This document shows positions 1 to 64,000 of a stretch of DNA of 64,000 bases, one piece after another. This DNA comes from Candidatus Daviesbacteria bacterium. GTDB taxonomy: Bacteria; Patescibacteriota; Microgenomatia; Daviesbacterales; UBA10151. Position numbers and translations under genes: made by a program. The notes under the pieces were generated by a model. That model did not search any database. It was not told where the DNA came from and saw nothing but the letters and a program-made list of their open reading frames with translations. The number at the start of each line of letters is the position of its first letter. Positions within the stretch are counted from its first letter, which is position 1. The stretch spans positions 94,616 through 158,615 of the forward strand of contig JACPKL010000010.1 in the NCBI GenBank assembly GCA_016187035.1, given 5' to 3'.

Positions 1-98
1 GATCATTTTCAGGTACCAGCTTGGCAGCAGGAATTTGTTTATGACCACGACTTACAAAAAACTTAATATATTTTTCCCTGATATCTTTTGAACTCATG
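1..98 (-). CDS. alaS: alanyl-tRNA synthetase, N-terminal fragment (gene runs off the window start)
   Basis: The minus-strand translation from the ATG at 96-98 reads MSSKDIREKYIKFFVSRGHKQIPAAKLVPENDP, a typical AlaRS N-terminus. Confidence 0.6.
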
Positions 99-115
99 AA
101 GGTATTTTACCTCAT

Positions 116-364
116 TTATCTTTTCATTAAAACTCGTTTATGGAATCTTTTAGGTTTTAATTTATACTCTTTCCTTTTTATTTCTGTTAAAGCCTTTGCC
201 TTTTCAGCTATCTCTGTTACCAAAGAAGTTGTAGTATTATTGTTAAATCTATCTAAAGTTTTTTTAAGATCTCTCAAAATAAAAAAGACCTGGACGCCAG
301 TTATTGCCAGAAAAATAGATAAAAGAAAAGTTAAAAAGATTAAAGCTATTTGCAGTAAATCCAT
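116..364 (-). CDS. small membrane protein, hypothetical
   Basis: 82-aa ORF with one hydrophobic helix, co-oriented with alaS and the rodZ-like gene. It competes with a low-complexity plus-strand ORF at 96..488. Confidence 0.3.
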   Translation of the reverse strand: MDLLQIALIFLTFLLSIFLAITGVQVFFILRDLKKTLDRFNNNTTTSLVTEIAEKAKALTEIKRKEYKLKPKRFHKRVLMKR

Positions 365-382
365 GGCGCTAAGTGTAACATA

Positions 383-1021
383 TCACCTTTTCAGAAAAAT
401 AGTCCTTTGTATTCTAGTTTGCTTACCGCTATTTGAAACAGCAGCAATAACGATGTTATTAACATTATCAGATAATTTAATAGTTTGAGAAAATCTTCCA
501 TTTTGATCAACAGCAATTTCTTGCTCATTAATATTCACCTTTACCTCAGGGTCTGTTCTACCTGAAATAACTATCTCTAAAGAACTTGTGCTAAATTGGT
601 CAGGTGGTTGACTAATTTCTAGACGCGGAGCACCAACCAAAAATCTATATTCAAACCAAAGGTATGTGAAAAAAATCACCACTAATGTTAAAACAACAAA
701 TCCTAAAACCCTAGCAGGAGTTATTCTAATTCTTGTTCTATTAATAGGATGACTGAATGATTCTAGGATCCTTGGAGGATGTTTTTGATCGGAAAATTCT
801 CTTCTAAACACTGCTAGAAGTTTATCTTTGTCAAGCCCTAAGAATTTACCGTAATTTTTAATAAATCCCTGAACAAAGGTTGGCGGGGGAAGTTTTTGAT
901 ATTGACCGGCCTCTAAAGCTTGTAGTAATTCTTTTCTAATTTTAGTTGCCTTTTCTACCTCATCAAGGGTATAGAATTTTTTTTCTCTTTCTTCTGCTAA
1001 AATTTGTCCTACAGTCCTCAT
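383..1021 (-). CDS. RodZ-like HTH (XRE) domain membrane protein
   Basis: N-terminal HTH (TLDEVEKATKIRKELLQALEAG), a central TM helix and an extracytoplasmic C-terminal domain. Confidence 0.55.
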   Translation of the reverse strand: MRTVGQILAEEREKKFYTLDEVEKATKIRKELLQALEAGQYQKLPPPTFVQGFIKNYGKFLGLDKDKLLAVFRREFSDQKHPPRILESFSHPINRTRIRITPARVLGFVVLTLVVIFFTYLWFEYRFLVGAPRLEISQPPDQFSTSSLEIVISGRTDPEVKVNINEQEIAVDQNGRFSQTIKLSDNVNNIVIAAVSNSGKQTRIQRTIFLKR

Positions 1022-1076
1022 TAATGGAATAATATACCAGTTGACAGATAAAGTCTAACAAATTAATATACAGTTA

Positions 1077-1574
1077 ATGTCCGATCAACAACCACTTCCA
1101 CCGCCCAGCGGTGACTGCGAAAAAGCAGAAAAATATATTAGCCAACTGATTAATCTAATTAAAATAGATAAGTTAACAGTTACCCATACTGATCTTTCTA
1201 AATTCGACCCCTCCTCCCTGCAAGATCACTATCGTCTGGATTTAAAAGACTATGAGATAGAAATTAGCCATAGCAAAGAACCTGATTCCGGACAAGATTT
1301 CTATGTAATTTTGTTCAACAACTTAAAATACATCAATCAACAATGCAGTGAAAAAGTAATCTTAGCTTATATGCATTTAAATGAGACTCTATTTATAAGC
1401 TTTAAAACAACTGCAGATGAGCAGTTAGAAAAGAACAGGAAGGAAGCTGAGGAAAAAAGATTTAAAGAAGCCATGAATCCAATTGACCAAGCACTTGAAC
1501 AGTTAACAAAATCGTCCTCAGGAGCTGATTTTTTAGAAAACACCGCTTTCCCTTCTCCCTTTGCTGCAACCTAA
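1077..1574 (+). CDS. hypothetical protein
   Basis: 165-aa ORF with no recognisable motif. Confidence 0.35.
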   Translation: MSDQQPLPPPSGDCEKAEKYISQLINLIKIDKLTVTHTDLSKFDPSSLQDHYRLDLKDYEIEISHSKEPDSGQDFYVILFNNLKYINQQCSEKVILAYMHLNETLFISFKTTADEQLEKNRKEAEEKRFKEAMNPIDQALEQLTKSSSGADFLENTAFPSPFAAT

Positions 1575-1587
1575 GTAAATGGAGTTA

Positions 1588-2148
1588 CTAAATTTTAAAT
1601 ATTCCTCGACGTAATATTTTTACTAAATTATTGTCAAAAGCAACTATTGTAGAAGGCTTTGACTCTCTATACCCTCCATCTAGATAGAAAGAAACTTTAT
1701 CTCCAAAATACTTCCTAGCTTGATTAATATTTGTTGCATGCTTTTTTCCTTCTAGATTTGCGCTTGGCGCAACTACAGGACCAGCCTCTCTTAAAATATT
1801 TAAAAGCTTCGTATCTTTGGGCATTCTAAAAGCTAAAGTATTTGTCCCTCTATGAAGATAGGAAAATCTCTGAACTTTACATGATAAAACTACACTCAAG
1901 GGATTTGGCCAATTCTTCTTCAGGAAATCCCTTTGGATATCAGTTAATTTAATATCAAATTTTTTTAAATCATCTATAGAAGAAATCAAAATAATCATTG
2001 GTTTATCTTTAACTCTTTTCCTTAACTTATAAATCTCTTCCACAGTATGAGGGTTAAAAGCTGATCCAATTAATCCGTAAATGGTGTCTGTGGGAATTAC
2101 CCCTATCTTGCCTTCTTTTAAGAATCTAACAATTTGTGAGAATTCCAT
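1588..2148 (-). CDS. tsaC: L-threonylcarbamoyladenylate synthase (YrdC/Sua5 family)
   Basis: PTDTIYGL motif, about 186 aa, YrdC-domain architecture. Confidence 0.8.
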   Translation of the reverse strand: MEFSQIVRFLKEGKIGVIPTDTIYGLIGSAFNPHTVEEIYKLRKRVKDKPMIILISSIDDLKKFDIKLTDIQRDFLKKNWPNPLSVVLSCKVQRFSYLHRGTNTLAFRMPKDTKLLNILREAGPVVAPSANLEGKKHATNINQARKYFGDKVSFYLDGGYRESKPSTIVAFDNNLVKILRRGIFKI

Positions 2149-2156
2149 TCTGATAC

Positions 2157-4253
2157 TTAAGCTGAGGAGCCTTGTTGGACGGCAAGATATTCTTCAGCAT
2201 TTTTAACTAACACATCTCTGGGTTTCGAACCTTCCCCTGTCCCTACAATTCCTGCGGTCTCCAACTCATCTAAAATCCTAGCAGCCCTAGCATAACCAAT
2301 TTTTAATCTTCTTTGTAGCAAAGAGGCTGAAGCCCGGTCGTATTGACACACTGTTCTGACTGCTTCCTCAAACAACTCATCTCTATCTTCACCATTACCT
2401 CCTTTGCTTCCTGCTTTACCCAAAGGCATCTCAGTTACTTCAGCAGTATATTGAGGAGCAATACCGGTAGCTTTCAGGTATTTAATTAAACTGTTTATTT
2501 CTGAATCTTGAACAAAAACTCCTTGAATTCTCATTGGTTTTGAAGCATCTGGAGGTAAAAATAACATATCCCCTCGGCCCAATAATTTTTCTGCTCCTGG
2601 TCCGTCTAAAATGACCCGAGAATCAACCATCGAGGATACATTAAAAGCAATCCTACAAGGAATATTAGCTTTAATCAAACCTGTGATTACATCAACAGAT
2701 GGTCTTTGAGTGGCTACTACCAAATGAATCCCTGTAGCGCGTGCCAGTTGAGCAATTCTGGTAATAGCATCTTCAATTTCTACTGGAGCAAACATCATTA
2801 AATCAGCCAGCTCATCAACAATAATGATAATATAGGGCAAAGCTTGGAATCCTGACATATCATTAAACCCAGCAATATTTCTTACTCCTGCTGATTGAAA
2901 TAATTTATACCTTCGGTCCATTTCTGCCATAGCCCATTTAAGAGAAGATAAGATTTTTTCTGGATCTGTAATAACAGGAGTGAGCAAATGAGGAATACCA
3001 TTATAATTTGTCAATTCCACTCTTTTGGGATCGATCAAAATCAGTTTTAATTCATCTGGTGAATTTCTAAATAGTAAAGAGGTGATCACCGCATTTAACA
3101 TGATTGATTTACCTGAACCTGTGGTACCAGCGATTAAACAGTGAGGCATTCGGTCAATATCTACTATCATGGCCTTAGATGAAGTATCCCTTCCTAAAGC
3201 AACTGCTAATTTTGACTTATGCCTTCGCATCTCATCAGAGGCTAATAATTGTTTTAATCCAACGACCTCCAACGACCTGTTTGGCACCTCTATTCCTACT
3301 AAAGATTTACCGGGAATAGGAGCTTCTATCCTGACCGTACCAGTGGGTGTAGCTAAAGCTAAAGCCAAATCATGTTGTAGATTAGCTATTTTGGAGATTT
3401 TGGTACCTGCTGATATTTCTAAAGCATATTGAGTAACAGCCGGACCACCATTTACCTCTGCTACTCTGGCTTGTATACCAAAAGAGTCTAAAGTCCTTTC
3501 TATAATAGCTGCACTTTTTTTAACATCACCTCTGTCAGCTGGAGAACCAACTTTATCAGATAATAAAGATAGCACCGGGTATTTCCATACTTTTGATTGT
3601 CCAGCCATATTCTGCACTAAAGCATCTGCAATAATAGGCTCTTTGGTAAAAACTGGCGTATTCCTTACTTGAGGCTTCTCATCTACCCCGTAAACCTTAA
3701 TTGGAATATGTTTGGCCTCAAATGTTCTTTGTCTTACGAACAAGGATTTAAAAAGATTCTTTGCTGCTCCAAATACAAAACCAAATATTTTTAAGATTTG
3801 ATTCAAAGAAGTATTAAAAAGAACTACCAAACCCACTAAAAACAACAATATTAATAAGGCTGCTCCTCCAAAAGGAGTAACAAAAGAGGCTAATTCTCTC
3901 CAAAACAATTGTCCAATTAGACCTCCTTTTTCATATTTTAGTGCAGCTATCAAAGAAGAGAGTGCGATAACTATTAATAAAAAGCCCAGTAATACATTAG
4001 TTTGAGCAAATCTCCATTTCGCTTTTGTTAAAACAAGTCCTGATAACAAAAAAATAATAGGCGCAACTATACTCATCAAACCAAGTGTATTCATTAAAAA
4101 ATCTTTCCAAAAAGTTAACGTTTCAGACTGTGTTGTTAAAGCAACTATTGATACAACAGCTAAAATAAAAGCGATTAATGTTCCCACTGCAGTGATTGTT
4201 TTTTGTCTTAACTTTAGTTTGGGTAATTTATAAACAGAGCGTCTTCTAGACAT
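2157..4253 (-). CDS. ftsK: DNA translocase FtsK/SpoIIIE
   Basis: N-terminal TM helices, Walker A GTTGSGKS and a C-terminal winged-helix (gamma) region. Confidence 0.9.
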   Translation of the reverse strand: MSRRRSVYKLPKLKLRQKTITAVGTLIAFILAVVSIVALTTQSETLTFWKDFLMNTLGLMSIVAPIIFLLSGLVLTKAKWRFAQTNVLLGFLLIVIALSSLIAALKYEKGGLIGQLFWRELASFVTPFGGAALLILLFLVGLVVLFNTSLNQILKIFGFVFGAAKNLFKSLFVRQRTFEAKHIPIKVYGVDEKPQVRNTPVFTKEPIIADALVQNMAGQSKVWKYPVLSLLSDKVGSPADRGDVKKSAAIIERTLDSFGIQARVAEVNGGPAVTQYALEISAGTKISKIANLQHDLALALATPTGTVRIEAPIPGKSLVGIEVPNRSLEVVGLKQLLASDEMRRHKSKLAVALGRDTSSKAMIVDIDRMPHCLIAGTTGSGKSIMLNAVITSLLFRNSPDELKLILIDPKRVELTNYNGIPHLLTPVITDPEKILSSLKWAMAEMDRRYKLFQSAGVRNIAGFNDMSGFQALPYIIIIVDELADLMMFAPVEIEDAITRIAQLARATGIHLVVATQRPSVDVITGLIKANIPCRIAFNVSSMVDSRVILDGPGAEKLLGRGDMLFLPPDASKPMRIQGVFVQDSEINSLIKYLKATGIAPQYTAEVTEMPLGKAGSKGGNGEDRDELFEEAVRTVCQYDRASASLLQRRLKIGYARAARILDELETAGIVGTGEGSKPRDVLVKNAEEYLAVQQGSSA

Positions 4254-4292
4254 AATTCATTATATATTATACCATACTTACTATAGGTTCTA

Positions 4293-5984
4293 TCACACTT
4301 CTACTATTATAGATAAAATCAATGGCCTTCTTAGAGTAGCTTGATAAAAAAACCTTTCCAAGGTATCCTCAACTAATTTCCGCGTAAATCTCCAGTCTGA
4401 AATTTTATGATGATGCTTATCTAAGTTATTTTTTAATAAAGTTTTAGCCTCATCTAACAATCCGCCAGATTGTTCCTCAAACACAAAACCCCTTGAGATT
4501 ACATCTATTTCTCCCTCTGATTTACCGCTATGTTGATCAATCGGCACAACCACCACCACTATTCCTTCCTCACTCATAACTTTTCTATCTCTTAACACCA
4601 CATGTCCTACATCACCAATCCCTAAACCATCCACAAAAACATTTTGCACCTCAATTCGATTTGATACTTTCATATTATCTGGTTTCACTTCTAAGATATC
4701 TCCGTCTAGAACTTGTAAGATTTTGTCTGTTTCATAACCCATGTTTGTAAAAACTTGAGAAAACTTTTTCATATGTCTGTAGGTCCCTCCAATTGGCATC
4801 ATAAATTTTGGTTTAATTAAATTTACCATAAGTCTTAATTCTTCCAAAGCTGCATGTCCTGAAACATGCAAAGAATCTGTAATAGCTGAATAATAAACAT
4901 TCGCTCCGAGTGTAGTTAAAGAATCAATTAAAGCATTTTGAGCAGATTCAGTAGAAGGAATTGGATCTGCTGAAAAAAGTACACTATCCCCCACTTTTAA
5001 TTTGATCAGTTTATGCTCTTCATTGGCAACTCTTGATAAAGAAGAATCTGGCTGACCTTGAGCTCCAGCAATTAAGACTAATAATCTATTAGGAGCAAAA
5101 GAATTAATAGCATCTGAAGCTATCATAACTGAAGGAGGAACATGTAGATAACCTAAATCTCTTGATACTTGAAAATTATTTTCAAAAGATCGCCCTACTA
5201 CAGCAACTTTTCTACCTAATCTTTGGGAAACATTAATTGCTTGCTGCATTCTGGAAACATTTGAGGATGTCATAGTTATCAGTAACTTCCCTTTAGTTTC
5301 CCGCGCAACCTGTTCAAAAGACTCCTCAATTGATTTTTCTGACTTATTAAAACCAGGTTTGTCTATTCTTAAGCAATCTATTAGTAGCAGTAAAACGCCT
5401 TCTGCTCCCAGACGGGAAACTGTTGATACATCAGTTACTTGTCCTGAAACTGGTGTCCAATCTATTTTAAAATCTGCTTGATGAATAATCAAACCAACTG
5501 GAGTTCTTAAAACTACTCCTGTTGAATCAGGCACAGAGTGAGAAACTTGATAAAAAGAAACTTTAAAACATCCTAAATTTAACTCCTCGTTAATTTTTAC
5601 TTCAAATATTTTATTTTTAGGTAAATTGTGTTCAGAAAATTTTGCTTTAATAAATCCAGCAGTAAGTTTTTGAGTATAAATAGGTACTTGAAGCTCTGGC
5701 CAAATATATGGTAATCCTCCTATATGATCTTCATGACCGTGAGTAATGATTATTCCTCTGATTTTATTTATTCTTTCCCGAAGATATGATATATCAGGAA
5801 TAACCAAATCCACACCTGGCATAGCTTCATCAGGGAAACCAACCCCACAATCTATAATGACAATATCATTATCATATTCATAAATATACATATTTTTGGT
5901 AACATCACCTACTCCACCTAAAGGAATTAATTTTAAACTCTGCCCTTTATCTAACATAAATTGCTTTGGGTGAAATATCTTCAT
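4293..5984 (-). CDS. rnj: ribonuclease J
   Basis: Metallo-beta-lactamase HGHEDHIGG motif with the beta-CASP architecture, 563 aa. Confidence 0.9.
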   Translation of the reverse strand: MKIFHPKQFMLDKGQSLKLIPLGGVGDVTKNMYIYEYDNDIVIIDCGVGFPDEAMPGVDLVIPDISYLRERINKIRGIIITHGHEDHIGGLPYIWPELQVPIYTQKLTAGFIKAKFSEHNLPKNKIFEVKINEELNLGCFKVSFYQVSHSVPDSTGVVLRTPVGLIIHQADFKIDWTPVSGQVTDVSTVSRLGAEGVLLLLIDCLRIDKPGFNKSEKSIEESFEQVARETKGKLLITMTSSNVSRMQQAINVSQRLGRKVAVVGRSFENNFQVSRDLGYLHVPPSVMIASDAINSFAPNRLLVLIAGAQGQPDSSLSRVANEEHKLIKLKVGDSVLFSADPIPSTESAQNALIDSLTTLGANVYYSAITDSLHVSGHAALEELRLMVNLIKPKFMMPIGGTYRHMKKFSQVFTNMGYETDKILQVLDGDILEVKPDNMKVSNRIEVQNVFVDGLGIGDVGHVVLRDRKVMSEEGIVVVVVPIDQHSGKSEGEIDVISRGFVFEEQSGGLLDEAKTLLKNNLDKHHHKISDWRFTRKLVEDTLERFFYQATLRRPLILSIIVEV

Positions 5985-5996
5985 AAGAGCGTTGAG

Positions 5997-7022
5997 TTAT
6001 CCTGTCAAGTAGTCTCCTAAATTATCTGAATTAATCTTAAACGGCCCACTTTGTCCTTCTACCATTTTTCTTGCAACCTTTCGGCAAATTGTTTGCAGTG
6101 TTCTTGCTAAAGATCTTATACCAGCGTCAAAACCTAAAGGACGAATAATCTGTGGCCAAATAGAATCATCAATCTGTAAAATATTATTATCTATTCCTGC
6201 TTCTTCTAATGCTTTTGGCAAAAGATAGTTTTTACCTATTATTTGCTTTTCTTCATCAGTAAAGCTGGGCATTTGAATTGGTTCTATCCTATCTAAAACT
6301 GCTGTTGCTATATTTGATGTATTATTGGCTGTAGCTATAAAAAGAACTTGTGATAAATCATAAGGAAAATCCAAATAATGATCTACAAAAGCTTGGTTTT
6401 GGCTGGGGTCCAAAAGCTCTACTAAAATCCCCATAATATCAACTCTATGCTCTTGAGCTACTCTATCTATTTCGTCAAGTAAAATAACCGGGTTTGAAAC
6501 TTTGGCTAGTCTAACAGCTTTGATAATTTGACCTGGTTCTGCTTCAGCTCTCTGGCGTGATTGGCCACGAAGCAAATTCGGATCACCCAAACCTCCAAAC
6601 GGAATCCTGACAATCGGCCTGCCTAGACTTTCTGCTATTGAATAAGCAAGAGAAGTTTTACCTGTTCCTACCAAACCAATAAAAGCTAAAATTGGGGCAT
6701 GTCCTTCGACTCGCTGACGCTGCGGATTTCTTCTGTTTAAAATCATGACTGCTAGGTATTCTAAAATCCTATCCTTTACCACTTGTAGGCCATAATGATT
6801 TTTATCCAGGATTTGTTTTGTGCGGTTAATGTCTAATATATCAGTAGAATTTTTATTAAAAGGCAGGGAAATTACAAAATTAATATAAGCTACTAAACTT
6901 GATAGTTCATGTATCCCAGAAAATTTCAAAGCAGTTAAGAGTTTCTCTGATACCTCAGGAGGTAAATTAGCTTGGGTAATTTTTATTTTTAGTTCTTCAA
7001 GACTTAATCGGGCAGAATCCAT
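5997..7022 (-). CDS. Lon-family AAA+ ATPase module only (no LON N-domain, no S16 protease domain)
   Basis: Aligns to E. coli Lon about residues 270-600: HYGLxxVKDRILEYLAV, Walker A GLVGTGKTSLA, LLDEIDR and a C-terminal AGIRSLxRxLxxICRK sensor region. The flanks are RNase J and a 125-bp intergenic region. Confidence 0.75.
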   Translation of the reverse strand: MDSARLSLEELKIKITQANLPPEVSEKLLTALKFSGIHELSSLVAYINFVISLPFNKNSTDILDINRTKQILDKNHYGLQVVKDRILEYLAVMILNRRNPQRQRVEGHAPILAFIGLVGTGKTSLAYSIAESLGRPIVRIPFGGLGDPNLLRGQSRQRAEAEPGQIIKAVRLAKVSNPVILLDEIDRVAQEHRVDIMGILVELLDPSQNQAFVDHYLDFPYDLSQVLFIATANNTSNIATAVLDRIEPIQMPSFTDEEKQIIGKNYLLPKALEEAGIDNNILQIDDSIWPQIIRPLGFDAGIRSLARTLQTICRKVARKMVEGQSGPFKINSDNLGDYLTG

Positions 7023-7147
7023 GCTTCATATTTTACCTCAAATGTTATTCCTATGAAAGTCCTTCGATCCCGAGGTCCTCAGGACCGAGGGGCAGTAATC
7101 CATAAAATAATATTGTCATTCTGATTTGCATCACCTTAAGTATACTA

Positions 7148-7991
7148 CTATCCTTGTACTTCTGACAAATAATTTTTTCCAGTCACAATTGATCTTTTTA
7201 AACGTTTTTCTAACAGTTTCCTGGTTTGTCCGGCTACACTACCGCCTGTTTTTGCATCTTTTTTAAGTTTCGGCATTCCTTTTGAATCCTCGGTCCGATG
7301 AATCTCTGTGGTGGTTCTTTCTCCAAGCATAGTCAGAATTAACTCAAAATCATCCATATGATCACGTAAATTCTCCCGTTTCAATAGTTAAAATTTCATA
7401 ATCTCTTTGAATTTGAGCGCCACGATTTTGCCATTCATTTGTTAACTCCTCGCGAATGGCAATACCCCTCATCCTTTTTTCAATCCAGGAATCTGGATAA
7501 CCTTTGGCTTTATATAAAGCCCTTGTTCTTTTGGTTGCCAACTCCGGGTCTTCTATTTCCTGCACTCTTTCATATCCCACCCTTGCTAACCACCTTTTAA
7601 AAGGTTCTGCCTTAGGTGAGGGAATTGATTGGATAATTCTAAAAATACCTTCTGTGTTAGCGCAATCTGTTTCTCTTAACTTTCCATCAAGAGCTTTCAG
7701 TTTCAACCTTCGACAAATTGTCGATAGTTCAACTCCGTCCTCACTTTTAACCCTGATCTTCATTTTGAACCAGTAGTCATTTGGATTAACGCTATCAGTT
7801 AAAACTGCAATTACATCTACTACAGAAAACCACCATTCATTTTTAAATATAGTATTTCTGATATTTTTGCCTTTGAAAATTGCTATTCTGGTTTCAGATG
7901 TTATATTAACCACATTCTCACTATATTCCAAATAATACCCGAATGTCAATAAGAAGTTTTGATACCTATATGCTATACTGCAATTATGCAA
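7148..7991 (-). pseudogene. DinD-like / Bro-N domain protein, apparently frameshifted into two overlapping ORFs (7362..7991 and 7148..7384)
   Basis: The N-terminal ORF carries a Bro-N-like segment (EWWFSVVDVIAVLTDSVNP). The downstream ORF matches the DinD C-terminal region (RDHMDDFELILTMLGERTTTE). The two overlap at 7362-7384 next to an A-run. Confidence 0.5.
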
Positions 7992-8040
7992 AGAGGATTT
8001 GCCCCAGTTATAATAGTTATCTTGGTGGCCTTAGGAATAG

Positions 8041-8421
8041 GTAGTTACTACTGTGACTTTTGTACGAGGTGGACAGTTTTATTTAGAAGTAGAAACAGCT
8101 GATGGTCAGAGGAGTAATAGACTCCCTTTTACTGTAGTTGCTGGTCAGCCTTACATTGAGAGTATCTCACCATCTGTTTTTAAGAAGGGATCTACAATCA
8201 CAATTACAGGGACTGAATTTGGTTCTTCAACAGGAAAGGTTAACTTTAACAGTAATAGTGGTTATGGGAATTTATTAGGTTATGGAATTATTGGCTCCTG
8301 GACAGATACCCAGATAATTTTTACAGTACCTTCCAGTTTAGAATCAAAAGAATATGCTTTGGAAATTATAACTTCAGATGGAAGAAAAAGTTCCTATAAA
8401 TACTTTAATGTTACTGATTAA
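8041..8421 (+). CDS. secreted beta-rich domain protein. The open frame begins right after a stop at 8038-8040. A separate 39-aa ORF (7986..8102) in another frame encodes a signal anchor MQRGFAPVIIVILVALGIG
   Basis: GTG/open frame from 8041. The upstream signal-anchor ORF overlaps it, so a +/-1 frameshift near 8045-8050 may join the two. Confidence 0.4.
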   Translation, partial: VVTTVTFVRGGQFYLEVETADGQRSNRLPFTVVAGQPYIESISPSVFKKGSTITITGTEFGSSTGKVNFNSNSGYGNLLGYGIIGSWTDTQIIFTVPSSLESKEYALEIITSDGRKSSYKYFNVTD

Positions 8422-8436
8422 CTAACTTTTTAAAAT

Positions 8437-9114
8437 ATGATTCAAAAAGGTTTTGCACCGATAGCTATACTACTTGTTTTAAGTTTAATAATTACTGGTA
8501 TAGTTTTGATCAGCAAAGGTAAAACTTCAAACGAGCAAATAAGTGATATTAAGCAAGAAAACATCTCAAGCACTGTTATCCCAACACTTACTCCAACAAA
8601 CCCATCTATCCAACCCTCTTTTAAACCTCAACCTACACAGAAACCAAGTCCAACTTTTCTTTACACTCCTGCTCCAACCCCTGCTCAAACTCCTATACCT
8701 ACACCCAAACAACCAATGTTGACAACTAAAGTTTATCTTGGCAGGTCACATAGCAATATACCTGAAAGTGCTTCAGGAAATGGGGAAATTAAATTAATGA
8801 GCCTTGATCCTTATATGTCAGAAGGCGCAAAGATTGCTTCTTTACAATATGATTTTAACTTAAGAGGATTGGAAGCAGAAAGAAAATATTCAATATCCAT
8901 CTGTACTATTCAAGAAGGGGGAGATTGTGTTGGGCTTGCTACTACTAAAACTGACAAATCAGGTAATGCAAGTTATAGTGGCAACTCAGGTATAACTATC
9001 ACCAAAGACAGACCTTTTAAGGCAATTAAGGTGACTCATCATAATGGAGGATTTTGTAGTAATTCTGGATCACCCTGCCTAAGAGGAGAACTTTCTTTAG
9101 AGGTTAATTTTTAA
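8437..9114 (+). CDS. secreted/membrane-anchored protein with a Pro/Thr-rich linker, hypothetical
   Basis: N-terminal MIQKGFAPIAILLVLSLIITGIV anchor followed by a P/T/Q-rich linker. Confidence 0.5.
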   Translation: MIQKGFAPIAILLVLSLIITGIVLISKGKTSNEQISDIKQENISSTVIPTLTPTNPSIQPSFKPQPTQKPSPTFLYTPAPTPAQTPIPTPKQPMLTTKVYLGRSHSNIPESASGNGEIKLMSLDPYMSEGAKIASLQYDFNLRGLEAERKYSISICTIQEGGDCVGLATTKTDKSGNASYSGNSGITITKDRPFKAIKVTHHNGGFCSNSGSPCLRGELSLEVNF

Positions 9115-9128
9115 ATAAGAAAAGGGTA

Positions 9129-11507
9129 TTAACGGTCAAATCCGCCTCTACCACCGCGACCTCCGCGGTCTCTTCCGCCTCTACCAAATCCACCAGTTCT
9201 GCCTCTCCCTCCAAACCTATCCTGGGTTCTATCAAAGGACCCGCCACTTCTACCGCCTCCACTGCCAAAGCTTGGACGATTACCAAATCCTCCACTTCTG
9301 GGTCTACCCGCTTCGCCAAAGCGAGGCGAATCGCCAAAAGAGGAACGAGATCTAAAACCTCCGCCTTCTCTCGGTCTAAAATTTCCACCACCAGTAGGCC
9401 TCCCCTCGGTCTCTGGTTTAATATTTGCCCCAAAAAGCATTGATAAACCAATCTTTCCGTCAGGAGAAACATCAGTTACCCTAACCTTTACCTCTTGACC
9501 TTCTAAGACTACATCTTCTGGTCTGTTAACATGTCCAGGTGCCATTTGGGAAATATGCACCAACCCATCTTTGCCAGGAGCAATTTCTACAAACGCCCCA
9601 AACGGAGCAAGTCGCACGACCCTACCACTCAACTCATCTCCTACATTAAAGCTTTTAAACATACCATGAATAGAAGCAATTGCTGCATCAACTCCTTCGG
9701 GATTGACGCCTGAGATCATCACTGTCCCATCATCCTCGATATCAATTTGAGCGCCTGTTTTAGAAATAATTGAGTTAATAGTTTTTCCACCTGTGCCGAT
9801 TAAAAGCCCTATCTCTTCTGGTTTGATATGCAAAATTTCAACTCTTGGGGCATGAGGAGATAAAGGCCCTGCACTAGGAATAACTTTATCCATTTGTTCT
9901 AAAAGTTGTATCCTGGCTTTGCCACCCATATTAAGGGCTTGCTCAATTATGTCAAAGGTTAAACCTTCCAGCTTAGTATCCATCTGAATGGCAGTAATTC
10001 CATTTTTAGTACCTGCTATTTTAAAATCCATCTCTCCGTAAAAGTCTTCCACTGCCCTCATATCTGTTACTACCTGAGTTTTTTTCTCATCGGAAAACAG
10101 CCCCAATGCAATTCCAGCAACAGGCTCTATCAGAGGTACACCAGCATTCAGTAAAGCTAAAGTGGTTCCACAAACTGCAGCCATAGAAGTTGAGGCATTG
10201 GCTGCTAATACTTCAGATACTACTCTGATTGCGTATGGGAATTGATCTTCTTTTGGAACAACTGCTATGATGGCTTTTTCAGCCAAAGCACCATGACCAA
10301 TATCACGTCTGTTAGGAGCAGCCAGTCTTTTAACCTCACCTACAGAAAATGGATTAATACTCATATTATAATGGTGCATAAACCTTTTTTGTCTTTCCCC
10401 TTCCATCCCATCCAAAGTTTGCTTCAAAGAAGGAGCCCCCAGTGTTACAACAGATAAAACTTGAGTGTCTCCTCTTTGGAAAAGTGCGCTGCCATGAGTT
10501 CTTGGCAAAATTCCAACTTCTATCTGAATTGGCCTAATCTCATCCATAACTCTCCCATCTACTCTTTTACCTTTTTCCAAAACCTCTTTCTGTAAAATTT
10601 CTTTGGCAACTTTGTCAAAAATGCCTGATATAACTTGTTCTGTTAAAGCTTCTGCGTATTGGGTAGCAAGCTCTTTTTTAATCAAATCACCAGTTGCCTC
10701 ATGCCAAGGGTGCTCATTATCAAACAAAGCCTTTTCGATTCGTTCTTTGGTAATTTTAGATACTTCTTTAAGTAACGCCTCTTCAATTTCCTCCTCTAGA
10801 TGGGAGTAGGTCTGTTTCGTTTTACCAGCAACTTTCCCAAATTCTTCAATCAAAGAAATAATTGGTTGGGCTTGTGCATAAGCTTCTTTAATCCCTGCAA
10901 AAACTAACTCGTCTTTAACCTGATTAGCCCCTGTTTCTATCATGACAACTTTGTCTTTGGTAGAAGCTACTAAAAGATCCATATTAAGATGTTCTATCTC
11001 ATTAATAGTGGGATTGACTACTAAACTGCCTTCTCTTTCACCGATTCTTACTCCAGCAATTGGGCCTTTCCAAGGAATAGAAGAGATAGATAAAGCAGCT
11101 GATGCACCGATTAAACCAACAATATCAGGATCGTTTGCCTGATCTACAGATAATACAGTCAAAATTACTTGCACCTCATGCATTTTAAAATCTTTAGGAA
11201 AAAGCGGGCGGATGGAACGATCCACTAATCTGCCTGTTAAAACAGCTTCATCAGTGGGTCTAGTCTCTCTTTTGATAAATTTTGAGGAAGAAATTCTACC
11301 TCCAGCATAATGTTTTTCTACATACTCAACTGAGAGAGGAAAATAACCAATATCTTCTTTTAAAGGTTGTGTGGCAACTGTTGCTAAAATTACAGTTTCA
11401 CCCCAAGACACTAAAACAGAAGCATCTGCTTGCAGAGCTAACTTGCCTGTTTCTAATTTCAACTTACGACCATTAAGATCGATTTCTTTTACTATAACTT
11501 TGTTCAT
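9129..11507 (-). CDS. pnp: polyribonucleotide nucleotidyltransferase (PNPase) with a C-terminal Arg/Gly-rich (RGG) tail
   Basis: Two RNase PH domains, KH and S1 domains, then an RGG/FGG tail of about 95 aa encoded by GC-rich DNA at 9129-9420. Confidence 0.95.
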   Translation of the reverse strand: MNKVIVKEIDLNGRKLKLETGKLALQADASVLVSWGETVILATVATQPLKEDIGYFPLSVEYVEKHYAGGRISSSKFIKRETRPTDEAVLTGRLVDRSIRPLFPKDFKMHEVQVILTVLSVDQANDPDIVGLIGASAALSISSIPWKGPIAGVRIGEREGSLVVNPTINEIEHLNMDLLVASTKDKVVMIETGANQVKDELVFAGIKEAYAQAQPIISLIEEFGKVAGKTKQTYSHLEEEIEEALLKEVSKITKERIEKALFDNEHPWHEATGDLIKKELATQYAEALTEQVISGIFDKVAKEILQKEVLEKGKRVDGRVMDEIRPIQIEVGILPRTHGSALFQRGDTQVLSVVTLGAPSLKQTLDGMEGERQKRFMHHYNMSINPFSVGEVKRLAAPNRRDIGHGALAEKAIIAVVPKEDQFPYAIRVVSEVLAANASTSMAAVCGTTLALLNAGVPLIEPVAGIALGLFSDEKKTQVVTDMRAVEDFYGEMDFKIAGTKNGITAIQMDTKLEGLTFDIIEQALNMGGKARIQLLEQMDKVIPSAGPLSPHAPRVEILHIKPEEIGLLIGTGGKTINSIISKTGAQIDIEDDGTVMISGVNPEGVDAAIASIHGMFKSFNVGDELSGRVVRLAPFGAFVEIAPGKDGLVHISQMAPGHVNRPEDVVLEGQEVKVRVTDVSPDGKIGLSMLFGANIKPETEGRPTGGGNFRPREGGGFRSRSSFGDSPRFGEAGRPRSGGFGNRPSFGSGGGRSGGSFDRTQDRFGGRGRTGGFGRGGRDRGGRGGRGGFDR

Positions 11508-11521
11508 GATTTATATTCTTT

Positions 11522-11645
11522 GGACGATAGAATATAGATAATAGAGGATAGTGTTTTTGAAAATAGAAGATAGATATTAGATCGCTTCTAACTTCTATTT
11601 TCCATCTTCAAAATACTACCTTCTACATTCTACCATCTATCGTTC
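11522..11645 (-). promoter_or_regulatory. long imperfect inverted repeat (about 50-bp arms) between rpsO and pnp, a candidate RNase III-processed pnp leader or rpsO terminator
   Basis: The arm at 11522-11573 (ggacgatagaatatagataatagagg...) pairs with the arm at 11587-11645 (...ccttctacattctaccatctatcgttc). Confidence 0.5.
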
Positions 11646-11673
11646 TACTTTACAACAGTAAAGCAAGCTATGC

Positions 11674-11943
11674 TTATTTTGCCAGACCCAACTTCTCTAT
11701 CACTATTTTGTATCTCTCTTCATCCTTTTTAACTAAATATTGTAAAAGTCTTCTTCTTTTATTCACCATTGATAACAATCCACGTCTTGAGTGAATATCA
11801 TGAGTATGTTCTTTTAAGTGAGCGGTCAGATTTTTAATTTGTTCTGTAAGAAGCGCTACCTGAACTTCCGGTGAACCTGTATCGCCACTTTTTGTGGCAA
11901 ACTCTTTAATAATCTTTTGCTTAAGCTTTGGATCAAGTGGCAT
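11674..11943 (-). CDS. rpsO: 30S ribosomal protein S15
   Basis: 89 aa with a typical S15 sequence (HSRRGLLxMVxKRRRLLxYL). Confidence 0.95.
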
Positions 11944-12080
11944 CTTTAATCTCCTTTTTTAGGAACAACTTTGATGCCAAAGTCGTCCTTTAATTTATCC
12001 TGGGCGTATCTTAACAGAAGTTCTAAGATTATGCAAGCTTTGCTTATAGTCTGATTTCCACACCGAATGTGGAAATTCAG

Positions 12081-12530
12081 TTAAGGTTTAGAGAGTCTAC
12101 CTGAGGCTATTTGTGATTCTAATTCTGTCCTACGTCTCTCCAATTCTAAGGCTAGTTTCTCATTTAAACCCTCAAGCACAACAAGTTCATTTTCAGCACC
12201 ACCATTTCTTAAATAATCTTGATAACTCAGATCTACTACTCTTTCCTCCATACAAGCATTTTCTTTAACTAGATCCAGCGCCGAGGCAGTACTCCTGCTG
12301 TTAGACATACCCATTCTTTCCTCCATTTTTCTAATATTATTTTCACTTGCGGTTTGATATGCTTTTAGTAAAATATCTTGCTTATCTGTTTCACCAAGTT
12401 TAGTTATCTGTAATTCTCTGGCAGTTTGGCGCAAATCACCTCTGGCTGCAGCAGCTTTTGCTCGCTCATCAGCTCCTTTGCCAAATAAGCTTCCTCTAAG
12501 AGAGGTTAAAATTCCTGGTTCTTGTGCCAA
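12081..12530 (-). CDS. hypothetical coiled-coil protein
   Basis: 149-aa ORF with no family recognised. Confidence 0.35.
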   Translation of the reverse strand: MAQEPGILTSLRGSLFGKGADERAKAAAARGDLRQTARELQITKLGETDKQDILLKAYQTASENNIRKMEERMGMSNSRSTASALDLVKENACMEERVVDLSYQDYLRNGGAENELVVLEGLNEKLALELERRRTELESQIASGRLSKP

Positions 12531-12583
12531 AGTATTCAGTTCTTGATCGATGGTTTTATATTCCGGGCATTTAACTTGAATTC

Positions 12584-12859
12584 CTAAATCACCAAGAGCT
12601 TCTCTAAGTGATCCGGACCAGGACCAAGGACCGGAGGGAAAATTGGCAAAACAGGTAGAGGAGTACGCCCAGGAGTAGGCTCTGCGGCAGGAACTTCCTG
12701 GTTTAATCCCCTTGGTAAGTCCCCTAATGCAATTACCGGGGAGGCAGCAAATACTGATCCTGTTAAGATTGCCCCAGCAAAACTGATGGATCCAATCATA
12801 CTTAATTTCCTACCCCTCTGAGAGGGACTATAACGAAGCTCTGAATCTACTCTCTTCAT
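12584..12859 (-). CDS. small secreted/membrane protein, Pro-rich, hypothetical
   Basis: Signal-like hydrophobic segment followed by a Pro-rich tail. Local GC is higher than the surroundings. Confidence 0.3.
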   Translation of the reverse strand: MKRVDSELRYSPSQRGRKLSMIGSISFAGAILTGSVFAASPVIALGDLPRGLNQEVPAAEPTPGRTPLPVLPIFPPVLGPGPDHLEKLLVI

Positions 12860-12975
12860 ATATCCATTATACTATTAAATAAACCTATAGTCAAGTTGGG
12901 CACCCACTATCAGTCTTGACCAATTAGTTTTTCCCTGCTTGACATATATTATCAAAATAATATAATTATAATACT

Positions 12976-13260
12976 ATGAATAATACAGTTTTACAAATCC
13001 CTGTTGATAAAAATGTGAGAAATCAGGCTGCTTCTAAAGCAGAAAAAATGGGCTTTTCCTCTTTACAGGAAGTAGTCAGGTTATTTCTTAATAAAATAGC
13101 ATCAGGAAAAATTGATGTGACTTTTGAACCAACAGTCAAATTATCCACTAAAGCTACTAAAAAGTATAACAAAATCATAGATGAGATAGAATCTGGCAAA
13201 GCTCAAACAAAATCATTTACAGATGTTAAAAACTTAATGAAGTATTTAAATGAAGGTTAA
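12976..13260 (+). CDS. RelB/DinJ-family antitoxin
   Basis: VDKNVRNQAASKAEKMGFSSLQEVVRLFLNKIA resembles the DinJ N-terminus. It overlaps the downstream toxin gene by 11 bp. Confidence 0.7.
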   Translation: MNNTVLQIPVDKNVRNQAASKAEKMGFSSLQEVVRLFLNKIASGKIDVTFEPTVKLSTKATKKYNKIIDEIESGKAQTKSFTDVKNLMKYLNEG

Positions 13261-13516
13261 CCTGTATCATGGTTTTGTAAAAGCTTACAAAAAAAGGATT
13301 GCTCCAAACATCAAACTTGTCTCAAAAACAGAGGAAAGAATTTCTCTTTTTAAATCTAATCCTAAAAATCCTCTTTTAAAAGATCATGGATTAACTGGAG
13401 CTAAAAAGAATCTTCGAGTATTTTCCATTACAGGAGATATCAGAATAGTTTATCTTCCTGTTTCTGAGGAAGAAGTTACTTTTATTAATATTGGATCACA
13501 TAATCAAGTTTATTAA
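13250..13516 (+). CDS. RelE/ParE-superfamily toxin (YafQ/RelE-like)
   Basis: C-terminal KDHGLTGAKKNLRVFSITGDIRIVY...IGSHNQVY is the RelE/YafQ signature (L.G....R..........Y...H...Y). Confidence 0.75.
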   Translation: MKVNLYHGFVKAYKKRIAPNIKLVSKTEERISLFKSNPKNPLLKDHGLTGAKKNLRVFSITGDIRIVYLPVSEEEVTFINIGSHNQVY

Positions 13517-13641
13517 GGATATAAAATCTCGCGTGAAATCTATATATAGATCCTATGGAGCCTAAGTAATTGATTGAATCTTTTACTCTACCATTAGAAA
13601 TAAGATGATCCACTATAGGATCTAGTTCTCCACGCATCTGC

Positions 13642-14727
13642 TTACCCTAACGATGATCCTTTGAAGATTTTTGGGGTCAGCCATTCTGGCTCAATTGTTT
13701 CTGAAATTACACCTTCTTGAGCTGGCCGCTCTTCAGGTGACCCCGATTGAATCGGGGGTGAAGGCTGATAATCATCTCCCTTATCAACTACTGATTGGGT
13801 AGGTGAGCTTGATGAAACCACTGGAGGAACAGTATAATCTGGTGCTGTTTGACTCGTTGGTTGAGTATTAATTGGATCTTTTGGTATTAGAGCACTCCAA
13901 TCATAAGCTGGTGCAGCCTGCGATTGAGCTTTTGTATCAACTCGAGAAGAACTGTTAGGCTTTTTCCCTCCGGCTCTTAAACAGTTAGCTACAGCTAAAT
14001 ATGTTTCTGCAGTAATTTTCTCATTAGTTAAGGAGTTGGTCGCATCGAAAATACCCACAAGTAGATTGCTAGCGCAGTCTGCAGATAAAGTAAACCCTAA
14101 ATCAGCAATAACAGAGCTGACCACTTCAGACACAGATGAAACATTATCTATCACATTGGTTTGACCAAAACCAGTGTTAACAGATTCTTTATCAATATTA
14201 ACTATATGTGTCCCGGAAAAAACTTGAGTATTAGATTGGTAAATATTCCCTAAAGCAGTTAAATTTACTGCTCCTATTGCAAATATTAAATTAAAACCGC
14301 TTCCCTGGAAATGAGGGACTATTTTGGCCGGCTGAAAAGTCTGGTTGGGTAAACAATGGAAAACTAAATTCAAATTATTGTTTTGGGCATACCAGTCTAA
14401 TTTTTCCAAAGCAGGAATAGTATTATCTGAAGCTGCCACACCTTCTAAAACTAGAGTTAAACTACCACCACCTGTGGAAGGAATGTTTTTTTGAACATGG
14501 TCTACTCCAAATAAGTGTGATTGACCAACCTTTATAGTATCATCTGAAACAATTGAAACTTGTTTACCAACTCCTTCCAAGGTTAAGAATAGAGCTAAGC
14601 TGGCAGCCAGTTGGTCAATATTAGCATTAGCAGGTATAGCAATTAGAATGCTTTTAGCAACGGGTAACAAAGTTTTGAGTTCTGCAAGTTGTGAATCGTA
14701 TTTCATTAGTATGGGGAATTTTATCAT
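13642..14727 (-). CDS. DHH/DHHA1-like (NrnA-like) protein with degenerate catalytic motifs and an S/P/Q-rich C-terminal tail
   Basis: DHH-fold-like N-terminal region in the expected position downstream of infB, but the DHH and DxD motifs are not conserved. The C-terminal about 110 aa are low-complexity. Confidence 0.45.
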   Translation of the reverse strand: MIKFPILMKYDSQLAELKTLLPVAKSILIAIPANANIDQLAASLALFLTLEGVGKQVSIVSDDTIKVGQSHLFGVDHVQKNIPSTGGGSLTLVLEGVAASDNTIPALEKLDWYAQNNNLNLVFHCLPNQTFQPAKIVPHFQGSGFNLIFAIGAVNLTALGNIYQSNTQVFSGTHIVNIDKESVNTGFGQTNVIDNVSSVSEVVSSVIADLGFTLSADCASNLLVGIFDATNSLTNEKITAETYLAVANCLRAGGKKPNSSSRVDTKAQSQAAPAYDWSALIPKDPINTQPTSQTAPDYTVPPVVSSSSPTQSVVDKGDDYQPSPPIQSGSPEERPAQEGVISETIEPEWLTPKIFKGSSLG

Positions 14728-14768
14728 GAATAGCCCATAATTGCAAGTTCAGGCGCAGCAATTATAGT

Positions 14769-16232
14769 CTAAATTACTCTGAAGCTTTCAACTATATCTC
14801 CTATCTGGAAATCTAGGCTTGGGTTAAATAACATCCCGCAGTCATTGCCTTTTTCTACCTTATTCACTTCTTCTTTAACCTTTTTTAATGATTTCAGCTT
14901 AACTTCACCTATTAACTGGCCTTCCCTAACCACCCTGATTCTTTGCCCTTTGGCTATTACCCCCTCCAGCATCCTGCAACCAGCAATTTTTTCCTCCTTA
15001 CCATGAGCAAACTCTGCTAAAATTTCTGCTTTACCTGTCACTTCCTCCAGTTGCCCAACCTCTAAAAGCGTGTTGACCACTTCTTCCACATCTTCCAAAA
15101 GCTCGTAAATAATATTATAAGTTCTGATTAGGACATGTTCATTCTCAGCCATCTTTTGGGCAGTAGAAGCTACTTTAACATTAAATCCAATCACAATTGC
15201 TCCAACTACTGCAGCCAATTTAATATTTTCCTCACCAATAGGGCCGGTCCCGCTGAAAATATAGTCAATAACCTGTCTTTCAATATTGAATTTATCTAAA
15301 GAAGCGATAATTGCCTCCAAAGATCCTTGCTTATCTGCCTTGATAATAACCTTTAAAGTTTTAGTCTCACCTTGTCTTAGTTTATCCATTAAGGATTTAA
15401 CTTCTTCAGTCTGCTTTACCTCTGCTAACTGCCCTAAAACAGCTCCTACTTGAGGTACTGCTTCTAAACCTAAAACCTCCACAGGACTGGAAGGAGGGGC
15501 GAAGTCTACACTTTTTAAAGCATAATCAAACATTCCCCTGACTTTTCCTTTAATTCCTCCTACTAAAATTTGATCGCCTTTTTTTAAAGTCCCATTCCTG
15601 ATCAGTAAGGTTGCCACTGGACCTTTGAACTTATCTAAATTAGCTTCAATTACTACCCCTGAGGGGGACAAACTCGGATCACCTTTAATCTCATTTAACT
15701 CTGCCACCAGTAAGATATTTTCCAATAGTTTATCCACACCTTCTCCTGTTTTAGCAGACAAAGGTACAATAGGCACATCTCCACCATATTCTTCAACTAG
15801 AATCCCTTTATCAGAAAGCTGTTTTTTAATTTTTTCTGACTGGATTTTTAAATTTAACCCGGGTAAATCTATTTTGTTGATTACGATAATCTGTGGTACT
15901 TTTGCAGCCTGGATATGTTTTATAGCCTCCATGGTTTGAGGCATAATCCCATCATCAGCAGCGACCACCAGAACAGCTATGTCTGCCACTTTCGCCCCTC
16001 TTGACCTCATTTTTTCAAAAGCAGCATGGCCGGGAGTATCAATAAAGGTAATTAATTTTCCATTATGATTTACTTGATAAGCACCAATATGCTGAGTGAT
16101 TCCCCCATGTTCTTTTGCTGTCATATCAGTTTGTCTGATATAGGAAAGTAGAGTGGTTTTGCCATGATCAACATGACCAAGTATGGTGACTATAGGAGTT
16201 CTGTACATTTCAGCCATTTTTATTCCTTTCAA
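14769..16232 (-). CDS. infB: translation initiation factor IF-2 (short form: G domain to C-terminus)
   Basis: [12 protein letters not shown]1 motif and the DTPGH and NKID motifs, 487 aa. Confidence 0.9.
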
Positions 16233-16257
16233 AATACTAAACCTGAAGAAGAATTAA

Positions 16258-16330
16258 GATTTATGAATATAGATTTATGAGTAGAACAAAACTTTTCATT
16301 CTTAAATCCTAACTCTTAAATCATAAATCA
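16258..16330. repeat. AT-rich intergenic repeat, first copy, between nusA and infB
   Basis: gatttatgaatatagatttatgag...cttaaatcataaatca. Confidence 0.5.
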
Positions 16331-17404
16331 TGCTTGCTTCTCTTCTTTATCTGCTTCTTCTTTATCTGCTTCTGATTTTTCTGACTTATCTGAGTCTTTC
16401 TGATCCTCTGATCCGCTGATCCTCTGATCCGCTGGTTCTGGTTCTTCTGCTCCTTCAATATCTATTTTCCAACCAGTCAGTTTGGCAGCCAGCCTGACAT
16501 TTTGGCCACCTTTACCAATGGCTAAAGACAGCTGGGATTGAGGTACAGTCACTGTAGCCACTTTGTCTGCCTCATTCAATTTAACCTGGATATCTTTGGC
16601 AGGGGAAAGAGCAGCAGCTATAAATCTGGCTGGATCTTCAGAATAGGAGATAATGTCAATTTTTTCCTCGCCTAATTCACTCATTACAGCCTGCACCCTG
16701 ACTCCTTTTTGCCCAACCAAAGATCCGACCGGATCAACCCCATCCTGGGTAGACACAGCCGCAATCTTAGTTCTGGAACCGGCTTCCCTGGCAATCACTT
16801 TTATTTCCACAGCGCCTGATTGGATCTCCGGCACTTCAAGAGCGAAAACTGCCTTTACTAAAGCTGGATCAGACCTGGAGACAATTACTTCTGATCCTCT
16901 TCCTCCCTCCTTAATTTCTTTAACTAAAAATTTTAATCTTTGATTTTGATGATACATTTCACTATGGACTTGTTCTGATGGAGGCAATACCCCTTCAGCC
17001 CTACCTAGATCCACAAAAAAAGTATTGCCTTCTTGCCTTTGAATATTACCTGAAATAACAGTCCCTACTTTATTCTCGTATTCCGACAAAATCGCCCCTC
17101 TTTCGGCTTCGTTTAACTTTTGCATAATTACTTGTTTGGCAATTGAAGCAGCAATTCTGGCAAAACCTGGAGGGGTAACGTTTTTTTCACCGTCAAAAAT
17201 AGAGATCTCACCGGATGAGGGATCAACTTTTGAGATAAACTCTTCAAAATTATCCGGCACAGCTTCATTCCTGATTGTTAAATCCTTTTTATAAGCCGCT
17301 AGAGCGGCTTGGCGGATAGCATCTAAAACCACTTCCACTTCCACCCCTTTTTCAGAGGCTATTTGGTTTAACGCAGCTGCAAATTCAGTTCTAGCTTGTG
17401 CCAT
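16328..17404 (-). CDS. nusA: transcription termination/antitermination factor NusA with an acidic repetitive tail
   Basis: NusA N-terminal domain, S1 and two KH domains, then an acidic C-terminal EADKEE-type repeat. Confidence 0.9.
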   Translation of the reverse strand: MAQARTEFAAALNQIASEKGVEVEVVLDAIRQAALAAYKKDLTIRNEAVPDNFEEFISKVDPSSGEISIFDGEKNVTPPGFARIAASIAKQVIMQKLNEAERGAILSEYENKVGTVISGNIQRQEGNTFFVDLGRAEGVLPPSEQVHSEMYHQNQRLKFLVKEIKEGGRGSEVIVSRSDPALVKAVFALEVPEIQSGAVEIKVIAREAGSRTKIAAVSTQDGVDPVGSLVGQKGVRVQAVMSELGEEKIDIISYSEDPARFIAAALSPAKDIQVKLNEADKVATVTVPQSQLSLAIGKGGQNVRLAAKLTGWKIDIEGAEEPEPADQRISGSEDQKDSDKSEKSEADKEEADKEEKQA

Positions 17405-17520
17405 AAACTCCTTTCAGTCGTAAATTCCAAGAAACAAGTACCAAGTCTTCCAAACAAATTATAATATTCAAAATTTAAATAAATATTTTGTATCTTGTTA
17501 TTTGGTACTTGGTTATTTCT

Positions 17521-17563
17521 TTTAACAATTGTTAAAAGAAAAGGTGGGACTAGCCCACCTTTA
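17521..17563 (-). terminator. candidate rho-independent terminator (minus strand)
   Basis: Perfect 9-bp stem aaaggtggg/cccaccttt with a T-run following on the minus strand. Confidence 0.35.
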
Positions 17564-17614
17564 CTGGTAACTGGATTGTTAACCAGCTACTATTTTAGCT
17601 TTTTACTAACTTGA

Positions 17615-17833
17615 AGTCAAGCTAACAAAAGGAAATTATGGTGTGTTACATATGGTAAAGACTTGAAAGAAGCCAAAAAAATGGCTGAAGATGCTATCCG
17701 TTTATACCTTGAGAGTCTAAAAAAGCATGAGGAACCAATTCCACAGGAAGAAAGTTCTGAATTGCCCAAAGGCACATTCAAAGCAATCTTAAGAGAATCC
17801 AAAGTTTCCCTAGAAGAATTTGAATCAACTTGA
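17615..17833 (+). pseudogene. HicB-family antitoxin remnant. The frame is open from 17615 but lacks an N-terminus and start codon
   Basis: Translation ...TYGKDLKEAKKMAEDAIRLYLESLKKHEEPIPQEE matches the HicB/UPF0150 core. The first in-frame ATG would give only 50 aa. Confidence 0.45.
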
Positions 17834-17919
17834 TTTCTCAATCAGTAAACCTATTCCCGCCTCAAAAATCCAAGACAACCATTGACTAAGTCCTATTAAA
17901 ATGCATAATATTATAAGTA

Positions 17920-18666
17920 ATGGAGTTTATTTTCTGGCCAGTTTTAGTCTTCCTAATTATTATTCTTCTTGCTGGCATCAAGATTATTGACCAATATCAA
18001 AGGGGTGTCGTTTTAACTCTTGGAACTTTTACAGGAGTTCTAAATCCAGGATTGAAAATTGTCATCCCCATTATCCAAAGGCTTATCAGAGTAGATTTGA
18101 GGATTACCACAGCTGATATTCCTCAACAAGAGGTTATTACTAAAGACAATGTGCCTGTTGGGATTAACGCAGTGGTCTATTTCCAAGTTGTCAGACCAGA
18201 GGATGCTGTTTTAAAAATTCAGGATTATCATTATGCTGTCACCCAATATGCCCAAACTGCTTTAAGAGATGTGATAGGTGGAGTGGAGCTGGATATGCTT
18301 CTGACAGAAAGAGAGAAGCTAGCAGAACAAATTAAGGCACTAGTAGATAAAGAAACAGATCAATGGGGTGTAAATGTTAACGCCATCAAGATGCAGGATA
18401 TTGAGCTACCAGCTGATATGAAAAGGGTGATGGCTAAACAGACTGAGGCAGAAAGAGAACGAAGAGCAACAATTATTAGAGCTCAAGGAGAGTTGTCAGC
18501 ATCAAAAAACCTGCAAGAAGCTATGCAGAATATGAATCAATCAGGCGGGATTGCCTTAAGAACTTTACAAACAATTGAGGCAACAACTGCCAATCCTGCC
18601 AATACTGTAGTTTTTGCACTTCCCACTGAAGTATTGGCAGGACTTAAGAATTTATTGAAAAAATAA
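17920..18666 (+). CDS. SPFH/band-7 (stomatin/prohibitin-like) membrane protein
   Basis: N-terminal TM helix followed by an SPFH domain and a coiled-coil region. Confidence 0.85.
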   Translation: MEFIFWPVLVFLIIILLAGIKIIDQYQRGVVLTLGTFTGVLNPGLKIVIPIIQRLIRVDLRITTADIPQQEVITKDNVPVGINAVVYFQVVRPEDAVLKIQDYHYAVTQYAQTALRDVIGGVELDMLLTEREKLAEQIKALVDKETDQWGVNVNAIKMQDIELPADMKRVMAKQTEAERERRATIIRAQGELSASKNLQEAMQNMNQSGGIALRTLQTIEATTANPANTVVFALPTEVLAGLKNLLKK

Positions 18667-18677
18667 TGACATCAATT

Positions 18678-19352
18678 TCATTTAATTTCTTTTAAAAACT
18701 CCTCTGCCAGTTGGCCTGTGTTTGAGGCAGGAGAATAAAAGTTTTTCCAAACCACCACAATATCTGCATCATTAAAGATGGCTCTTTGCACCTCTCTGAT
18801 AGTATCTCCCCCAGCAATGGAGATCATGGTATTAAAACTACTTCTGATTTTATTAATCTGAAGATAAGGGATAGGTTTGTTTTTATCAAAAGCTTCCTCA
18901 TCAACACCTCTATGCAGTATTACAACATTAGGCATTTTTTTAAGTTTTCTGAAAACTTTAATCGGCTGTTCTACACCAATCATATCTACCATTGAATCCA
19001 AACCTAAATCCTCGCATGAAGAAATAAAGTAATTAATTGTTTCAATAGGGGCTGCTCCTAAAGCCGTAGCTGCGCTGGCTCTTCCACTTCGGGCAATCTC
19101 CACCTCTGTTTTACCCCTATCCATGCACTTGGTATCAGCCACAATATACACATCTGTCTCTGCTTGATATTGCCAAGCTTCTTTTAATCTCCTAATTCCG
19201 TCTACTCCATAGGCCTTAATCAGAGGAGTTCCAGCTTCAATAATAATCCTGTCTGAGGAGGGAAGTTGAGAAATGATTTCCTCCCCTTCTTCAGGTGTGC
19301 TATTCAAAGCAATTTGTAGATATTTCTTCTTTTTATCAAGTAAGGTAGGCAT
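18678..19352 (-). CDS. 3-hexulose-6-phosphate synthase-like (OMP decarboxylase superfamily)
   Basis: IIEAGTPLIKAYG and VADTKCMD motifs, as in HxlA/HPS. Confidence 0.6.
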   Translation of the reverse strand: MPTLLDKKKKYLQIALNSTPEEGEEIISQLPSSDRIIIEAGTPLIKAYGVDGIRRLKEAWQYQAETDVYIVADTKCMDRGKTEVEIARSGRASAATALGAAPIETINYFISSCEDLGLDSMVDMIGVEQPIKVFRKLKKMPNVVILHRGVDEEAFDKNKPIPYLQINKIRSSFNTMISIAGGDTIREVQRAIFNDADIVVVWKNFYSPASNTGQLAEEFLKEIK

Positions 19353-19354
19353 AA

Positions 19355-21349
19355 CTATTTCTTTTGAAAATTCTGCAGATTTTCTTTGGCAATTGTCAAA
19401 TCAGGATCAATTTCCAAAGCTTTCTTAAATTCCACAATAGCCTCTGCAATATTTCCTTGTAATGCTAAGGTGTAGCCGAGATTATTATGTGCCAAGGCAT
19501 GTTGTGGGTCAAGCTGTAATGCTGCCTTTTGCTGACTCACTGCCTCTTTTAACATCCCTTTTGCTCTATATGTTTCTCCTAAATTAATATAAATTGTCGC
19601 TTGTTTAGGATCATATTTGAGGGCGTTCTTAAAAGCTTCTTCTGCTAAAGCAAACTGCTTGGTATTATTGTAGTAAACTAAACCCAAGTTTTCATAAATC
19701 CGAGCTTTTTCCACTACACTATCTGAGATATTTAAAGCTTTTTGATATGTTCGTATAGCCTCCTGAAAACGGCCTTCTAAAGTATACAATGTGGCTAGAT
19801 AATCCAATACATTTGCCTCTTTTGGATTAGCCTGTGCCACTCTTTCTAATCTCTCGATAGCTTCTTTCTCATCACCCTGTAAATATCTAATTTCTGAACT
19901 TAATATATAAGCATCCATACTTTTTGGATCTTTGTCCAAACTTTTGCCTATCGCAGTTCTTGCTTCTGGTAATTGATTTAGTTCTTTATGAGCTAGGGCC
20001 GCAAAATAATGAACATAAGATTTATCAATATCTTGTCGTTTGGCTTTTTGATAAGATTCAACAGCTTTTTGGTAATCACCATTTAGGGTATAAAGCCTAA
20101 CCAAGTAACCGTATACTAAACCGTATTTTGGATCTATTTTTAAAGCTTTGTGGCAATAACCTATCGCTTTTTCTATATCTTGTTTATTATAGTATCCCCA
20201 ACAGAGACTGGCATGAATTACTGGGATGTTTTCATTAATCTGAGCAGCTTTGTGATACATCTCAATAGCCTGATCAACTTTTTCTTGATCTATAAAATAA
20301 TGGCCATAAGTTGTATATGCAGGTAAGAATTTATCATCCTTTTTAAGCGCTTTTTGAATATAATTTAGAGCTTGATCAAATTTCTTTTGATCAAGGTAAT
20401 ATTGAGCATAAGCAATCCGAATAGAGGTATCTAAATTATTTAGTTTTATATAACTTGGAAAGTTATGTTGTAGTTGTTCATAGTAAGGAACAATTTTTAG
20501 TGTTTCTTTCAAAGGTATTTTTTGATTAAAGATACTTTCCTTTATAAAGAAGATACTATTAAACCGAGTAACAAGAAATGACTTGGCAAATATAATCACT
20601 CCAATAATAAAAATTATTGAGAATACCCGCCAAAAGGATGTTCCTAACCAGGTGGTCAGTACTGTAGGGGTAGTTGGTTGTGGCTTTTGTCCATTTCTAA
20701 TTTGATCTTTCTGATTAGACAATATTTCAATTTGTTTTAGGTATACTTCTTCAGCTTTTAATACAGCTGATATATGTTCCAAAGGATAATTTTTACCTTT
20801 TTCCTTAGCTTTGCTAGCAATAAAAACCCTCAGATCCTGTTCATCAATCTCGATAGGTTGTTTTGTCTTTATCTCGCCAACATTTTTAACTAAACCAATT
20901 TTTTGTTGATACTCAAATTCCAGATCTAAAATGAGATTGATATCATCTTTTTTAAGAGTAGACTGGAGATTGAGTGGAAGATGTTGATATGTAACTGAAG
21001 CTACCTGATCTGGATCATAAATTGGCAGGCGAGATTTAAGGAGTCTTTCATATAAAAAACTAAGCGGGATAGCGATTATGACTAAACTTATAAACAGTCC
21101 GACAATAACAGATCTGTTATAACCCCAGTCGGTAGCTATCTGAAAGGAAAGACTGCCTATAAGAGCAAAAATAATAAAATACATCAAACCCCAAACGACC
21201 GCCCAAACTCCTTCTTTTAAAGAGGCATCTGCAGAATATAGCCTTCTTTTAAAAACTCCAATTAAATTCTGAAAAGCAATCACCCATATTAATAGCGTCC
21301 CTAAAGCAAATAGAATCAATCTACCATTTATATCGACTAAGCCAGTCAT
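19355..21349 (-). CDS. TPR-repeat membrane protein
   Basis: N-terminal TM helices followed by more than 10 TPR-like repeats. Confidence 0.6.
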   Translation of the reverse strand: MTGLVDINGRLILFALGTLLIWVIAFQNLIGVFKRRLYSADASLKEGVWAVVWGLMYFIIFALIGSLSFQIATDWGYNRSVIVGLFISLVIIAIPLSFLYERLLKSRLPIYDPDQVASVTYQHLPLNLQSTLKKDDINLILDLEFEYQQKIGLVKNVGEIKTKQPIEIDEQDLRVFIASKAKEKGKNYPLEHISAVLKAEEVYLKQIEILSNQKDQIRNGQKPQPTTPTVLTTWLGTSFWRVFSIIFIIGVIIFAKSFLVTRFNSIFFIKESIFNQKIPLKETLKIVPYYEQLQHNFPSYIKLNNLDTSIRIAYAQYYLDQKKFDQALNYIQKALKKDDKFLPAYTTYGHYFIDQEKVDQAIEMYHKAAQINENIPVIHASLCWGYYNKQDIEKAIGYCHKALKIDPKYGLVYGYLVRLYTLNGDYQKAVESYQKAKRQDIDKSYVHYFAALAHKELNQLPEARTAIGKSLDKDPKSMDAYILSSEIRYLQGDEKEAIERLERVAQANPKEANVLDYLATLYTLEGRFQEAIRTYQKALNISDSVVEKARIYENLGLVYYNNTKQFALAEEAFKNALKYDPKQATIYINLGETYRAKGMLKEAVSQQKAALQLDPQHALAHNNLGYTLALQGNIAEAIVEFKKALEIDPDLTIAKENLQNFQKK

Positions 21350-23286
21350 AAATATTGGTTTGTTTCTTCTTTGGAAAAAAAGGGCAGAATAGTTAAAAAT
21401 CCTGCTGACATGAAGCTGACTATAGAGATACTACCAAAGACTAAAAGCACCATATTGGCATATTTGCCTTTGATAAAGCTGACCAGTCCTTCCAGACTCT
21501 CCCCTTTATCAATAGCTTGTTCAGATACACTAATCAATTCTTTAACAGTGGGGTGACTGGGACTTTGAGACTCCACTTTCTTAAAATATTTCAAAGCAGA
21601 GCGATAATATTGACTTCTATACTCAGTTAGACCTTTCCTCCAATCAGTGCTCAGACTACCCAGCTTATTTTCTATCTTGTTTTTAGCCATTAAATCTTTA
21701 AGTTCTGCCACATCTCTTAAAAAATTAAAATTGCCGCTTTTACTCTCAGCCATAAATGTAGCTATTCCGATTACTTGACCTGTTGAGTTAAAGCCAGGTC
21801 CACCACTATTACCGTGGTCTATTGACGCATCTGTTTGTAAAACTGTTTTACCTGTTAAATCCTTTTTAACAGCACTGATAATGCCTCTGGTGATAGTAGG
21901 TTTGGTGGAGGTTTGATAACTGATTGCTGCCTTGGGATCTTGTTCACCCTCTACCAAAGTAGGATAGCCTGCTACCACTACCTCTGAGCCTTCTCTTAAA
22001 CCTTCTATACTGCCTAACTTAAGCGCAGGAAAAGGATTTGCAGCAGTTTTAATCCGCAGTAAGGCTACATCCGCTCCTTTGCGGTAGTTTTTATTAACAA
22101 CAGCTTCATATGAGTATATATTAGGATAATTGAAGTCTATCAGGCTTGCAACATAGGTAGTTGAGGAAGGTATCACAGCTTTAGTATAATCTCCTTCAGA
22201 CATTTTTTGAGAATCAATTTGGACAGGTTCATTTCCTACATTCACAAAGTATTTTTCCTGATTTGTGACCACAGATAATTTCTTTTTACCAATCAGGTCA
22301 AAAATTTCTGTTAAAAATCTGTCCAAATATTGCGGATTCATGCTTAAATCCCGGTGAATTTGCTCAATCTGAGCTGAAGTAGGGGTTTGTCCTTTGGATA
22401 AGTAAATACCTCTGATCAGATCTGTACTGAAATCTCTGCTACCAGCCTGCAGTAGATTGGTAACTAAACTTTCCTCAGGATAAATCCTCGCCACATGACC
22501 ATTGGTAGCCACTACTCCTTGCTCATTAATAATAAAACCAGAACCTTTAGTAAGAGAGCAAAAATTATATTTTGGCTTTGACAACACTGATGAGGCAGGC
22601 TCCAGATTCACTATATCCAGACAATAAACATAAACAATATTGACAATTGAAGGCCTGACCAGATCAACTAATTCCACTGTGCTTAAATTGTCTTGCGAAC
22701 TGGCTATTCCCTTAACTTTTGGTGTAAAAGAGAGGCTTGATAATAAATTATCTAAAAAAGCATTGCTATCACCTATATTCGGAGCTCTTTTTTCCAAAAT
22801 TAAAAATTTACTGCCATCTTTGACAATCTGTTTATAAAAATAAATATCCTTCCCCAAAACTTCCTCTTTATAAGTCAAGAGCTGGGCTGATTTGCCCTGA
22901 AACTGAGAAACTTCAGCCTTAACTGGAGTCGATCCTTTCATAATCTCCTGAGTCAAACCATCAAGATCCTGATCACTCTCACCTTCAACAATATCCAGCC
23001 TGGCAAAACCATACTCCTGATTTAAATCAAACCTAACCCTATTACCTAAGTGTTGGGACACCCAAAGTCTGTTATCATAAGAAAGGCTGTACAAACCTCT
23101 AGAAGAGGTGAATTCCCTAATATTTCCAGGAGTTGGTGATGGACGGGAAGATGCTGCTTTGGAAAAATAAGTCTGGGGACGCTGTACCAAAATCATCCCA
23201 TCTATCACTGCACTCAATATCCCAATTGACAGAAAGAAAGATATCAAAATTTTCCGATTTTCTTTTATAAAAAATATCACTATCAA
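21346..23286 (-). CDS. membrane-anchored trypsin-like serine protease (S1C/HtrA-like catalytic domain)
   Basis: GNSGGP active-site motif, a catalytic His context (ATNGHV), and N- and C-terminal TM segments. Confidence 0.65.
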   Translation of the reverse strand: MIVIFFIKENRKILISFFLSIGILSAVIDGMILVQRPQTYFSKAASSRPSPTPGNIREFTSSRGLYSLSYDNRLWVSQHLGNRVRFDLNQEYGFARLDIVEGESDQDLDGLTQEIMKGSTPVKAEVSQFQGKSAQLLTYKEEVLGKDIYFYKQIVKDGSKFLILEKRAPNIGDSNAFLDNLLSSLSFTPKVKGIASSQDNLSTVELVDLVRPSIVNIVYVYCLDIVNLEPASSVLSKPKYNFCSLTKGSGFIINEQGVVATNGHVARIYPEESLVTNLLQAGSRDFSTDLIRGIYLSKGQTPTSAQIEQIHRDLSMNPQYLDRFLTEIFDLIGKKKLSVVTNQEKYFVNVGNEPVQIDSQKMSEGDYTKAVIPSSTTYVASLIDFNYPNIYSYEAVVNKNYRKGADVALLRIKTAANPFPALKLGSIEGLREGSEVVVAGYPTLVEGEQDPKAAISYQTSTKPTITRGIISAVKKDLTGKTVLQTDASIDHGNSGGPGFNSTGQVIGIATFMAESKSGNFNFLRDVAELKDLMAKNKIENKLGSLSTDWRKGLTEYRSQYYRSALKYFKKVESQSPSHPTVKELISVSEQAIDKGESLEGLVSFIKGKYANMVLLVFGSISIVSFMSAGFLTILPFFSKEETNQYL

Positions 23287-23304
23287 TAGTTTATCACAGA
23301 AGAT

Positions 23305-24219
23305 TTAAAACCAGCTCTTTTTCTTTGAAGATAAATTATATAACTCTTCATAAAGCTGTTTTTCTTGTTTGGATGGGTTTTTAGGAATCTGTAGGTTCAC
23401 TCTGACATAATGATCCCCCTGCCCTGAAGATCCCAAGCGTGCTATACCCTTACCTTTAAGCTTAACCAAAGAACCAGGCTGGGTACCTGGAGGCACTTTA
23501 ACTTTAACCTTGCCAGAAACAGTCTCTACTTCAAACACATCCCCTAAAACCAGCTGGGGAATGTTAACAGTAATTTCTGAAAAGACATCTGCTCCTTCTC
23601 TTAAAAACTGGGGATGGCGGCTAACTTGAAAAATAATATCCAGATCACCAAATCTCATCTTAGTACCGTTATCAACACCGGCTGGAACTTTAATCTTCAT
23701 TCTCTGCCGTGTTAATCTGCCTTGCTGATTTCTTTCTTCTATTTCAATCTCTTTTGTTACCCCATTTGCAGCCTCATTAAAGGTGATGTTTAACTGGTAA
23801 GTCGGACGTCTTCTAAAGGTTTGGCCGAAAGGGGAGCCTCCTCCAAAAATTTGTTCAAATAAATCAAACGGGTCTTCAAAACCTCCAAAATCAAACTGGA
23901 CATTAGGCCCGCCCTGAGCGGAGCCGAAGGGATTTCCTCCTGTATTTGACCAGGAGTATGTGCTAAAACCACCTTGATTACCAAAACCTCCAAAAGGAGT
24001 AGGACCAGCATGGCCAAATTGATCGTAGGATTTTCTCTTTTGAGCATCTGACAAAACCTGGTAAGCTTCAGAGATTTCTTTAAATTTCTCGGAAGCATCA
24101 GCAGTTTTATCTACATCAGGATGATGTTTTCTGGCAAGTCTTCTGTATGCAGACTTAATTTCGCTATCTGAGGCAGATTTGCCAATACCCAAAACCTCGT
24201 AGTAATCTCGTTTTGCCAT
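23305..24219 (-). CDS. dnaJ: DnaJ-class co-chaperone lacking the Zn-finger (CbpA-like)
   Basis: J-domain with HPD, a G/F region and C-terminal domains, and no CxxCxGxG repeats. Confidence 0.8.
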   Translation of the reverse strand: MAKRDYYEVLGIGKSASDSEIKSAYRRLARKHHPDVDKTADASEKFKEISEAYQVLSDAQKRKSYDQFGHAGPTPFGGFGNQGGFSTYSWSNTGGNPFGSAQGGPNVQFDFGGFEDPFDLFEQIFGGGSPFGQTFRRRPTYQLNITFNEAANGVTKEIEIEERNQQGRLTRQRMKIKVPAGVDNGTKMRFGDLDIIFQVSRHPQFLREGADVFSEITVNIPQLVLGDVFEVETVSGKVKVKVPPGTQPGSLVKLKGKGIARLGSSGQGDHYVRVNLQIPKNPSKQEKQLYEELYNLSSKKKSWF

Positions 24220-24225
24220 ATTTTC

Positions 24226-24259
24226 TTTGTCATCCCCAACTTGATTGGGGATCCATATA
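24226..24259 (-). repeat. palindromic repeat copy 1 immediately 5' of the dnaJ start codon
   Basis: tttgtcatccccaacttgattggggatccatata, forming the hairpin atcccca/tggggat. Confidence 0.6.
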
Positions 24260-24261
24260 GA

Positions 24262-24816
24262 TTATTGCTTAATAGCTTTTAAAACTATATGAATTCTACC
24301 TTGTGCAACTATTGTACTGTTTCCGAAATATTTCTGAAATATTCTCTCAATGACTGGTTTAATATGATTTTGTACCACTAAATAAACTTCACCATTTTCT
24401 TTTAAGTGTCTATGGCATTCGCTAACCAGCTCTTCTAAAAATTCATTTCCCATGTCTTGAGGAGGATTACAATAAATTTGATGATAAGTTCGCTCTTGAA
24501 CGGATGAAAAAAGGTCACTTAAATAAACTTCAACGTTTTTAAAATTATTTGAAGTTGCATTCTCTTTTGCCAATTCTATAACTCTTAAACTATCATCCAA
24601 TAAATGAACATGACCTTTTGGATTTAATTTCGCAGCTACAAAACCAATTACCCCAGTACCGCAACCTAAATCTACCACTAAACTACCGTTGGGAATCTCC
24701 AAGTTATCTATCAAGAGTTTGGTTCCTAAATCCAAGCCCTTCTCAGAAAACACTCCTGGTCTAGTTTTAAATTTGATTTCAAACCCCCTTATATATTCGG
24801 TAATTATGTTATTCAT
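24262..24816 (-). CDS. class I SAM-dependent methyltransferase (small MTS domain; RsmC/PrmA-like)
   Basis: VVDLGCGTGVIG motif, 184 aa. Confidence 0.7.
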   Translation of the reverse strand: MNNIITEYIRGFEIKFKTRPGVFSEKGLDLGTKLLIDNLEIPNGSLVVDLGCGTGVIGFVAAKLNPKGHVHLLDDSLRVIELAKENATSNNFKNVEVYLSDLFSSVQERTYHQIYCNPPQDMGNEFLEELVSECHRHLKENGEVYLVVQNHIKPVIERIFQKYFGNSTIVAQGRIHIVLKAIKQ

Positions 24817-24824
24817 AAATCTCT

Positions 24825-24858
24825 TTTGTCATCCCCAATCTAATCGGGATCCATATTA
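24825..24858 (-). repeat. palindromic repeat copy 2 immediately 5' of the methyltransferase start codon
   Basis: tttgtcatccccaatctaatcgggatccatatta, nearly identical to copy 1. Confidence 0.6.
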
Positions 24859-25140
24859 TACGATTTTTGAATATAAATCTTTCCATTTTGGATTATTTTT
24901 TTCTATTAGTTCTATTTTCCATTGTCTATTCCATTGCTTGAGTCTTTTCTCTCTTAATATTGCTTGATTACTATCTTCATAAAGTTCAAAGTAAACCAAA
25001 TTATGGATCTGGTATTTACTTGTAAAACCCTCTACTAAATCATTTTTATGTTCGTAAATTCGTCTTATTAAATTATCAGTTACCCCAATATATAGTGTTC
25101 CATTTCTTCTACTTGCGAGTATATAAACGAAGTATTGCAT
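24856..25140 (-). CDS. GIY-YIG nuclease-family protein (UPF0213-like)
   Basis: YFVYILASRRNGTLYIGVTDNLIRRIYEH GIY-YIG core, 94 aa. Confidence 0.8.
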   Translation of the reverse strand: MQYFVYILASRRNGTLYIGVTDNLIRRIYEHKNDLVEGFTSKYQIHNLVYFELYEDSNQAILREKRLKQWNRQWKIELIEKNNPKWKDLYSKIV

Positions 25141-25145
25141 TTATA

Positions 25146-25172
25146 GATTCCCGCTTTCGCGGGAATGACAAA
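25146..25172 (-). repeat. related minimal hairpin (gtcattcccgcgaaagcgggaatc on the minus strand) between the dnaK stop and the GIY-YIG start
   Basis: Perfect GC-rich hairpin with the same GTCAT...GGGAAT-type termini. Confidence 0.5.
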
Positions 25173-25178
25173 TTGGAG

Positions 25179-27098
25179 TTATTCTTTTTTGTCTTCTTCT
25201 ACCACTTCACCTTCCACAGCCTCCTCAGTTTTGGGAGCTGCTTCCTCTTTGGGTTGCTCATCTGTTGGTTGTTCTGCTCCTGGCTGAGGTCCAGGCTGTC
25301 CACTTGGCTGTTGATACATAGCAGCTCCTACTTTTTGGGCTGACTCAGCCAAAGCGTCTGCTTTGGTTTTAATATCCTCTGTTGAACCAGATTTTAGGGC
25401 TTCTTTCAGCTCATTTATTTTTTGCTCAACTTCAGTCCTGACTTCAGCCGATACTTTATCCGAAGCATCCTTTAAAGTCCGCTCAGTTGAATAAACCAGG
25501 CTGTCAGCAGTGTTTTTTACCTCAATTCCCTCTTTTCTCTTTTTATCCTCCTCAGCATGAGCTTCTGCTTCCTTTGTCATTTTCTCTACTTCATCTTTGG
25601 ACAAACCTGTGGAACCGGTAATAGTAATTTTTTGTTCTTTGTTGGTAGCTTTATCTTTGGCTGAAACATTTAAAATGCCATTAGCGTCAATATCAAAGGT
25701 AACTTCAACTTGTGGCACACCCCTGGGAGCAGGAGGAATTCCGTCCAAAACAAACCTGCCTAAAGATTTATTATCAGCTGCCATCTCCCTTTCACCTTGT
25801 AATACATTAATTTCTACAGCCGGCTGGTTATCTGCAGCTGTTGAAAATACCTCAGATTTTGAAGTAGGAATAGTAGTATTTCTTGGGATTAATGGCGTCC
25901 TTACTCCACCTAAGGTTTCTATACCTAAAGTCAGGGGAGTCACATCTAAAAGCAGCACGTCTTTAACTTCTCCTCCCAACACTCCACCCTGGATAGCAGC
26001 TCCCACAGCTACCACTTCATCGGGGTTAATCCCTTTGTGCGGTTCTTTGCCAAAAAAGTCTTGGACCGACCTTTGACAGAGGGGCATCCTGGTCATTCCA
26101 CCCACCAGCACTACTTCATCAACATCTTTTGCTTCTATCTTGGCATCTTTTAAGGCAGCTTTAACAGCATCAAAGGTCTTGTCAATTAAAGGTTTAACCA
26201 TAGCTTCAAGTTTTGCTCTTGACAGCTTCATCTCCAAATGCTTGGGGCCAGAGGCATCAGCTGTGATAAAGGGAATGGAGATTGCTGCCTCCTGGGTTGA
26301 GGACAATTCAATTTTCGCTTTTTCTGCAGCATCCCTTAACCTTTGCAAAGCCTGTCTGTCGCCTTTAAGATCAATTCCCTGCTCTTTTTTAAATTCTTCT
26401 GCTAACCAGTCCAAAATCACCTGGTCAAAATCATCTCCACCCAAATGAGTATCACCATTAGTTGATTTAACCTCAAATACACCGTCTCCCAACTCAAGGA
26501 TGGAGATATCAAAAGTTCCGCCACCTAAATCATAAACAGCAATGGTATGTGCGTGAGCTTTATCCAAACCATAAGCCAAAGCAGCAGCAGTCGGCTCATT
26601 AATAATCCTTTGAACATTTAACCCGGCTATTTCACCAGCTTGTTTGGTGGCTTGCCTTTGGGCGTCATCAAAATAGGCCGGAACTGTGATAACTGCATCT
26701 GTCACTTTCTCACCCAAATAGCCTTCAGCATCTGCTTTAATCTTTTGTAAAATCTGGGCAGAAATTTCCTGGGGGGTATACTCATGGCCTTCTACTTCCA
26801 CAACAGCCATACCTTCCCTGCCTTCTTTGATAGTGTAAGGAAGCCATTTAATATCTCTTTGCACTTCAGGATCTTTAAACTTTCTGCCCATTAACCTCTT
26901 GATAGAAAAGATGGTTTCTTTAGGGTTTACTACAGCCTGTCTTTTGGCTACCCTGCCAACAATGTTTTTAATAGGATTAACAACAGAAGGGATAATATTT
27001 TCCCCCTCAGCACTATGAATAACTTTGGGCTTACCACCTTCCATTACAGCCACGGCAGAATTGGTTGTTCCTAAATCAATGCCTACAATTTTGCTCAT
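25179..27098 (-). CDS. dnaK: chaperone DnaK (Hsp70)
   Basis: [18 protein letters not shown] and related motifs. A canonical AAGGAGG Shine-Dalgarno lies upstream. Its start overlaps the grpE stop. Confidence 0.95.
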
Positions 27099-27649
27099 AT
27101 TGCCTCCTTAATAGATCCTTCGGCTCGTCCGCCTTCGGCGAGACTTCGCTCAGGATGATCGTTTGACTTTCGTCCCACGATCACCTGAGCAGGCCTAATT
27201 ACCTTATCATTTAAAGTATAACCTTTTCTGACTACTTTTAATATTTTATTATCATCCCCCTCTGCTGTGTCAACTGCTTCATGAAGGGCAGGATCAAATA
27301 CTCCGTCTGCAGGTATCTGATCCAACCCCTCCTGAGCTAATACCTGATTAAACTCTTTTACTGCCAGCTCTACCCCCTTAAACCACCCATTCAACTCGCT
27401 TCGCTCGCTCAGGGCGGGACCGCTCTGCTTATCTTGCTCTGATATCCCTGTTAAAGCTTGCTCCAAATGATCTAGAACAGGCAGCAATCTTTTAACCAAT
27501 TCCGCTCCCACAAAACTAGTTAATTCAGATCTACCCTGACTAACCCTTGATTCCAAATTCCTGTAATCAGCCACTGCTCTTTTCAACTGAGAATCTAACT
27601 CAGCAATTTTTTGTTCTAATTCTTTAACTTTGTCTTGTTTTTTTGCCAT
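27095..27649 (-). CDS. grpE: nucleotide exchange factor GrpE with GC-rich insertion-like patches
   Basis: GrpE coiled-coil and beta-domain. GC-rich segments at 27110-27190 and 27396-27432. Confidence 0.85.
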
Positions 27650-27650
27650 A

Positions 27651-28382
27651 TTAACTCCTTAACATTACCTCAGTCACCAAATCCCTGATATATTTAACAT
27701 AAGGCAAAACCAAAGCAAAATTCATCCTGGCAGGACCAACTACTCCTAATACACCAGATTTATCAGCAAGTCCAGAATATCTAGTAAACACAAATCCTGT
27801 TGGCTTCAAGTTCTCAAATTCCATATCCTCTCCAAACAAAATATGGATTGGATCGCTGCCTGTAGCCCGACCGATAATCTCTTGTAACCTTGGGTTCTCA
27901 TCAAATAAACCTAACACAAAACGAGTCACATCAATATCGTAAAACTCAGGCCAATCCAAAATATTGGCTGCTCCTGCCCAGTAGAGTTGACTCTCGTCAT
28001 CTATGGCCAACCCTAGCATATCACACTTTTGCGCTAGAGTAGAGACTGCTTCCTTCAGTAATCTTTCTCTTTTATACCTTTCCTGCCATAGCTTTTCTTT
28101 AATAGAGACCTCAGCTGTGATAGGTAAAGTCTTTTCCTTCATCAGCTCAGCAACATATAATCTAAAACCCATGGAGGTTGGTATCCTGCCTGCGCTGGTA
28201 TGCGGTTGTCTTAAAAACCCTGCCTCAGTTAATTTCACCATCTCAATCCTGATGGTAGCAGGGGAGACTCCCAAATCATACTTCCTTTCAATTATCTCAG
28301 AACCAACAGGTTCTGCACCCTCAATATATTCTTCAACAATTGCTTTTAAAAGCGCTTTTTGTCTGTCAGTCAAATCTGTCAT
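27651..28382 (-). CDS. hrcA: heat-inducible transcription repressor HrcA
   Basis: N-terminal winged HTH (RQKALLKAIVEEYIEGAEPVGSE), 243 aa. Confidence 0.8.
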   Translation of the reverse strand: MTDLTDRQKALLKAIVEEYIEGAEPVGSEIIERKYDLGVSPATIRIEMVKLTEAGFLRQPHTSAGRIPTSMGFRLYVAELMKEKTLPITAEVSIKEKLWQERYKRERLLKEAVSTLAQKCDMLGLAIDDESQLYWAGAANILDWPEFYDIDVTRFVLGLFDENPRLQEIIGRATGSDPIHILFGEDMEFENLKPTGFVFTRYSGLADKSGVLGVVGPARMNFALVLPYVKYIRDLVTEVMLRS

Positions 28383-28385
28383 AGA

Positions 28386-28412
28386 TTAGCACTAATCTAT
28401 CATGACTGCTAA
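28386..28412. promoter_or_regulatory. CIRCE-like operator (TTAGCACTA-N9-GACTGCTAA) overlapping a TTGACA-N17-TAGATT promoter for hrcA
   Basis: Matches 16 of 18 arm positions of the CIRCE consensus TTAGCACTC-N9-GAGTGCTAA, 4 bp upstream of the hrcA ATG. Confidence 0.65.
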
Positions 28413-28452
28413 TATCTGTCAATACTTCAATTTTATTCAGTATTAACCTATT

Positions 28453-28674
28453 ATGAGTGCAATTGATATGACTCACATTTATGGTAATAAAGCTTATAAA
28501 GGTAAGTGGGTGGCTATGAAAAAGTATGAGCCTAATCCAAAGGTTATAGCCTCAGCTGAGACACTTGATGAGGTGCTTAAGAAAGCAAAGGAAAAGGGTT
28601 ATGATCTGCCTTGGATAACCCGTATTCCAGAAAAAATCCTTCCTATGGTTGGTCCATATACCTCGATTAAATGA
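28453..28674 (+). CDS. small conserved hypothetical protein (paralog of 32467..32754)
   Basis: The VIASAETLDEVLKKAKEKGYDLP block is shared with the second paralog (VVAASRNLKKAFKEAEEKGYQNP). Confidence 0.4.
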   Translation: MSAIDMTHIYGNKAYKGKWVAMKKYEPNPKVIASAETLDEVLKKAKEKGYDLPWITRIPEKILPMVGPYTSIK

Positions 28675-28745
28675 CTTTTACTTATCAGGATATTAGTCCT
28701 CAAATTATTAGACCAATCATTCCACCTGAAATATGTGTACCAATT

Positions 28746-28797
28746 TACTGTACGATCGTACAGTAAAATGGTATGGACATACATATATACGATCGTA
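28746..28797. repeat. two TACGATCGTA-core palindromes (tactgtacgatcgtacagta; catacatatatacgatcgtatcaatgtatg)
   Basis: Perfect 20-bp palindrome at 28746-28765 and a second copy at 28788-28797 inside a larger inverted repeat. Confidence 0.6.
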
Positions 28798-28835
28798 TCA
28801 ATGTATGGGATAGATTTCTGTGTTATGATTAATTT

Positions 28836-29498
28836 ATGCAAAAAGGATCAGCTCTAATTTTTTTATTGGTAGGAGTATTAGTTATCATTGTAGCTGGCGG
28901 AGCATTTTACCTTGGTAAATTAACCCTTCGTCAAAATTCCTCAGGGCAAACTACACCAAAACCATCTTCAGTGACTGCCGTACAACCCACTCCTCAAACT
29001 ACACCAGTCTCCAGTCCTTCTGATGAAACCGCCAACTGGAAAACATACACAGATACTCAACTGGGGTTTTCTCTTAAATATCCTGAGGGTTGGATAGTTG
29101 AATCTGCAGGAACACCTTCGGGATCAACCAGATTAAACAACAATAATACTAATTGGGGAAAAATTGCTACAGAGCAGAACAAAAAAACATACCAAGTTAT
29201 TGACGACACTTTTGGTGTGGAAATAGTTAGGTCTAGTGACCCAGCTTACATTTCCGATATAGGCGAGAATAGACTAATAAAATCAGAGACAACTGTTGTT
29301 GATGGAATAACTGGCAAGAAGCAATACTTTAGGAACAGCAGCGAACCTCGTCTTGGGACTGGTGTGGCAGTAAAGATCACAAGGGGCAAGTATACGTACA
29401 GTATAGCAGGTGGCCTAACTGACCAAACCCAAGAATACTTAGACTCTCAATATGCTAAGATTTTTGACCAAATTCTTTCTACCTTTAGATTCGACTAG
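28836..29498 (+). CDS. secreted/anchored hypothetical protein (MQKGSALIFLLVG... anchor)
   Basis: N-terminal anchor, a P/T/S-rich linker and a globular C-terminus. Confidence 0.45.
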   Translation: MQKGSALIFLLVGVLVIIVAGGAFYLGKLTLRQNSSGQTTPKPSSVTAVQPTPQTTPVSSPSDETANWKTYTDTQLGFSLKYPEGWIVESAGTPSGSTRLNNNNTNWGKIATEQNKKTYQVIDDTFGVEIVRSSDPAYISDIGENRLIKSETTVVDGITGKKQYFRNSSEPRLGTGVAVKITRGKYTYSIAGGLTDQTQEYLDSQYAKIFDQILSTFRFD

Positions 29499-29518
29499 CT
29501 CACTACAAGTAAATTCCT

Positions 29519-30757
29519 TTAAACCACCAGTTCTTTACCTTGATAGTTTCTTAAGGCTTTACTTTTTAAAGCAACCAGGGAGGTAATCAGGATTACCCCT
29601 GCCCCACCTATTACTACTGATGCCGGGCCACCGATTGCTTTAGCTAAAAATCCAGCCTCTATCTCTCCCAACTGCGGCCCGCCTTGGAAGAAAATTCTGG
29701 TAATTGAGGCCATCCTACCTCTTAGATGATCAGGAGTGACTATTTGCCTGATAGTATTCCTAATAATACTTGAAACCATATCTCCAAAGCCTACTAACAT
29801 CAAAAATAAAAGTGATAAAGTAAAAGATTTAGATAAACCAAAAGCAATAGTAGCTGCCCCGTATAAAATAACAGCCACTATGATCATTTTACCTTGATAT
29901 TTAATTTTATGATGCAAGGCGGCAATGAGAACACCGGCAAATACCCCGCCTATGGCTGGGGCTGAATATAAAAACCCCAAACCTTGCGCACCTACATGCA
30001 ATACATCTTTGGCAAAAACAGGCATTAATATATTGGCTGTCCCAAAAAATGAGGCTAGAAAATCTAAAATCATAGTTGAATAAAGTATGGGGGTGGAAAT
30101 AACAAACTTAATACCTTCAGAAACAGCAGACAAACTAAATTTAACTTTTTCCCTATTGTGCTGATGCAAAGGAATTTTCAAAGCAAAGATTGCTACAATA
30201 AAAAATAGGAAAGAAAAGGCATTAAACAGATAAACCGGGGGTACTCCTGCTGCCCCAATTAAAAAACCGGCAATGGCCGGTCCGATCATAATAGCAGCTT
30301 GAAACTGCAGAGAGCCTAAAGAAACTGCATTCATAAAATTGTTTCTTGGCACTAAATGAGGTATAACCGCTTGCCTGGCAGGAATAGAAAAAGACTGGGC
30401 AGTAGCTATTAAGATCAAACATAAATAGATTAAATTAGGATTGATTACCTGAAAATAGCTTAAGACAAACAGAATCAAAGCAATACCAGCTTGAGTCGTC
30501 AGACTAGCAATTAGCAGCTTCCTTCTGTCCAGCTTATCAACTGTTAATCCTCCAATCAGTGAAAATAATAAAATTGGGATAAAGTTAGCTACACCTATCA
30601 AACCTAATGAGGCAGGATTTCTGGTGATTTCATAAAGTTGCCAAGCTACAGCCACAACTTGCATTTGGTTACCAATCTCAGAAATAAATGCCCCGAAAAG
30701 ATAATTTCTAAAATGTGTTATCTTAAGAGAAGAAAAAGGGGAAAGTGCAGATTTCAT
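29519..30757 (-). CDS. MFS transporter
   Basis: 12 predicted TM helices with MFS-like motifs, 412 aa. Confidence 0.75.
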   Translation of the reverse strand: MKSALSPFSSLKITHFRNYLFGAFISEIGNQMQVVAVAWQLYEITRNPASLGLIGVANFIPILLFSLIGGLTVDKLDRRKLLIASLTTQAGIALILFVLSYFQVINPNLIYLCLILIATAQSFSIPARQAVIPHLVPRNNFMNAVSLGSLQFQAAIMIGPAIAGFLIGAAGVPPVYLFNAFSFLFFIVAIFALKIPLHQHNREKVKFSLSAVSEGIKFVISTPILYSTMILDFLASFFGTANILMPVFAKDVLHVGAQGLGFLYSAPAIGGVFAGVLIAALHHKIKYQGKMIIVAVILYGAATIAFGLSKSFTLSLLFLMLVGFGDMVSSIIRNTIRQIVTPDHLRGRMASITRIFFQGGPQLGEIEAGFLAKAIGGPASVVIGGAGVILITSLVALKSKALRNYQGKELVV

Positions 30758-30781
30758 CAGTAAACTGATATTATACAGGGT

Positions 30782-31486
30782 GTGAAAATACTTTTGTATG
30801 GCAGAACTGCGAAAAATATAGAAGAATTAGTTAAAAACTTAGGATTTGAAATAGTTAATGCCAATCCGGAAGTAGTTATCAGCTACGGTGGAGACGGCAC
30901 TCTGCTTTCAACCGAAAGAAGGTTTCCTCATATTCCTAAATTACCTATTAGAAGCAGCCAGCTTTATAATAAATGCCCCAAACACACAAATGAAGTGATG
31001 CTGAAAAAGCTGCTAGATGTCAAACTACATCTGAGAGAATACAAAAAACTGGTAACGACAATTTTATATAAAAATTTTTATGCTTTAAACGATTTTGTTA
31101 TCAGAAACTCTGATACCACTCACTCTATCAGATTTAAAACATCTGCAACAGTAGACCAGGTACTAATCGGAGATGGTGTTGTTATTTCTACTCCTCTTGG
31201 ATCAACAGCTTATTTTAAAAGCATTACTGCCAAATCTTTCACTTCAGGATTTGGTTTGGCTTTTAATAATACTACCAAGAAAATTCCTCCTGCCCTATTT
31301 AAAGATCAGGATCAAATAACTGTCAATTTAATCAGAGGTAAGGCAACTTTGTCTTTTGATAACAGTCCTGATATTTTTGTAATTGATGAAAACTCAGAGT
31401 TAACCTTTTCTCTTTCTGACCAAACTGCCCAAATTTATGATGCTGAAACCCTAAGATGTCCTGACTGCAGACTCAAGAAAGTTTAA
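30782..31486 (+). CDS. nadK: NAD+ kinase
   Basis: GGDGTLL motif, 234 aa. Confidence 0.8.
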   Translation: MKILLYGRTAKNIEELVKNLGFEIVNANPEVVISYGGDGTLLSTERRFPHIPKLPIRSSQLYNKCPKHTNEVMLKKLLDVKLHLREYKKLVTTILYKNFYALNDFVIRNSDTTHSIRFKTSATVDQVLIGDGVVISTPLGSTAYFKSITAKSFTSGFGLAFNNTTKKIPPALFKDQDQITVNLIRGKATLSFDNSPDIFVIDENSELTFSLSDQTAQIYDAETLRCPDCRLKKV

Positions 31487-32446
31487 CTGACTTTTGGAAG
31501 TATCAAAGGAAACTTTAATGCCTAATGGCATAGGGATATTGACTGTGAAATGGCCAAAATCTAAGTTAGACATTATAGGAAACCTGTAACCATTTAGGAT
31601 TTCTAAAATCATTTCTTTGATATCTGGAACAACTACTTCTTTTTCTCTGGGAGGCTTTATATAAGTGATTTTACCAATCAGCATACCTGCAATTTTATCT
31701 AAAACTCCAGCATATTTTAGATGTGTTAAAAACCTAGCTATATTATATAAAGGCTCACCCACTTCTTCCCAAAACAAAATAGCTCCTTTCCAGTATTTCA
31801 GAGAAGGGAAATATGGAGTGCCAATTAGATTAGTCAACAAGTGTAAATTGCCTCCTATTAAATGGCCTTCTGTTTTCCCTTTTTTCCACTCCTCCCATTC
31901 AGTTAAAGCATCAACTATTCCAGGCGGATCTGCTCTTGTAAGAAATTTCATAAATATTTCTTTTTGGAACTGTCCTAAGTACTCCTCACCTTCTGCTGAT
32001 GGATGCCCCAACCCAAAAGTCACATCATCCATATGAAATCCCACCATTTTGCATTTAGTTAAAAAAGCCATATGGAAATTGGTCACATCAGACATCCCTA
32101 TATAGGGTTTTATATTTTCTCCAATCATTTCATAATCCAAATATTCCAATACAGAAGATGCTGAATACCCACCAGTTTGGGCAAAAATAGCTTTGATATT
32201 TTTATCAGCAAACATTGAGTTAATATCTTCTGCTACTTCTTTTGGTGTACCTGTCATCCACCATCTTGTTTTACCAATAGTATTACCTTCTTTAATCTTA
32301 AATCCTAAATCTTGAATCACTTTCTTACCCTTTTCATAACTTTCTTTAAACGAGGGCAAAACAGGTAAAGAGGAAGCCACAATTCCAATTGTATCCCCAA
32401 TATTTAATTTAGCAGGCTTACGAATATTCACCGACCCATTATACAA
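31451..32446 (-). CDS. LD-carboxypeptidase (peptidase S66, LdcA/MccF-like)
   Basis: LNIGDTIGIVASS N-terminal motif and S66 architecture. Confidence 0.7.
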   Translation of the reverse strand: MYNGSVNIRKPAKLNIGDTIGIVASSLPVLPSFKESYEKGKKVIQDLGFKIKEGNTIGKTRWWMTGTPKEVAEDINSMFADKNIKAIFAQTGGYSASSVLEYLDYEMIGENIKPYIGMSDVTNFHMAFLTKCKMVGFHMDDVTFGLGHPSAEGEEYLGQFQKEIFMKFLTRADPPGIVDALTEWEEWKKGKTEGHLIGGNLHLLTNLIGTPYFPSLKYWKGAILFWEEVGEPLYNIARFLTHLKYAGVLDKIAGMLIGKITYIKPPREKEVVVPDIKEMILEILNGYRFPIMSNLDFGHFTVNIPMPLGIKVSFDTSKSQLNFLESAVRTS

Positions 32447-32466
32447 AATGGTATAATTAATTTACT

Positions 32467-32754
32467 ATGACTAAAGTTTCCTACACCCAACTTCAGAAAA
32501 AATATGGGGGAATGTATGTTTTGACTGATAAACCAGAAGGGAAGGTGGTAGCTGCTTCCAGAAATCTAAAAAAAGCTTTCAAAGAGGCTGAGGAAAAAGG
32601 TTATCAAAATCCCGCAGTTCAATTTGTTCCGCCTTATGGAGTCATCGCAATTTATGAAGAAGTACCGATTTTGTTAGGCAGAGCAGGCATCTTAGATAGA
32701 TTTACTATTCATATGGATGCTAAAAAGAAAGAAATTGAATTTGAAGAAATTTAG
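32467..32754 (+). CDS. small conserved hypothetical protein (paralog of 28453..28674)
   Basis: Shared sequence block. Followed by a TACGATCG palindrome at 32790-32798. Confidence 0.4.
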   Translation: MTKVSYTQLQKKYGGMYVLTDKPEGKVVAASRNLKKAFKEAEEKGYQNPAVQFVPPYGVIAIYEEVPILLGRAGILDRFTIHMDAKKKEIEFEEI

Positions 32755-32825
32755 CTACTTAGATCTAAATAATTAATTCCATACATTGATACGATCGTTT
32801 AAATGTATGTCAACTATTTAAAATT

Positions 32826-34592
32826 TTAACTCTTTAAAATACTTAAAAATGCTTCTTGGGGGATTTCGATACGGCCTACCATTTTCATTTTTTTCTTACC
32901 CTTTTTTTGTTTTTCCAAAAGCTTGTCTTTTCTGGTCCTGTCTCCACCGTATAATTTAGCAGTGACATCTTTTCTAAATGGTGAGATGGTTTCTCTTGCT
33001 ATAATTGTCCCGCCAATTGCTGCCTGAATTGCCACCAGGAAGTTTTGCCTAGGTAGAACCTCTTTTAATTTTTCTACTATTCTCCTGCCTAACTTTGCGG
33101 CCTTTGGCCTGTAAACTATAGTTGAAAGGGCATCTACTTTTTCTCCCCCAACCAGGATGTCTACCCTGACTGCATCCACTTCCCTGAATTCCAAAAATTC
33201 CCAGTCTAAAGAGGCAAAACCGGATGATACAGATTTTAATCTATCATAAAAATCTGTCACCATTTCAGAAAGAGGCATCTCATATGATAGTTCCACTTGT
33301 ATTCCAAAATGCTGCATATTTAAAAATTTTGCCCGTCTTTCCTGAATTAATTCCATGACAGCTCCTATATAAGTTTGTGGTACAAAAATTTTTAAGCTTA
33401 CCCATGGCTCTTTAATATCTTTAGATGATGGATCTAAATCTGCAGGATTATCTAAACTTTGACCGTTTACTAAATATTCCACAGAAGGGGCAGTTGCCAA
33501 AAGATTAACCCCAAATTCCTCTGATAACCTTTCCTGGACCACTTCTGCATGCAAAAGCCCTAAAAACCCACACCGGAAACCTGAACCCAAGGCTTGAGAC
33601 TGTTCCAACTCATAAGAAAAAGCCGGATCATTTAGCTTAAATTTAGCTAAGGCTTCTTTTAAACTAAAATATTCTGATGTCTCAATTGGGTAAAGGCCAA
33701 CAAAAACCATTGGCTTAACTGCTTTATAGCCCGGTAAAGGCTGTTCATTCAAATCAGTGGAAATAGTATCCCCAACCCTGACTAAATCCGGTACTTTAAT
33801 GCCTGTGGCAATATAACCAATTTCCCCACTTTCCAAACCATTATTAGTAGTCAGCTGGGGGGCAAAAAATCCGGTTTCTAAAACATGCCCTTGTGCTTTT
33901 GTCTGCAAGAAATAAATAGGAGCATTAACTGGTGGGGTTTGGCCCTCTACTATCTTAACTTGTGCTATTACCCCTTTAAATGAATCAAAGAATGAATCAA
34001 AGATTAAAGCTCTTAGGGAATTTAGGGTATTTACCTTTGGAGCTGGAATTCTTTTGACAATCTCCTCAAGAAGTTTGTCCACCCCTTGACCAGTCTTGCC
34101 TGAAACCAGTAGAATTTCCTCACTGCTAAAACCGAAAGTATCTATCAGTTGCTTTTTCGCTGCTTCAATATCAGCATTTGGTAAATCTATTTTGTTTATA
34201 ACAGGGATCAAAGTTAGATTTTGCTCCAAAGCAGCGAAACCATGGGCTAAAGTCTGGGCCTGGATACCTTGTGTAGCATCAACCAAAAGTACAGCTCCTT
34301 CAACTGCTGCTAAAGCCCTTGACACCTCATAAGAAAAATCAACATGGCCCGGTGTGTCAATTAAGTTAAGGGTATAAACTTCCTCTTTGTCATTTTTTTT
34401 ATAAATGTATTCCAATCTGACAGGAGCTAGCTTTATTGTGATTCCACGTTCCCTTTCCAGCGCTAAACTATCCAAAAGCTGTGGTTGTAATTTATCTTTT
34501 GGTACAGTTCCTGTAATTTCTAACAGTCTGTCTGCCAGGGTAGATTTTCCATGGTCAATGTGAGCAATTATTGAAAAATTCCGAATATTCAT
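32826..34592 (-). CDS. lepA: elongation factor 4 (LepA)
   Basis: NFSIIAHIDHGKSTLADR G domain and the LepA C-terminal domain, 588 aa. Confidence 0.95.
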   Translation of the reverse strand: MNIRNFSIIAHIDHGKSTLADRLLEITGTVPKDKLQPQLLDSLALERERGITIKLAPVRLEYIYKKNDKEEVYTLNLIDTPGHVDFSYEVSRALAAVEGAVLLVDATQGIQAQTLAHGFAALEQNLTLIPVINKIDLPNADIEAAKKQLIDTFGFSSEEILLVSGKTGQGVDKLLEEIVKRIPAPKVNTLNSLRALIFDSFFDSFKGVIAQVKIVEGQTPPVNAPIYFLQTKAQGHVLETGFFAPQLTTNNGLESGEIGYIATGIKVPDLVRVGDTISTDLNEQPLPGYKAVKPMVFVGLYPIETSEYFSLKEALAKFKLNDPAFSYELEQSQALGSGFRCGFLGLLHAEVVQERLSEEFGVNLLATAPSVEYLVNGQSLDNPADLDPSSKDIKEPWVSLKIFVPQTYIGAVMELIQERRAKFLNMQHFGIQVELSYEMPLSEMVTDFYDRLKSVSSGFASLDWEFLEFREVDAVRVDILVGGEKVDALSTIVYRPKAAKLGRRIVEKLKEVLPRQNFLVAIQAAIGGTIIARETISPFRKDVTAKLYGGDRTRKDKLLEKQKKGKKKMKMVGRIEIPQEAFLSILKS

Positions 34593-34616
34593 GGTGAGTA
34601 TTGTAGCAAATCTTGC

Positions 34617-36251
34617 TTAAACAGTCTCAGGGAGAATCTCTTTTGATTTAAGCTTCGCTCTAAACTCACCCAATCTCTTAAAAAGCTCTACATACGTGAC
34701 CAGCTCCCTAACATCTAAAAACTTAACTAATAATATATACACCGACAAAGCAAATATAGATGAAGCGCCAGTCAATACTAACAAATTTATTGTCCTGGTA
34801 GTGTCTATAATTACCTGATCCAAAAGTTTTATCGGGATATATAATGCCATACCCATAATTACAGTTGCCATTATCATCTTAAGAAAGGGCACTAACACTA
34901 CCCTCAAGTTAAATTTCCCTACTTTTAAATGAAGAGTCCAAAAAAGCAGTATTCCTGATAGTAAGGCTGAGATGGAATTAGCAAGACCAATGCTCCAAAC
35001 ATCAAATTTTAAAATTACCACAAAAAATATACTTAATATAATATTTAATATCACTACTATTAAAGAAACTATCACCGGTGTTTTTGTATCTTTGAGCGCA
35101 TAAAAACCCCTTACCAAAAGCAGAGAAACAGCTTGAGCAGTTAGCCCAATAGAAAGGTAAGCCAGGGTAGCTCCTGTTAAAACAGTAGCCTCCCAATTAA
35201 ATTGGGAGGCACCGAATATTAACCTTACAACTGGTATTCTAATTACAATCAGAATAACCGTAGCCGGTAAAGCTAGAAAAAGAATTTGGTGAAAAGTAGT
35301 TAAAATAGTAACTTTAAATTCCTCTATTTTTCCCCGAGCTCTTTCAGCTGACAAAACAGGCAAAGCAGCTTGAGCCAAGGTTGCCCCAAAAAGCCCTATT
35401 GGTACTACTTGCAGATGCTGAGCAAAAGTAAGGTATGTAACCGACCCTATAGAGGCTAGAGAAGCTAAAGCAATTCCTACCTTTTCGTTAATTTGCTCAG
35501 CAGCTAGTCCTAAAGTTCTCACACTCATCAATTTAATTAGTTCCCTTACACCTGGATGAAAAAACTTTGGCGGGAATTTAAACCTAAATCCTAAGGACCA
35601 AATAAGCGGCAACTGCACTAAAGCGTGCATTAAAGCACCTAATACTACTCCCCACGCTGCCCCCATAATGCCATACGATCTGGATAAAAATACTATACCA
35701 ATAATTATTCCTAAGTTATAAAAGAGGGGAGCTAAAGAGGGAATAACAAATCTTTGGAAAGATTGTAAAATACCAATGAAAAAAGATCCAAACACCAGTA
35801 TTACTTGACCCAGTAGAATAACTCTGGTCAGAGAAATCACCTGCAATTGTTTATCAAAAGTAAATCCAGGTGCTATAAAGTTAATAATAATAGGCTGAGC
35901 TAATATATAAATTAGGATTGTTGCTAAACCAAACAACCCTAAAAAGATATTCAAAATCACTCTCGCCATCTCAAAAGCATCCTTTTCTCCTTTATTTTCA
36001 TAATGTTCAGTAAAAACAGGAATAAAGGCCACAGACAAAGCCCCCAAAATAACTATCTGAAAAACCAGATCCGGTAGGCTGAAAGCTGCCCAAAAAATAT
36101 CTATCTTATCCGGTGAAAATACATGAGCTAATAAACGATCACGGATTAAACCTAATACTTTAGATAGCATTAAGGTAACCATTATTATAAACGCACCTGA
36201 TAAAATTGAAGTTTGTCTTGAGTAAAGCAGAGAAAAAAGATTTTTAACCAT
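34617..36251 (-). CDS. murJ: lipid II flippase MurJ
   Basis: 14-TM MOP-family protein with a MurJ-type N-terminus. Confidence 0.8.
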   Translation of the reverse strand: MVKNLFSLLYSRQTSILSGAFIIMVTLMLSKVLGLIRDRLLAHVFSPDKIDIFWAAFSLPDLVFQIVILGALSVAFIPVFTEHYENKGEKDAFEMARVILNIFLGLFGLATILIYILAQPIIINFIAPGFTFDKQLQVISLTRVILLGQVILVFGSFFIGILQSFQRFVIPSLAPLFYNLGIIIGIVFLSRSYGIMGAAWGVVLGALMHALVQLPLIWSLGFRFKFPPKFFHPGVRELIKLMSVRTLGLAAEQINEKVGIALASLASIGSVTYLTFAQHLQVVPIGLFGATLAQAALPVLSAERARGKIEEFKVTILTTFHQILFLALPATVILIVIRIPVVRLIFGASQFNWEATVLTGATLAYLSIGLTAQAVSLLLVRGFYALKDTKTPVIVSLIVVILNIILSIFFVVILKFDVWSIGLANSISALLSGILLFWTLHLKVGKFNLRVVLVPFLKMIMATVIMGMALYIPIKLLDQVIIDTTRTINLLVLTGASSIFALSVYILLVKFLDVRELVTYVELFKRLGEFRAKLKSKEILPETV

Positions 36252-36347
36252 TTTTATTTAATTGACATTAATATTTTAGAATAAATAGGGTAAAAGAAAC
36301 TAGATATTAATATTGCAGCCAATATACTAATATGTTAAGATCCCACC

Positions 36348-36578
36348 ATGCCTATCATCCGATCAGCAATAAAAAAGGTTAGAAAAGACAAAACAAGAAC
36401 AGCTAGGAATAAAAAAAGAGAGATGGTATTGAAATCTCTGATAAAAAAAGCTCGAACTAGTAAGTCAGCTAAAGATATCAATGCTGCATTTTCTGCTTTG
36501 GATAAAGCAGCCAAGGTGAAATTAATTCATTCAAATAAGTCTGCCCGCTTAAAATCAAGATTATCGAAATTAAAGTAG
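36348..36578 (+). CDS. rpsT: 30S ribosomal protein S20
   Basis: Basic 76-aa protein beginning MPIIRSAIKKVRKDKTR. Confidence 0.9.
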   Translation: MPIIRSAIKKVRKDKTRTARNKKREMVLKSLIKKARTSKSAKDINAAFSALDKAAKVKLIHSNKSARLKSRLSKLK

Positions 36579-36592
36579 GGTATAATTAATTC

Positions 36593-37180
36593 ATGCCCAA
36601 ACCCAAAAACCCTAAACTAACTATCCGTTTAAATTTATTAAAACCTCAATCTAACCCAGAAAAACTGTTTGTTAAATTAATTAAATGGTTATTATCAACC
36701 GGCCGTTTTATATTTATCTTTGTAGAAGCCTTAGTTCTACTGGCATTTATTGCCCGATTTAAATTAGATGCTGATATAGCTTCCACTAAAGAAGATATCG
36801 AGCAGCAGATACCGTATATAGAAAGTTTAAAACCATTTGAAATCTTGATTAGACAAACGCAACTTAAACTATCAACTATTAATTCTTTTTACGTTAACTA
36901 TCCTGATTACTCACAAGTAATGAAAAAAGTTGCTGATCAAACTCCCGCTGGTGTGAAAATAGGTAATCTCAGTCTTGAAAAGAATATCAATAAAACTACG
37001 ATCCGTTTGAGCGGTGTTGCACAAAATAATACTGATTTATCTGTTTTTGTCGGCGGGTTAAAACAGGACCAATTATTTGTTGATACCACAATAACTAGTA
37101 TAGGTTTTGAAAAAGGAAATATAAGCTTTTCTTTAAGTTTTTCGGCAAAATTAACAAAAAAGGAAGGAAAAAGTTTATAA
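36593..37180 (+). CDS. pilN: type IV pilus assembly protein PilN-like
   Basis: N-terminal IRLNLLKP (INLLP-type) motif, a single TM helix and a periplasmic domain. Confidence 0.6.
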   Translation: MPKPKNPKLTIRLNLLKPQSNPEKLFVKLIKWLLSTGRFIFIFVEALVLLAFIARFKLDADIASTKEDIEQQIPYIESLKPFEILIRQTQLKLSTINSFYVNYPDYSQVMKKVADQTPAGVKIGNLSLEKNINKTTIRLSGVAQNNTDLSVFVGGLKQDQLFVDTTITSIGFEKGNISFSLSFSAKLTKKEGKSL

Positions 37181-37219
37181 GCAAAGCTTGAAAAGCGAGC
37201 TTACAGACTTGTTTATAAT

Positions 37220-37825
37220 ATGCGGTCACAATCTCAAATATATTCAAGATATTTCACTTATATAAAGCCAATTACTAAATCACCAATCATCAGAACATAC
37301 GGTTCAACTGTTTTTACTCTAATAATAATAACAATATTTATATTCTTTGCTATAAAACCAACTATTGAAACAATTGTAGTTCTGCAAAAAAAATTAGCTG
37401 ATTCGAATGAGGTTCTAAAAAAGGTTAATCAAAAAGCTAACAATTTATCGTTAGGTAAAGCAAACCTCGAAAAATTGCCTGCAGATATTAAATCTAAAAT
37501 ATCTGCAGCTATTCCTGATACAGCTAGCCTAAAATCAGTTATTCAAAGCCTCGAAAAAACAGCTAAAGCGCACAATGCTTCAGTTTCTGCTTTACAATTT
37601 CAACCACTTGTATTAGAAACAAAAATAGAAAATCAGCTAGGCAAACTTTCGGAGGTTTCTTTCACTTTTAATGCTGAAGGCGAATACCAGAATCTGGTCT
37701 TGCTACTCAGGGATTTAAGAGATAGTGCTAGGTTAATTGCCATAGACAGTCTAACTTTTTCAAAACTGTCTTCAGGTAATGGACTAATTATGTCAATTAC
37801 GGGGAAAGCATATTATCTAAAATAA
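37220..37825 (+). CDS. pilO: type IV pilus assembly protein PilO-like
   Basis: TM helix, coiled-coil and a C-terminal PilO-like domain, directly after pilN. Confidence 0.55.
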   Translation: MRSQSQIYSRYFTYIKPITKSPIIRTYGSTVFTLIIITIFIFFAIKPTIETIVVLQKKLADSNEVLKKVNQKANNLSLGKANLEKLPADIKSKISAAIPDTASLKSVIQSLEKTAKAHNASVSALQFQPLVLETKIENQLGKLSEVSFTFNAEGEYQNLVLLLRDLRDSARLIAIDSLTFSKLSSGNGLIMSITGKAYYLK

Positions 37826-37833
37826 GAACCTGC

Positions 37834-38097
37834 TTGCACTGTTGTATGATAAATTTTACAACAGTGCTCGCAGAACCTTGCCTTTTTGAAAGGATCAAAA
37901 ACGTGAACAAAAAAGAATGGTTGATTGCAGCAATATTAACTTTTATTACTATTTGCGCCTGGGTAATTTTTGATATCATTCATATCAGATCTCAGGTAGA
38001 AATTCCTGCCAAAATTAAAGAAGTCATTGAACCAATCGAACCTAATCTGAATTATTCTATTTTCGAAACATCTCCTCTTCAACCTGAATCACCATGA
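37834..38097 (+). CDS. small single-TM protein, hypothetical (pilus-cluster associated)
   Basis: One TM helix. The real start is probably internal. Confidence 0.3.
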   Translation: MHCCMINFTTVLAEPCLFERIKNVNKKEWLIAAILTFITICAWVIFDIIHIRSQVEIPAKIKEVIEPIEPNLNYSIFETSPLQPESP

Positions 38098-39131
38098 GAA
38101 ACATAACTGAAGCAGCAAGCAACTTAATTAAGACATTACCATCGGATTCGCTTTTTGATAAATTCAAAATCCCTACGTTATTAGGATTTGCAATTATTAT
38201 TTTGGGGATTTTTGCTGGAGTTATCTTGGTTTCGAGTAAGCAAATATTTATTTCTAAAGCTTCACCTGATATAGCACCACAGAATGTTACTGTTTCTAAT
38301 CTTTCAGACACTGAAGCAACTATCTCTTATCAAACATCAACACCAGTGACCTCTTTTATAAACTTTGGTCAGATTACTCCCAATGAACAAACTATATTAG
38401 AGGACAAAGACTTATCACAGGCTGATGAACAAAATCCCTCTTCTGGAGCTAAACCGCAGCCTCGTTTAGTGCACTATATTACCTTGAAAAATTTACTTCC
38501 CAAAACCACATATCAATATAAAATTATCACTGGTAAGAAACTTGGTGAGATTCAAAATCTTACCACCGCTTCTCCTCTTAACTCTCAGGTGGGATTCAGA
38601 CCAATTATTGGATCTGTGATAGATAAAGATAGTCCTCTAACTGAGGGGGTAGTTTACCTATCTATTGCAGGCGCAACTACTCAATCTGCACAAATTAAAG
38701 CATCTGGTAATTTTTTAATCCCAGTCTCTCAAATTAGAAAAGATGACTTAACCGATACTTACAGTCTAACAGATGATACTCTTGCCAAATTAATAGTAAT
38801 TTCCAATTCAGGGTCAGCCAGTGCCCTTTTTAAATTCAAAATATCAGGTAATACATTACCTCCGTTAGAATTGGGTAGAGATGTGGATTTAACAAATTTT
38901 TTAGAACCTACTCCAAAACCTGCTAGTCCATCCGCTCAAGAACTTAATGAGCAAAGCTCTTCTACAAATAAGTTTGATCTAAATGGTGACGGAAGAGTTA
39001 ATGCCACAGATAACGCTATCATCTTACAAAATTTTGGCAGTAAACCTAAAAACAATAAAGCTGATTTAAATAACGATGGAAAAGTAGATCAAAAGGACTT
39101 AGACCTGATGGCAAAACAAATTAACCAGTAG
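38094..39131 (+). CDS. secreted fibronectin type III domain protein with a C-terminal dockerin-like Ca-binding repeat
   Basis: Fn3-like NVTVSNLSDTEATISYQT and dockerin-like DLNGDGRVNATD...DLNNDGKVDQKD repeats. Confidence 0.55.
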   Translation: MRNITEAASNLIKTLPSDSLFDKFKIPTLLGFAIIILGIFAGVILVSSKQIFISKASPDIAPQNVTVSNLSDTEATISYQTSTPVTSFINFGQITPNEQTILEDKDLSQADEQNPSSGAKPQPRLVHYITLKNLLPKTTYQYKIITGKKLGEIQNLTTASPLNSQVGFRPIIGSVIDKDSPLTEGVVYLSIAGATTQSAQIKASGNFLIPVSQIRKDDLTDTYSLTDDTLAKLIVISNSGSASALFKFKISGNTLPPLELGRDVDLTNFLEPTPKPASPSAQELNEQSSSTNKFDLNGDGRVNATDNAIILQNFGSKPKNNKADLNNDGKVDQKDLDLMAKQINQ

Positions 39132-39761
39132 AAATTCTGCTTGGGGTTTTTCTAAAAGGCCGGATTTTATTTTGAAATCTATATCTAAAATATTTTTATA
39201 AAGATTTATTATTTTTTCTAAATTAAAATTTTTTCTTTGTCTTTCCAATTTTTCCCTCATAAACGGTTTTGCCCCTTTGGGAGTAACTGCTAAATTCCTT
39301 AACAGATAAAAAACCATGGTAATAAAATATTGCATTTCAAACCCTGCATTTTTTAATTTTTCTATCTCTATAAAAGCTTTTTTGTCGGAAGTTGCCAAAT
39401 AATCTAAAAACGGAAAAACAGATACTTCTCTAGCTTCCGGGAAAAAGAGAATCTGTCCTTTACTGCTTTCAACCCATTTAATAACAGCTTTTTTCTGATT
39501 GACCTCATGGTCAAACCACATGATGAGTTGGTAGTTGGTAGTTGGTAGTTGGTAGTTGGTAAAATCTTCCGGAGGATTTTCTAAGATGATTAATCGGAGA
39601 TCTGAGAAAAGTAAAGGAGTGACTAGAGCGCCTAATATGGTTTGCAAATCAAATCCTTCTTCAAAAACTACTACATTATTTGTATCAAATCCTTGTTTTA
39701 AATCTATTAATTTTTTTCTTGAAGCAGTTTTAGCGGACCCGTGCAGCAGCAGTAGCTTCAT
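39099..39761 (-). CDS. DNA polymerase III delta subunit-like (HolA-like, short), containing an in-frame heptanucleotide microsatellite
   Basis: N-terminal LLLHG...FSDLRLIIL resembles HolA. A (TACCAAC)x5 repeat encodes TNYQLPTTNYQL. Confidence 0.45.
   Translation of the reverse strand: MKLLLLHGSAKTASRKKLIDLKQGFDTNNVVVFEEGFDLQTILGALVTPLLFSDLRLIILENPPEDFTNYQLPTTNYQLIMWFDHEVNQKKAVIKWVESSKGQILFFPEAREVSVFPFLDYLATSDKKAFIEIEKLKNAGFEMQYFITMVFYLLRNLAVTPKGAKPFMREKLERQRKNFNLEKIINLYKNILDIDFKIKSGLLEKPQAEFLLVNLFCHQV
39527..39561. repeat. (GTTGGTA)x5 perfect tandem heptanucleotide repeat inside a CDS
   Basis: 35-bp perfect array at 39527-39561. Confidence 0.9.
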
Positions 39762-40977
39762 ACTCAGTTATTTCTCCTGACAACACCTTTCTAACATATT
39801 CTTGGATAATAGAAAAGTCATCATCCTGAGAAATCAGCACATAAGCACCTCCGTAATCTGAGGAGAGTGGATGTACAAGCAGAGACTTCCTGTTATTTGG
39901 TAAATTCATCTTTGGGGAATCATCTAGTACAAAATTATAAGTTTTTTCCATTTTTTTGGATAATTTATAGAACTCAACAGCATCTTCGACAGAAATGTCT
40001 GTATCCACGCTTTTACCTAATGCTTTGATTAAATCAGCAATTTTTTGAGGGTTTGTTAAAGTTTCCAAAGATAAAATCTTATTTCTGACTGCCTCAATTA
40101 CCTGTTGTTGCCTGTTTGAGCGGGCAAAATCAGATCCTTGTCTATTCGTACCATGTCTTGAGCGAACATAAGATAAGGCTACTGCTCCTGACATTTTCAT
40201 CTTCCCCTTGTCAAAGCCAATATGTTCATATCTACAGCTAAAATACTTAATCCCTTTATCCTCCTCTGCTGAATCAGTGGCAATTCTTCCGTCAGCCAGT
40301 ATCAGCACTTGTCTTTTACCAGGTTCTATATTCAATTTCTTTGCCTCATCTTCATTAAAATCAATCTCCTTACTTTCATTGCCACAAAGATTATTTTCCT
40401 CACCCTGGATTGGATAAAGATAATCATCAAAAGGGGTTTCAACATCAATATCTATTCCGTCAATAGCATCTATAGCTTGCACAAATCCTCTAAAATCTAC
40501 TCTTAAACCATAATGTATGGGTATTCCTAAAATATTACCCATAATTGTTTTAGCCAATCCTAAACCATTATTTTGTAGTTTACCAATTTCATATACAGCA
40601 TTGGCCTTACTTCTTAATGAGGGTAGCCAAAGGTCCCTGGGTATAGAAAATAAATATACCTGGTTAGTTTTTAGATTATATGAGGCAACCATAATCGTAT
40701 CTGTCAGATTACTACCATCGTGTATTCCACCAGCTGTTCCAAGTAGCAATATATTTACTCTATTACTAGTTGATTTAAGGCTGCTTTGGGAAAAGATATA
40801 ATTCACAACAGAAGTTGAACCAGACAATGTTGTTAAAAAAATGGCCAATGAGATTAAAATAGCTATGACCAAACAAAGGGGTATTAATTTAGAGAAAACT
40901 TGTTTTACCCTTCTGACTTTTAAAGGATTGTCTTTTCCGCTTTTGCCAAGCCTTAGAGGTTTTAATTTCTTCACCAA
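39730..40977 (-). CDS. LytR-CpsA-Psr (LCP) family protein
   Basis: N-terminal TM anchor and an LCP domain (LLLGTAGG...SIPRDLWL). Confidence 0.8.
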   Translation of the reverse strand: MVKKLKPLRLGKSGKDNPLKVRRVKQVFSKLIPLCLVIAILISLAIFLTTLSGSTSVVNYIFSQSSLKSTSNRVNILLLGTAGGIHDGSNLTDTIMVASYNLKTNQVYLFSIPRDLWLPSLRSKANAVYEIGKLQNNGLGLAKTIMGNILGIPIHYGLRVDFRGFVQAIDAIDGIDIDVETPFDDYLYPIQGEENNLCGNESKEIDFNEDEAKKLNIEPGKRQVLILADGRIATDSAEEDKGIKYFSCRYEHIGFDKGKMKMSGAVALSYVRSRHGTNRQGSDFARSNRQQQVIEAVRNKILSLETLTNPQKIADLIKALGKSVDTDISVEDAVEFYKLSKKMEKTYNFVLDDSPKMNLPNNRKSLLVHPLSSDYGGAYVLISQDDDFSIIQEYVRKVLSGEITEYEATAAARVR

Positions 40978-40986
40978 AAGTATCTC

Positions 40987-41685
40987 CTACATCAGGTTAC
41001 ATATTCTAACAAATTCCTCGGGATTAAGCGAAGCATTTCCTACTAGTACTCCACCAATATCGCCTTGTGTAATAAAACCTTTAACATTTTGTGAGTTTAC
41101 GCTTCCGCCATATATTACCTCCAAATTATTGCCATATTTTTGTCTTATAGCTTTGGCTACTTTATTTGCATCTTCGGGTGTGTCTGCTTTACCAACCCCT
41201 GGAGTATTAACCAAACCTGTACTAATTGCCCAGATTGGTTCATAAGCTACCATATTGCAATTTTGAGGGATTGGGGTTTCTTCACTCTGTATACATACTA
41301 ATGGAGTAATGTTATTTTCCAAAGCTTGTTTAAATTTTTTCTCAACCATATCATCTGTCTCTGCAAAATTTTTTCTCCTTTCGGAATGACCCAAAATAGC
41401 CAGATCAACAAATTGTTTAATTAAAGAAGCTGATTCTTCCCCTGTATATGCCCCTTGTTCAAATGGGGATAAGTCTTGTGAACCCAGCATAATAGGATAA
41501 GCACCAACAGTAATAGCTTTTTTTAACTCAGATAAAACACTAAAGGCAGGACAAACCACTATTTTCAAATTATCTTTTTTGGGAATTTGTGGTCCCACTA
41601 TAGACACCCAGTCTAAAGCTTCACTAATAGTTTTATTACTTTTCCAATTAGCAATAATCCAAATATCTTTATCCAAACCAGCCAT
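40987..41685 (-). CDS. tpiA: triosephosphate isomerase
   Basis: IIANWKSN and AYEPIWAISTG motifs. Confidence 0.9.
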   Translation of the reverse strand: MAGLDKDIWIIANWKSNKTISEALDWVSIVGPQIPKKDNLKIVVCPAFSVLSELKKAITVGAYPIMLGSQDLSPFEQGAYTGEESASLIKQFVDLAILGHSERRKNFAETDDMVEKKFKQALENNITPLVCIQSEETPIPQNCNMVAYEPIWAISTGLVNTPGVGKADTPEDANKVAKAIRQKYGNNLEVIYGGSVNSQNVKGFITQGDIGGVLVGNASLNPEEFVRICNLM

Positions 41686-41980
41686 ACTTTTGTAAGTCTA
41701 TCATGAAATCCTTTGATACTGCTATCCCTTCCTGCTGAAGAAGAGCTTTTTGCAAAGCTTGAGGATGTTCCAGACATTTGGTGGAAATAAACCCATGACG
41801 GTTAACCACCCTATGCCATGGAGCCTCATCAATATCAAAATGTAAAATCCCACCAACCAATCTGGCACCCCTTGGAAGTCCTGCCAGGGCAGCTACAGTT
41901 CCGTAAGTAGTAACTTTACCATAGGGAATTTTCTTAACAATTTCAATCACTTTATCTCCGAAGGAGAGAGCTTGTCTCAT
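41669..41980 (-). CDS. alkyltransferase-like protein (ATL; MGMT DNA-binding domain with Trp replacing the active-site Cys)
   Basis: PWHRVVN replaces the canonical PCHRVV. 103 aa with the winged helix only. Confidence 0.7.
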   Translation of the reverse strand: MRQALSFGDKVIEIVKKIPYGKVTTYGTVAALAGLPRGARLVGGILHFDIDEAPWHRVVNRHGFISTKCLEHPQALQKALLQQEGIAVSKDFMIDLQKYGWFG

Positions 41981-41989
41981 CTTTGAAAT

Positions 41990-42253
41990 TCAACTTTGCA
42001 GCAATTTTAAAAGCTCAGCTTTTGATGTGACACCAATCTTTCTACCTATTTCTTTCCCGTCTTTAAGCACAATAAAGGTGGGAATACTCATTACACCATT
42101 TTTGGATGCTTCTTCGGGTTTTTCATCTACATTGATTTTAACAACCTCAACTTTACCAGCCAGTTCCTTCTCTAACTCTTCAATAATAGGAGCCATAGTC
42201 TTGCATGGAAAACACCAGCCTGCCCAAAAGTCCAGAAGTTTAACAGCTGCCAT
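41990..42253 (-). CDS. trxA: thioredoxin (CFPC active-site variant)
   Basis: WAGWCFPCK active site, 87 aa. Confidence 0.8.
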   Translation of the reverse strand: MAAVKLLDFWAGWCFPCKTMAPIIEELEKELAGKVEVVKINVDEKPEEASKNGVMSIPTFIVLKDGKEIGRKIGVTSKAELLKLLQS

Positions 42254-42296
42254 ATAATTTTATCTTACCAAACATACCTCAAAATTGTCTATATAG

Positions 42297-42995
42297 TCAG
42301 TTATGTTCAATAAAAGCTTTATAGCCTGTGAGTTGTTTTTGATCTGCTTTGCCCTGGTAAATATTTTTAGTACCAAAAGTTAAAAATAGATCATCTTTGG
42401 CATAAGTAATGGTGATCCCTTCAGGATCAACAGAATTTAAGGTTTCTTTAAAACCTCTATCTTTAAACTCTCCAAGATAATAGTTAATAAAATCCTGGGG
42501 AAAAGCAGAAATTTGAGCAGATTCTAAATATACTCCCTCCTGCTCTATCTTTCTTTTGCCTGAGGTAAAGATTAACACTCTCTTTTGTGTTGTTTGCCAA
42601 TCTAAACTTGGGTATAACCGGGGCAGTTCAGAAGAAGAAGGAGAACTGATAGGATCAGGAGGATTAGAGGGAATAGGAGGAGTAATTTGAGGAGAAGAAT
42701 CCAGGGAAGTAATCTCAGATGCTTCAATAACAAATTTCTCCTTGGTTAAATTACCTTTAACCAAAACCAAACCATTAGATAAAGATTTAAAATTAACAGA
42801 GGTATTGGACTTAGGCCTTAAGGTATACAACTCAGAATTAGGCAAAGTTAATATGAAGCCACTTGGCGTCCTTTGCAAGTCACCTTGATAAACAACCTCT
42901 CTGTGTAGTACCGGACTGGAATTTGGAAAGAAGAATTTTGCAATAGCTAAACCAGTGCCTGTAAAAACGCTGGCGAAAGAGGTGGTAATTAACAT
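42297..42995 (-). CDS. secreted hypothetical protein with a Pro/Ser-rich linker
   Basis: N-terminal hydrophobic anchor with a PPIPSNPPDPISSPSSS linker. Confidence 0.4.
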   Translation of the reverse strand: MLITTSFASVFTGTGLAIAKFFFPNSSPVLHREVVYQGDLQRTPSGFILTLPNSELYTLRPKSNTSVNFKSLSNGLVLVKGNLTKEKFVIEASEITSLDSSPQITPPIPSNPPDPISSPSSSELPRLYPSLDWQTTQKRVLIFTSGKRKIEQEGVYLESAQISAFPQDFINYYLGEFKDRGFKETLNSVDPEGITITYAKDDLFLTFGTKNIYQGKADQKQLTGYKAFIEHN

Positions 42996-43097
42996 TGCTG
43001 TTAAAGGCTTAATGGTAAGCCCAAAGCTTTTGATGTATCACAAGTAAAGTATAGAAAACCAATTGATGAGCAACTAGTCACCAAATTAATTTATTAT

Positions 43098-43760
43098 TTG
43101 CAAAACTATTACCGGCATTTATCCAAACATGGTGCTCACAAAATCATGATAGGAATTGATGGAGAAATAAACTCTCTGGTAGCAGCTAAATTATTAAAAC
43201 AAGCCTTAGAGGAAAACGTTGTAGCTTTGGTTTTTGATTTTGGAGGGGTACAAACAAATGACTTAGTAAACTTCTGTAGACAGCTGGGGCTTGAAACTTA
43301 TATTTTACAGCGAGGGCAAGCTTATCAATCTGAAGTTTCTGCCTACCGTCTTCATAAACCGTCTGGCCTTAGCAGTTTTTATAAGCGCTTTATTAATTAT
43401 CATTTACTTATCCAGGCAGATCATATGAAAACTGTATTAGTTGATACTTTTGATAAAAGCGACAGATTATTAGGTATGAAACCTGAAGGCTTTTATGGCC
43501 ACTTGATGCCATTTTACTCTTTATATAAATCAGAAATATGCGAGTTGGCTAAATTTTTGGGCATTCCTGCTGTACCTACCAATTATCAGGGCTTACCCTG
43601 GGATAAGATTGACCCGGTATTATATTTACTGACTGAGAAACAACTTAAGATAGAGGATATTTCTAAAGAACACAATATAGATCTACACTGGTTAAGAAGT
43701 TTAAAGATTCATGTTAATAAACAACTTTTCCAGACAACCATCAGCCAGTTTATAATTTAG
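43098..43760 (+). CDS. NAD synthetase (NadE)-like PP-loop-fold protein with a degenerate SGGxDS motif
   Basis: IGIDGEINS stands in place of SGGxDS. C-terminal LYKSEICELAKFLGIP is NadE-like. Confidence 0.5.
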   Translation: MQNYYRHLSKHGAHKIMIGIDGEINSLVAAKLLKQALEENVVALVFDFGGVQTNDLVNFCRQLGLETYILQRGQAYQSEVSAYRLHKPSGLSSFYKRFINYHLLIQADHMKTVLVDTFDKSDRLLGMKPEGFYGHLMPFYSLYKSEICELAKFLGIPAVPTNYQGLPWDKIDPVLYLLTEKQLKIEDISKEHNIDLHWLRSLKIHVNKQLFQTTISQFII

Positions 43761-43785
43761 CACAGGCTTTTTAGCGCTATTTCTA

Positions 43786-43822
43786 TTGACAGGAAAGTAT
43801 TACTATGCTAGTATAGCAATAC
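43786..43822 (+). promoter_or_regulatory. sigma70-like promoter (TTGACA-17-TAGTAT) overlapping an imperfect palindrome/direct repeats (TACTATGC x2), a candidate vapB operator
   Basis: -35 at 43786-43791 and -10 at 43809-43814. Palindrome gtattactatgctagtatagcaatac at 43797-43822. Confidence 0.5.
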
Positions 43823-43859
43823 TATGCAAGTAGGTATTACTCATGGAAGAAACATTACT

Positions 43860-44120
43860 ATGAGAGAATTGGAAACCACCCTGACGCAGAAGGGTCAAGT
43901 GACAATCCCCGTGGAGATCCGTTCCCGCCTGGGCCTGAAACCGAAAGATAAGGTGCGGTTTGAAGTGGAGGGGGATGAAGTCAAGATCAAGCCCGCGCCC
44001 TCGCGCATTGCCCGCCACTTTGGGGCGGTGGCTGTATCTGGAAAGTCGCTGGATTGGCGAGTCGAGCGGAAGGCGTTTGAGGAAGGCGTGGCCGAGGAGG
44101 TAGTGGCCGAGGATCGGTGA
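43860..44120 (+). CDS. vapB: AbrB/MazE (SpoVT-AbrB) family antitoxin VapB
   Basis: TLTQKGQVTIPVEIRSRLGLKPKDKVRFEVEGDEVKIKP swapped-hairpin motif in GC-rich DNA. Overlaps vapC by 4 bp. Confidence 0.75.
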   Translation: MRELETTLTQKGQVTIPVEIRSRLGLKPKDKVRFEVEGDEVKIKPAPSRIARHFGAVAVSGKSLDWRVERKAFEEGVAEEVVAEDR

Positions 44121-44542
44121 TGTCTATGCCACGCTTCCTGGACACCAATATCCTGCTGCGCTACTTCACAGGCAGTGGTAGCGAGAAGGCCCTGGCAGCC
44201 AAAGTACTGCTTGAGCGCATAGAACAGAGCGAGGAGAAGGTAGTCATCTCCGTACTGGTGGTGTTTGAGACAATTTTCACCCTACAGCGCACCTACAAGG
44301 TGCCCAAGGTCAAGATCCGCGAGATGGTCGGCGATGTGATCGCCCTGCGCGGTGTCCAACTCACGGGCAAACGGCTATGCTTGCAAGCCTTGGATCTCTA
44401 TGTGGGAAAAAACATCTCCTTCGCCGACGCCTACAACGTCATCTACATGCAGTCGCAGCAGTTCTCGGAGATCTACAGCTGGGATACCGACTTTGACAGG
44501 ATCGAGGGCATTACTCGCATTGAGCCAGCCCAGGATATGTAA
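44117..44542 (+). CDS. vapC: PIN-domain toxin VapC
   Basis: FLDTNILLRYF N-terminal PIN motif and conserved acidic residues, in GC-rich DNA. Confidence 0.8.
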   Translation: MMSMPRFLDTNILLRYFTGSGSEKALAAKVLLERIEQSEEKVVISVLVVFETIFTLQRTYKVPKVKIREMVGDVIALRGVQLTGKRLCLQALDLYVGKNISFADAYNVIYMQSQQFSEIYSWDTDFDRIEGITRIEPAQDM

Positions 44543-44647
44543 GATTTCAATGTTGAAATACCGTATTTTTCAATCCTCTAGCCTTAAAACATTGAAAAAC
44601 TACCTAAACTTTGACTGAAATCTTACAGTATATGTTAATATAGGCAG

Positions 44648-46651
44648 ATGCCCACTTCGCAAAAGCTCAGTGTAAACTTTCTTGATGACTTAAATTCCAT
44701 TCAACAAAAAGCGGTTAAAACAACTGAGGGACCGGTATTAATTTTGGCCGGGGCTGGCTCCGGCAAAACCAGGGTGTTAACTTACCGCGTAGCTTATTTG
44801 ATTGCTGAGAAAAAGATTCCTCCTGAAAATATCCTTTGCCTGACCTTCACAAATAAAGCTGCTGGAGAAATGATGGATCGTATTTTAAAACTTTTGGACC
44901 ACCAGCTACCAGCTACTAACTACCAACTACCTATTATGGGCACTTTTCATTCTTTTTGTGCCAAAATCCTAAGACGTGATGGCAAAGCCTTAGGATTGCC
45001 TCCTGGCTTTACCGTATATGATGAATCCGATGCATTAGATGCTATAAAAGAAGCTATGGGTAATTTGAATATTCCGACCCAAAAAACTTCTCCTTTTTCA
45101 GTAAGACACACTATTTCTTCAGCTAAAAATGAATTAATTTCTGCACTTGAATACCCACAATATGCCAGAGGGTATTTCCAGGAAACTGTAGCTAAAATTT
45201 ATTTAGAATATCAGAAGATTTTAGAGAAAAATAAAGCCCTGGATTTTGATGACCTGCTGCTGACAACTATTAAGCTGTTTCAAACAGAACCAGCTATATT
45301 GACCCGCTATCAAATTCAATTCCGTTATATCTTAATAGATGAATACCAGGATACCAACCCTGCTCAATATCTGATTTCAAAATATTTAGCAAACAGGCAT
45401 AAAAATATTTGTGTAGTCGGGGATGCTTCACAATCTGTGTATTCTTTCAGAGGAGCAGATTTCAGAAACATTGTTAATTTTCAAAAAGACTACCCAAACG
45501 CTAAAGTTTTTAACCTGGAGCAAAATTACCGCTCTACCCAAAATATCCTGGATGCAGCCCATGCTGTAATTTCTAAAAATAAATTACATCCTATTTTGAA
45601 ACTTTGGACAAATAAAAATGGGGGAGAAAAAATTGAAATAGTGGAGGTAAGAAATGAAATTGAGGAAGCTCTATTTATCTTGTCCACCATAGATCACCTC
45701 CGAGGTGTAAGCGCATTTTTTCACCTCGGAGGTGTAGCCGTGCTTTATAGAACTAATGCCCAATCCCGTGCTTTAGAAGAACAATTTTTAAAATCTGGTA
45801 TCCCTTATAAATTAGTTGGTGGAGTAAGCTTTTACGAGAGAAGAGAGATTAAAGATATTTTATCCTACCTTAGGTTACTGCAAAATCCTAAGGACTCTGT
45901 ATCTTTAAAAAGAGCAGAAAAAATTGGCAAAGGAAGACTGGGAAAAGTTTTAGGATTCTCAGCGTCATTGCGGGGAATCGGACCGAGCGAAGCCAAGTCA
46001 GACTTGGTTTCGCCAAGTCTGACTTGGCGAAGCGAGGGAGATCGCTTGCAAAATGCGAAGCATTTTGACAAGGGCTCGAGTGAAACGAGCGGCCCTTCAG
46101 GCCTCGGAATGACCACAATCGAGCTATTAGATCAACTTCTAGCAAAAACAGGCTATTTGGCTTATTTGGATGATGGAACAGATGAAGGAGGGGGCAGGGT
46201 GGAAAATGTTAAAGAACTTAGGTCGGTAGCAGAAGAGTTTCCTAGTTTAGTCCAATTTTTAGAGAACGTGGCTTTGGTGGAAAATGGTTTTCTGCCTTCT
46301 TCTGAAAAAAATATTCAGCAAGACGTAGTAACTTTAATGACCCTGCATTCTGCTAAAGGCTTGGAGTTTCCGACAGTTTTTATGGTAGGAATGGAGGAAG
46401 GACTATTCCCCCATTCACGCTCTATGCTAAATCCTCAGGAACTTGAAGAGGAAAGAAGGCTTTGTTATGTGGGCATCACCAGGGCAAAAGAAAAATTATA
46501 TTTAACTTACAGCAGGCAAAGATTATATTTTGGCACCAGATCTAATAATTTAGTTTCCCGCTTTTTATCTGATATTCCCCAAGACTTAATTTCCTCTAAC
46601 ACAAACTTCAAAAACCAAGATCAAGATAATGAAGATTGGTTAAACACATGA
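44648..46651 (+). CDS. uvrD: ATP-dependent DNA helicase UvrD/PcrA, carrying an in-frame palindromic insert
   Basis: AGAGSGKTRVLT Walker A and UvrD motifs throughout. Insert at about 45965-46113. Confidence 0.9.
   Translation: MPTSQKLSVNFLDDLNSIQQKAVKTTEGPVLILAGAGSGKTRVLTYRVAYLIAEKKIPPENILCLTFTNKAAGEMMDRILKLLDHQLPATNYQLPIMGTFHSFCAKILRRDGKALGLPPGFTVYDESDALDAIKEAMGNLNIPTQKTSPFSVRHTISSAKNELISALEYPQYARGYFQETVAKIYLEYQKILEKNKALDFDDLLLTTIKLFQTEPAILTRYQIQFRYILIDEYQDTNPAQYLISKYLANRHKNICVVGDASQSVYSFRGADFRNIVNFQKDYPNAKVFNLEQNYRSTQNILDAAHAVISKNKLHPILKLWTNKNGGEKIEIVEVRNEIEEALFILSTIDHLRGVSAFFHLGGVAVLYRTNAQSRALEEQFLKSGIPYKLVGGVSFYERREIKDILSYLRLLQNPKDSVSLKRAEKIGKGRLGKVLGFSASLRGIGPSEAKSDLVSPSLTWRSEGDRLQNAKHFDKGSSETSGPSGLGMTTIELLDQLLAKTGYLAYLDDGTDEGGGRVENVKELRSVAEEFPSLVQFLENVALVENGFLPSSEKNIQQDVVTLMTLHSAKGLEFPTVFMVGMEEGLFPHSRSMLNPQELEEERRLCYVGITRAKEKLYLTYSRQRLYFGTRSNNLVSRFLSDIPQDLISSNTNFKNQDQDNEDWLNT
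45965..46113 (+). repeat. GC-rich palindromic element (GTCATTGCGGGG...CCTCGGAATGAC termini) inserted in-frame in uvrD
   Basis: Imperfect 12-bp terminal inverted repeats, internal palindromes ccaagtcagacttgg x2, and GC far above the local value. The ORF stays open across it. Confidence 0.65.
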
Positions 46652-47346
46652 TAGAACGTTACTTAGGAATTTTACTAATTATTTTATTGACAGTTCTTGC
46701 AAAAAATTTCTGGCAGCCTTCTGCTGTTTTAGGACAATCTACCTCCTTACCTGCTCAAACCCTGCCTGTTAACCAACCAATTACTACTGAGTCTAGTTTT
46801 ACTGAAAAACTCGAGGAAGAAACCCAAAATTTACCTAAAAAAACAATTTTTGAAGATGATCCTGACATGGAAGCCGGTGAAGAAAAAGTATTGGAGGAAG
46901 GTGAAGATGGACAAAGAGTGACAGTATTTAAAATTACATACTCAAATGATGGAGAAGAATACCAAAGAGATGTTGTTTCAACTACAAACACCCAGCCTAA
47001 AAATAAAAAGGTATTAAGAGGAACTAAAATTGTCTGGAAAACTCTTAATATCCCTGAGGGAGAGATTAAATATTGGAAGAAAATGAGAGTGTATGCTACC
47101 CATTACGATTGGCGTTGCCCAGGATGTAATGAATGGACAGCCATAGGAATGAGAGCAGGTAAGGGGGTAGTTGCAGTTGACCCAAAAGTGATCCCTTTAA
47201 GAAGTAAGGTTTATATTCCAGGATACGGGATTGCCATAGCAGGTGATACTGGCGGAGCTATCAAAGACAACAAAATTGACTTAGGTTTTGATGATGCAAA
47301 AACTGCCGGCTGGAAGGCGCACTTTATTGATATTTACCTGCTGTAA
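46636..47346 (+). CDS. G5 + 3D domain protein (YabE/YuiC-like cell-wall binding or lytic protein)
   Basis: G5-like region followed by a C-terminal 3D domain (AVDPKVIPLRSKVYIPGYGIAIAGDTGGAIK). Confidence 0.7.
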   Translation: MVKHMIERYLGILLIILLTVLAKNFWQPSAVLGQSTSLPAQTLPVNQPITTESSFTEKLEEETQNLPKKTIFEDDPDMEAGEEKVLEEGEDGQRVTVFKITYSNDGEEYQRDVVSTTNTQPKNKKVLRGTKIVWKTLNIPEGEIKYWKKMRVYATHYDWRCPGCNEWTAIGMRAGKGVVAVDPKVIPLRSKVYIPGYGIAIAGDTGGAIKDNKIDLGFDDAKTAGWKAHFIDIYLL

Positions 47347-47382
47347 TTGCGCCTGGAAGCACTGAGTTTACCGAAGTGCTGG

Positions 47383-47406
47383 TCAGCCAGATTTGTGGAT
47401 ATATAT
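47383..47406. repeat. 24-bp direct repeat, copy A (tcagccagatttgtggatatatat)
   Basis: Identical to 48332-48355. Confidence 0.9.
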
Positions 47407-47410
47407 CTTA

Positions 47411-47854
47411 TTAATTAATTTTTATACATTTTCCAAAGCAATCATGGCAACCTGGCTTGATATCGCATCTATACCCATCTAAGCACTTTAATCCTACAAA
47501 ACCACCGCATTTGATATTTTCACAACTATCTACCTTCTTCCAACCTTCTGGCACATCACACGGAGTACCAAATTCTTTACACTCGCCTGTCTTGGGATTT
47601 TTAGCAGGGGTAATAACTTGAGCACAAATTTGATCTACAGAAGAAGGACTTGGAATTGGTGTAGGTTTGATATTCACATCCAAAAATTTTTGCCCTAAGG
47701 AAAACCCAAGCGGTTGAGTAAAAAACCATCCACCTGGACAATCCACAGTAAGGGTGAAACATGGTTTCCGGGGAATATAATAGGGCAAAGGTAAAACCAA
47801 AATTCCAATAACAATTAAAAAAATAATTCTAAGTGGCGTGATCCATTTTCGCAT
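47411..47854 (-). CDS. small secreted cysteine-rich protein
   Basis: N-terminal signal/TM segment and 12 Cys in the C-terminal 70 aa. Confidence 0.45.
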   Translation of the reverse strand: MRKWITPLRIIFLIVIGILVLPLPYYIPRKPCFTLTVDCPGGWFFTQPLGFSLGQKFLDVNIKPTPIPSPSSVDQICAQVITPAKNPKTGECKEFGTPCDVPEGWKKVDSCENIKCGGFVGLKCLDGYRCDIKPGCHDCFGKCIKIN

Positions 47855-47890
47855 AGGTTAAGTTTAACATAGAGATGGTATAATTATTCA

Positions 47891-48106
47891 ATGAGACGAA
47901 TTCATTCTGTTACCTGGAAAGAAGATAAGTGGTATGTGGCTAAAGCTCTTGAGTTAGAGATAGCTAGCCAGGGAAAAACCCAGAAAGAAGCTCTTGATAA
48001 TTTAAAAGAAGCATTAGAATTATATTTTGAAGATCAATCTAAAGTAGAACTATCACCTGTTAGTAAACCTAAACTTCAAGATTTATCCATCCAGGTTAAT
48101 GCCTAA
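47891..48106 (+). CDS. hicB: HicB-family antitoxin
   Basis: WKEDKWYVAKALELEIASQGKTQKEALDNLKEALELYFED, HicB/UPF0150. Confidence 0.75.
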   Translation: MRRIHSVTWKEDKWYVAKALELEIASQGKTQKEALDNLKEALELYFEDQSKVELSPVSKPKLQDLSIQVNA

Positions 48107-48323
48107 ACTATATTCTGCCAGAGTCATCATTCATGCTTTACAAAGAGCAAATTTTGAGGTTATTAGTCAGAAAGGCAGTCATATTAAACTGCATAAAAAA
48201 GAGGGAGAAAAATCTTCTACAGTGATCGTTCCTAATCACAAAGAAATAGCCATCGGGACTTTTAACAGTATCTTAAAACAAGCAGGAATAACACGAAAAG
48301 TGCTTGAAGAATTTATTAGATGA
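48099..48323 (+). CDS. hicA: HicA-family mRNA interferase toxin
   Basis: VIIHALQRANFEVISQKGSHIKL...ILKQAGI, YcfA/HicA fold. Overlaps hicB by 8 bp. Confidence 0.75.
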   Translation: MPKLYSARVIIHALQRANFEVISQKGSHIKLHKKEGEKSSTVIVPNHKEIAIGTFNSILKQAGITRKVLEEFIR

Positions 48324-48331
48324 TGAACTGA

Positions 48332-48355
48332 TCAGCCAGATTTGTGGATATATAT
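48332..48355. repeat. 24-bp direct repeat, copy B
   Basis: Identical to 47383-47406. Confidence 0.9.
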
Positions 48356-48358
48356 TTA

Positions 48359-48781
48359 TTATAATCTCTCTAAATATTTTAAAATTTCAGCCCCAAATTG
48401 ACGGAGATCTTTTAAGTCCTCTTTATAATCTTTAAAAAGAAGATGGAAGTCGAAATCATTATAGCCGTGTACAACTCTATTTCTAAAATCTGCTGCCTGA
48501 CCCATTTCAAAAGCTAGCTCTTTTGATATAATTCCTTTTTCTCCTAAAAAGCTAAAGGCATCTTTTGCTGTCTCTTTTTCAGATACATTAAGCCCGGCAA
48601 TAGTATGGGCTGCAATATCAATGCAAGTTTCAACTCCCTGCTGCAAACGGAAAACCACCAAATCATGAATATCAGGGTTTTCCACAAAAGTTTCTTCACT
48701 AAAATCCATGTTCTCAATTTTTTGGGTTTGTTCGTTCAGAAAATCCAGTTTTTTGGCAATTAAAGATTTATTAACCGGCAT
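48359..48781 (-). CDS. hepT: HepT-like (DUF86) toxin
   Basis: FRNRVVHGY (Rx4HxY) motif near the C-terminus. Confidence 0.75.
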   Translation of the reverse strand: MPVNKSLIAKKLDFLNEQTQKIENMDFSEETFVENPDIHDLVVFRLQQGVETCIDIAAHTIAGLNVSEKETAKDAFSFLGEKGIISKELAFEMGQAADFRNRVVHGYNDFDFHLLFKDYKEDLKDLRQFGAEILKYLERL

Positions 48782-49178
48782 AAGCGAATTTATCTTTCAA
48801 ATAAGAATAGTATATTTTTCTAATGTGAGCGCTATCGTAATAATTCCTAGCAGCGAATACTTCAAAATAAACCTTAGCCTGTTCTGATTTCTGATAAATA
48901 CATTTTCCGGTACTTATAACTTGAAACAAAAATATTGGGGAAGATCTTTTATCAACTACAGACAAATCCAAATCCTTAGGAAAACTAATATGGGAAATTA
49001 GATTATAAACATCCTTATGGTCTAGTCTGGATACATCATCTATCACCACAGCTAAATCAAAATCGCTCTCCTTTTTTACTCTACCACTAACTGCCGAACC
49101 TAAAACATAGGCCAGTTTTATTTTCGGCTCCTTGGATAAAGCTGTGTTAATTTGCTTAGTCAAATTATTATCTATCAT
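48771..49178 (-). CDS. mnt: MNT-type minimal nucleotidyltransferase antitoxin
   Basis: GSAVSGRVKKESDFDLAV (GSx9-13DxD) motif. Overlaps hepT by 11 bp. Confidence 0.75.
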   Translation of the reverse strand: MIDNNLTKQINTALSKEPKIKLAYVLGSAVSGRVKKESDFDLAVVIDDVSRLDHKDVYNLISHISFPKDLDLSVVDKRSSPIFLFQVISTGKCIYQKSEQAKVYFEVFAARNYYDSAHIRKIYYSYLKDKFAYAG

Positions 49179-49188
49179 TAGATGAGTA

Positions 49189-49878
49189 TTATAGCATCTC
49201 TGAGAATTTAAAACTTTCTAAAATTTTATCTCCGCTTTCGTCTATTATTCTAAATAAATACATCTTGCCATTATTTGATATATAAAGATATTTAGGGGTA
49301 TTTGGCTGATAAGTAACAATTTTATATTTGGCAATCTTCCCGCTTATTGTTGCCTCTTTATCCAAAGCTACATGTCCCTTTGATTCAAAGTCAAATACTC
49401 CCCAAAGAAAAGGGTAATACCAATATTTATCAAACCAACTTTCTACGGTTAAACCATTTGGGTTGTCAAATACCCAGACAGAAATAGGGCTTTTATCAAA
49501 GTTTTGGTCTTTTTCTAAAACTACTACAGCTCCTAATAATTTCCCTGGCTCATACCCCACATATCCTTTAAAATTCTTTCTAAAATCCCCATTACCTCTT
49601 TTGTTATATTCTTCTTCAGAATCTTCTTTTACAGTTAAATCCTCATTAGGATAAGTTAACTGAAAACCCAGTTGCTTATTCTGATACGTTTGCTCTTTAT
49701 TTTTTTCGACAGATTTTAAGCTTAAGACGTTTTTTTGTATTGGTAAGATAGTCTTTTTTATATCTGGCTGATTTATATTTTTTGGCTGTTTATTTCGTAA
49801 TATCCAATACACTCCACCACTGGCCAATATCGTTAATACTACAGAAATCATTAAAAGCTGGGCAAAACCTTTTTGCAT
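49189..49878 (-). CDS. membrane-anchored hypothetical protein (MQKGFAQLLMISVV anchor)
   Basis: N-terminal anchor with the recurrent MQKGFA motif. Confidence 0.45.
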   Translation of the reverse strand: MQKGFAQLLMISVVLTILASGGVYWILRNKQPKNINQPDIKKTILPIQKNVLSLKSVEKNKEQTYQNKQLGFQLTYPNEDLTVKEDSEEEYNKRGNGDFRKNFKGYVGYEPGKLLGAVVVLEKDQNFDKSPISVWVFDNPNGLTVESWFDKYWYYPFLWGVFDFESKGHVALDKEATISGKIAKYKIVTYQPNTPKYLYISNNGKMYLFRIIDESGDKILESFKFSEML

Positions 49879-49899
49879 AATTACATAATAAATTAACTA

Positions 49900-50610
49900 T
49901 TGCTAAAATACAATTCATTCTGTTATTATCGGCCAATGGTGAAAAAAGCTCAAAATTCAAAAGTTAAAATTCAAAACTTAATTAGTTTTCCCGGTGGAAA
50001 ATTAAATAATTTTCTTAATACTATACCTGAAACTATTGCTCATTTTAGATCAAGTAAAACTTTTTACCTTATTCTTCTGGCGGTTGGAATTTTACTTTTA
50101 GCTATTTTTAAAAAAGGTTGGTTTGTGGCAGCCTCTGTTAATGGAGCACCTATCACTAATTTAGAGTTGCAAAGCAAATTAAACCAACAATTCAGGACCC
50201 AAACATTAAACCAATTAATTAATGAAAAGATTATCCTGTCTGAAGCCGGCAAAAACATGGCTATCCCAATTGAACAAGATATAGATAAAAGGATAGCAGA
50301 ACTTGAAACAAATGTTGGAGGTAAAAGCACCTTAGATACCCTGCTTTCTCAGCAAGGACAAACCAGAGCCTCCTTGAAAGATCAAATTAGAGTACAACTA
50401 GCTATTACCAAAATGTATGAGAAAGAAGCTACAGTATCTGCTGAAGAAGTTACCAAGTTTTTAGAAAACAACAGACAAAGTTTACAAGCCACAGAATCTG
50501 CTGCCCAGGAAAAAGAAGCATATGACAGTCTAAAAAGCCAAAAACTTTCCCAGATTTTTTCCCAGAAATTCCAAGAACTCAAAAATAAAGCTAAAATCCA
50601 GATTTTTTAG
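49900..50610 (+). CDS. SurA N-terminal-domain-like periplasmic chaperone (no PPIase domain)
   Basis: TM anchor followed by a SurA_N-like helical region. Confidence 0.45.
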   Translation: MLKYNSFCYYRPMVKKAQNSKVKIQNLISFPGGKLNNFLNTIPETIAHFRSSKTFYLILLAVGILLLAIFKKGWFVAASVNGAPITNLELQSKLNQQFRTQTLNQLINEKIILSEAGKNMAIPIEQDIDKRIAELETNVGGKSTLDTLLSQQGQTRASLKDQIRVQLAITKMYEKEATVSAEEVTKFLENNRQSLQATESAAQEKEAYDSLKSQKLSQIFSQKFQELKNKAKIQIF

Positions 50611-50622
50611 TATAATGGGTCG

Positions 50623-51705
50623 ATGGATTTAAGGCCAATAGCTGACAAACAAAAATCTCAATACAACAAATTAGTTACTCATGTTATCCAGTCATGGGAG
50701 TGGGGAGAATTTAGAAAATCATTAGGGTTACCGGTTTTAAGATATGGGCTTTTTGAAGCTAACCAACTTACTGCAGCTTTTCAACTGACTTTGCACAAAA
50801 TACCTTTTACTAACAAATATGCCGGCTATTTACCAAAAGGCCCTGCTTCTGATTCGCAACTAGCTGAGGCTTTGGAAAAGATTGGCAGAAAACATAATTG
50901 CGCTTTTATCAAGCTGGAACCTAATATCCCCGTCATTGCGAGCGAAGCGAAGCAATCTTCTACCTTAACTAATAAGATTGCCACAGTACGTTCAGTTGAC
51001 ATGAACGTACCTCGTAATGACAAATTAGTAGATAAAAGTTTTATTCCTTCTCCAAAACCATTATTTACTAAATATAATTTTGTTTTGGATCTAACACAAT
51101 CAGAAGAGCAAATTTTAAAAAACATGCATTCAAAAACCAGATACAATATTAAACTAGCTCAAAAACATGAAGTAAAAGTTGAAGAAAAAACTGATGATGA
51201 AGCTTTTAAGATTTATTTAAAATTATATTTTGAAACAACTAAAAGGCAAGGTTACCATGGACATAATGAGTATTATCACCAAAAGGTTTGGGAAACTTTA
51301 AAAAAAACAGGAATGGCCAGATTACTGATTGCCTCATACAAAAACGAGCCTTTAACTGCCTGGATGCTTTTGAATTTCAAAGACACCCTTTATTACCCTT
51401 ATGGCGGATCTAACAAAAACCATCCGGAAGTAATGGCCAGTAACTTGATAGCCTGGGAAGCTATAACTTTAGGTAAAAAGCTGAAGCTTAAAAAGTTTGA
51501 TATGTGGGGAGCTTTGGGACCTGATGCTAATTCCAAAGATCCCTGGTATGGATTTCATAGATTTAAAGCTGGTTTCGGAGGAAAACTCATAGAATATATC
51601 GGCACTTATGATTTAGTCTTTGACTGGCCACTTTACTGGATGTTTACTTTAATAGATAAATTAACACCACTAAAAGTCTTTCTGTTAAAATTACTTGGAA
51701 AATAG
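50623..51705 (+). CDS. FemAB-family peptidoglycan interpeptide-bridge peptidyltransferase, carrying an in-frame palindromic insert
   Basis: FemAB/MurM-like N-terminus (HVIQSWEWGEF) and a GNAT-like C-terminal half. Insert at 50932-51021. Confidence 0.7.
   Translation: MDLRPIADKQKSQYNKLVTHVIQSWEWGEFRKSLGLPVLRYGLFEANQLTAAFQLTLHKIPFTNKYAGYLPKGPASDSQLAEALEKIGRKHNCAFIKLEPNIPVIASEAKQSSTLTNKIATVRSVDMNVPRNDKLVDKSFIPSPKPLFTKYNFVLDLTQSEEQILKNMHSKTRYNIKLAQKHEVKVEEKTDDEAFKIYLKLYFETTKRQGYHGHNEYYHQKVWETLKKTGMARLLIASYKNEPLTAWMLLNFKDTLYYPYGGSNKNHPEVMASNLIAWEAITLGKKLKLKKFDMWGALGPDANSKDPWYGFHRFKAGFGGKLIEYIGTYDLVFDWPLYWMFTLIDKLTPLKVFLLKLLGK
50932..51021 (+). repeat. 90-bp GC-rich palindromic element with perfect 11-bp terminal inverted repeats GTCATTGCGAG / CTCGTAATGAC, in-frame in the FemAB-like CDS
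   Basis: Shares its ends, core (gcgaagcaatcttc...aataagattgccac) and translation frame with the sbcD copy. Confidence 0.7.
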
Positions 51706-51768
51706 ATTTATGATTCACGATTTATGATTTATGAATATTCTTAAATCTTTAATCTTAAATCATTAATC
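51705..51768. repeat. AT-rich intergenic repeat with internal gatttatga/tcataaatc inverted repeats, second copy of 16258-16330
   Basis: Shares gatttatga, attcttaaatc and cttaaatcat blocks with 16258-16330. Confidence 0.5.
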
Positions 51769-51777
51769 AATTCTAAT

Positions 51778-52284
51778 ATGGACACTACACTAATCATCTC
51801 CGGAGGTATTTTGATAGGCTGCATTATATCCCTATCCTGGTTTGCTGGCTCTGATGCACCCTTTGTACCCACCAAAATGGATCATATCAGAAAAATCCTC
51901 AAGCTTGCCGGAGTTAAAAAAGGAAAAAGATTTTATGAGCTAGGATCTGGTGATGGCAGGGTTGTCCTTGCTGCTGCCAAACTGGGTGCTTATGCCGTTG
52001 GCATAGAACAATCCTGGATTAGGATTTTATATTCCAAACAATTAGCTTTACACCTTCCAGGTATCAACGTAAAGTTCTATCATGGAAATTTATTTTCCAA
52101 ATCCTATAAAGATGCTGATATTATTTATATTTACCTGCTTCATAAAGGTGTTAAGAAACTGGAGGAAAAGCTTAAAAAGGAATTAAAAAAAGGTGCTATA
52201 GTAATTACCCAAACTTATCATTTCCCAAACTGGAGACCATTTAAAAAAGAGGGGGATTTTTGGTTGTACAAACAAACATTTTAG
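51778..52284 (+). CDS. small class I methyltransferase-like protein
   Basis: YELGSGDGRVVLAAAKLGAYAVGIE Rossmann motif I. Confidence 0.5.
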   Translation: MDTTLIISGGILIGCIISLSWFAGSDAPFVPTKMDHIRKILKLAGVKKGKRFYELGSGDGRVVLAAAKLGAYAVGIEQSWIRILYSKQLALHLPGINVKFYHGNLFSKSYKDADIIYIYLLHKGVKKLEEKLKKELKKGAIVITQTYHFPNWRPFKKEGDFWLYKQTF

Positions 52285-53468
52285 TGTACGATCGTACAAG
52301 CAATTGGTACGGCTTTTGTAATCTGCTCAAGTCTCTCGTTTCTAATTGTATACAAATCCTCTATTCTGACCCCACCAAACATAGGAATATAAATCCCAGG
52401 CTCTATGGAAAAAACCATTCCTGTCTTTAAAACTTCCTTGCTTTTGGGTGAAAGGGAAGGATGTTCATGAACTTCAAGTCCTATCCCATGACCTAAGGAG
52501 TGAGGTAAATTCGGATAACCCTTAGACTTAATATAATCCCTGGCTACTTTGTCTACATCTGCTGACTGCACTTGCTTAGTAGAATTAATATAGTCTACTG
52601 CTTTCTTTTGTGCTTCTAAAGCTACCTCGTACATTTCCTGTTGTTTCCTGATAGGTTTTCCAAAAAATACAGTCCTGGTCATATCAGAACAATAATTTTC
52701 CCATTTTACTCCGAAATCGAGAAGGACGATTAGTCCTTCTCGTCCTGAGCGAGACTTCGACGGTGAGCTCAGTCGAACCGCGGAGCGAGTCGCACGTTCG
52801 ACAAGCTCAGTGCGACCCTGAGCGACAGTCGAATGGGTCGAAAGACCCAAAACAGTTTGTCCAGTTTGATGATGCGGTATAGCAGAATTTTTACCAAAAG
52901 CAACTATAGCTGGAAAAGAAAACTCTCCTCCTTGCCCTTTAATAAAATCCTCCAATTTATTAGCAATTTCTTTTTCAGTTACACCTATTTTAATCTGTTT
53001 TAAAATATACTCAAAAGCCAAATCCCCTATCTTACAAGCCTTTTTTATTTTCTTTATTTCATCAGGAGTTTTTATGCTCCTATTTAATTTAAAATGTTTT
53101 GTGGTTTTAAAATGCTTTTTTACTAATTTTGCCTCTAGTACAGTTAAATTATCCTCCTCTATTCCTAAAATTTTAATTTGATTTTTTAGCTTTTTAAACA
53201 ACTGTTCCGTTGGTGTTTGATGACTTCTTTCAAAAAGTTCAAAATGTGGCACTTGTTTTTTTATGGCATGGGTATATCTGCCATCAGTAATAATATATTG
53301 AAGATTATTTCCTATTATTAAGTAGGCTTCTCTTTCTTCCTTTGAAAAATTAGCATAACCTGTCAGATAAGTAATATTAGAAACAGAGGAAATAAAAACT
53401 GCATCTAATTTTCTTTCTTTAAGATTTTCCCTGATATTTTTTAATCTGGTTACAAACATGCCCCACAT
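52281..53468 (-). CDS. pepP: Xaa-Pro aminopeptidase (M24B), carrying a GC-rich in-frame insert
   Basis: Creatinase-like N-domain with M24 metal ligands (HGIGLEVHE) at the C-terminus. GC-rich insert at about 52745-52855. Confidence 0.8.
   Translation of the reverse strand: MWGMFVTRLKNIRENLKERKLDAVFISSVSNITYLTGYANFSKEEREAYLIIGNNLQYIITDGRYTHAIKKQVPHFELFERSHQTPTEQLFKKLKNQIKILGIEEDNLTVLEAKLVKKHFKTTKHFKLNRSIKTPDEIKKIKKACKIGDLAFEYILKQIKIGVTEKEIANKLEDFIKGQGGEFSFPAIVAFGKNSAIPHHQTGQTVLGLSTHSTVAQGRTELVERATRSAVRLSSPSKSRSGREGLIVLLDFGVKWENYCSDMTRTVFFGKPIRKQQEMYEVALEAQKKAVDYINSTKQVQSADVDKVARDYIKSKGYPNLPHSLGHGIGLEVHEHPSLSPKSKEVLKTGMVFSIEPGIYIPMFGGVRIEDLYTIRNERLEQITKAVPIACTIVH
52285..52298. repeat. TGTACGATCGTACA palindrome at a convergent gene junction
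   Basis: Perfect 14-bp palindrome between the 51778..52284 (+) and pepP (-) stops. Confidence 0.6.
52745..52855 (-). repeat. GC-rich palindromic in-frame insert within pepP, related to the grpE patch by the shared 11-mer gcgagacttcg
   Basis: Multiple internal inverted repeats (gctcagg/cctgagc, gggtctttcgaccc). Encodes HSTVAQGRTELVERATRSAVRLSSPSKSRSGREG. Confidence 0.55.
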
Positions 53469-53488
53469 TTTACCATGATATAATCCCT

Positions 53489-54733
53489 TTGATGAAACTT
53501 CTTCATTTTTCTGATCTTCATATTGGGATGGAAAATTATGCTAAATTGGATCCTGAAACAGGATTATCCTCAAGACTTTTGGACTTTTTTAAAACTTTTG
53601 ATTTTATTGTTGAAACTGCTTTTACAGAAGATGTTGATGCTGTTATTTTTGCTGGAGATGCTTATAAAACCCGTGACCCAAACCCTACCCAGCAAAGAGG
53701 TTTTGGTGAAAGAATTAAAAAACTAGCCAAAAAAATCCCGGTAATATTGGTCGTGGGAAACCACGATACTCCTAATGCTGACGGCAAAGCTAATACTTTG
53801 GATATATATTCTGCTTTGGAAATAGAAAATGTTTTGGTATCAAGAAAACCTGAGTACTTAGAAATCTCCACTAAATCAGGCTCCTTACAAATTATCACTC
53901 TTCCCTGGCTGCATAAAAATGACTACAAAACAATCGGGGATAAACTGCAACTGCAGTATGACAAAATCAAACCTTCCTCTCCTGCTATACTTTTATCACA
54001 TGCTGAAGTAGAAGGAGCAACATATGGGTCTGAAAAAGGCCTGGCAATTGCAAATGATGTGACTATTCCCCTGCCTCTTTTACAGGATAAAAGAATATCT
54101 TATGCGGCTTTAGGCCATATCCACAAACATCAAGTTTTATCAAAAAACCCTTTGGTTGTTTACTGCGGCTCTCCCCAAAGGATTGATTTCGGAGAAGAAA
54201 AGGAAGAAAAAGGCATATGCCTTGTGGAAATAAGTCCCTCTTTGTCATTGCGAGCGACAGCGAAGCAATCTTCCACCTCCAATAATAAGATTGCCACGTC
54301 CTCGTCTACGGCGACTCCTCGCAATGACGGTTTTACCGCCTCTTTTCAATTTATCCCTACCAATGCCAGAAAATTTTTAACCATTATCGTTAATTTAAAA
54401 AACGGACAAGAAAACCCTACTCAAACCATTCTGGAAGAAATTCAAAATTATGATATTAAAGACAAGATAGTCAGGCTGATTATAAACATCCCTGCTGATT
54501 GTAATAAAGAAATCCATATGGACAAAATTAAAAAAGCTTTATCCGCCTCTCACCTGATTGCCGGTATTTCCAGAAATGTGGAAAGAGTAGAAAGGGTGAA
54601 GTTTGATGGAGGGAAAGAAGTGGAAACTTTAACACCAGTTATGGCTTTAAGAAAATATTTTGAGTTTAAAAAATACCCTCTTCAAAAACAAAAAGAGTTG
54701 GAAAAATACGCTGCCCAGCTGTTAGATAGTTAA
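53489..54733 (+). CDS. sbcD: exonuclease SbcD (Mre11-like), carrying an in-frame palindromic insert
   Basis: LLHFSDLHIG phosphoesterase motif I. Insert at 54244-54328. Confidence 0.85.
   Translation: MMKLLHFSDLHIGMENYAKLDPETGLSSRLLDFFKTFDFIVETAFTEDVDAVIFAGDAYKTRDPNPTQQRGFGERIKKLAKKIPVILVVGNHDTPNADGKANTLDIYSALEIENVLVSRKPEYLEISTKSGSLQIITLPWLHKNDYKTIGDKLQLQYDKIKPSSPAILLSHAEVEGATYGSEKGLAIANDVTIPLPLLQDKRISYAALGHIHKHQVLSKNPLVVYCGSPQRIDFGEEKEEKGICLVEISPSLSLRATAKQSSTSNNKIATSSSTATPRNDGFTASFQFIPTNARKFLTIIVNLKNGQENPTQTILEEIQNYDIKDKIVRLIINIPADCNKEIHMDKIKKALSASHLIAGISRNVERVERVKFDGGKEVETLTPVMALRKYFEFKKYPLQKQKELEKYAAQLLDS
54244..54328 (+). repeat. 85-bp GC-rich palindromic element with 11-bp TIRs GTCATTGCGAG / CTCGCAATGAC, within sbcD
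   Basis: Encodes ...RATAKQSSTSNNKIATSSSTATPRND..., paralleling the FemAB copy (...SEAKQSSTLTNKIAT...PRND...). Confidence 0.7.
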
Positions 54734-54734
54734 T

Positions 54735-56954
54735 ATGATACCTACTAAACTTAAACTATCCAATTTCACATCATATGGGGAAAACCCTCCGGAGTTGGAC
54801 TTTACCAAATTTAAACTGGCTGCTATTTCAGGCCTTAACGGAGCCGGTAAATCCTCTCTTTTGGATGCCATTACCTGGTGTGTCTGGGGCACTTCTCGGG
54901 CTGGAGATTCTGCAGATTCTCTAATACATCTTGGAAAAGACAGTATGCAGGTTGAATTTTCCTTTAAACTGGACACCCATACATACACTGTCAAACGAAA
55001 ACGTTCCAAAAAAGGTGGTGGTTCAACTAGTCTGGAGTTATGGTCAAACTCTCATAACTTGACTGAAGGCACTATCAAAACAACCCAAGAGAAAATCATC
55101 CAAACCCTACATTTAACTTTTGAAACTTTTACCAATTCCTCTTACCTTAGGCAAGGACATGCAGATGAATTTACTACTAAAGGACCAACTGACCGAAAAA
55201 GAATCCTAGCAGACATTTTAGGATTGGACCATTATGATAAGTTAGAAGAAAAGGCTAAAGAAAAAGCAAAAGAGTCTCAAACCAAATTACAACTTTTAGA
55301 TTATCAGCTGCTGGAAATTGAAGCAGAGCTTTCTCAGAAAGAAGAAAGAGAAAAATCCTTATTCTTAAAAGAAACAGAGGCAAAAAAAGTGGAAGCAGAG
55401 CTTCTAGAAGTTGAAAGATTAATTAAAACTATCCAAGAGGAACATCAAACTATATATTCTACTGTTAAATCTTTTGCAGAAAAAAGGATCCAAATAGAGA
55501 AAGTAAAAAAAGAGTTGGAAGATACTAATTTACAAATTTCCCTTAAAGAAAAGGCAAAACAGGAATTTCAAGACGTCTTAGAACAAAAACAAGTGATAGA
55601 AACCAATTATCAAAAGTTGCAAAGACTTGAGCAGGAAAAGAGTGAATTAGAGATAAAACGGTCGAGCCTTTTAAAGGTTAGGGACGAACTGGCAGCCGTC
55701 CAAAAAATTTTAATCAGCAGAGAAGAAAAAAGACAGATCACTATCAAAAACTTAGAAATAGAAATAAAAAAATTAGAAACTGAGAACGAACAATTACAAA
55801 ACCAAAACAATCATCTGAAATCCCACAAAAATACTTGCCCTACTTGTAACCAAACAATCGGTAAAGATAGAAATGAGCAAATTTCATCTAAAAATAAAGC
55901 ATCTATAGATAAAAATGAGCTTCGAATTACAGAGTTGCAGGAAAAATCACAAAAATACCAATCTGTCGTATTACCTGAGCAGATTCAAGCTAGTGATTTA
56001 GAAAAACAGGTTAAGATTTTAGACAACCAGACAAAACACTATCCCCAAATCAAGGATCAAATCTTTCAGTTAGATAAATATCAAAATCTATATATCAAAC
56101 TTCAACAGGCAGAGATCGGGGTCAAAACCCACCAAGAAGCTATCCTGGATTTAAAGAGGATCTACGACAGCAAAGATCAACACTTAAAAGACGGGCAAAA
56201 GGAATTAGAAGGATTAGAAGGATTAGAAAATAAATTAAAAGAAGTCCAAAAAAAATTATTCTCTAAGGAAGCTGTTAAGATGGAATTATCTCGGAAAGCA
56301 TTAGAGTTAAGCAGCATTGTTGGTGAAGCTAAGCAATTAGTTTCCCAATCTGAGCAACTGGAAAAATTGGCTAGCCAAAAACAGGCAGATAAACATAATT
56401 TACAAAAGGAAAAAGAGATTTTTGAGGAGTTATCTTTGGCTTTTGGCAAAAAAGGCATCCAGGCAATGATTATTGAAGCAGCAATTCCGGAAATTGAGGA
56501 GGAGACAAATCAGTTGTTAGGAAGATTGACAGAAGACAGAATGAAAGTTACTTTGCAGACTCAAAGAGAAGCCAAGACTAAAATAGCTGGCGGAGAAAAA
56601 GGGATTGTGGAGACTTTGGATATTATTATTTCTGATGAGATGGGAGAAAGAGCTTATGAGCTATATAGTGGCGGCGAGGCTTTCAGGGTAAATTTTGCTA
56701 TCAGGCTGGCTATCTCTAAATTATTAACTCACAGGGCTGGGGCCAAACTGCAGTTTTTAGTAATTGATGAAGGGTTTGGCTCACAAGATACACCAGGCAG
56801 GGCAAAGCTGGTTGAAGCCATAGATACCATTAAAGATGATTTTGAAAAAATTTTGGTTATCACCCATATTGAGGAACTTAAAGAAGAATTCCCGGTCAGG
56901 ATTGAGGTGTCTAAAAATTCTATGGGTTCCACTTTTGAACTAATAGGTATTTAA
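54735..56954 (+). CDS. sbcC: exonuclease SbcC (Rad50-like ATPase)
   Basis: N-terminal Walker A GLNGAGKSSLLDAI, a long coiled coil with a CPTC zinc hook, and a C-terminal signature/Walker B. Confidence 0.85.
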   Translation: MIPTKLKLSNFTSYGENPPELDFTKFKLAAISGLNGAGKSSLLDAITWCVWGTSRAGDSADSLIHLGKDSMQVEFSFKLDTHTYTVKRKRSKKGGGSTSLELWSNSHNLTEGTIKTTQEKIIQTLHLTFETFTNSSYLRQGHADEFTTKGPTDRKRILADILGLDHYDKLEEKAKEKAKESQTKLQLLDYQLLEIEAELSQKEEREKSLFLKETEAKKVEAELLEVERLIKTIQEEHQTIYSTVKSFAEKRIQIEKVKKELEDTNLQISLKEKAKQEFQDVLEQKQVIETNYQKLQRLEQEKSELEIKRSSLLKVRDELAAVQKILISREEKRQITIKNLEIEIKKLETENEQLQNQNNHLKSHKNTCPTCNQTIGKDRNEQISSKNKASIDKNELRITELQEKSQKYQSVVLPEQIQASDLEKQVKILDNQTKHYPQIKDQIFQLDKYQNLYIKLQQAEIGVKTHQEAILDLKRIYDSKDQHLKDGQKELEGLEGLENKLKEVQKKLFSKEAVKMELSRKALELSSIVGEAKQLVSQSEQLEKLASQKQADKHNLQKEKEIFEELSLAFGKKGIQAMIIEAAIPEIEEETNQLLGRLTEDRMKVTLQTQREAKTKIAGGEKGIVETLDIIISDEMGERAYELYSGGEAFRVNFAIRLAISKLLTHRAGAKLQFLVIDEGFGSQDTPGRAKLVEAIDTIKDDFEKILVITHIEELKEEFPVRIEVSKNSMGSTFELIGI

Positions 56955-56968
56955 GCTACAATGGTCTC

Positions 56969-57340
56969 ATGTTACTAAAAATTATTTCTGCTCTGATTTG
57001 CTGGGGGGCTTTTACCCTGGCTATTATCAAAATTCCTTATCCTGAGACTCTAAGCCAAGCTAATATTATTCAATTACTGGCCTTATTTATCCCATTATTT
57101 GTAGCTATTACTTTCACTTTTAATATTTTCCTAAAAAATATTTTTGTTTCCGGTTCTATATCTTTGGGTTTAATTTTTTTACTTATTCTCAAATCCCTGG
57201 ATTCACTCAATGCAGTTACAGGTATTTTAATCATAATTATTATGTATTTACTGATAAGCTACTTTAAGAAAAAGAAAGGGGGCAGTTTGACTAAATGGCC
57301 AAAAATCCCTAAACTTACAAGACTTAAGAAAAAATCATGA
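56969..57340 (+). CDS. small polytopic membrane protein, hypothetical
   Basis: 3-4 TM helices. Overlaps the metG start by 4 bp. Confidence 0.35.
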   Translation: MLLKIISALICWGAFTLAIIKIPYPETLSQANIIQLLALFIPLFVAITFTFNIFLKNIFVSGSISLGLIFLLILKSLDSLNAVTGILIIIIMYLLISYFKKKKGGSLTKWPKIPKLTRLKKKS

Positions 57341-58743
57341 ATAAATATTACATAACTAGCACTTTACCTTATGTTAATGCCGAACCGCATTATGGCTTTG
57401 CTATGGAAATAGTACAGGCAGATATTGTTGCTAGGTATCATAGATTAATCGGTGATGAAGTTATTTTTAATACCGGCACAGATGAACATGGTATAAAAAT
57501 TTATAGAGCCGCATTAAAACAAGGAAAGAATTCTCAAGATTACGTTGATGAATATGCAGCTAAGTTCGATGGACTTAAACAGGCTTTAAATTTAAGTTAT
57601 ACAAATTTTTTAAGAACTAGTAGTTCACAGCATAAAAAAGCTGCACAAGAATTTTGGAGGAGGTGTTTTAACAATGGTGATATTTATAAAAAGAATTATA
57701 AAGTTAAATATTGTATTGGTTGTGAATTAGAAAAAACTGAATCGGAATTACAAAATAACAAATGCCCAATACATCCAAATTTAGAAATAGAAATAATAGA
57801 AGAAGAAAATTATTTTTTTAAATTTTCCAAATACCAAAAACGTCTTCTGGATCTATATGAAAAAAATCCTCAATTTGTATCACCGGATTTTCGCTTAAAA
57901 GAAATTAAGGAATTTGTTTCTTCTGGTTTACAGGATTTCAGTATTTCCAGGCTTAAAGAAAAATTACCATGGGGAGTCGATGTTCCAAGTGATCCAAAAC
58001 ATGTTTTCTATGTTTGGTTCGACGCGCTTGTAAGCTATATTTCCACTCTGGGCTGGCCTGATGACGAGAAAACATTTAATGATTTCTGGCCAGTCGTGCA
58101 AATGGCTGGCAAAGATAATTTAAGACAACAATCAGCAATGTGGCAAGCAATGTTAATGTCTGCAGGATTACCAAATTCTAAACAGATAATTATACATGGG
58201 TTTATTACTAATAATGGTCAAAAAATGAGCAAGAGCTTAGGAAATGTGATAGACCCCTTTGAATTAGTAAACAAGTATGGAACAGACGCTGTACGCTTCT
58301 TTATCGCCCATGATCTAAATACTTTTGAAGATAGTGATATAACAATAGAAGGAATTCACCAAAGTTATAATGCTAATTTGGCTAATGGATTGGGAAATTT
58401 AGTGGCCAGAGTTGCCAAGCTTTGTGAGAAAAACAATATTGAAGCAGATCAAAACTCTAATATCTGGTGTGCTGATTTGGAAAAGTTCATGGGGGAGTTT
58501 AAATTTAATGAAGCTATATTTGTAATCTGGCAGTTGATTACCCAAACAGATAAAAAAATTAACCAGGAAAAACCTTGGCAGGCTTCCGGTGATAAATTAA
58601 GGGAAGTTCTGCAAGACCTGGTGAAAAGAATTCAGGCTATTGGATTTAACCTGCAGCCTTTTATGCCTGAAACTGCCCAAAAAATATTAAAACAATTTTC
58701 AGGACAAATTAAATCTTCATCTCCGCTATTTCCCAGAATTTAA
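57337..58743 (+). CDS. metG: methionyl-tRNA synthetase (minimal form), HIGH motif reads HYGF
   Basis: HYGFAMEIVQADIVARYHRL (compare HLGHAYTTVAADALARYHRL), a CxxC...CPxH zinc knuckle and KMSKS. Confidence 0.85.
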   Translation: MNKYYITSTLPYVNAEPHYGFAMEIVQADIVARYHRLIGDEVIFNTGTDEHGIKIYRAALKQGKNSQDYVDEYAAKFDGLKQALNLSYTNFLRTSSSQHKKAAQEFWRRCFNNGDIYKKNYKVKYCIGCELEKTESELQNNKCPIHPNLEIEIIEEENYFFKFSKYQKRLLDLYEKNPQFVSPDFRLKEIKEFVSSGLQDFSISRLKEKLPWGVDVPSDPKHVFYVWFDALVSYISTLGWPDDEKTFNDFWPVVQMAGKDNLRQQSAMWQAMLMSAGLPNSKQIIIHGFITNNGQKMSKSLGNVIDPFELVNKYGTDAVRFFIAHDLNTFEDSDITIEGIHQSYNANLANGLGNLVARVAKLCEKNNIEADQNSNIWCADLEKFMGEFKFNEAIFVIWQLITQTDKKINQEKPWQASGDKLREVLQDLVKRIQAIGFNLQPFMPETAQKILKQFSGQIKSSSPLFPRI

Positions 58744-58786
58744 GTATTAGAGGAATTAGGAGGATTAGAAGGATTAGGGATTAAAA

Positions 58787-59602
58787 ATGTTAATTGATAC
58801 ACATGCTCATCTATACTGGGATAGCTTTAAAGAAGACTTTGATCAAGTTATCAAACGCTCTATTAAGGCTGGGGTTACCACTATTATTAATAGTGGAGTT
58901 GATATTAAATTATCACAAGCAGCAGTAGAGCTAGAATCAGAAAAAATTAAATTTTATTCTACTATTGGTATCCATCCACATGACTCTGTAAATTATTTTT
59001 CTAATTCCACTGAATCCATACATAGGGACATAGAGAGATTAAAACAAATATATCAAAATAACTCAGCTAAAGTAGTTGCTGTTGGGGAGTGTGGATTAGA
59101 TTATTTATTTGATCATGCAGGATTACTGCCCTCTCCTATATCAAAAAATCAAGCCAAGAAGTTGCAGAGGCAGCTTTTCCAAGCTCAGATTGATTTGGCA
59201 AAAAAGTTAAAGCTGCCATTAATAGTTCATTGCAGGGAAGCTTGGGATGAAGTTTTGGGGATGACTAAAGATTGGTATGGTGTTTACCATTGTTATTCTG
59301 GTCTCCCCCATAATACTAAATACATAATACATAATACTAATTTCCTGGTTTCTTTTGCAGCCAATATCACTTATCCTAAAAATGAATACTTAAGGCAAGC
59401 AGCCAAAACATTACCTTTAGAAAAAATTATTTTAGAAACAGACTCACCTTTTTTATCTCCCCAGTCAAAAAGAGGCCAAAGGAATGAACCAGCCAATGTC
59501 TTAGAAGTCGCCCAATTAGTTGCTGATATTAAAGGAGTTTCTTTAGAAGAAGTAGCCCACCAAACTAGTAAAAATGTTAAAATATTATTCAATTTAAGAT
59601 AA
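58787..59602 (+). CDS. tatD: TatD-family deoxyribonuclease
   Basis: MLIDTHAHL and conserved metal ligands, 271 aa. Confidence 0.9.
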   Translation: MLIDTHAHLYWDSFKEDFDQVIKRSIKAGVTTIINSGVDIKLSQAAVELESEKIKFYSTIGIHPHDSVNYFSNSTESIHRDIERLKQIYQNNSAKVVAVGECGLDYLFDHAGLLPSPISKNQAKKLQRQLFQAQIDLAKKLKLPLIVHCREAWDEVLGMTKDWYGVYHCYSGLPHNTKYIIHNTNFLVSFAANITYPKNEYLRQAAKTLPLEKIILETDSPFLSPQSKRGQRNEPANVLEVAQLVADIKGVSLEEVAHQTSKNVKILFNLR

Positions 59603-59608
59603 AAGTTT

Positions 59609-61384
59609 ATGCGAATTATCCTGGTCTTTTTTATTGGTTTCTTGTCATTTTTTTATCTATCTGAAATCCTGTCACGTCTGACTAAAAGTCTTCGTTATAG
59701 TATTGGAGGGATGATTTTAGCGCTATCAGGATTAATGATAGGGCTTTTTGGCCGTAATATTTTGGGCGAAAGCCTTAATATTCTAACCTCTTTTTTCTTG
59801 ATTGGATCAGGTCTTGGCCTAATATTGCATCATCTTTTATCTCAACGTTTTATTCTTTTTGAAAGAGTAGAACGGGAATTTGTCATAAAGCATGAAAGTG
59901 CTTTTGAGAGAATTTTGGAAATTCTACCTGGTAGTATAACCTGGCTTGCCTTGACCTCTCCGATTTGGTTAGCATTTACTTTACCTTATGCTGTTGCTTA
60001 TTTAATCTTAATTGCAGATGTTTACTGGTTACTTTCCGCCTTAAGGATTGGTATATTCATTTTAATTGGATTCCGAAAAATGGAACACACCAAAAAACAA
60101 AATTGGTCAAACTTATTAAAAAAAGATTTCCCAAAAGATTATCAAAAGTTTTATCACTTAGTATTAATTCCCACTTTTAAAGAAGCTCTTTATATTCTTG
60201 CTCCAACATTTGATGCTATTTTAAAATCAACTTATCCTAAAGATAGAATCTTTTTGGCAGTTGGATTTGAAGAAAGAGACGACCCTGAGAAGATTTCCCA
60301 AACAACTGATTATTTACAAAAGATTAAAGGTCAATTAGCAGGCGTTTTTACAACTATTCATCCTTTTGATCTACCTGGAGAGGTACCAGGCCAAGGTTCG
60401 AACAAAAACTGGATGATTAAACAGATTGTTCCCCAACTTCAGAAAGAAGGTATCAAACTCGAAGATATTTTTGTCACAACCCTGGATGCTGATTTTGTTA
60501 TACATCCACAATTTTTATCAGGTGCATTATATAAATATCTATCAGAACCTGATATTACCCGAGATAAACGTTCGTTTACTGGAGTATTCTTATACCATAA
60601 TAATTACTGGCAAACTCCTGCGCCAATGAGATTAATGGCATCAGGAACATCTTTTTGGCAACTAGCTGAAATGGTAGGTTCTGATAAATACATGAATTAT
60701 TCCTCTATGTCTATCTCTTTAAAAGCGCTTTTAGATATTGGCGGTTGGATACCTGATAAAGTTAACGATGATAATGGTTTTTATTGGAAAGCCTATTTTC
60801 ATTTTAATGGTGATTATAAAGTCATTCCTCATTACTTACCTATTTCCGGCGATGCTGTTCAAGACACTACTCTACTTAAGACTTTCCAAAACCAATACTT
60901 TCAAATCAAAAGGTGGGCATATGGGGTAGAACATATCCCTTATATCATCAGACAATACTTCACTAACGAAATAGACTTTTGGGATAAAACAGATAAGGTG
61001 CTTTTCAAAATTTGGGGTGATTTAAAATGGGGGTTTTTAGCTTTGTTTGTGACATTCGGCAGTTTGTTTATTCCCTTGGTCAACCCAAATTTTAGGACAT
61101 CTGTACTGTCTATAAACTTGCCGATTATCTCTTCCTGGATATTAACTATCGCATTTTTTGGATTATTTGCCACTATTTTTGTCCATGAAAAAATAGTCCC
61201 GAAAAGACCATCAAGTTGGTCCTCTTTCAAAAAAATATGGTCTTATATCCAGTGGTTATTAGTACCTATTATCTTAATTACTATTTCATCCCTTCCAGCA
61301 ATAGATGCTCAAACTTCTTTGATGTTTGGTAAAAAATTGGAGTTTAGAGTAACTAACAAAGCTCGATTACTAGAAAAGGTTTAG
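59609..61384 (+). CDS. polytopic membrane protein with a glycosyltransferase family 2-like cytoplasmic domain
   Basis: About 5 N-terminal TM helices, a GT-A-like region with a DxD (TLDADF), and C-terminal TM helices. Confidence 0.45.
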   Translation: MRIILVFFIGFLSFFYLSEILSRLTKSLRYSIGGMILALSGLMIGLFGRNILGESLNILTSFFLIGSGLGLILHHLLSQRFILFERVEREFVIKHESAFERILEILPGSITWLALTSPIWLAFTLPYAVAYLILIADVYWLLSALRIGIFILIGFRKMEHTKKQNWSNLLKKDFPKDYQKFYHLVLIPTFKEALYILAPTFDAILKSTYPKDRIFLAVGFEERDDPEKISQTTDYLQKIKGQLAGVFTTIHPFDLPGEVPGQGSNKNWMIKQIVPQLQKEGIKLEDIFVTTLDADFVIHPQFLSGALYKYLSEPDITRDKRSFTGVFLYHNNYWQTPAPMRLMASGTSFWQLAEMVGSDKYMNYSSMSISLKALLDIGGWIPDKVNDDNGFYWKAYFHFNGDYKVIPHYLPISGDAVQDTTLLKTFQNQYFQIKRWAYGVEHIPYIIRQYFTNEIDFWDKTDKVLFKIWGDLKWGFLALFVTFGSLFIPLVNPNFRTSVLSINLPIISSWILTIAFFGLFATIFVHEKIVPKRPSSWSSFKKIWSYIQWLLVPIILITISSLPAIDAQTSLMFGKKLEFRVTNKARLLEKV

Positions 61385-61385
61385 T

Positions 61386-61718
61386 ATGTTAAAATTTAGG
61401 ATGAATTATTGGCTATATTTTACCCCCTTTTTTTTAGCTTTACTGATTACTTTATTTATTGAAGTTTTTAGTAAGTTTTTACCTCCTAGGCTACCTCTTT
61501 TTTACTCACTTCCTTGGGGGGAAAAACAGCTTGCTAATAGCCAGCAATTACTGATTATTCCTGCCATTATTATTTTAGTCACACTCTGTAATGTAATTAT
61601 TTCCTGGCAACTTCATACCTCTCAAATATTTTTCAAAAGAATTTTACTTTTTTCTTCAATCCTAGTTTGCCTAATATTAACTATTACATTTCTAAAAATA
61701 ATATTAATTTTTATCTAA
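61386..61718 (+). CDS. small membrane protein, hypothetical
   Basis: 3 TM helices, 110 aa. Confidence 0.3.
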   Translation: MLKFRMNYWLYFTPFFLALLITLFIEVFSKFLPPRLPLFYSLPWGEKQLANSQQLLIIPAIIILVTLCNVIISWQLHTSQIFFKRILLFSSILVCLILTITFLKIILIFI

Positions 61719-61721
61719 AAA

Positions 61722-62771
61722 ATGGATTTTTTTCTACCTGCCACTATTTCTTTTATTATCACAGTTTTAATAATTCCTCCTACTATTAAACTTGCCAAGA
61801 AATTTAATCTAGTAGATAATCCAAAATTAAGACCTCATCCAGCTCATATACAAAACCGTATTGTCCCAAGAATTGGAGGTTTACCAATTTTCACCGCACT
61901 TTTTCTTACTATCCTGATCTTCACTCCTTTTGAAAAGGAGACAGTTGGAATACTAATTGGTTTAATTATTCTTATTATAATCGGCATAATGGATGATAAA
62001 TTTCAGAACTTATCCCCATACATTAGATTAGTAAGCCAATTCTTTGCAGCCCTAGCAATAGTCATAAGCGGAGTTGGGATAAATTTTATTACTAATCCTT
62101 TAGGAGGTATTCTTCATCTTGATATAATCGAATTCTTACCAAGTATCTTAGCGGTCTTTTGGATTGTTTGGGTAATGAATATGATTAATTGGTCAAAAGG
62201 AGTTGATGGACAAATGCCTGGAATCGTAACAGTTTCAGCCATCACTTTAGGACTGCTCTCTTTAAAACTGACTACCCAGCAAGATTTATCGCAAGAAAAT
62301 ATTGCCAAACTCTCGTTTATCACTGCAGGAAGCGCTTTTGGTTTGTTAATTTTTAACTGGCATCCAGCCAAAATTTTCCCTGGATTCTCTGGTTCAACAA
62401 TTTTAGGATTTATGTTAGCGGTTCTGGCCATTTTATCAGGGGCAAAACTAGCCACACTTGGATTAGTCCTTTTAATCCCAGCTACTGATTTTGCTTATAC
62501 TTTTTTTAGAAGAATTTTGCAGGGTAAATCACCTGTTTGGGGAGACAGAGGTCATCTGCATCACAAACTTTTAGAAAAAGGCTTTACACATCAGCAAATC
62601 TCCTTGTTTTACATTTTAGGATCTGTTATCTTAGGGGCAGTTGCACTAAATTTATCCTCGCAGGATAAATTATTTGCAGCCAGTTTAATAGCAGGAATAT
62701 TATTAGGAACTATTTTATGGCTAAATTTCTTTGGGGGTTTATCAAAGCAATCAGACCCAGACAATGGATAA
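61722..62771 (+). CDS. MraY/WecA-family polyprenyl-phosphate phospho-sugar transferase (GT4)
   Basis: MNMINWSKGVDGQMPG (NxxNxxDGxDG) and GHLHHKL motifs with about 10 TM helices. Confidence 0.7.
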   Translation: MDFFLPATISFIITVLIIPPTIKLAKKFNLVDNPKLRPHPAHIQNRIVPRIGGLPIFTALFLTILIFTPFEKETVGILIGLIILIIIGIMDDKFQNLSPYIRLVSQFFAALAIVISGVGINFITNPLGGILHLDIIEFLPSILAVFWIVWVMNMINWSKGVDGQMPGIVTVSAITLGLLSLKLTTQQDLSQENIAKLSFITAGSAFGLLIFNWHPAKIFPGFSGSTILGFMLAVLAILSGAKLATLGLVLLIPATDFAYTFFRRILQGKSPVWGDRGHLHHKLLEKGFTHQQISLFYILGSVILGAVALNLSSQDKLFAASLIAGILLGTILWLNFFGGLSKQSDPDNG

Positions 62772-63649
62772 AAAACTTTGCTGTTTTTGCAGCATTAATC
62801 TTTTCCGGAACACTACTTGATCCAACAAACCAACTTAAAAGCCTTGAAGCCTTTTTACTGTTTTGCGTTTTTTCATCAGCTACCTATCTTTTAAATGATA
62901 TTTTTGATATTGAAAGGGATAAGTTACACCCGTTTAAAAAGAAGCGGCCGATTGCTTCGGGATTAATTCCCCTGCCTTTAGCTTTAACGCTGGCACTGTT
63001 TTCAATCATCATCTCTTTGCCTCTGGCATATAGACTTTCTCCTGCTTTTTTCTTTGCCTCGCTTAGCTATTTAATTTTGCAGCTTTTTTATTCATCTTAC
63101 TTAAAACAAATTATCCTGCTTGATGTTTTAGTAATTGCTGCCGGATTTGTTTTACGGGTCTACGGCGGAGTTTGGGTCATAGATGCCCACTTAAATGTCT
63201 GGTTTTTATTATCAGTGACATCTTTTGCTCTTTTCCTTGCTATTGGAAAGAGAAGGTCTGAGAGAACTCTAATGGAGGGACAAGCACCAGCCCACCGGGA
63301 AACTTTACTTCATTATCCGGAAAATCTATTGGACAGCCTAACAGGCATGTTTGCTACTTCTGCCTGGTTAACTTATGCTTTTTTTGCTTTTTTACAACCC
63401 CCTATTCAAGCCCGCCGGGCTATTAACAATCTCTTGGGAGGGTTTGAATTACCTTTTTCTGAAGCAAAATATTTAATGGCTACTGTACCTATCGTTATTT
63501 ATGCGGTAATGAGATACTTATATATTATCTACGAGAAAAAAGAAGGCGAATCCCCGGAAAGAGTCTTGCTTTCTGACAAACCCTTGCTTGTCACTGTTAT
63601 CATCTGGACAATTTTGGTTATAGGAATTATCTATTACTTAGGAGCCTGA
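62717..63649 (+). CDS. UbiA-family prenyltransferase (decaprenyl-phosphate phosphoribosyltransferase-like)
   Basis: YLLNDIFDIERDKLHP (NDxxDxxxD) and a polytopic membrane topology. Confidence 0.75.
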   Translation: MAKFLWGFIKAIRPRQWIKNFAVFAALIFSGTLLDPTNQLKSLEAFLLFCVFSSATYLLNDIFDIERDKLHPFKKKRPIASGLIPLPLALTLALFSIIISLPLAYRLSPAFFFASLSYLILQLFYSSYLKQIILLDVLVIAAGFVLRVYGGVWVIDAHLNVWFLLSVTSFALFLAIGKRRSERTLMEGQAPAHRETLLHYPENLLDSLTGMFATSAWLTYAFFAFLQPPIQARRAINNLLGGFELPFSEAKYLMATVPIVIYAVMRYLYIIYEKKEGESPERVLLSDKPLLVTVIIWTILVIGIIYYLGA

Positions 63650-63664
63650 ATGGACATAAATGTG

Positions 63665-63674
63665 GACGATCGTA
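63665..63674. repeat. GACGATCGTA palindrome copy downstream of the UbiA-family gene
   Basis: Same ACGATCGT core as 28746-28797, 32790-32798 and 52285-52298. Confidence 0.5.
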
Positions 63675-63871
63675 TTAATGTATGGGGTAAGAACCCCCTA
63701 TTCAAGGCAGGGCCAACCAGGCAATTCTTAAAACACTGGCAGAATATTTTCAAGTCCCAATTTCCTCTGTCTCCCTGGTCTCAGGCTACACCTCCAAACA
63801 AAAAATAATTAATATTGAGGCATAAACAATTAGTTAACCAGGGCAATCTCTGAAGAAGGTTTTCCTTCAAT

Positions 63872-64000
63872 CTTTTATGTAATTAAGCCCTCTTCTTCCC
63901 AGTGAGTGAACTTTCCATACCCCTGTACCAAAAGCTAACACCACTCCAACCAGATTTCCCAAAACCAGATTTGTTCCATCCTGATCAAGTTGATTAAAGT
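63872..64000 (-). CDS. 3' end of a membrane-protein gene running off the window end
   Basis: The minus-strand frame reads ...DQDGTNLVLGNLVGVVLAFGTGVWKVHSLGRRGLNYIKD* to a stop at about 63872. Confidence 0.3.

Follow-up and report, generated by a model that had tools for sequence, protein, structure and literature searches.

CPR bacteria have tiny genomes with few recognisable mobile elements, and gene exchange among them is poorly understood. In E. coli, prophage e14 and phage 21 insert at the 3' end of the icd gene and carry a replacement end for it. Integron cassette arrays and CALINs hold cassettes of about 0.5-1 kb, often toxin-antitoxin pairs or small secreted proteins, which have structured recombination sites and adjoin a fixed platform. 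Islands of the SGI1 type insert at the 3' end of trmE (PMC8409611). In the Tycheposon-shaped islands of Prochlorococcus, repeated integration at one site moves older elements outward, and partial tRNAs are scattered as remnants of the target (bioRxiv 10.1101/2020.12.28.424599). The locus described here, in a 64-kb stretch of a Candidatus Daviesbacteria genome (the window), shows a concrete route of gene exchange, in which very small modules are added again and again at a single site, the 3' end of a conserved gene. They encode toxin-antitoxin pairs and variable surface proteins of Cys-rich or PsbP-like type, and their joints can be read as relics of the gene end.

A 24-mer, TCAGCCAGATTTGTGGATATATAT, is present twice on the + strand of the window, at 47383-47406 and 48332-48355. 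The setting is as described in the first-pass annotation: both copies lie between convergent gene ends (G5-3D and a Cys-rich gene at copy 1, HicA and HepT at copy 2), a 147-aa reading frame with 12 cysteines and an N-terminal hydrophobic helix lies between them together with a hicB-hicA pair, and a hairpin, AGCACT...AGTGCT (47358-47363 / 47375-47380), stands by copy 1. No third match is found in the window even allowing three mismatches, and shuffled sequences gave matches in 0/100 cases, with a chance expectation of 0. Similarity between the copies reaches about 35 bases, CTG[G/A]TCAGCCAGATTTGTGGATATATAT[C/T]TTATTA, of which 33 are identical, and on each side the stop codon of the minus-strand gene falls within this extended repeat. 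The features of the locus are collected in Table 1.

Table 1. Features of the G5-3D locus, in window positions.
Feature	Position	Strand	Basis or sequence
G5-3D gene (G5 + 3D domains, cell-wall related)	46636..47346	+	Pfam G5 2e-16, 3D 7e-14
Working G5-3D 3' end	47290..47346	+	GATGATGC...GGCTGG AAG GCG CAC TTT ATT GAT ATT TAC CTG CTG TAA = DDAKTAGWKAHFIDIYLL, stop
Stem A	47315..47354	+	AGGCGCA (47315-47321, codons K-A-H) pairs with TGCGCCT (47348-47354, just after the stop)
Hairpin B	47358..47380	+	AGCACT GAGTTTACCGA AGTGCT; conserved in nine doublets
Relic 1	47380..47418	+	TGG TCA GCC AGA TTT GTG GAT ATA TAT CTT ATT AAT TAA = WSARFVDIYLIN, stop
Cys-rich 147-aa membrane-anchored or secreted protein	47411..47854	-	ORF; mosaic
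hicB (DUF7387, 71 aa)	47891-48106	+	Pfam DUF7387 1e-9; NCBI name HicB family antitoxin
hicA (74 aa)	48099-48323	+	Pfam HicA_toxin 1e-17; overlaps hicB by 8 nt
Relic 2	48319..48364	+	GATGATG-AA-CTGA TCA GCC AGA TTT GTG GAT ATA TAT TTA TTA TAA
HepT (140 aa)	48359-48781	-	Pfam HepT-like 3.5e-24; motif RNRVVHGY
MNT (135 aa)	48771-49178	-	Pfam Polbeta/NTP_transf_2 3e-17; motif GSAVSGRVKKESDFD
PsbP-like membrane-anchored protein ("hyp229")	49189..49878	-	paralogues match Pfam PsbP_2 4e-8

The G5-3D gene is a conserved core gene with more than 2,500 homologues; its Daviesbacteria orthologues are 70-86% identical and always follow UvrD, and its 3' end is both the target and the source of the repeats. 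The PsbP-like gene is its ancestral convergent neighbor and forms the right border of the hot spot. Between the two lie a predicted HicAB type II toxin-antitoxin pair and a predicted second toxin-antitoxin module, HepT/MNT (48359-49178), inserted at the same hot spot; the latter assignment draws on the Rx4HxY and GSx10DxD motifs read from the translations and on the adjacent, overlapping genes. The Cys-rich protein is built of a TM helix, a CxxxxxxCPGGW stretch, a four-Cys module (QVITPAKNPKTGECKEFxTPCDVPEGW) and CGGxxGxxC. These modules are shared with membrane-anchored secreted proteins of the hot spot, what homologues have in common with it is mostly the four-Cys module, and the hot spot also houses relatives of parts of the protein in L038, L035, L047, and L030 (L numbers denote orthologous or related loci). 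At the nucleotide level, bases 47540-47631 of its gene show 88% identity with the PsbP-like gene of L124, in the 3' part of the latter. The protein has no Pfam match, its AlphaFold model is confident only for a 35-residue module (residues ~77-111), and a PDB fold search returned nothing with E below 0.9, and thus no significant structural match. The effector or bacteriocin-like role proposed for it in the first-pass annotation is conjectural.

The 24-mer itself is coding-derived sequence, fully explained as G5-3D codons. The first-pass annotation had overlooked this, as well as the diverged third copy described next and the HepT/MNT module. A third, diverged copy of the repeat is the working 3' end of the gene (47308-47346), where the protein ends G-W-K-A-H-F-I-D-I-Y-L-L-stop and scores 10/10 against the peptide profile. 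Copy 1 lies in relic 1, which translates as W-S-A-R-F-V-D-I-Y-L-I-N-stop (9/10), and copy 2 in relic 2, which translates as stop-SARFVDIYLL-stop (8/10). The final 8 nt of relic 1 also belong to the Cys-rich gene, at its 3' end, while relic 2 overlaps the hicA stop codon with its 5' edge, GATGATG, and the HepT stop region with its last 6 nt. Each relic thus covers 6-8 nt of a minus-strand stop, the geometry of the real G5-3D/PsbP-like pair. In a profile scan of about 875 kb of related loci, extra copies were found downstream of G5-3D and on the strand of that gene only, with one spurious match on the opposite strand.

The relics do not closely resemble the gene that they follow. Their core agrees with the resident working end at just 16/27 positions, whereas the core of relic 1 matches the working end of L031 at 26/27 positions and those of L039, L045, and L067 at 25/27; working orthologues end in ...GWSARFVDIYLL and a stop (e.g., P0055). 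Overall, 15 of 16 relics are closer to the working end of another lineage than to that of their own gene, and their divergence from the resident end means that extra steps or foreign donors would be required. As is also the case between working ends, most of the differences that separate relics from working ends (54/84) are at codon position 3, suggesting that the relics were coding until recently. The two relics of the window are also chimeric: the left part of relic 1 is canonical (hairpin-TGG) and its right part cassette-specific, and in relic 2 the arrangement is reversed, such that joining the left of relic 1 to the right of relic 2 yields the canonical doublet relic, CWSARFVDIYLL plus stop. 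This is the pattern that would be expected of attL and attR. The junction between the hicA stop and GATGATGCC recurs in L129/L130, where the relic is complete at 57 nt, and in near-equivalent form in L044, and a shortened relic, TATCTATTTACTCTAA, occupies the position equivalent to relic 2 in L124.

The working end and relic 1 belong to a conserved doublet with the order gene end, arm, hairpin, relic, which is found at nine loci and shows clear signs of compensatory base change. The loop of stem A consists of the final seven codons and the stop of G5-3D. In the alignment of the nine doublets, both partners have changed in 6 of its 11 pairs, pairing holds for 88.8% of cells as against 27-50% when the partner is slid, and the covariation score was matched by 0/500 shuffles; the stem is also present in the MFE fold. 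The second helix, hairpin B, is 93.7% paired across the nine doublets and has a CTGAG...CGAAG design with possible tandem G.A pairs, a design that forms a dispersed family in Daviesbacteria loci. A literature search for the hairpin sequence gave no match. Related palindromic elements are present in-frame within uvrD and other genes. We also considered the doublet as a read-through extension of G5-3D, with which it is in frame in the window, but the spacing is 71-73 nt in other loci, making its translation unlikely.

Comparison with relatives places the repeats in a lineage-wide hot spot. At about 45 orthologous Daviesbacteria loci the neighbors are constant (UvrD, G5-3D, the PsbP-like gene, SurA-like, and FemAB), and G5-3D either overlaps the convergent PsbP-like gene, leaving the site empty, or is separated from it by 0.5-4 kb. 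Empty sites are found in L011, L012, L016, L017, L019, L022, L029, L040, L041, and L056; in L011 and L012 the PsbP-like gene overlaps the G5-3D stop by about 9 nt. The inserted DNA holds HicAB, HepT/MNT, or DUF2283 toxin-antitoxin pairs and secreted-protein paralogues. When 87 ORFs from the approximately 45 inserts were clustered and representatives compared with Pfam, the families recovered were PsbP-like, HicAB, DUF2283, HepT/MNT, 2OG oxygenase, and IS1595 transposase. Orthologous HicBA pairs are present at the hot spot in L008, L032, L068, L044, L124, and L129, and HicBA is mobile, an 83% identical pair being located at unrelated sites beside the AlaRS gene in L125 and between uvrA and uvrB in L127. 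HepT/MNT orthologues adjoin G5-3D in L074, L076, L053, and L124.

Extra relics of the G5-3D end mark cassette joints in at least 11 lineages. Near-identical pairs enclose intact cargo in three genomes, namely the window (33/35), L008 (~30/31), and L039 (57 nt, ~90%), and in L044 a decayed hicBA lies between diverged relics. In L129/L130 the order is G5-3D end, hicBA, 57-nt relic. Identity is complete over the 5' part (23/23, the core ATGATGCC..GGCTGG) but only 18/33 over the 3' part, and elements that supply a new end for their target gene have this layout. L124, which has the same gene order as the window, is collinear through HicBA, relic, HepT, and MNT at 76-78% nucleotide identity, equal to the level of G5-3D. 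As this is the divergence of the core genes, the 925-bp segment cannot simply be a single cassette of recent origin, and relic 2 must be old, so that its 33/35 identity to relic 1 requires a later event or homogenisation. The first-pass annotation had pictured a single cassette containing a toxin-antitoxin pair; the segment is indeed flanked by relics, but within a hot spot of stacked modules shared across the lineage.

The repeats are relics of the last ~12 codons of G5-3D, probably non-functional, that mark the joints of modules accumulated between this gene and its PsbP-like neighbor. Their origin is best explained, with a fair degree of confidence, as attachment-site-like duplication by recombination at the gene 3' end. 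Incoming DNA would carry a copy of the G5-3D 3' end and cargo, consisting of a toxin-antitoxin pair and usually a gene for a small secreted protein, which overlaps the carried copy at its 3' end. Recombination with either the gene end in place or a relic already present, as a Campbell-type insertion of a presumably circular intermediate, would place a gene-end copy on either side of the cargo and leave G5-3D intact, and repeated events would move older copies away from the gene. Recombination between two near-identical copies could then delete or circularise the 949-bp Cys-rich and hicBA unit. The earlier proposal of insertion by site-specific recombination or a duplicated attachment site is thus partly upheld, in that the repeats behave as att-like copies around a toxin-antitoxin segment and the site is empty in some relatives, but the inserts hold no recombinase. 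Because the cassettes have none of their own, the reaction would have to rely on homologous recombination by the host, over 23-57 bp of identity, or on a recombinase from another part of the genome or another source.

Several observations weigh against this reading, among them the age of relic 2 and the difference between the relics and the resident working end. No tyrosine or serine integrase/recombinase was detected in the approximately 45 hot-spot inserts, in which the sole transposase is an IS1595-type ORF (L053 and L024), and a crude regex found no tyrosine-recombinase motif among the window ORFs. HepT-MNT has no relic on its right side. Among the assembled contigs of the strain, which come from about eight sequencing runs, neither presence/absence polymorphism nor a circular junction was seen, all of them having the same arrangement. 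Of two degenerate IMG/VR scans for the G5-3D end on viral contigs, the only yield was a single phage family, an unrelated one. A 20-mer scan of 185,579 GTDB species genomes gave one unrelated Bacteroidales match, indicating that the source genome is not among the representatives scanned. Several known site types were rejected. A diversity-generating retroelement does not fit, as mismatches between working end and relic are not adenine-specific (4-5/14) and the neighborhood has no RT-like ORF. Integron attC sites have R''/L''-L'/R' boxes (RYYYAAC ... GTTRRRY) in a 57-141 nt hairpin; on an inspection that was not rigorous these boxes are absent, and the arms of stem A vary and have no AAC/GTT core. 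The boxes expected of a Xer/dif-like site were likewise absent on that inspection.

Other origins of the repeats were weighed against recombination at the gene end. The copies might have arisen in place, by unequal crossing-over or replication slippage in a hairpin-rich 3' region, with cargo expanded or swapped between them later, making the repeats scaffolding and not insertion scars. Cargo-free loci (L026, L028, and L043) do hold doublets or triplets of fixed geometry at a spacing of 69-73 nt, much of the cargo is paralogous to the PsbP-like gene at the border (cluster C0), L008 has three paralogues in which internal segments are repeated, and L124 shows relic 2 to be older than the current left-hand content. 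We nevertheless regard this local duplication as rather unlikely, since old relics formed in place should have decayed while the differences observed are of the codon-position-3 type, all but one of the 16 relics have their nearest working end in a different lineage, HicBA is also found at unrelated loci, and the layout of L129 is that of a replacement gene end. The foreign character of the relics could be met instead if the modules were linear fragments of the same locus taken up by transformation from other Daviesbacterium, anchored by homology on their right side and joined illegitimately on their left, with the G5-3D tail of the donor as a passenger. This would suit the resemblance of relics to foreign working alleles, the left edges of long relics, which vary within ~10 nt (-57 to -66), and the overlap of relics with the neighbor's stop as in the real locus. 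It leaves unexplained the near-identity of two relics per genome (the window, L008, and L039), the conservation of the hicA-stop/GATGATGCC junction in three lineages and the attL/attR-like chimerism, and we consider it quite improbable.

That the 24-mer is a functional repeated signal, whether a terminator acting in both directions, an element in the 3' UTR of the two minus-strand genes, or a site of protein binding, seems very improbable. The copies do stand immediately 3' of minus-strand stop codons (TAATAA plus shared sequence), GATATATATC is a 10-nt palindrome, and the neighboring doublet hairpins covary. Against this, the sequence is fully covered by G5-3D codons and 64 kb holds only two copies. 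The duplicated terminator site suggested by the first-pass annotation finds no support, as no intrinsic terminator was called at either copy (47347-47420 or 48324-48360; fold z-scores -0.6, -2.1, and +0.7) and the surroundings of copy 2 fold no better than shuffles (z = +0.74). Nor is the 24-mer a common terminator motif, being absent elsewhere in the window and matched only once, at an unrelated site, in the genomes scanned. The window has no Rfam 15 match at the gathering threshold, and a search of the region gave only chance-level hits (E > 1; 12-20 bits as against gathering thresholds of 38-60).

Recombination at the gene end suggests a simple rule for finding such hot spots elsewhere, namely a search for extra in-strand copies of the last codons of a gene. 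Excision can be tested in sequencing reads, where the circle junction would read ...ATTAGATGATGAACTGA-TCAGCCAGATTTGTGGATATATAT-CTTATTAATTAATTTT... and the empty-site junction ...CCGAAGTGCTGG-TCAGCCAGATTTGTGGATATATAT-TTATTATAATCTCTC... A more speculative extension, which we think unlikely, is that Daviesbacteria possess a structured "landing pad", in which the decoy gene-end copy in the covarying hairpin doublet captures and releases circular cassettes of ~0.5-1 kb (toxin-antitoxin pairs and variable surface proteins) without a cassette-borne recombinase. This would amount to an integron-like platform for gene capture in CPR bacteria, powered by an enzyme of the host with specificity for the sequence of the gene end or for its fold.

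Among known systems, Rickettsia palindromic elements and REP/MITE-like repeats resemble hairpin B in its dispersed CTGAG..CGAAG family and covarying stems; they account for the hairpin by copy 1 but not for the 24-mer, and mobility of the family is putative. With integrons and CALINs the locus shares small recombinase-less cassettes, a structured bounding site, and an array adjoining a fixed platform. Unlike them, it has no intI seen by the array and no RYYYAAC/GTTRRRY boxes in the repeats, its gene orientation is mixed, and the repeat derives from the coding end of a neighbor. In comparison with the Tycheposon-shaped islands, the target is the end of a protein-coding gene and not a tRNA, the scale is ten times smaller, and no element with a recombinase or replication module is seen at the hot spot; repeated integration at the same site, partial target copies as remnants, and a streamlined host genome with few classical mobile elements are common to both. 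Integrative elements of gene 3' ends differ in that the Daviesbacteria inserts lack an integrase or excisionase and are units of only 0.5-2 kb, their cargo is a toxin-antitoxin pair and a small secreted protein, and a decoy relic can be the target. As with those elements, however, the target gene is left intact, a displaced or duplicated gene end persists beyond the insert as a direct repeat, the site is empty in relatives, and in L129 a 23-nt identical core is followed by a diverged old end.

The two direct repeats of the window are almost certainly relics of the 3' coding end of the upstream G5-3D gene (a conserved cell-wall-related gene with G5 and 3D domains), situated at cassette joints in a lineage-wide hot spot, the interval between G5-3D and a convergent PsbP-like gene. 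The exact 24-mer TCAGCCAGATTTGTGGATATATAT does occur twice, and the genes that lie between them or next to them (a Cys-rich ORF, a HicB-family gene and HicA) are those described in the first-pass annotation, which had proposed a site-specific insertion or a duplicated attachment or terminator site. No further copy is found in the window with up to three mismatches allowed, nor is any expected by chance. The similarity extends to approximately 35 bases (CTG[G/A]TCAGCC...ATATAT[C/T]TTATTA; identity 33/35), and the repeat-bounded unit is 949 bp long.

Features at the G5-3D hot spot of the window
Feature	Coordinates	Strand	Basis or remark
G5-3D gene	46636-47346	+	
Hairpin B	47358-47380		noted in the first-pass annotation
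24-mer, copy 1	47383-47406		within relic 1
Cys-rich ORF, 147 aa, 12 Cys	47411-47854	-	ORF
HicB-family gene (DUF7387)	47891-48106	+	Pfam
HicA	48099-48323	+	Pfam
24-mer, copy 2	48332-48355		within relic 2
HepT	48359-48781	-	right of repeats; absent from the first-pass annotation
MNT	48771-49178	-	right of repeats; absent from the first-pass annotation

When read on the plus strand in the frame of the G5-3D family, copy 1 (TGG TCA GCC AGA TTT GTG GAT ATA TAT CTT ATT AAT TAA) gives WSARFVDIYLIN and a stop, and copy 2 (TGA TCA GCC AGA TTT GTG GAT ATA TAT TTA TTA TAA) gives SARFVDIYLL between two stops. The working gene of the window ends in AGWKAHFIDIYLL and its orthologues in other Daviesbacteria in AGWSARFVDIYLL, each followed by a stop (alignment A1). 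At the nucleotide level, the 27-nt relic core matches working ends of related Daviesbacteria loci (designated by L numbers) at 26/27 positions in L031 and 25/27 in L039, L045, and L067, and the resident end at just 16/27. When a simple profile built from the 12 C-terminal residues was run over approximately 875 kb from related loci, extra gene-end copies came up exclusively on the G5-3D strand, downstream of G5-3D; the one opposite-strand match was spurious. From these readings and the scan, the window carries three gene-end copies, one working and two relics. Of 84 differences between a relic and the working end most similar to it, 54 affect the third codon position, the same proportion as among working ends; the relics therefore remained coding sequence until recently. 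All but one of 16 relics are nearer to the working end of another lineage than to their own gene, and many thus derive from an allele other than the current one.

Orthologues of G5-3D, collected by protein search, contig look-ups, and a metagenome scan, lie in a conserved order (tblastn map): UvrD > G5-3D > < PsbP-like ('hyp229') SurA-like > FemAB >. In ten loci (L011, L012, L016, L017, L019, L022, L029, L040, L041, and L056), the 3' end of the convergent PsbP-like gene either overlaps the G5-3D stop or directly adjoins it, and a gap of 0.4-4 kb separates the two in about 20 other lineages, part of the shorter gaps being C-terminal extensions of the PsbP-like gene and not inserts. Clustering and Pfam scans of 87 insert ORFs identified PsbP-like secreted-protein paralogues, often with Cys-rich modules, together with two kinds of HicAB, a DUF2283-type pair, HepT/MNT, and a 2OG oxygenase; no integrase or resolvase gene was detected among them. 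The sole transposase-like gene in all inserts is an IS1595-family ORF (zinc ribbon plus DDE_Tnp_IS1595) in L053 (8775-9590, minus strand) and L024 (6603-7052, minus strand).

Extra gene-end copies number two in the window, two in L008, two or three in L033, and three in L044, and are also present in L021, L026, L028, L039, L043, L053, L062, and L129. Near-identical pairs surround intact cargo in three genomes: the window (33/35), L008 (~30/31, around a PsbP-like paralogue and a second HicAB), and L039 (57 nt, ~90%, a working end and a relic around a paralogue and a DUF2283 pair). A decayed hicBA lies between diverged relics (22/33) in L044. The order in L129/L130 is G5-3D end, hicBA, and a 57-nt relic, of which the 5' 23 nt (ATGATGCCAAAACAGCCGGCTGG) equal the gene, whereas the other 33 nt have decayed (18/33); an element that imports a substitute for the gene end leaves this layout. 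At its 5' edge, GATGATGCC, the relic shares bases with the hicA stop codon; this junction recurs in the window (AGA TGA TGA ACTGA TCAGCC, 48319-48331) and in near-equivalent form in L044. Window relic 2 is consistent with a former 57-nt relic that lost ~11 nt by internal deletion.

The last codons of relic 2 share 6 nt with the HepT stop and relic 1 shares 8 nt with the end of the Cys-rich gene, matching the convergent G5-3D/PsbP-like overlap at empty sites. Relic 1 is canonical on its left (hairpin, then TGG) and module-specific on its right (YLIN, stop), and relic 2 is module-specific on its left (hicA stop, TGA replacing TGG) and canonical on its right (YLL, stop); both are chimeric in the manner of attL and attR. 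Joining relic 1 left to relic 2 right across the 24-mer rebuilds CWSARFVDIYLL and a stop, a form found in doublets of other lineages, which supports a putative crossover within the 24-mer. Cassette DNA carrying a gene-end copy would recombine with the resident end in Campbell fashion, producing the repeats, an origin that we consider somewhat favored. The relative L124 (HicB 89% identical) complicates this picture. It has the window order (G5-3D, small minus-strand gene, hicBA, short relic, HepT-MNT, PsbP-like gene) and is collinear at 76-78% nucleotide identity everywhere but window 47319-47840, opposite which it encodes a different Cys-rich protein of 116 aa and lacks the doublet. The variable slot consists of the doublet and the gene for the small secreted protein. 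Given this collinearity, the hicBA-relic-HepT-MNT joint predates the split of the two lineages, and the 33/35 identity of the relics therefore requires that something happened afterwards: either the cassette was replaced, or the relics were homogenised by recombining with each other. No relic lies right of HepT-MNT, and no polymorphism or circular junction was found in assemblies of the same strain (~8 sequencing runs). HicBA (DUF7387-HicA) pairs 83% identical occur without relics beside the AlaRS gene in L125 (5001-5430) and between uvrA and uvrB in L127 (5001-5433); from these unrelated sites, the pair does move.

Hairpin B belongs to a conserved doublet, ordered gene end, 3' arm, hairpin, and a relic starting TGG, which occurs in nine places (window, L008, L026, L028, L033, L043, L044 twice, and L062) with a start-to-start spacing of 69-73 nt. 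The arm directly after the stop pairs with codons x-A-x-F of the working end, with both-side changes in 6 of 11 pairs; 88.8% of all cells in alignment A2 are paired versus 27-50% with the partner slid, and none of 500 shuffles reached the observed covariation score. In L008, L033, and L062 a third, shorter copy starting GTAGAT is present, whose preceding arm covaries with the prior copy (GTGGACA/TGTCCAC, GTTGACA/TGTCAAC, GTAGATA/TATCTAC). Thermodynamic z-scores are modest. Since three loci (L026, L028, and L043) retain the doublet without cargo, it is a maintained structure and more than debris; it may act as a terminator or stabiliser for convergent genes, or as a folded recombination site.

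The design of hairpin B (CTGAG...CGAAG) is common to a dispersed hairpin family of Daviesbacteria genomes, with consensus (T)GTCAT[C/T]CTGAG-N4-9-CGAAG[G/A]AT and a covarying stem (ATCCT/AGGAT or ATTCT/AGAAT). Copies lie in the window at 23904(+), 27422(-), and 52782(-), and in L008 (8842), L011 (14869), L012 (2422/2508), L048 (seven copies), L053 (7115), and L073 (1885/1938), frequently paired in inversion and frequently just 3' of stop codons, including that of G5-3D. The family had no Rfam match, and a literature search for its sequence found no paper. Window uvrD (44648-46651) has an in-frame GC-rich insertion of ~40 aa (~45960-46110) composed of near-perfect hairpins (231 nt fold, -88 kcal/mol); L011 and L012 lack it at this site. 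In other lineages, in-frame palindromic elements (GTCATYCTGAG...CGAAGRAT...ATGAC) occupy two further sites in uvrD and also occur within the FemAB-like gene (L012 2422-2508, L018 5133, L048 8869 and 9196, L046 9396, L051 9353), recalling Rickettsia palindromic elements. A second dispersed motif surrounds the palindrome GTACGATCGTAC / TACGATCGTA, with similar flanks of 34-41 nt in both orientations (window 28737-28816, 32771-32811, and 52277-52312; L044 ~11190). A 39-nt repeat, 90% identical between window 50946-50984 and 54259-54297 and containing the inverted repeat GCAATCTT...AAGATTGC, lies within two coding genes, FemAB-like and metallophosphatase-like. An island of 55-58% G+C (43824-44542) in a ~35% G+C genome immediately precedes uvrD; its two ORFs look like a putative AbrB/SpoVT-type antitoxin (98 aa) and PIN-domain toxin (141 aa). 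Relatives carry a methyltransferase or nothing at all at this place, so the island is probably a recent foreign TA insertion. Two adjacent small ORFs at 12976-13516 (94 and 88 aa) look like a further putative antitoxin/RelE-ParE-type toxin pair.

The Cys-rich protein has no Pfam match, nor any match to PDB structures with E < 0.9. Its homologues have mainly a four-Cys module in common (C[IA]QVITPAKNPKTGECKEFPTPCDVPEGWxKVxSC), the only part for which AlphaFold is confident (pLDDT ~93-95, residues ~77-111; mean 66). Parts of the protein reappear in other hot-spot proteins. Over window 47540-47631, the module DNA shares 88% identity with the 3' part of the L124 PsbP-like gene (2064-2155), compared with 70-78% for the DNA around it. 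The module seems to have been transferred from one hot-spot gene to another. The protein is therefore a mosaic and belongs to the variable family of this hot spot, being either secreted or anchored in the membrane. The effector or bacteriocin role proposed for it is a hypothesis neither supported nor excluded by these data.

The hot spot resembles integrative elements that insert at a gene 3' end, with a duplicate of that end remaining, such as e14 and phage 21 at icd. SGI1-type islands at trmE also integrate at a gene 3' end with a duplicated end (PMC8409611), and in tycheposon islands successive integrations displace older elements outward, with partial tRNAs remaining (10.1101/2020.12.28.424599). 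Because it carries no recombinase, the hot spot falls outside such families as defined. Its cassettes are like those of integrons in their small size and lack of their own recombinase, but the integron hallmarks, attC boxes and intI, are absent. What is new is that a cassette hot spot of miniature size, devoid of a recombinase, occupies the 3' end of a protein gene in a CPR lineage and includes a structured, conserved decoy copy of that end.

Follow-up and report, generated by a model that had tools for sequence, protein, structure and literature searches.

A GC-rich in-frame insert in pepP of a Candidatus Daviesbacteria bacterium, probably a cluster of REP/RPE-like palindromic repeats

In-frame palindromic repeats within genes have long been known as an oddity of Rickettsia and of certain REP-rich Proteobacteria. 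The bacterial MITEs (Correia/NEMIS, ERIC and the Coxiella QMITE) are likewise small non-autonomous repeats with inverted ends that form in-frame fusions with open reading frames, and the GC clusters and 'byp' elements of yeast mitochondria are GC-rich palindromes too, the byps being skipped by the ribosome. The Rickettsia palindromic elements (RPEs; Ogata et al. 2000) are palindromic repeats carried in frame by various unrelated housekeeping genes, whose orthologs lack them, and present in intergenic DNA as well (PMC10969869, PMC3733652). They occur only in Rickettsia, as single elements of ~100-150 bp with one conserved peptide per family (PMC10969869, PMC3733652). REP/BIME elements are palindromic units of 20-40 bp, found singly, in pairs or in clusters, and provide the precedent for intragenic copies, which encode 20-82 aa and are often located within genes for tRNA synthetases and DNA repair (Di Nocera et al. 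2013, PMC3733652). Tagged REPs carry at their terminus four unpaired nucleotides, GTAG or CGTC (also TGTC and CCTC); GTAG REPs have RAYT, an IS200/IS605-like tyrosine transposase, and in CGTC REPs, which are without a known dedicated transposase, the 8-9-bp stem starts with AT, the loop has 4-5 nt and the tail is CCA (PMC3733652). The coding palindromes of Nematomorpha are GC-rich palindromes in compact AT-rich organellar genomes (PMC6649704).

The element described here lies in pepP of Candidatus Daviesbacteria, within a stretch of 64,000 nucleotides that was analysed as a whole and is called the window below. The host gene, of the M24 / Xaa-Pro aminopeptidase family, is located at 52281-53459 on the minus strand (MBI2597414.1, 392 aa, NCBI); its ORF extends over 52281-53468 (-), the NCBI start being codon 4. 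Pfam domains Peptidase_M24 (1.5e-62) and Creatinase_N (5e-20) were found, and the ortholog alignment shows no variation in the metal-ligand columns D251, D262, H327, E356 and E370. Across the GC-rich block the ORF encodes GLSTHSTVAQGRTELVERATRSAVRLSSPSKSRSGREG. Measured against the empty site of the ortholog L207 and against short variants, the insert spans 52740-52847 (-), i.e. 108 nt or 36 codons (GLSTHSTVAQGRTELVERATRSAVRLSSPSKSRSGR). An earlier note had reported a GC-rich block here, in frame, rich in inverted repeats and with its encoded peptide, all of which we confirm; the ~65% GC that it quoted is too high, the measured value being 59.5% for 52745-52855. The insert itself has 61.1% GC and 15 CpG, compared with 32.9% GC and 11 CpG in the remaining 1071 nt of the gene. 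With a CpG observed/expected ratio of 0.43 across the window, it is the top CpG island there bar a foreign toxin-antitoxin pair of 60% GC. It is in frame with zero stop codons in the gene's frame; two of its six frames are open, and the gene reads one of these two. Explaining the insert as a translational bypass ('byp'), an intein or an intron is unnecessary, since the frame is open and has no stop. In the AF2 model of PepP, residues 210-242 have pLDDT <50, against 80-96 in the surrounding catalytic domain, and the insert is a low-confidence coil without secondary structure, flanked by confident strands.

The insert consists of four nested units of the form TTCGAC-N(2-5)-GCTCAG, three complete (0.01 expected by chance) and one outer unit that is split. 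U1 (GA-CTTCGACGGTGAGCTCAG-TC, comprising the core 18-mer and the stem that closes it) is at 52753-52774 (+), U2 (TTCGACAAGCTCAG) at 52797-52810 (+) and U3 (TTCGACTGTCGCTCAG) at 52818-52833 (-), where the plus strand reads CCTGAGCGACAGTCGAATGG. The 5' half, in gene sense, of the outer unit (GGTCtTTCGAC) is contained in a small hairpin, GGGTCGAAAGACCC, at 52835-52848, and its 3' half, GCTCAGGACGA, is at 52740-52750. A further hairpin, CGAGAAGGAC-taatc-GTCCTTCTCG at 52718-52742, is termed hairpin 2; it overlaps the codons R-E-G-L-I-V-L-L, which directly precede the metal-binding Asp of PepP. As DNA, the 141-nt pepP region folds better than 200/200 shuffles (z = -3.5); its fold as RNA is not significant in the shuffle test (z = -1.4).

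Orthologous pepP DNA was obtained via exact-protein look-ups. The site is either empty or occupied by inserts of 24, ~33-45 or 108 nt, whose ends are constant. Most Daviesbacteria PepP proteins are without the segment, and short versions are widespread in the group: orthologs of ~360 aa are insert-free, many others have shorter variants at the identical site, and the 36-aa version is the longest among the 120 orthologs examined. The insert-bearing orthologs are dispersed over the NJ tree. A profile search of genome contigs with the PepP alignment gave, among the matches listed, mostly Firmicutes and 7 CPR loci. The site is empty in L207 (tta|gaa); short variants were identified in L083, L085, L081, L208, L209 and L210, and related inserts occupy the same site in seven other assemblies. 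The variants have the common ends GGTCCT... and ...(G/T)(C/T)TCAGGACGA, their differences being confined to the interior, and in 8/8 of them the outer unit ends GGTCCT(GA)...(TC)AGGAC are terminal inverted repeats, as in MITEs. Comparison of the empty and filled sites reveals no clear target-site duplication; GAGCGAG direct repeats flank the core in four copies and could represent a duplication or belong to a longer subfamily. Hairpin 2 is missing from the empty-site allele L207. In seven insert-bearing orthologs its 10-bp stem is maintained with five pairs altered on both sides, 95.7% of cells being paired (0/500 shuffles as high), and the compensatory substitutions change amino acids. Such kept pairing requires selection or arm-to-arm gene conversion.

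Independent support for the insert comes from a Logan assembly (contig L211), which matches it over ~75 nt in the same gene context; the insert is therefore not a MAG artefact. Beyond these ~75 nt the contig continues in a different locus, situated downstream of an unrelated gene, as is typical of a repeat. A second locus in the Logan sample has at least ~30 nt in common with the pepP insert.

The second host gene is grpE, at 27095-27649 (-), with a Pfam GrpE match (1.8e-37) over residues 3-159 of 184 and a product 100% identical to MBI2597379.1. Two GC-rich patches had been noted in it; both exist and encode the peptides quoted, with precise extents of 27392-27424 and 27114-27156. The former (-) is an internal insert of 33 nt encoding 11 aa, present in L212 and absent from L213 and L214, and forms CCTGAGCGAGCGAAGCGAGTTGAATGG together with the host bases AATGG(G). 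Its GTTGAA is GTCGAA in L212, a CpG to TpG change, and at the protein level it occurs in a patchy subset of the 120 orthologs. The latter (-) is a tail element of 43 nt, ATCCTGAGCGAAGTCTCGCCGAAGGCGGACGAGCCGAAGGATC, lying between the end of the GrpE domain and the dnaK Shine-Dalgarno. Both elements are better conserved than grpE itself: 33/36 nt of the internal insert are identical to L212 against 73% in the rest of the gene, and 42/43 nt of the tail to L213 against 72%. The GrpE tail is hypervariable, other orthologs being tail-less or having tails of different repeat-derived peptides. The patch behind the C-terminal extension postulated earlier is real, though more aptly viewed as a cluster of units that follows the GrpE domain and precedes the ribosome-binding site of dnaK. 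The stop codon of grpE and the start codon of dnaK overlap (ATGA, 27095-27098). An RNA thermometer or regulator at this junction is unsupported, the tail being wholly different among orthologs. In both PepP and GrpE, the ortholog comparison identifies the patches as inserts without protein-level conservation. A candidate unit, CCTGAGCGGAGCCGAAGGG, was found by pattern match at 23913-23931 (+) in the Gly/Phe-rich region of a putative dnaJ, a gene named from its translation; it encodes NPFGSAQGG on the minus strand and probably belongs, judging from its sequence, to the unit family of pepP and grpE.

In the window, scans for CpG density and for clustered unit words were effective, and one for plain k-mer enrichment was uninformative. 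The unit that they have in common is CCTGAGCG...CGAA(G/T)G, equivalently TTCGRC..GCTCAG. In the form TTCG[AG]C-N1-8-GCTCA[GC] it occurs 7 times where 0.1 is expected, and CCTGAGCGA occurs 4 times (0.11 expected), always within the pepP and grpE patches. Three copies of CGAGCGAAGC (0.02 expected) link the internal patch of grpE with two GTCATTGCG elements. Unit-word clusters in the window lie in dnaJ, grpE (two) and pepP, against 0.12 expected. In its left part (CCTGAGCGAG..GAGCGAGTCG), the pepP insert has the frame of the grpE internal element, broken by a core unit. Copies are sparse, with 4-5 patches over the 64-kb window and 0-2 for every 20 kb in relatives. It should be mentioned that an extra AT-rich unit-word cluster at 49055-49137 was judged spurious by eye. 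The 11-mer gcgagacttcg, previously put forward as the link between the two genes, is located at exactly 52749-52759 and 27138-27148, and the chance of any shared 11-mer is ~1.2% given the patch composition; taken alone it argues weakly for kinship. Its orientation in pepP and grpE is opposite relative to the shared CCTGAGCGA motif, so that it is a by-product of the near-palindrome.

Beyond the window, the 18-mer from the pepP insert has exact matches in >120 metagenome contigs of 33-67% GC among the matches listed; these copies were selected by the exact 18-mer (at least 120 contigs), and their abundance and diversity are not readable from the counts. The dinucleotides flanking the core covary as a stem (GG/CC 62, TC/GA 20, GA/TC 15). 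This covariation of the closing stem holds over ~110 copies. Of its cells 97% are paired, a value reached by 0/500 shuffles; the three stem types may stem from only a few events. Composite copies have variable complementary outer stems, with a mean run of 4.7 against 3.35 +/- 0.19 in permutations. The elementary unit is a hairpin, in which a short variable stem (NNCT/AGN'N') closes a conserved 12-14-nt loop, TCGAC-N-GCTC.

On contigs of <=50% GC, about 40% of the copies away from contig ends (15/38) are inside long ORFs. Host genes carry the core in either orientation, and 14 translated ORF copies represent all four stop-free core frames; that no copies appear in stop-containing frames follows in part from how copies were defined as being inside an ORF. 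The PepP peptide AVRLSSPSK recurs in ArgRS (L127) and GluRS (L100), and other core frames are read in IF-2, ValRS, YchF, MutS, a PurL-like protein, Rpe and a P-type ATPase. A copy is also present in ParB of a contig with 59% GC, and core-bearing contigs encode LptF/G, AcrB, PSD1 and sigma-54 activators. Among the intergenic copies, one is in another CPR genome (L007), and one in L151, which adjoins an apparent tRNA gene, judged by reading, shares 44 nt. The intergenic copies lie between unidirectional, convergent and divergent gene pairs in a ratio of 11:6:6, matching the random 2:1:1, and a terminator-like placement was not seen. The earlier proposal that related GC-rich palindromes are present in several coding regions is supported by the ortholog comparison, by the common unit and by these copies elsewhere.

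Rfam gave nothing at gathering score for the window and 10 element-bearing loci, and nothing around the pepP insert at E <= 10. BLAST of the composite element against PLSDB plasmids gave no match, and that of the pepP insert region (52735-52855) against phages one chance-level match. One IMG/VR contig with the core is a duplicate of a metagenome locus. No transposase or parent IS with matching ends was seen in the loci inspected. Literature searches for the element DNA and peptide strings returned nothing relevant, or primers only, and those for in-frame palindromic elements in CPR/Patescibacteria found nothing.

Compared with RPEs, the pepP element is similarly palindromic, in frame in a small AT-rich genome, missing from orthologs and apparently compatible with the fold and function of the protein, and its family likewise occurs in unrelated housekeeping genes and in intergenic DNA. 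It differs in being an array of 14-25-nt units, with a core that is read in four frames and that occurs in contigs of widely differing GC and gene content. The likeness drawn here is one of organisation; the host is Candidatus Daviesbacteria, and membership among RPEs is not claimed. The general likeness to REPs is that the unit is short, palindromic, dispersed, often paired or clustered, and mostly intergenic with some intragenic copies. However, the units are closed by NNCT/AGN'N' and have no unpaired tag of the GTAG or CGTC kind, and copies are not depleted between divergent genes. CGTC occurs once in the pepP insert, at 52741-52744, inside the paired outer stem GTCCT/AGGAC. In contrast to CGTC REPs, the loop is conserved and 12-14 nt long, and the stem is variable, with 4-8 bp. 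Membership among the CGTC-tagged REPs is rejected for the pepP family on account of its paired tag, its overlong loop and the missing AT start. The window's GTCATTGCG family, which begins with CGTC plus AT and forms inverted pairs, is much closer to such REPs than the pepP family, and plausibly belongs to them. The pepP-family elements resemble MITEs in being small, with inverted ends and in frame with the host ORF, yet they are much shorter and nest within one another, and no parent IS was found in the inspected loci. Mitochondrial GC palindromes share the spread in compact AT-rich genomes, coding regions included, but are organellar, and byps are skipped by the ribosome, whereas the open frame of the pepP insert does not require a bypass.

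We consider it probable that the pepP block is a cluster of GC-rich palindromic repeats, REP/RPE-like selfish DNA that would be translated as a disordered loop. The units would be non-autonomous mobile elements, and the insertions neutral. A single unit of ~24 nt (GGTCCTTCGACAAGCTCAGGACGA-like, encoding 'GPSTSSGR/GPESSSGR') may have been present at the pepP site in an ancestor, or may have spread by recombination. New units would then have been inserted between TTCGAC and GCTCAG of existing units, giving nested arrays, and the site in this genome would have expanded to 108 nt with four units. The array would be tolerated as a stop-free multiple of three in a surface loop before the strand with the first metal-binding Asp, and since it has these properties it is predicted to be translated as a disordered 36-residue loop. 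The 11-residue internal insert of grpE comes from the same unit family as the pepP array. This family also occupies the grpE-dnaK spacer, and read-through of the cluster, which has no stop in that frame, would produce the odd tail of GrpE.

Other explanations account for part of these observations. The unit may instead be a functional structured RNA or ssDNA motif that some widespread factor binds or processes, with roles in, for example, mRNA stability or processing, replication or recombination, and with in-gene copies that would be incidental or weakly functional. A near-invariant loop on contigs of 33-67% GC together with a covarying stem is more naturally predicted by functional selection than by neutral junk, and the variable yet complementary outer stems of composite copies, the conservation of the elements far above that of neighbouring synonymous sites and the compensatory changes in hairpin 2 point the same way. 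However, the core lies both ways relative to host genes, intergenic copies show no gene-pair preference, and presence is patchy among close orthologs; the failure to match Rfam, even at E <= 10, and the non-significant RNA fold of the pepP region also speak against such a motif, and on balance we consider it unlikely. We give still less credit to local growth, in which a quasi-palindromic hot spot would expand by template switching or snap-back synthesis plus slippage, its alleles being spread by homologous recombination. This would fit the nested structure, the inserts of different length with the same ends at one exact pepP site, the patchy spread over the ortholog tree and the pairing, in hairpin 2, between the insert and codons of the host gene further downstream. 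Local growth has no means of producing one non-host sequence at many separate loci, and identical stretches of 18-44 nt are found in unrelated genes, intergenic DNA and unrelated genomes, as well as the sequence shared with the second locus of the independent sample.

That the PepP loop and the GrpE tail are functional, adaptive insertions at the protein level appears very doubtful. The kept reading frame, the annotation of pepP as intact and the wide occurrence of short versions in Daviesbacteria would agree with it, but different proteins use four different frames of the same DNA, neither length nor sequence is conserved at the protein level, many close orthologs lack the segment, and its modelled form is of low confidence and unstructured. 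An assembly or binning artefact, or a pepP pseudogene, has a close to negligible probability. Repeats break assemblies, and the Logan contig is itself chimeric at the pepP insert; yet that independent assembly has the first ~75 nt in the same gene context, seven other assemblies carry related same-site inserts, and a pseudogene is contradicted by the intact ORF with all catalytic columns conserved.

Within the preferred reading of the block as a repeat cluster, it is conceivable, and we put it forward only tentatively, that the hairpin unit with its TCGAC-N-GCTC loop and covarying stem represents a third, undescribed superfamily of REP-like elements. The unit would then span CPR bacteria and diderm phyla and would propagate by homing into the loops of existing units, hence the nested arrays; the agent would be a widely distributed machinery recognising structure plus sequence. 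If true, such a superfamily would regularly supply the housekeeping proteins of gene-dense CPR genomes with in-frame loops and tails.

If the reading as repeat DNA is right, the same in-frame repeat process takes place in CPR bacteria despite their tiny, gene-dense genomes, affecting genes for tRNA synthetases, IF-2, MutS, chaperone co-factors and peptidases. For assembly, repeats of the pepP type break or chimerise contigs, as exemplified by the Logan contig. The near-invariant loop with a covarying stem, over 33-67% GC, would point to a new mobilising enzyme or a new function, and with the family now defined the question is testable by comparative genomics. Odd loops, tails and 'lineage-specific extensions' of CPR proteins may be repeat DNA rather than adaptations.

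The GC-rich block reported in pepP by the earlier note is present there. pepP (52281-53468, minus strand) encodes an M24 peptidase that also has a Creatinase_N domain, as found by a domain search of the ORF, and carries an insert of 108 nt, or 36 codons, at 52740-52847, with bounds taken from comparison with an empty-site ortholog. The insert has 61.1% GC and 15 CpG, compared to 32.9% GC and 11 CpG in the other 1071 nt of the gene; the figure of about 65% GC proposed for the block was too high, its own coordinates giving 59.5%. The window has 36.5% GC, and CpG is strongly depleted (918 observed vs 2112 expected) while GpC, at 2480, is not. The main CpG islands of the window are the repeat units described below. 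The inverted repeats claimed for the block are borne out by the ssDNA fold of the insert region, which is better than those of all 200 shuffles (z = -3.5); the RNA fold is below significance (z = -1.4). The nearest relatives of the window proteins are found in Candidatus Daviesbacteria (CPR, Microgenomates); GrpE and PepP of the window are identical to MBI2597379.1 and MBI2597414.1, both encoded on one contig.

Comparison with PepP and GrpE orthologs shows that the GC-rich segments are inserts with a patchy distribution. In an alignment of the 120 best-scoring PepP homologs from the search, most proteins have about 360 residues, and ...HHQTGxxxL joins (E)KGxxVLLDFG directly. A scattered subset carries inserts at the same point ('GPESSSGREG', 'GPSTPSGRSGQQG', 'GPSTQLSLRSGREG', 'LFVRSGREG', 'GPVVRRTRTLSSSGREG' and 'GLSTHSSTKEYRSGRG'), the longest among these 120 being the 36 residues of the window. 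The insert DNA of all variants starts with GGTC(C/t)T and ends with (G/T)(C/T)TCAGGACGA, and the differences are confined to the middle part, which amounts to a 5-nt loop in ortholog L083, where the 8-bp hairpin is perfect, to 11-14 nt flanked by CCTTCGAC and GCTCAGG in orthologs L085, L209 and L210, and to about 95 nt in the window. Judged from these sequences, the pepP site is an insertion hot spot. Insert-bearing and empty orthologs are intermixed in an NJ tree of PepP, which is of low resolution and suggestive only. The related Daviesbacteria PepP of L085 has a further unit insert elsewhere in the gene (L085:10792-10831, gtccttcgacttcgctcaggatcttcgac, encoding ...SVLRLRSGSSTRSLK...). An Intein_splicing domain is present in a thioredoxin-like gene of a related Daviesbacteria genome (L085:18633-20228).

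Three complete units of the pattern TTCGAC-N(2-5)-GCTCAG are located in the pepP insert, with 0.01 matches expected: U1 (52756-52772) and U2 (52797-52810) on the plus strand and U3 (52818-52833) on the minus strand. They are enclosed by a fourth, split unit, the halves of which are the conserved insert ends, and one side of the insert is closed by a small hairpin, GGGTCGAAAGACCC. The left part of the insert, CCTGAGCGAGA-core-GAGCGAGTCG, in which the core is an 18-mer of U1, has the same frame as the grpE internal element, with the U1 core breaking it up; three other loci (L127, L151 and L092) are arranged likewise. A 10-bp hairpin, CGAGAAGGAC-taatc-GTCCTTCTCG (hairpin 2, 52718-52742), directly adjoins the insert and overlaps the codons R-E-G-L-I-V-L-L. 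All seven orthologs with an insert for which DNA was compared retain hairpin 2, and the empty allele lacks it. Five of its pairs are altered on both arms, for example CAACAAGGAT/ATCCTTGTTG in L209 and TCGAGGAGAAT/ATTCTCCTCGA in L081, and 95.7% of the cells in its alignment are paired, a value reached by none of 500 shuffles.

Both GC-rich patches noted earlier in grpE, together with their encoded peptides, were confirmed. The internal insert (27392-27424, 33 nt) is missing in the grpE loci L213 and L214. It is found in L212, to which the element is identical at 33 of 36 nt, compared to 73% for the remaining gene. With host AATGG it forms CCTGAGCGAGCGAAGCGAGT(C/T)GAATGG, the reverse-complement form of the unit, with one CpG changed to TpG in the window copy. 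The tail patch, ATCCTGAGCG...(C/T)CGAAGGATC (27114-27156), follows the GrpE domain, for which the Pfam match stops at residue 159 of 184, and precedes the dnaK Shine-Dalgarno sequence; 42 of 43 nt are identical to L213, compared to 72% for the remaining gene. Since the patch has no in-frame stop, the GrpE reading frame continues across it as far as ATGA (27095-27098), in which the grpE stop overlaps the dnaK start; the last residues, IKEAI, come from in-frame reading of the dnaK Shine-Dalgarno region, as also in L214. Among 120 orthologs, the GrpE tail is either absent or made of differing repeat-type peptides (PERAERVEGS, VIASEAKQS...PRND, SGQARMTE, NPPSMEETKNIPGGETQSDFHIPP).

The 11-mer by which the two genes had been linked occurs exactly at both positions, and the chance of any common 11-mer is about 1.2% at local composition. 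With respect to the shared motif CCTGAGCGA its orientation is opposite, which makes it a by-product of a near-palindrome. A better link is CCTGAGCGA itself, with four copies confined to the pepP and grpE patches (0.11 expected). The proposal that related GC-rich palindromic sequences occur in several coding regions holds, the patches being joined by CCTGAGCGA and the unit pattern. The strict pattern has seven matches in the window vs 0.1 expected. Clusters of unit words (0.12 expected) are found in dnaJ, twice in grpE, in pepP and in an AT-rich stretch, 49055-49137, which was judged spurious by eye. The dnaJ candidate, CCTGAGCGGAGCCGAAGGG (23913-23931), lies in the Gly/Phe-rich region of a putative gene named by translation only. 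An isolated TTCGACTAGCTCAC in AT-rich surroundings (29490-29503) spans the stop codon of ORF 28836-29498 and probably represents either a decayed unit or a match by chance.

The U1 18-mer, CTTCGACGGTGAGCTCAG, is found exactly in another CPR genome (L007), within an intergenic GC-rich patch, and in at least 120 metagenome contigs. Among the matches listed, about 110 of 128 occurrences, on contigs of 33-67% GC, continue with (CC/TC/GAcnGTC)GAACCG, and the two bases flanking the core covary on both sides (GG..CC 62, TC..GA 20, GA..TC 15). In the stem NNCT/AGN'N' of these matches, 97.2% of cells are paired vs 78% in shuffles (0/500) and 7-45% in slid controls; the covariation perhaps reflects few events, because the flank types are three subfamilies. 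Composite copies, TTCGAC-AAGG-core-CCGAACC-GCTCAG, have outer stems that are variable yet complementary (mean run 4.7 vs 3.35 ± 0.19 in permutations) and the same nested topology as the pepP insert. LptF/LptG, AcrB, PSD1/DUF1553 and sigma-54 activators are encoded on core-bearing contigs of high GC. Since we regard these proteins as typical of diderm bacteria outside the CPR, the family probably reaches beyond this group. One core copy (in L124:1-1800) is upstream of a tRNA gene and a 23S rRNA gene, apparently within an rRNA operon spacer. The repeat family had no match in Rfam or PLSDB plasmids, its sequence strings had none in the searched literature, and the single match in phage sequences is at chance level.

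On contigs of ≤50% GC, 15 of the 38 listed copies off contig ends are within ORFs of ≥600 nt. The core-bearing ORFs are real genes, including ArgRS, GluRS, ValRS, IF-2, YchF, MutS, PurL-like, ribulose-phosphate epimerase and P-type ATPase. In ParB of a 59% GC contig (L141:1049-2029) the core is in frame (…PEPDFGEASTVSSAEPLSRAAEG…) and splits the ParB_N match into two stretches. All four stop-free frames of the core (FDGELSRT, STVSSVEP, AVRLSSPSK and GSTELTVE) are used among the translated ORF copies, AVRLSSPSK being found in the window PepP as well as in ArgRS and GluRS of other genomes. Both orientations are seen in genes. For the listed intergenic copies, the flanking gene pairs are unidirectional, convergent or divergent at 11:6:6, as expected at random. 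These sequences suggest that in-frame colonisation of genes is general. In PepP, each of the five metal-ligand columns is conserved. An AlphaFold model, for which 29 sequences were used, has a catalytic domain with pLDDT of 80-96 and places the insert between two confident strands, right before the LLDFG strand, with residues 210-242 below 50 and without secondary structure; as the model is of poor quality in the N-terminal domain, this statement is limited to the insert surroundings.

Intragenic REPs and RPEs provide a precedent, with clusters encoding 43-82 aa and targets that include tRNA synthetases and repair genes in the accounts cited (PMC3733652; PMC10969869), and their mode of action is like that of the pepP/grpE family. 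Membership in the GTAG or CGTC REP superfamilies is excluded, since these have an unpaired tag and a loop of 4-5 nt, whereas the present family lacks the tag and has a conserved loop of 12-14 nt on a short, variable stem. Nor does the family fit RPEs as described, in which one long element encodes one peptide. MITE features are present in part, as inverted ends; empty and filled sites differ by no clear target duplication, GAGCGAG repeats on both sides of the core in four copies may be a duplication or belong to the element, and no parent IS was seen in the loci inspected. A second family of the window, GTCATTGCG, resembles the CGTC-tagged REPs (Di Nocera 2013, PMC3733652). Its elements start with CGTC+AT and form inverted head-to-head pairs at 45964-45972 (+)/46105-46113 (-), 50932-50940 (+)/51013-51021 (-) and 54244-54252 (+)/54320-54328 (-), inside three genes (UvrD-like helicase, FemAB-like gene, SbcD-like phosphoesterase); the 10-mer CGAGCGAAGC is common to them and the grpE internal patch. 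Elsewhere in the window, a 60% GC island in this 36% GC genome (43824-44542), probably foreign DNA, has two overlapping ORFs for a putative AbrB/SpoVT-type antitoxin and PIN-type toxin. A perfect 7-nt tandem repeat, AGTTGGT x5 (39526-39561), and its complement, ACCAACT x4.4 (44901-44931), are each inside an ORF.

We favor a REP/RPE-like selfish palindromic family as the probable nature of these repeats. A purely neutral view of them is opposed by the loop, near-invariant across very different genomes, and by the compensatory changes in hairpin 2, both of which would suit a functional structured motif. Arm-to-arm gene conversion in hairpins could yield those changes without function, however, and we consider such a motif unlikely. 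Local growth of palindromes by template switching appears less likely still, and an adaptive protein loop would be quite improbable. An artefact is hardly conceivable, as pepP and the initial ~75 nt of the insert recur without change in an independent Logan assembly (L211, from SRR12113422), which confirms the insert. From about 835 onward, L211 continues as the 3' flank of another gene, unrelated and dehydrogenase-like; read from the sequence, this is either a chimera caused by the repeat or a second copy, and it shows that at least one further copy with ~30 nt or more in common exists in that community.

The finding is real, as the earlier note supposed, and the kind of element is already known; for this family, its unit architecture, host group and breadth, no counterpart was found in Rfam or the searched literature. 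As a selfish family, the units would be mobile and neutral, inserting often into other units, from which the nesting would arise. Within genes they would persist only where the frame is free of stops and the site is a tolerant loop or the end of a gene, and those retained would be translated.

Follow-up and report, generated by a model that had tools for sequence, protein, structure and literature searches.

REPINs are inverted doublets of GTAG-tagged hairpins, essentially extragenic in location; their presumed mobilisation, in the form of single-stranded DNA, is ascribed to a RAYT enzyme acting in trans, whose gene is present once and has the repeats on either side of it. Bacterial MITEs, such as Correia/NEMIS, ERIC and Nezha, occasionally form in-frame fusions with host genes. 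The element considered here stands closest to the repeats described as CGTC-tagged REPs. Published units of this kind have stems of 8–9 bp starting with A-T, T-A, loops of 4–5 nt and a CGTC (or TGTC/CCTC) tag; they are mostly arranged as head-to-head dimers, and they include Rickettsia RPE-4 (CGTC-4) and RPE-6 (CGTC-1) as well as Neisseria dRS3 (PMC3733652). Dimers located within genes encode 20–30 residues, with uvrABCD, recBCD and polA as frequent hosts, and a speculation of Di Nocera et al. is that their presence in genes for repair might lead to mutator-like states; neither CPR (Candidate Phyla Radiation) bacteria nor Chloroflexota are among the published host phyla (PMC3733652). The RPEs are dispersed palindromic repeats found in frame in conserved Rickettsia genes (Ogata et al., 2000; review PMC10969869). 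The NTS/dRS3/SRM repeats that accompany the Ssn GIY-YIG single-strand DNA nucleases are intergenic and modulate transformation, and the study describing them reports no CPR examples and no in-frame coding inserts (Chenal et al., 2025, PMC11893778).

We found no prior description of MITEs or palindromic in-frame elements from CPR/Patescibacteria in the open-access literature. The element in the sbcD gene of the window (the whole 64,000-nt stretch of Candidatus Daviesbacteria DNA analysed here) belongs with the CGTC-tagged REP, RPE and NTS-SRM repeats. The principle of in-frame palindromic insertion is already known from Rickettsia and others; what is new here is the host group and the repeat family.

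The sbcD element among described repeats

The earlier note had pointed out an 85-bp segment with palindromic ends within sbcD, and this was borne out. The element, at 54244–54328 on the + strand, runs from GTCATTGCGAG to CTCGCAATGAC, its terminal inverted repeats being perfect over 11 bp each and separated by 63 nt. Two hairpin units, placed head to head, form this dimer, each with a (C/T)GTC tag that is left unpaired: TGTC at the left (54243–54246) and, on the – strand, CGTC at the right (54329–54326). The left arm (54244–54270, +) reads GTCATTGC-GA-GCGACAGC-GAA-GCAATC and is made up of the tag, a 5-bp basal stem ATTGC/GCAAT that starts with AT, an internal loop and a GCGA(C)AGC mini-hairpin. 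The right arm (54289–54328, –), read on its own strand, is GTCATTGC-GA-(variable 21-nt segment)-GTG-GCAATC, so that the inner segments measure 8 nt in the left arm and 21 nt in the right, with a small hairpin in each. In the predicted fold the AT-rich central spacer (TTCCACCTCCAATAATAA, 54271–54288, +) has its outer bases paired with each other. The whole element folds far better than shuffled sequence, both as RNA (–32.6 kcal/mol, z –4.3) and as single-stranded DNA (–18.6 kcal/mol, z –5.0; 0 of 200 shuffles as good). Its terminal 11-mer, with one mismatch allowed, has seven occurrences in the window where 0.37 would be expected, a count that none of 100 shuffles reached.

With the CGTC-tagged REP superfamily the element shares the unpaired CGTC/TGTC tag, the AT-starting stem and the short tail, and it has the same overall arrangement, with tags outward, units head to head, multiple copies and an in-frame insert of ~20–30 residues. 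It departs from the published dimensions in that the basal stem has only 5 bp and leads into an internal loop, beyond which comes a distal hairpin that varies. In the arms of the family these distal parts vary in sequence while keeping their hairpin potential, the mean closing stem being 2.6 bp compared to 1.4 bp after shuffling, with no shuffle set above 1.9. The likeness to RPEs lies in the in-frame location in a housekeeping gene, the fold-compatible surface residues and the small-genome bacterial host; however, the host is a CPR bacterium, the arms have a different sequence (ATTGCGAG...) and a bipartite structure of their own, and the link to RPEs comes from the literature classification only. 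As in the NTS/dRS3/SRM repeats, the order of parts is a GTCAT head, a hairpin and an ATC tail. Nevertheless, neither arm of the sbcD element nor the left arm of the copy in femAB fits the SRM pattern HGTCWYN(0-2)YYVSBRHN(0-5)WNVSBRGN(0-2)RNCYNB.

Like a REPIN, the element is an inverted doublet of a tagged hairpin that folds into one long hairpin, but the tag is YGTC and not GTAG, and the candidate enzyme class, considered below, is GIY-YIG and not an HUH/Y1 transposase. Like a MITE, it is short, of non-coding origin and multicopy, with perfect 11-bp terminal inverted repeats; unlike in MITEs, no parent IS with a DDE transposase is visible, and the ends are hairpin units instead of simple inverted repeats. 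A target-site duplication is not visible either, in flanks that are too diverged from other loci to fix the junctions. A BLAST search of the element against plasmids and phages of cultured organisms gave no match.

The earlier note also regarded the segment as one copy of a wider element, and this view holds. The family has another copy, 90 bp long and in frame, at 50932–51021 (+) in a FemAB-family gene (50623–51705), where it reads VIASEAKQS...PRND and adds 30 residues. A related and divergent dimer of 150 bp, with the ends GTCATTGCGGG and CTCGGAATGAC, is found in frame at 45964–46113 (+) in a UvrD/PcrA helicase gene (44648–46651). The window thus holds three GTCAT...ATGAC dimers, two of the sbcD-element family and the divergent one in uvrD. 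With a family profile, for which the sbcD element is among the top-ranking matches (nhmmer E 7e-17), full-length copies were recognised in 12 related loci and single-arm matches in five more, two of these from Chloroflexota; family copies occur in other Daviesbacteria and in Chloroflexota. An exact 26-mer arm of the family is also present in 105 viral contigs.

A scan of 1.33 Mb of related DNA returned 40 GTCAT...ATGAC dimers of up to 160 bp, the null scan of reversed sequence giving nine candidates across all lengths (up to 400 bp). In 39 of the 40, GTCAT is preceded by C or T and ATGAC is followed by A or G, i.e., the CGTC/TGTC tag. Fifteen dimers are truly intergenic, 25 lie within long ORFs open across them and none splits a gene; the figure of 25 open ORFs out of 25 is partly circular, for a spanning ORF was required to call a dimer intragenic, and its independent part is the absence of split genes. 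No direct repeats of the kind left by target-site duplication flank any of the 40. The GTCAT-to-ATGAC lengths of the intragenic dimers leave remainders of 0, 1 and 2 modulo 3 in 13, 5 and 2 cases, respectively; element length modulo 3 was dropped as a test of translation because flanking bases compensate. The different sites of one genome tend toward one family, as with GTCATTGCG-type elements at three sites in the window, GTCATCCTGAG-type elements at two sites in L024 and GTCATTCCCGCG-type elements at two in L032.

The SbcD turn and the fate of the insert

The host gene, sbcD (53489–54733, +), encodes a Mre11-family nuclease, and its reading frame runs unbroken for 414 aa from a TTG or 413 aa from the ATG at 53492. 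The 413-aa product matches, at 100% identity, the NCBI protein entry ‘exonuclease SbcCD subunit D [Candidatus Daviesbacteria bacterium].’ Directly downstream follows an intact sbcC (54735–56954, +), Rad50-like, of 739 aa and with one CxxC hook motif at residue 368, so the earlier note was right that the frame stays open and leads on into sbcC. The 85 bp of the element are not a multiple of three, and only together with flanking bases do they preserve the frame: the tag-to-tag span T-GTC...GAC-G (TGTC...GACG, 54243–54329) is 87 bp, or 29 codons. The insert peptide, SLSLRATAKQSSTSNNKIATSSSTATPRNDG, occupies residues 250–280 of the 413-aa protein and adds 29–31 residues, the stretches expected in a read-through product being ...EISPSLSLRATAK... 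and ...TPRNDGFTASF.... Since the element has no stop codon in the used frame of sbcD and the downstream frame is retained, it would be transcribed and translated as extra residues.

The earlier note had placed the insert between nuclease motif regions, which is not the case. All the phosphoesterase motifs (SDLH at residue 7, GDAY at 55, GNHD at 89, SHAE at 169 and GHIH at 208) lie upstream, and the insert follows the catalytic core. An AlphaFold model of the insert-bearing protein has the Mre11/SbcD fold, with 3qg5, 3tho and 6s6v as the top Foldseek matches; mapped onto this fold, the insert falls in the turn of a β-hairpin after the catalytic core, between strands 242–250 and 282–290, and is predicted to be disordered (pLDDT <50 at residues 255–274).

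The comparison of SbcD with its relatives covered 120 orthologues, the nearest of them 78% identical, a large insert being one of 6 or more extra residues. In most orthologues the turn has 5–7 residues; in 43 of the 120 it holds an in-frame insert at exactly this position, drawn from at least seven repeat families, and no other internal site of the protein holds large inserts. These results, together with the intact frame and motifs, support the suggestion in the earlier note of a tolerated in-frame loop insertion. The insert has apparently been kept among species whose SbcD proteins are ~75–78% identical (the window, L001, L003, P0003 and P0007). The inserts in the window, L001 and L003 share a common insertion phase and have lengths of 85, 97 and 103 bp, any two of them a multiple of three apart; L002 retains a decayed remnant, the right half of the element only, while L003, L046 and P0068 have composite or nested inserts. 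A neighbour-joining tree of the 120 proteins with the loop masked is star-like, all being ~70–80% identical, and is uninformative on independent gains at the turn, which therefore cannot be rigorously counted. With the element removed, the flanks are colinear with other loci at 65–75% identity, which is too diverged to fix the junctions or a target-site duplication.

Similar occupancy recurs elsewhere: one site of FemAB holds inserts in 11 of 46 orthologues, and one region of UvrD in about 10 of 36. UvrD of L015 and L019 contains real inteins of about 363 aa. A gene for an M24 peptidase has also been struck by such an insert, as femAB has. Untagged palindromes (MDNGQW...SIFN; ESVKGK...) use these loops as well, as do plain in-frame tandem repeats of the forms (CAGTCGT)n, (AATTTC)n and (CCACCAT)n.

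Let us consider what might bring so many inserts to one turn. Tagged hairpins might be drawn to sites that already bear a hairpin, or be swapped there, by cleavage beside the resident hairpin and repair from another copy, in which case the pattern would reflect targeting and not mere tolerance of the loop. The seven or more families at a single SbcD turn with no large insert at any other internal site, the repetition of this pattern in FemAB and UvrD, the composite or nested inserts mentioned above and the use of several sites by one family within a genome (the window, L024 and L032) would all be expected from such a process. However, the untagged palindromes and tandem repeats found in these loops are unrelated to the tagged hairpins, and general length tolerance fits them better; moreover, no conserved flanking sequence beyond the tag was seen among the 40 dimers. 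We consider such targeting unlikely. A more improbable scenario is that the insert has been co-opted, with the extra loop altering SbcCD activity or the mRNA hairpin tuning the expression of sbcD and sbcC. Genes for repair (sbcD and uvrD) hold two of the three dimers in the window, the literature records that repeats of this sort are overrepresented in genes of that class (PMC3733652), and the apparent retention of the insert among related species could be read in the same way; the related loci were gathered around sbcD, and such a set does not allow repair-gene enrichment to be assessed. On the other hand, most SbcD orthologues do without an insert and others hold unrelated sequences at the turn, the insert is predicted to be disordered, and femAB and the M24 peptidase gene, too, have been struck.

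An insertion of 30 residues near a catalytic domain might also be thought to have killed or functionally crippled sbcD. The full-length ORF with all its Mre11 motifs, the intact sbcC, the intact ORFs of the 43 orthologues with inserts at the site and the position of the insertion in a turn between two strands make this very improbable. Least credible of all, to the point that we scarcely entertain it, is that the element is excised from the transcript or the protein in the manner of a mini-intron or an intein-like segment, although its strong hairpin would bring the two ends together: the Rfam scan of the whole window returned 0 matches, with no intron or ribozyme (a tRNA scan of the window likewise found nothing), 85 nt (about 30 aa) is far below the size of group I/II introns or inteins, and the intein motifs (Cys/Ser...HN) are absent. 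If copies were spliced out, some intragenic ones should break the frame or carry stops, and none of the 40 elements does so.

We thus propose, with good if not complete confidence, that a dispersed hairpin-repeat dimer resides in the β-hairpin turn of SbcD, is read through as ~29–30 residues and is tolerated without a function of its own, SbcD-SbcC remaining functional. In this scheme an element whose units carry, after the tag and the basal ATTGC/GCAAT stem, a small internal loop and then a distal hairpin that varies would enter, or be copied into, the codons of the turn just past the catalytic core. Its transcription and translation would then add ~29–30 hydrophilic, disordered residues at the protein surface, probably without harm to the SbcD-SbcC complex. 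Having no function of its own in SbcD, the element would persist because the turn tolerates extra length.

The Ssn-type cassette and a probable route of movement

The most likely route of movement, in our view, would involve a single-stranded hairpin form and an enzyme acting in trans that resembles the Ssn-type GIY-YIG nucleases. Such nucleases are themselves framed by sister hairpins, and one is present in the window. The ssn-type gene (24856–25140, –) encodes a 94-aa single-domain GIY-YIG nuclease with Y6, Y17 and E64 (Pfam E 3.8e-15). Just upstream of it lies the hairpin TGTCATTCCCGCGAAAGCGGGAATCTAT (25143–25170, –), which, with a stem of 8 bp and GAAA as its loop, agrees in both with the published CGTC-REP units, fits the published SRM pattern as the sole match in the whole window, and nearly fits the Neisseria NTS. 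A second tagged unit, GTCATCCCCAATCTAATCGGGATCCAT, stands inverted downstream of ssn (24828–24854, +), and the two units frame a 342-bp GTCAT...ATGAC cassette (24828–25169) that holds the gene. The flanking of a single-domain GIY-YIG gene (cd10448) by SRM repeats is thus seen at 24856–25140 with hairpins of the CC type, and not with the GTCATTGCGAG type. There is also a solitary tagged hairpin, GTCATCCCCAACTTGATTGGGGATCCAT, at 24229–24256 (+) between dnaJ and a methyltransferase gene.

Among 72 metagenomic Ssn homologues, a hairpin was found upstream in 63%, downstream in 58% and on both sides in 38%. The inserts in the sbcD loop of L032 and L073 have both arm types of the CC-type ssn cassette of the window, without the gene. 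As to the family of the sbcD element itself, the GTCATTGCGAG type is absent from the 45 hairpins that precede Ssn genes, and just two instances of the GTCATTGCGAG motif turned up across 303 kb of Ssn loci. The viral loci with the exact 26-mer were similar in outcome: no ORF of the Ssn family lies near the 109 hairpins (80 viral loci, 700 kb), and there is no recurrent neighbour gene at these loci, the ORF clusters being phage structural proteins and spurious high-GC ORFs. A search of the viral contigs for an autonomous, gene-carrying version of the form GTCATTGCGAG-N(270-330)-CTCGCAATGAC gave two matches, both of them repeat arrays devoid of a nuclease. A cognate enzyme for the sbcD element's own family was accordingly not found in the Ssn loci or viral contigs searched.

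Implications for CPR genomes and their repair proteins

The host range of in-frame insertions of the RPE/CGTC-REP type now includes the Candidate Phyla Radiation and Chloroflexota, and the known arm types are extended by a new one with a bipartite hairpin. For annotation, odd low-complexity stretches in CPR proteins, and spurious small ORFs (...LRFARND), can find their explanation in a recognisable repeat class and need not be taken for errors or novel domains. For protein engineering, the occupied positions provide a natural map of sites in SbcD (Mre11), FemAB and UvrD that tolerate 20–40 extra residues.

Lastly, the mobility of Ssn-associated hairpin repeats was left open by the 2025 Ssn paper (PMC11893778), and a single window with an Ssn-type cassette alongside dimers of the same design that lack a gene offers a concrete system for this question. 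One may speculate, and at present we are inclined to doubt it, that the tagged hairpin dimers of CPR bacteria are the gene-less partners of Ssn GIY-YIG cassettes, with Ssn acting as a transposase of single-stranded DNA hairpins in addition to modulating transformation, and the frequently occupied loops of conserved proteins serving as landing pads where one element after another homes to a hairpin already in place. If Ssn were indeed such a hairpin transposase, a continuous turnover of short stretches of coding sequence would be under way in enzymes of repair and of the cell wall.

The sbcD element and its place in the protein

The palindromic element at 54244-54328 of the window (GTCATTGCGAGCGACAGCGAAGCAATCTTCCACCTCCAATAATAAGATTGCCACGTCCTCGTCTACGGCGACTCCTCGCAATGAC; 85 bp) has perfect inverted ends of 11 bp, and this end 11-mer, allowing up to one mismatch, occurs seven times in the window versus 0.37 expected. 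Compared with shuffled versions it folds strongly both as RNA (-32.6 kcal/mol, z -4.3) and as single-stranded DNA (-18.6 kcal/mol, z -5.0). Two similar units are arranged head-to-head, the left one on the + strand, (T)GTC-ATTGC-GA-GCGACAGC-GAA-GCAAT-C, and the right one on the - strand, (C)GTC-ATTGC-GA-(21 nt)-GTG-GCAAT-C. Across 60 arms of this type from the window and related loci, the outer (C/T)GTC tag, the basal stem ATTGC/GCAAT and a small internal loop are constant. The distal part varies (e.g. GCGAAGC, GGGCACGGAGTGCCC, GCGAACGAAGTTCGC, CCCGCCAACTGGCGGG) yet retains hairpin potential, its closing stem averaging 2.6 bp versus 1.4 bp in shuffles (none of 200 shuffle sets above 1.9); therefore, it is structure, not peptide sequence, that the arms conserve.

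The ORF at 53489-54733, whose Pfam matches are Metallophos, spans the element uninterrupted. Its 413-aa product (ATG at 53492) shares 100% identity with an NCBI ‘exonuclease SbcCD subunit D’ of a Candidatus Daviesbacteria MAG, and sbcC starts directly after it at 54735, bearing out the unbroken frame described in the earlier note; the insert peptide quoted there is located at residues 250-280. Its placement ‘between nuclease motif regions’ was wrong: all five phosphoesterase motifs (residues 7-211) lie upstream, and therefore the insert follows the catalytic core. The structural mapping agrees with the tolerated loop insertion proposed there. In an AlphaFold2 model made from an alignment of 55 sequences (mean pLDDT 77), which has the Mre11/SbcD fold with T. 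maritima Mre11 (3qg5, 3tho) and E. coli SbcD (6s6v) as best Foldseek matches, the insert sits between strands 242-250 and 282-290, with pLDDT below 50 for residues 255-274. Profile alignment places the site at about residue 250-253 in T. maritima Mre11; most often, orthologues have a turn of 5-7 residues here, e.g. PKPGISS.

Dimers, reading frames and hot loops

Together with the window, 79 loci fetched around SbcD orthologues of other species (54 from Daviesbacteria/Microgenomates, the others from Chloroflexota and other CPR lineages; 1.33 Mb in all) hold 40 GTCAT...ATGAC dimers of up to 160 bp; the null, a scan of reversed sequence, gave nine candidates over all lengths (up to 400 bp). C or T precedes GTCAT and A or G succeeds ATGAC in 39 of the 40, and the true ends are therefore YGTC...GACR. 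None of the 40 splits a gene: 25 lie within long ORFs open right across them, and 15 in genuine intergenic gaps, e.g. metG-tatD (four loci: L001:6120, L015:15248, L018:9767, L024:15183) and sbcD-sbcC (three loci: L018:5570, L019:11203, L043:3950), both of which are empty in the window. Intragenic copies have 2.6 of six frames open versus 1.6 for intergenic ones, which are at the level of random DNA of the window's genome (1.66).

The family of the sbcD element, the GTCATTGCGAG family or family A, has a second in-frame copy in the window within a FemAB-family gene (50932-51021) and a longer relative, also in frame, within the UvrD helicase gene (45964-46113). With its profile, full-length copies are seen in 12 loci; five more, including two Chloroflexota loci, match only in part, over a single arm. 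The exact 26-nt arm turns up in 105 viral contigs of IMG/VR, which extends the family beyond cellular genomes; the sbcD element itself had no match in plasmid or phage collections of cultured organisms. On two IMG/VR contigs, arrays of GTCATTGCGAG-type units adjoin phage genes (L160:241-587, L161:2505-2853).

In sbcD, the family-A elements of the window, L001 and L003 share place and codon phase and differ in length (85, 97 and 103 bp) by multiples of three, which is consistent with a single old insertion that would later have evolved as coding sequence; L002 keeps a remnant, the right half only. An intron or intein was rejected, the element being too small and giving no Rfam match. The finding is real, and the earlier interpretation holds: this is an in-frame copy of a repeated palindrome, a tagged-hairpin dimer, and we infer that it is very probably translated and tolerated.

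The comparison with other species' SbcD, an alignment of 120 orthologues each ~70-80% identical to the window protein, likewise favours a tolerant loop. At internal positions, large insertions are confined to this turn, and 43 of the 120 carry at least six extra residues there. The inserts belong to at least seven families (SLRATAKQS...PRND, VIPAKAGI...KSGMT, RHSELDSES...EFGMT, SLSRMRDS...PQNDN, MDNGQW...SIFN, ESVKGK...HASRF and STSQVARIKPARSVE), at the DNA level tagged dimers with differing stems, e.g. GTCATTCCCGCGG..., GTCATTCTGAAC... and ...CCTCAGGATGAC. The SbcD orthologue tree is star-like, a topology that gives no formal count of gains. Inserts also occur in FemAB after about residue 103 (11/46 orthologues) and in UvrD after about residue 438-467 (~10/36); the families are varied at both sites, which also show footprints, e.g. 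IIANDN and IKSGMT.

The cause of these hot loops, like the mechanism of spread, we infer. Targeting of resident hairpins, in addition to length tolerance, is possible; however, plain tandem repeats, (CAGTCGT)n, (AATTTC)n and (CCACCAT)n, occupy the same loops in frame in other species, which suggests that the loops simply tolerate extra length. The carriers are the sbcD loops of L009, L024, L028, L004, L053, L016 and L005 and the femAB loops of L022 and L033; the 7-mer CAGTCGT includes the CGTC tag and recurs in two different genes. Separate hot loops of one genome tend toward one repeat family (GTCATTGCG-type at three sites in the window, GTCATCCTGAG-type at two in L024, GTCATTCCCGCG-type at two in L032), a possible sign of bursts within lineages or of gene conversion.

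The M24 Xaa-Pro peptidase ORF (52281-53468) has at ~52730-52850 (- strand) a GC-rich 34-aa in-frame insert, GLSTHSTVAQGRTELVERATRSAVRLSSPSKSRS, without GTCAT ends and with a strong ssDNA fold (z -4.9), the orthologues reading GPESSS or GPSTRFARS at this point. The insert seems to represent another family of palindromic repeats with the same behaviour. UvrD of two other Daviesbacteria (L015:543-3650, L019:3-2486) contains an intein of ~363 aa (CLPPDT...VHN|S) after VGDASQ, absent from the window's UvrD. Just upstream of uvrD, a MazE/AbrB-type antitoxin and PIN-domain toxin pair (43860-44539; GC ~0.67 versus a background of 0.36) is probably a recently acquired island. A local GC spike at 9117-9420 (- strand) is due to the long Arg/Gly-rich (RGG/GGF) C-terminal tail of polynucleotide phosphorylase (ORF 9129-11507).

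The Ssn cassette and the search for an enzyme partner

Ssn, a small single-domain GIY-YIG nuclease, cleaves ssDNA beside NTS/SRM hairpins, which frame ssn genes (Chenal et al., 2025; PMC11893778). The window has an Ssn-type GIY-YIG ORF at 24856-25140 (- strand; 94 aa, Pfam E 3.8e-15) that has Y6, Y17 and E64, the sites at which the Neisseria enzyme was mutated. Read along the strand of the gene, the hairpin TGTCATTCCCGCGAAAGCGGGAATCTAT (8-bp stem, GAAA loop) comes before the ORF and ...ATGGATCCCGATTAGATTGGGGATGAC after it, the two forming a 342-bp GTCAT...ATGAC unit within 24828-25170. The first of them fits the SRM pattern and is nearly identical to the Neisseria NTS. The cassette recurs in synteny in metagenome locus L080 (77% nucleotide identity over 3.4 kb). 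There are at least 487 metagenomic relatives; the 72 with enough flank have hairpins upstream in 63%, downstream in 58% and on both sides in 38%, close to the 71% and 42% reported before. In L032 and L073, the sbcD-loop inserts join both arm types of this cassette across a short spacer and hold nothing else; they resemble derivatives of such a cassette that lack the gene, comparative evidence for mobility of this CC-type family.

For the GTCATTGCGAG family, no partner enzyme was found at Ssn loci or in viral contigs: the 45 hairpins upstream of Ssn genes included no GTCATTGCGAG-type one, and 109 GTCATTGCGAG-type hairpins in viral contigs had neither an Ssn ORF nearby nor a recurrent neighbour gene. 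Candidate ‘long’ versions turned out to be repeat arrays.

Relation to known repeats

CGTC-tagged REPs have an unpaired CGTC/TGTC tag, a stem beginning AT and a short tail, and are mostly head-to-head dimers; intragenic dimers encode 20-30 residues, repair genes (uvrABCD, recBCD, polA) hold an excess, and, as the authors noted, a dedicated transposase was not known (Di Nocera et al., 2013; PMC3733652). In the scheme of that paper, Neisseria dRS3 and Rickettsia RPE-6 are CGTC-1, and RPE-4 is CGTC-4. The sbcD element has the general plan of CGTC-REPs and NTS/SRM repeats. However, it falls outside the SRM pattern as published, and in place of the 8-9 bp stem and 4-5 nt loop of CGTC-REPs it has a basal stem of 5 bp and longer inner segments that are structured; we therefore class it as a new family of a known kind. 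In CPR it is the counterpart of the Rickettsia RPEs and CGTC-REPs, and its arm type is new. Neither PMC3733652 nor PMC11893778 mentions CPR bacteria, and our searches of open-access papers gave no account of CPR elements like these. The principle is already known; new are the host group, the way many families return to the same loops, and the presence of an Ssn cassette alongside.
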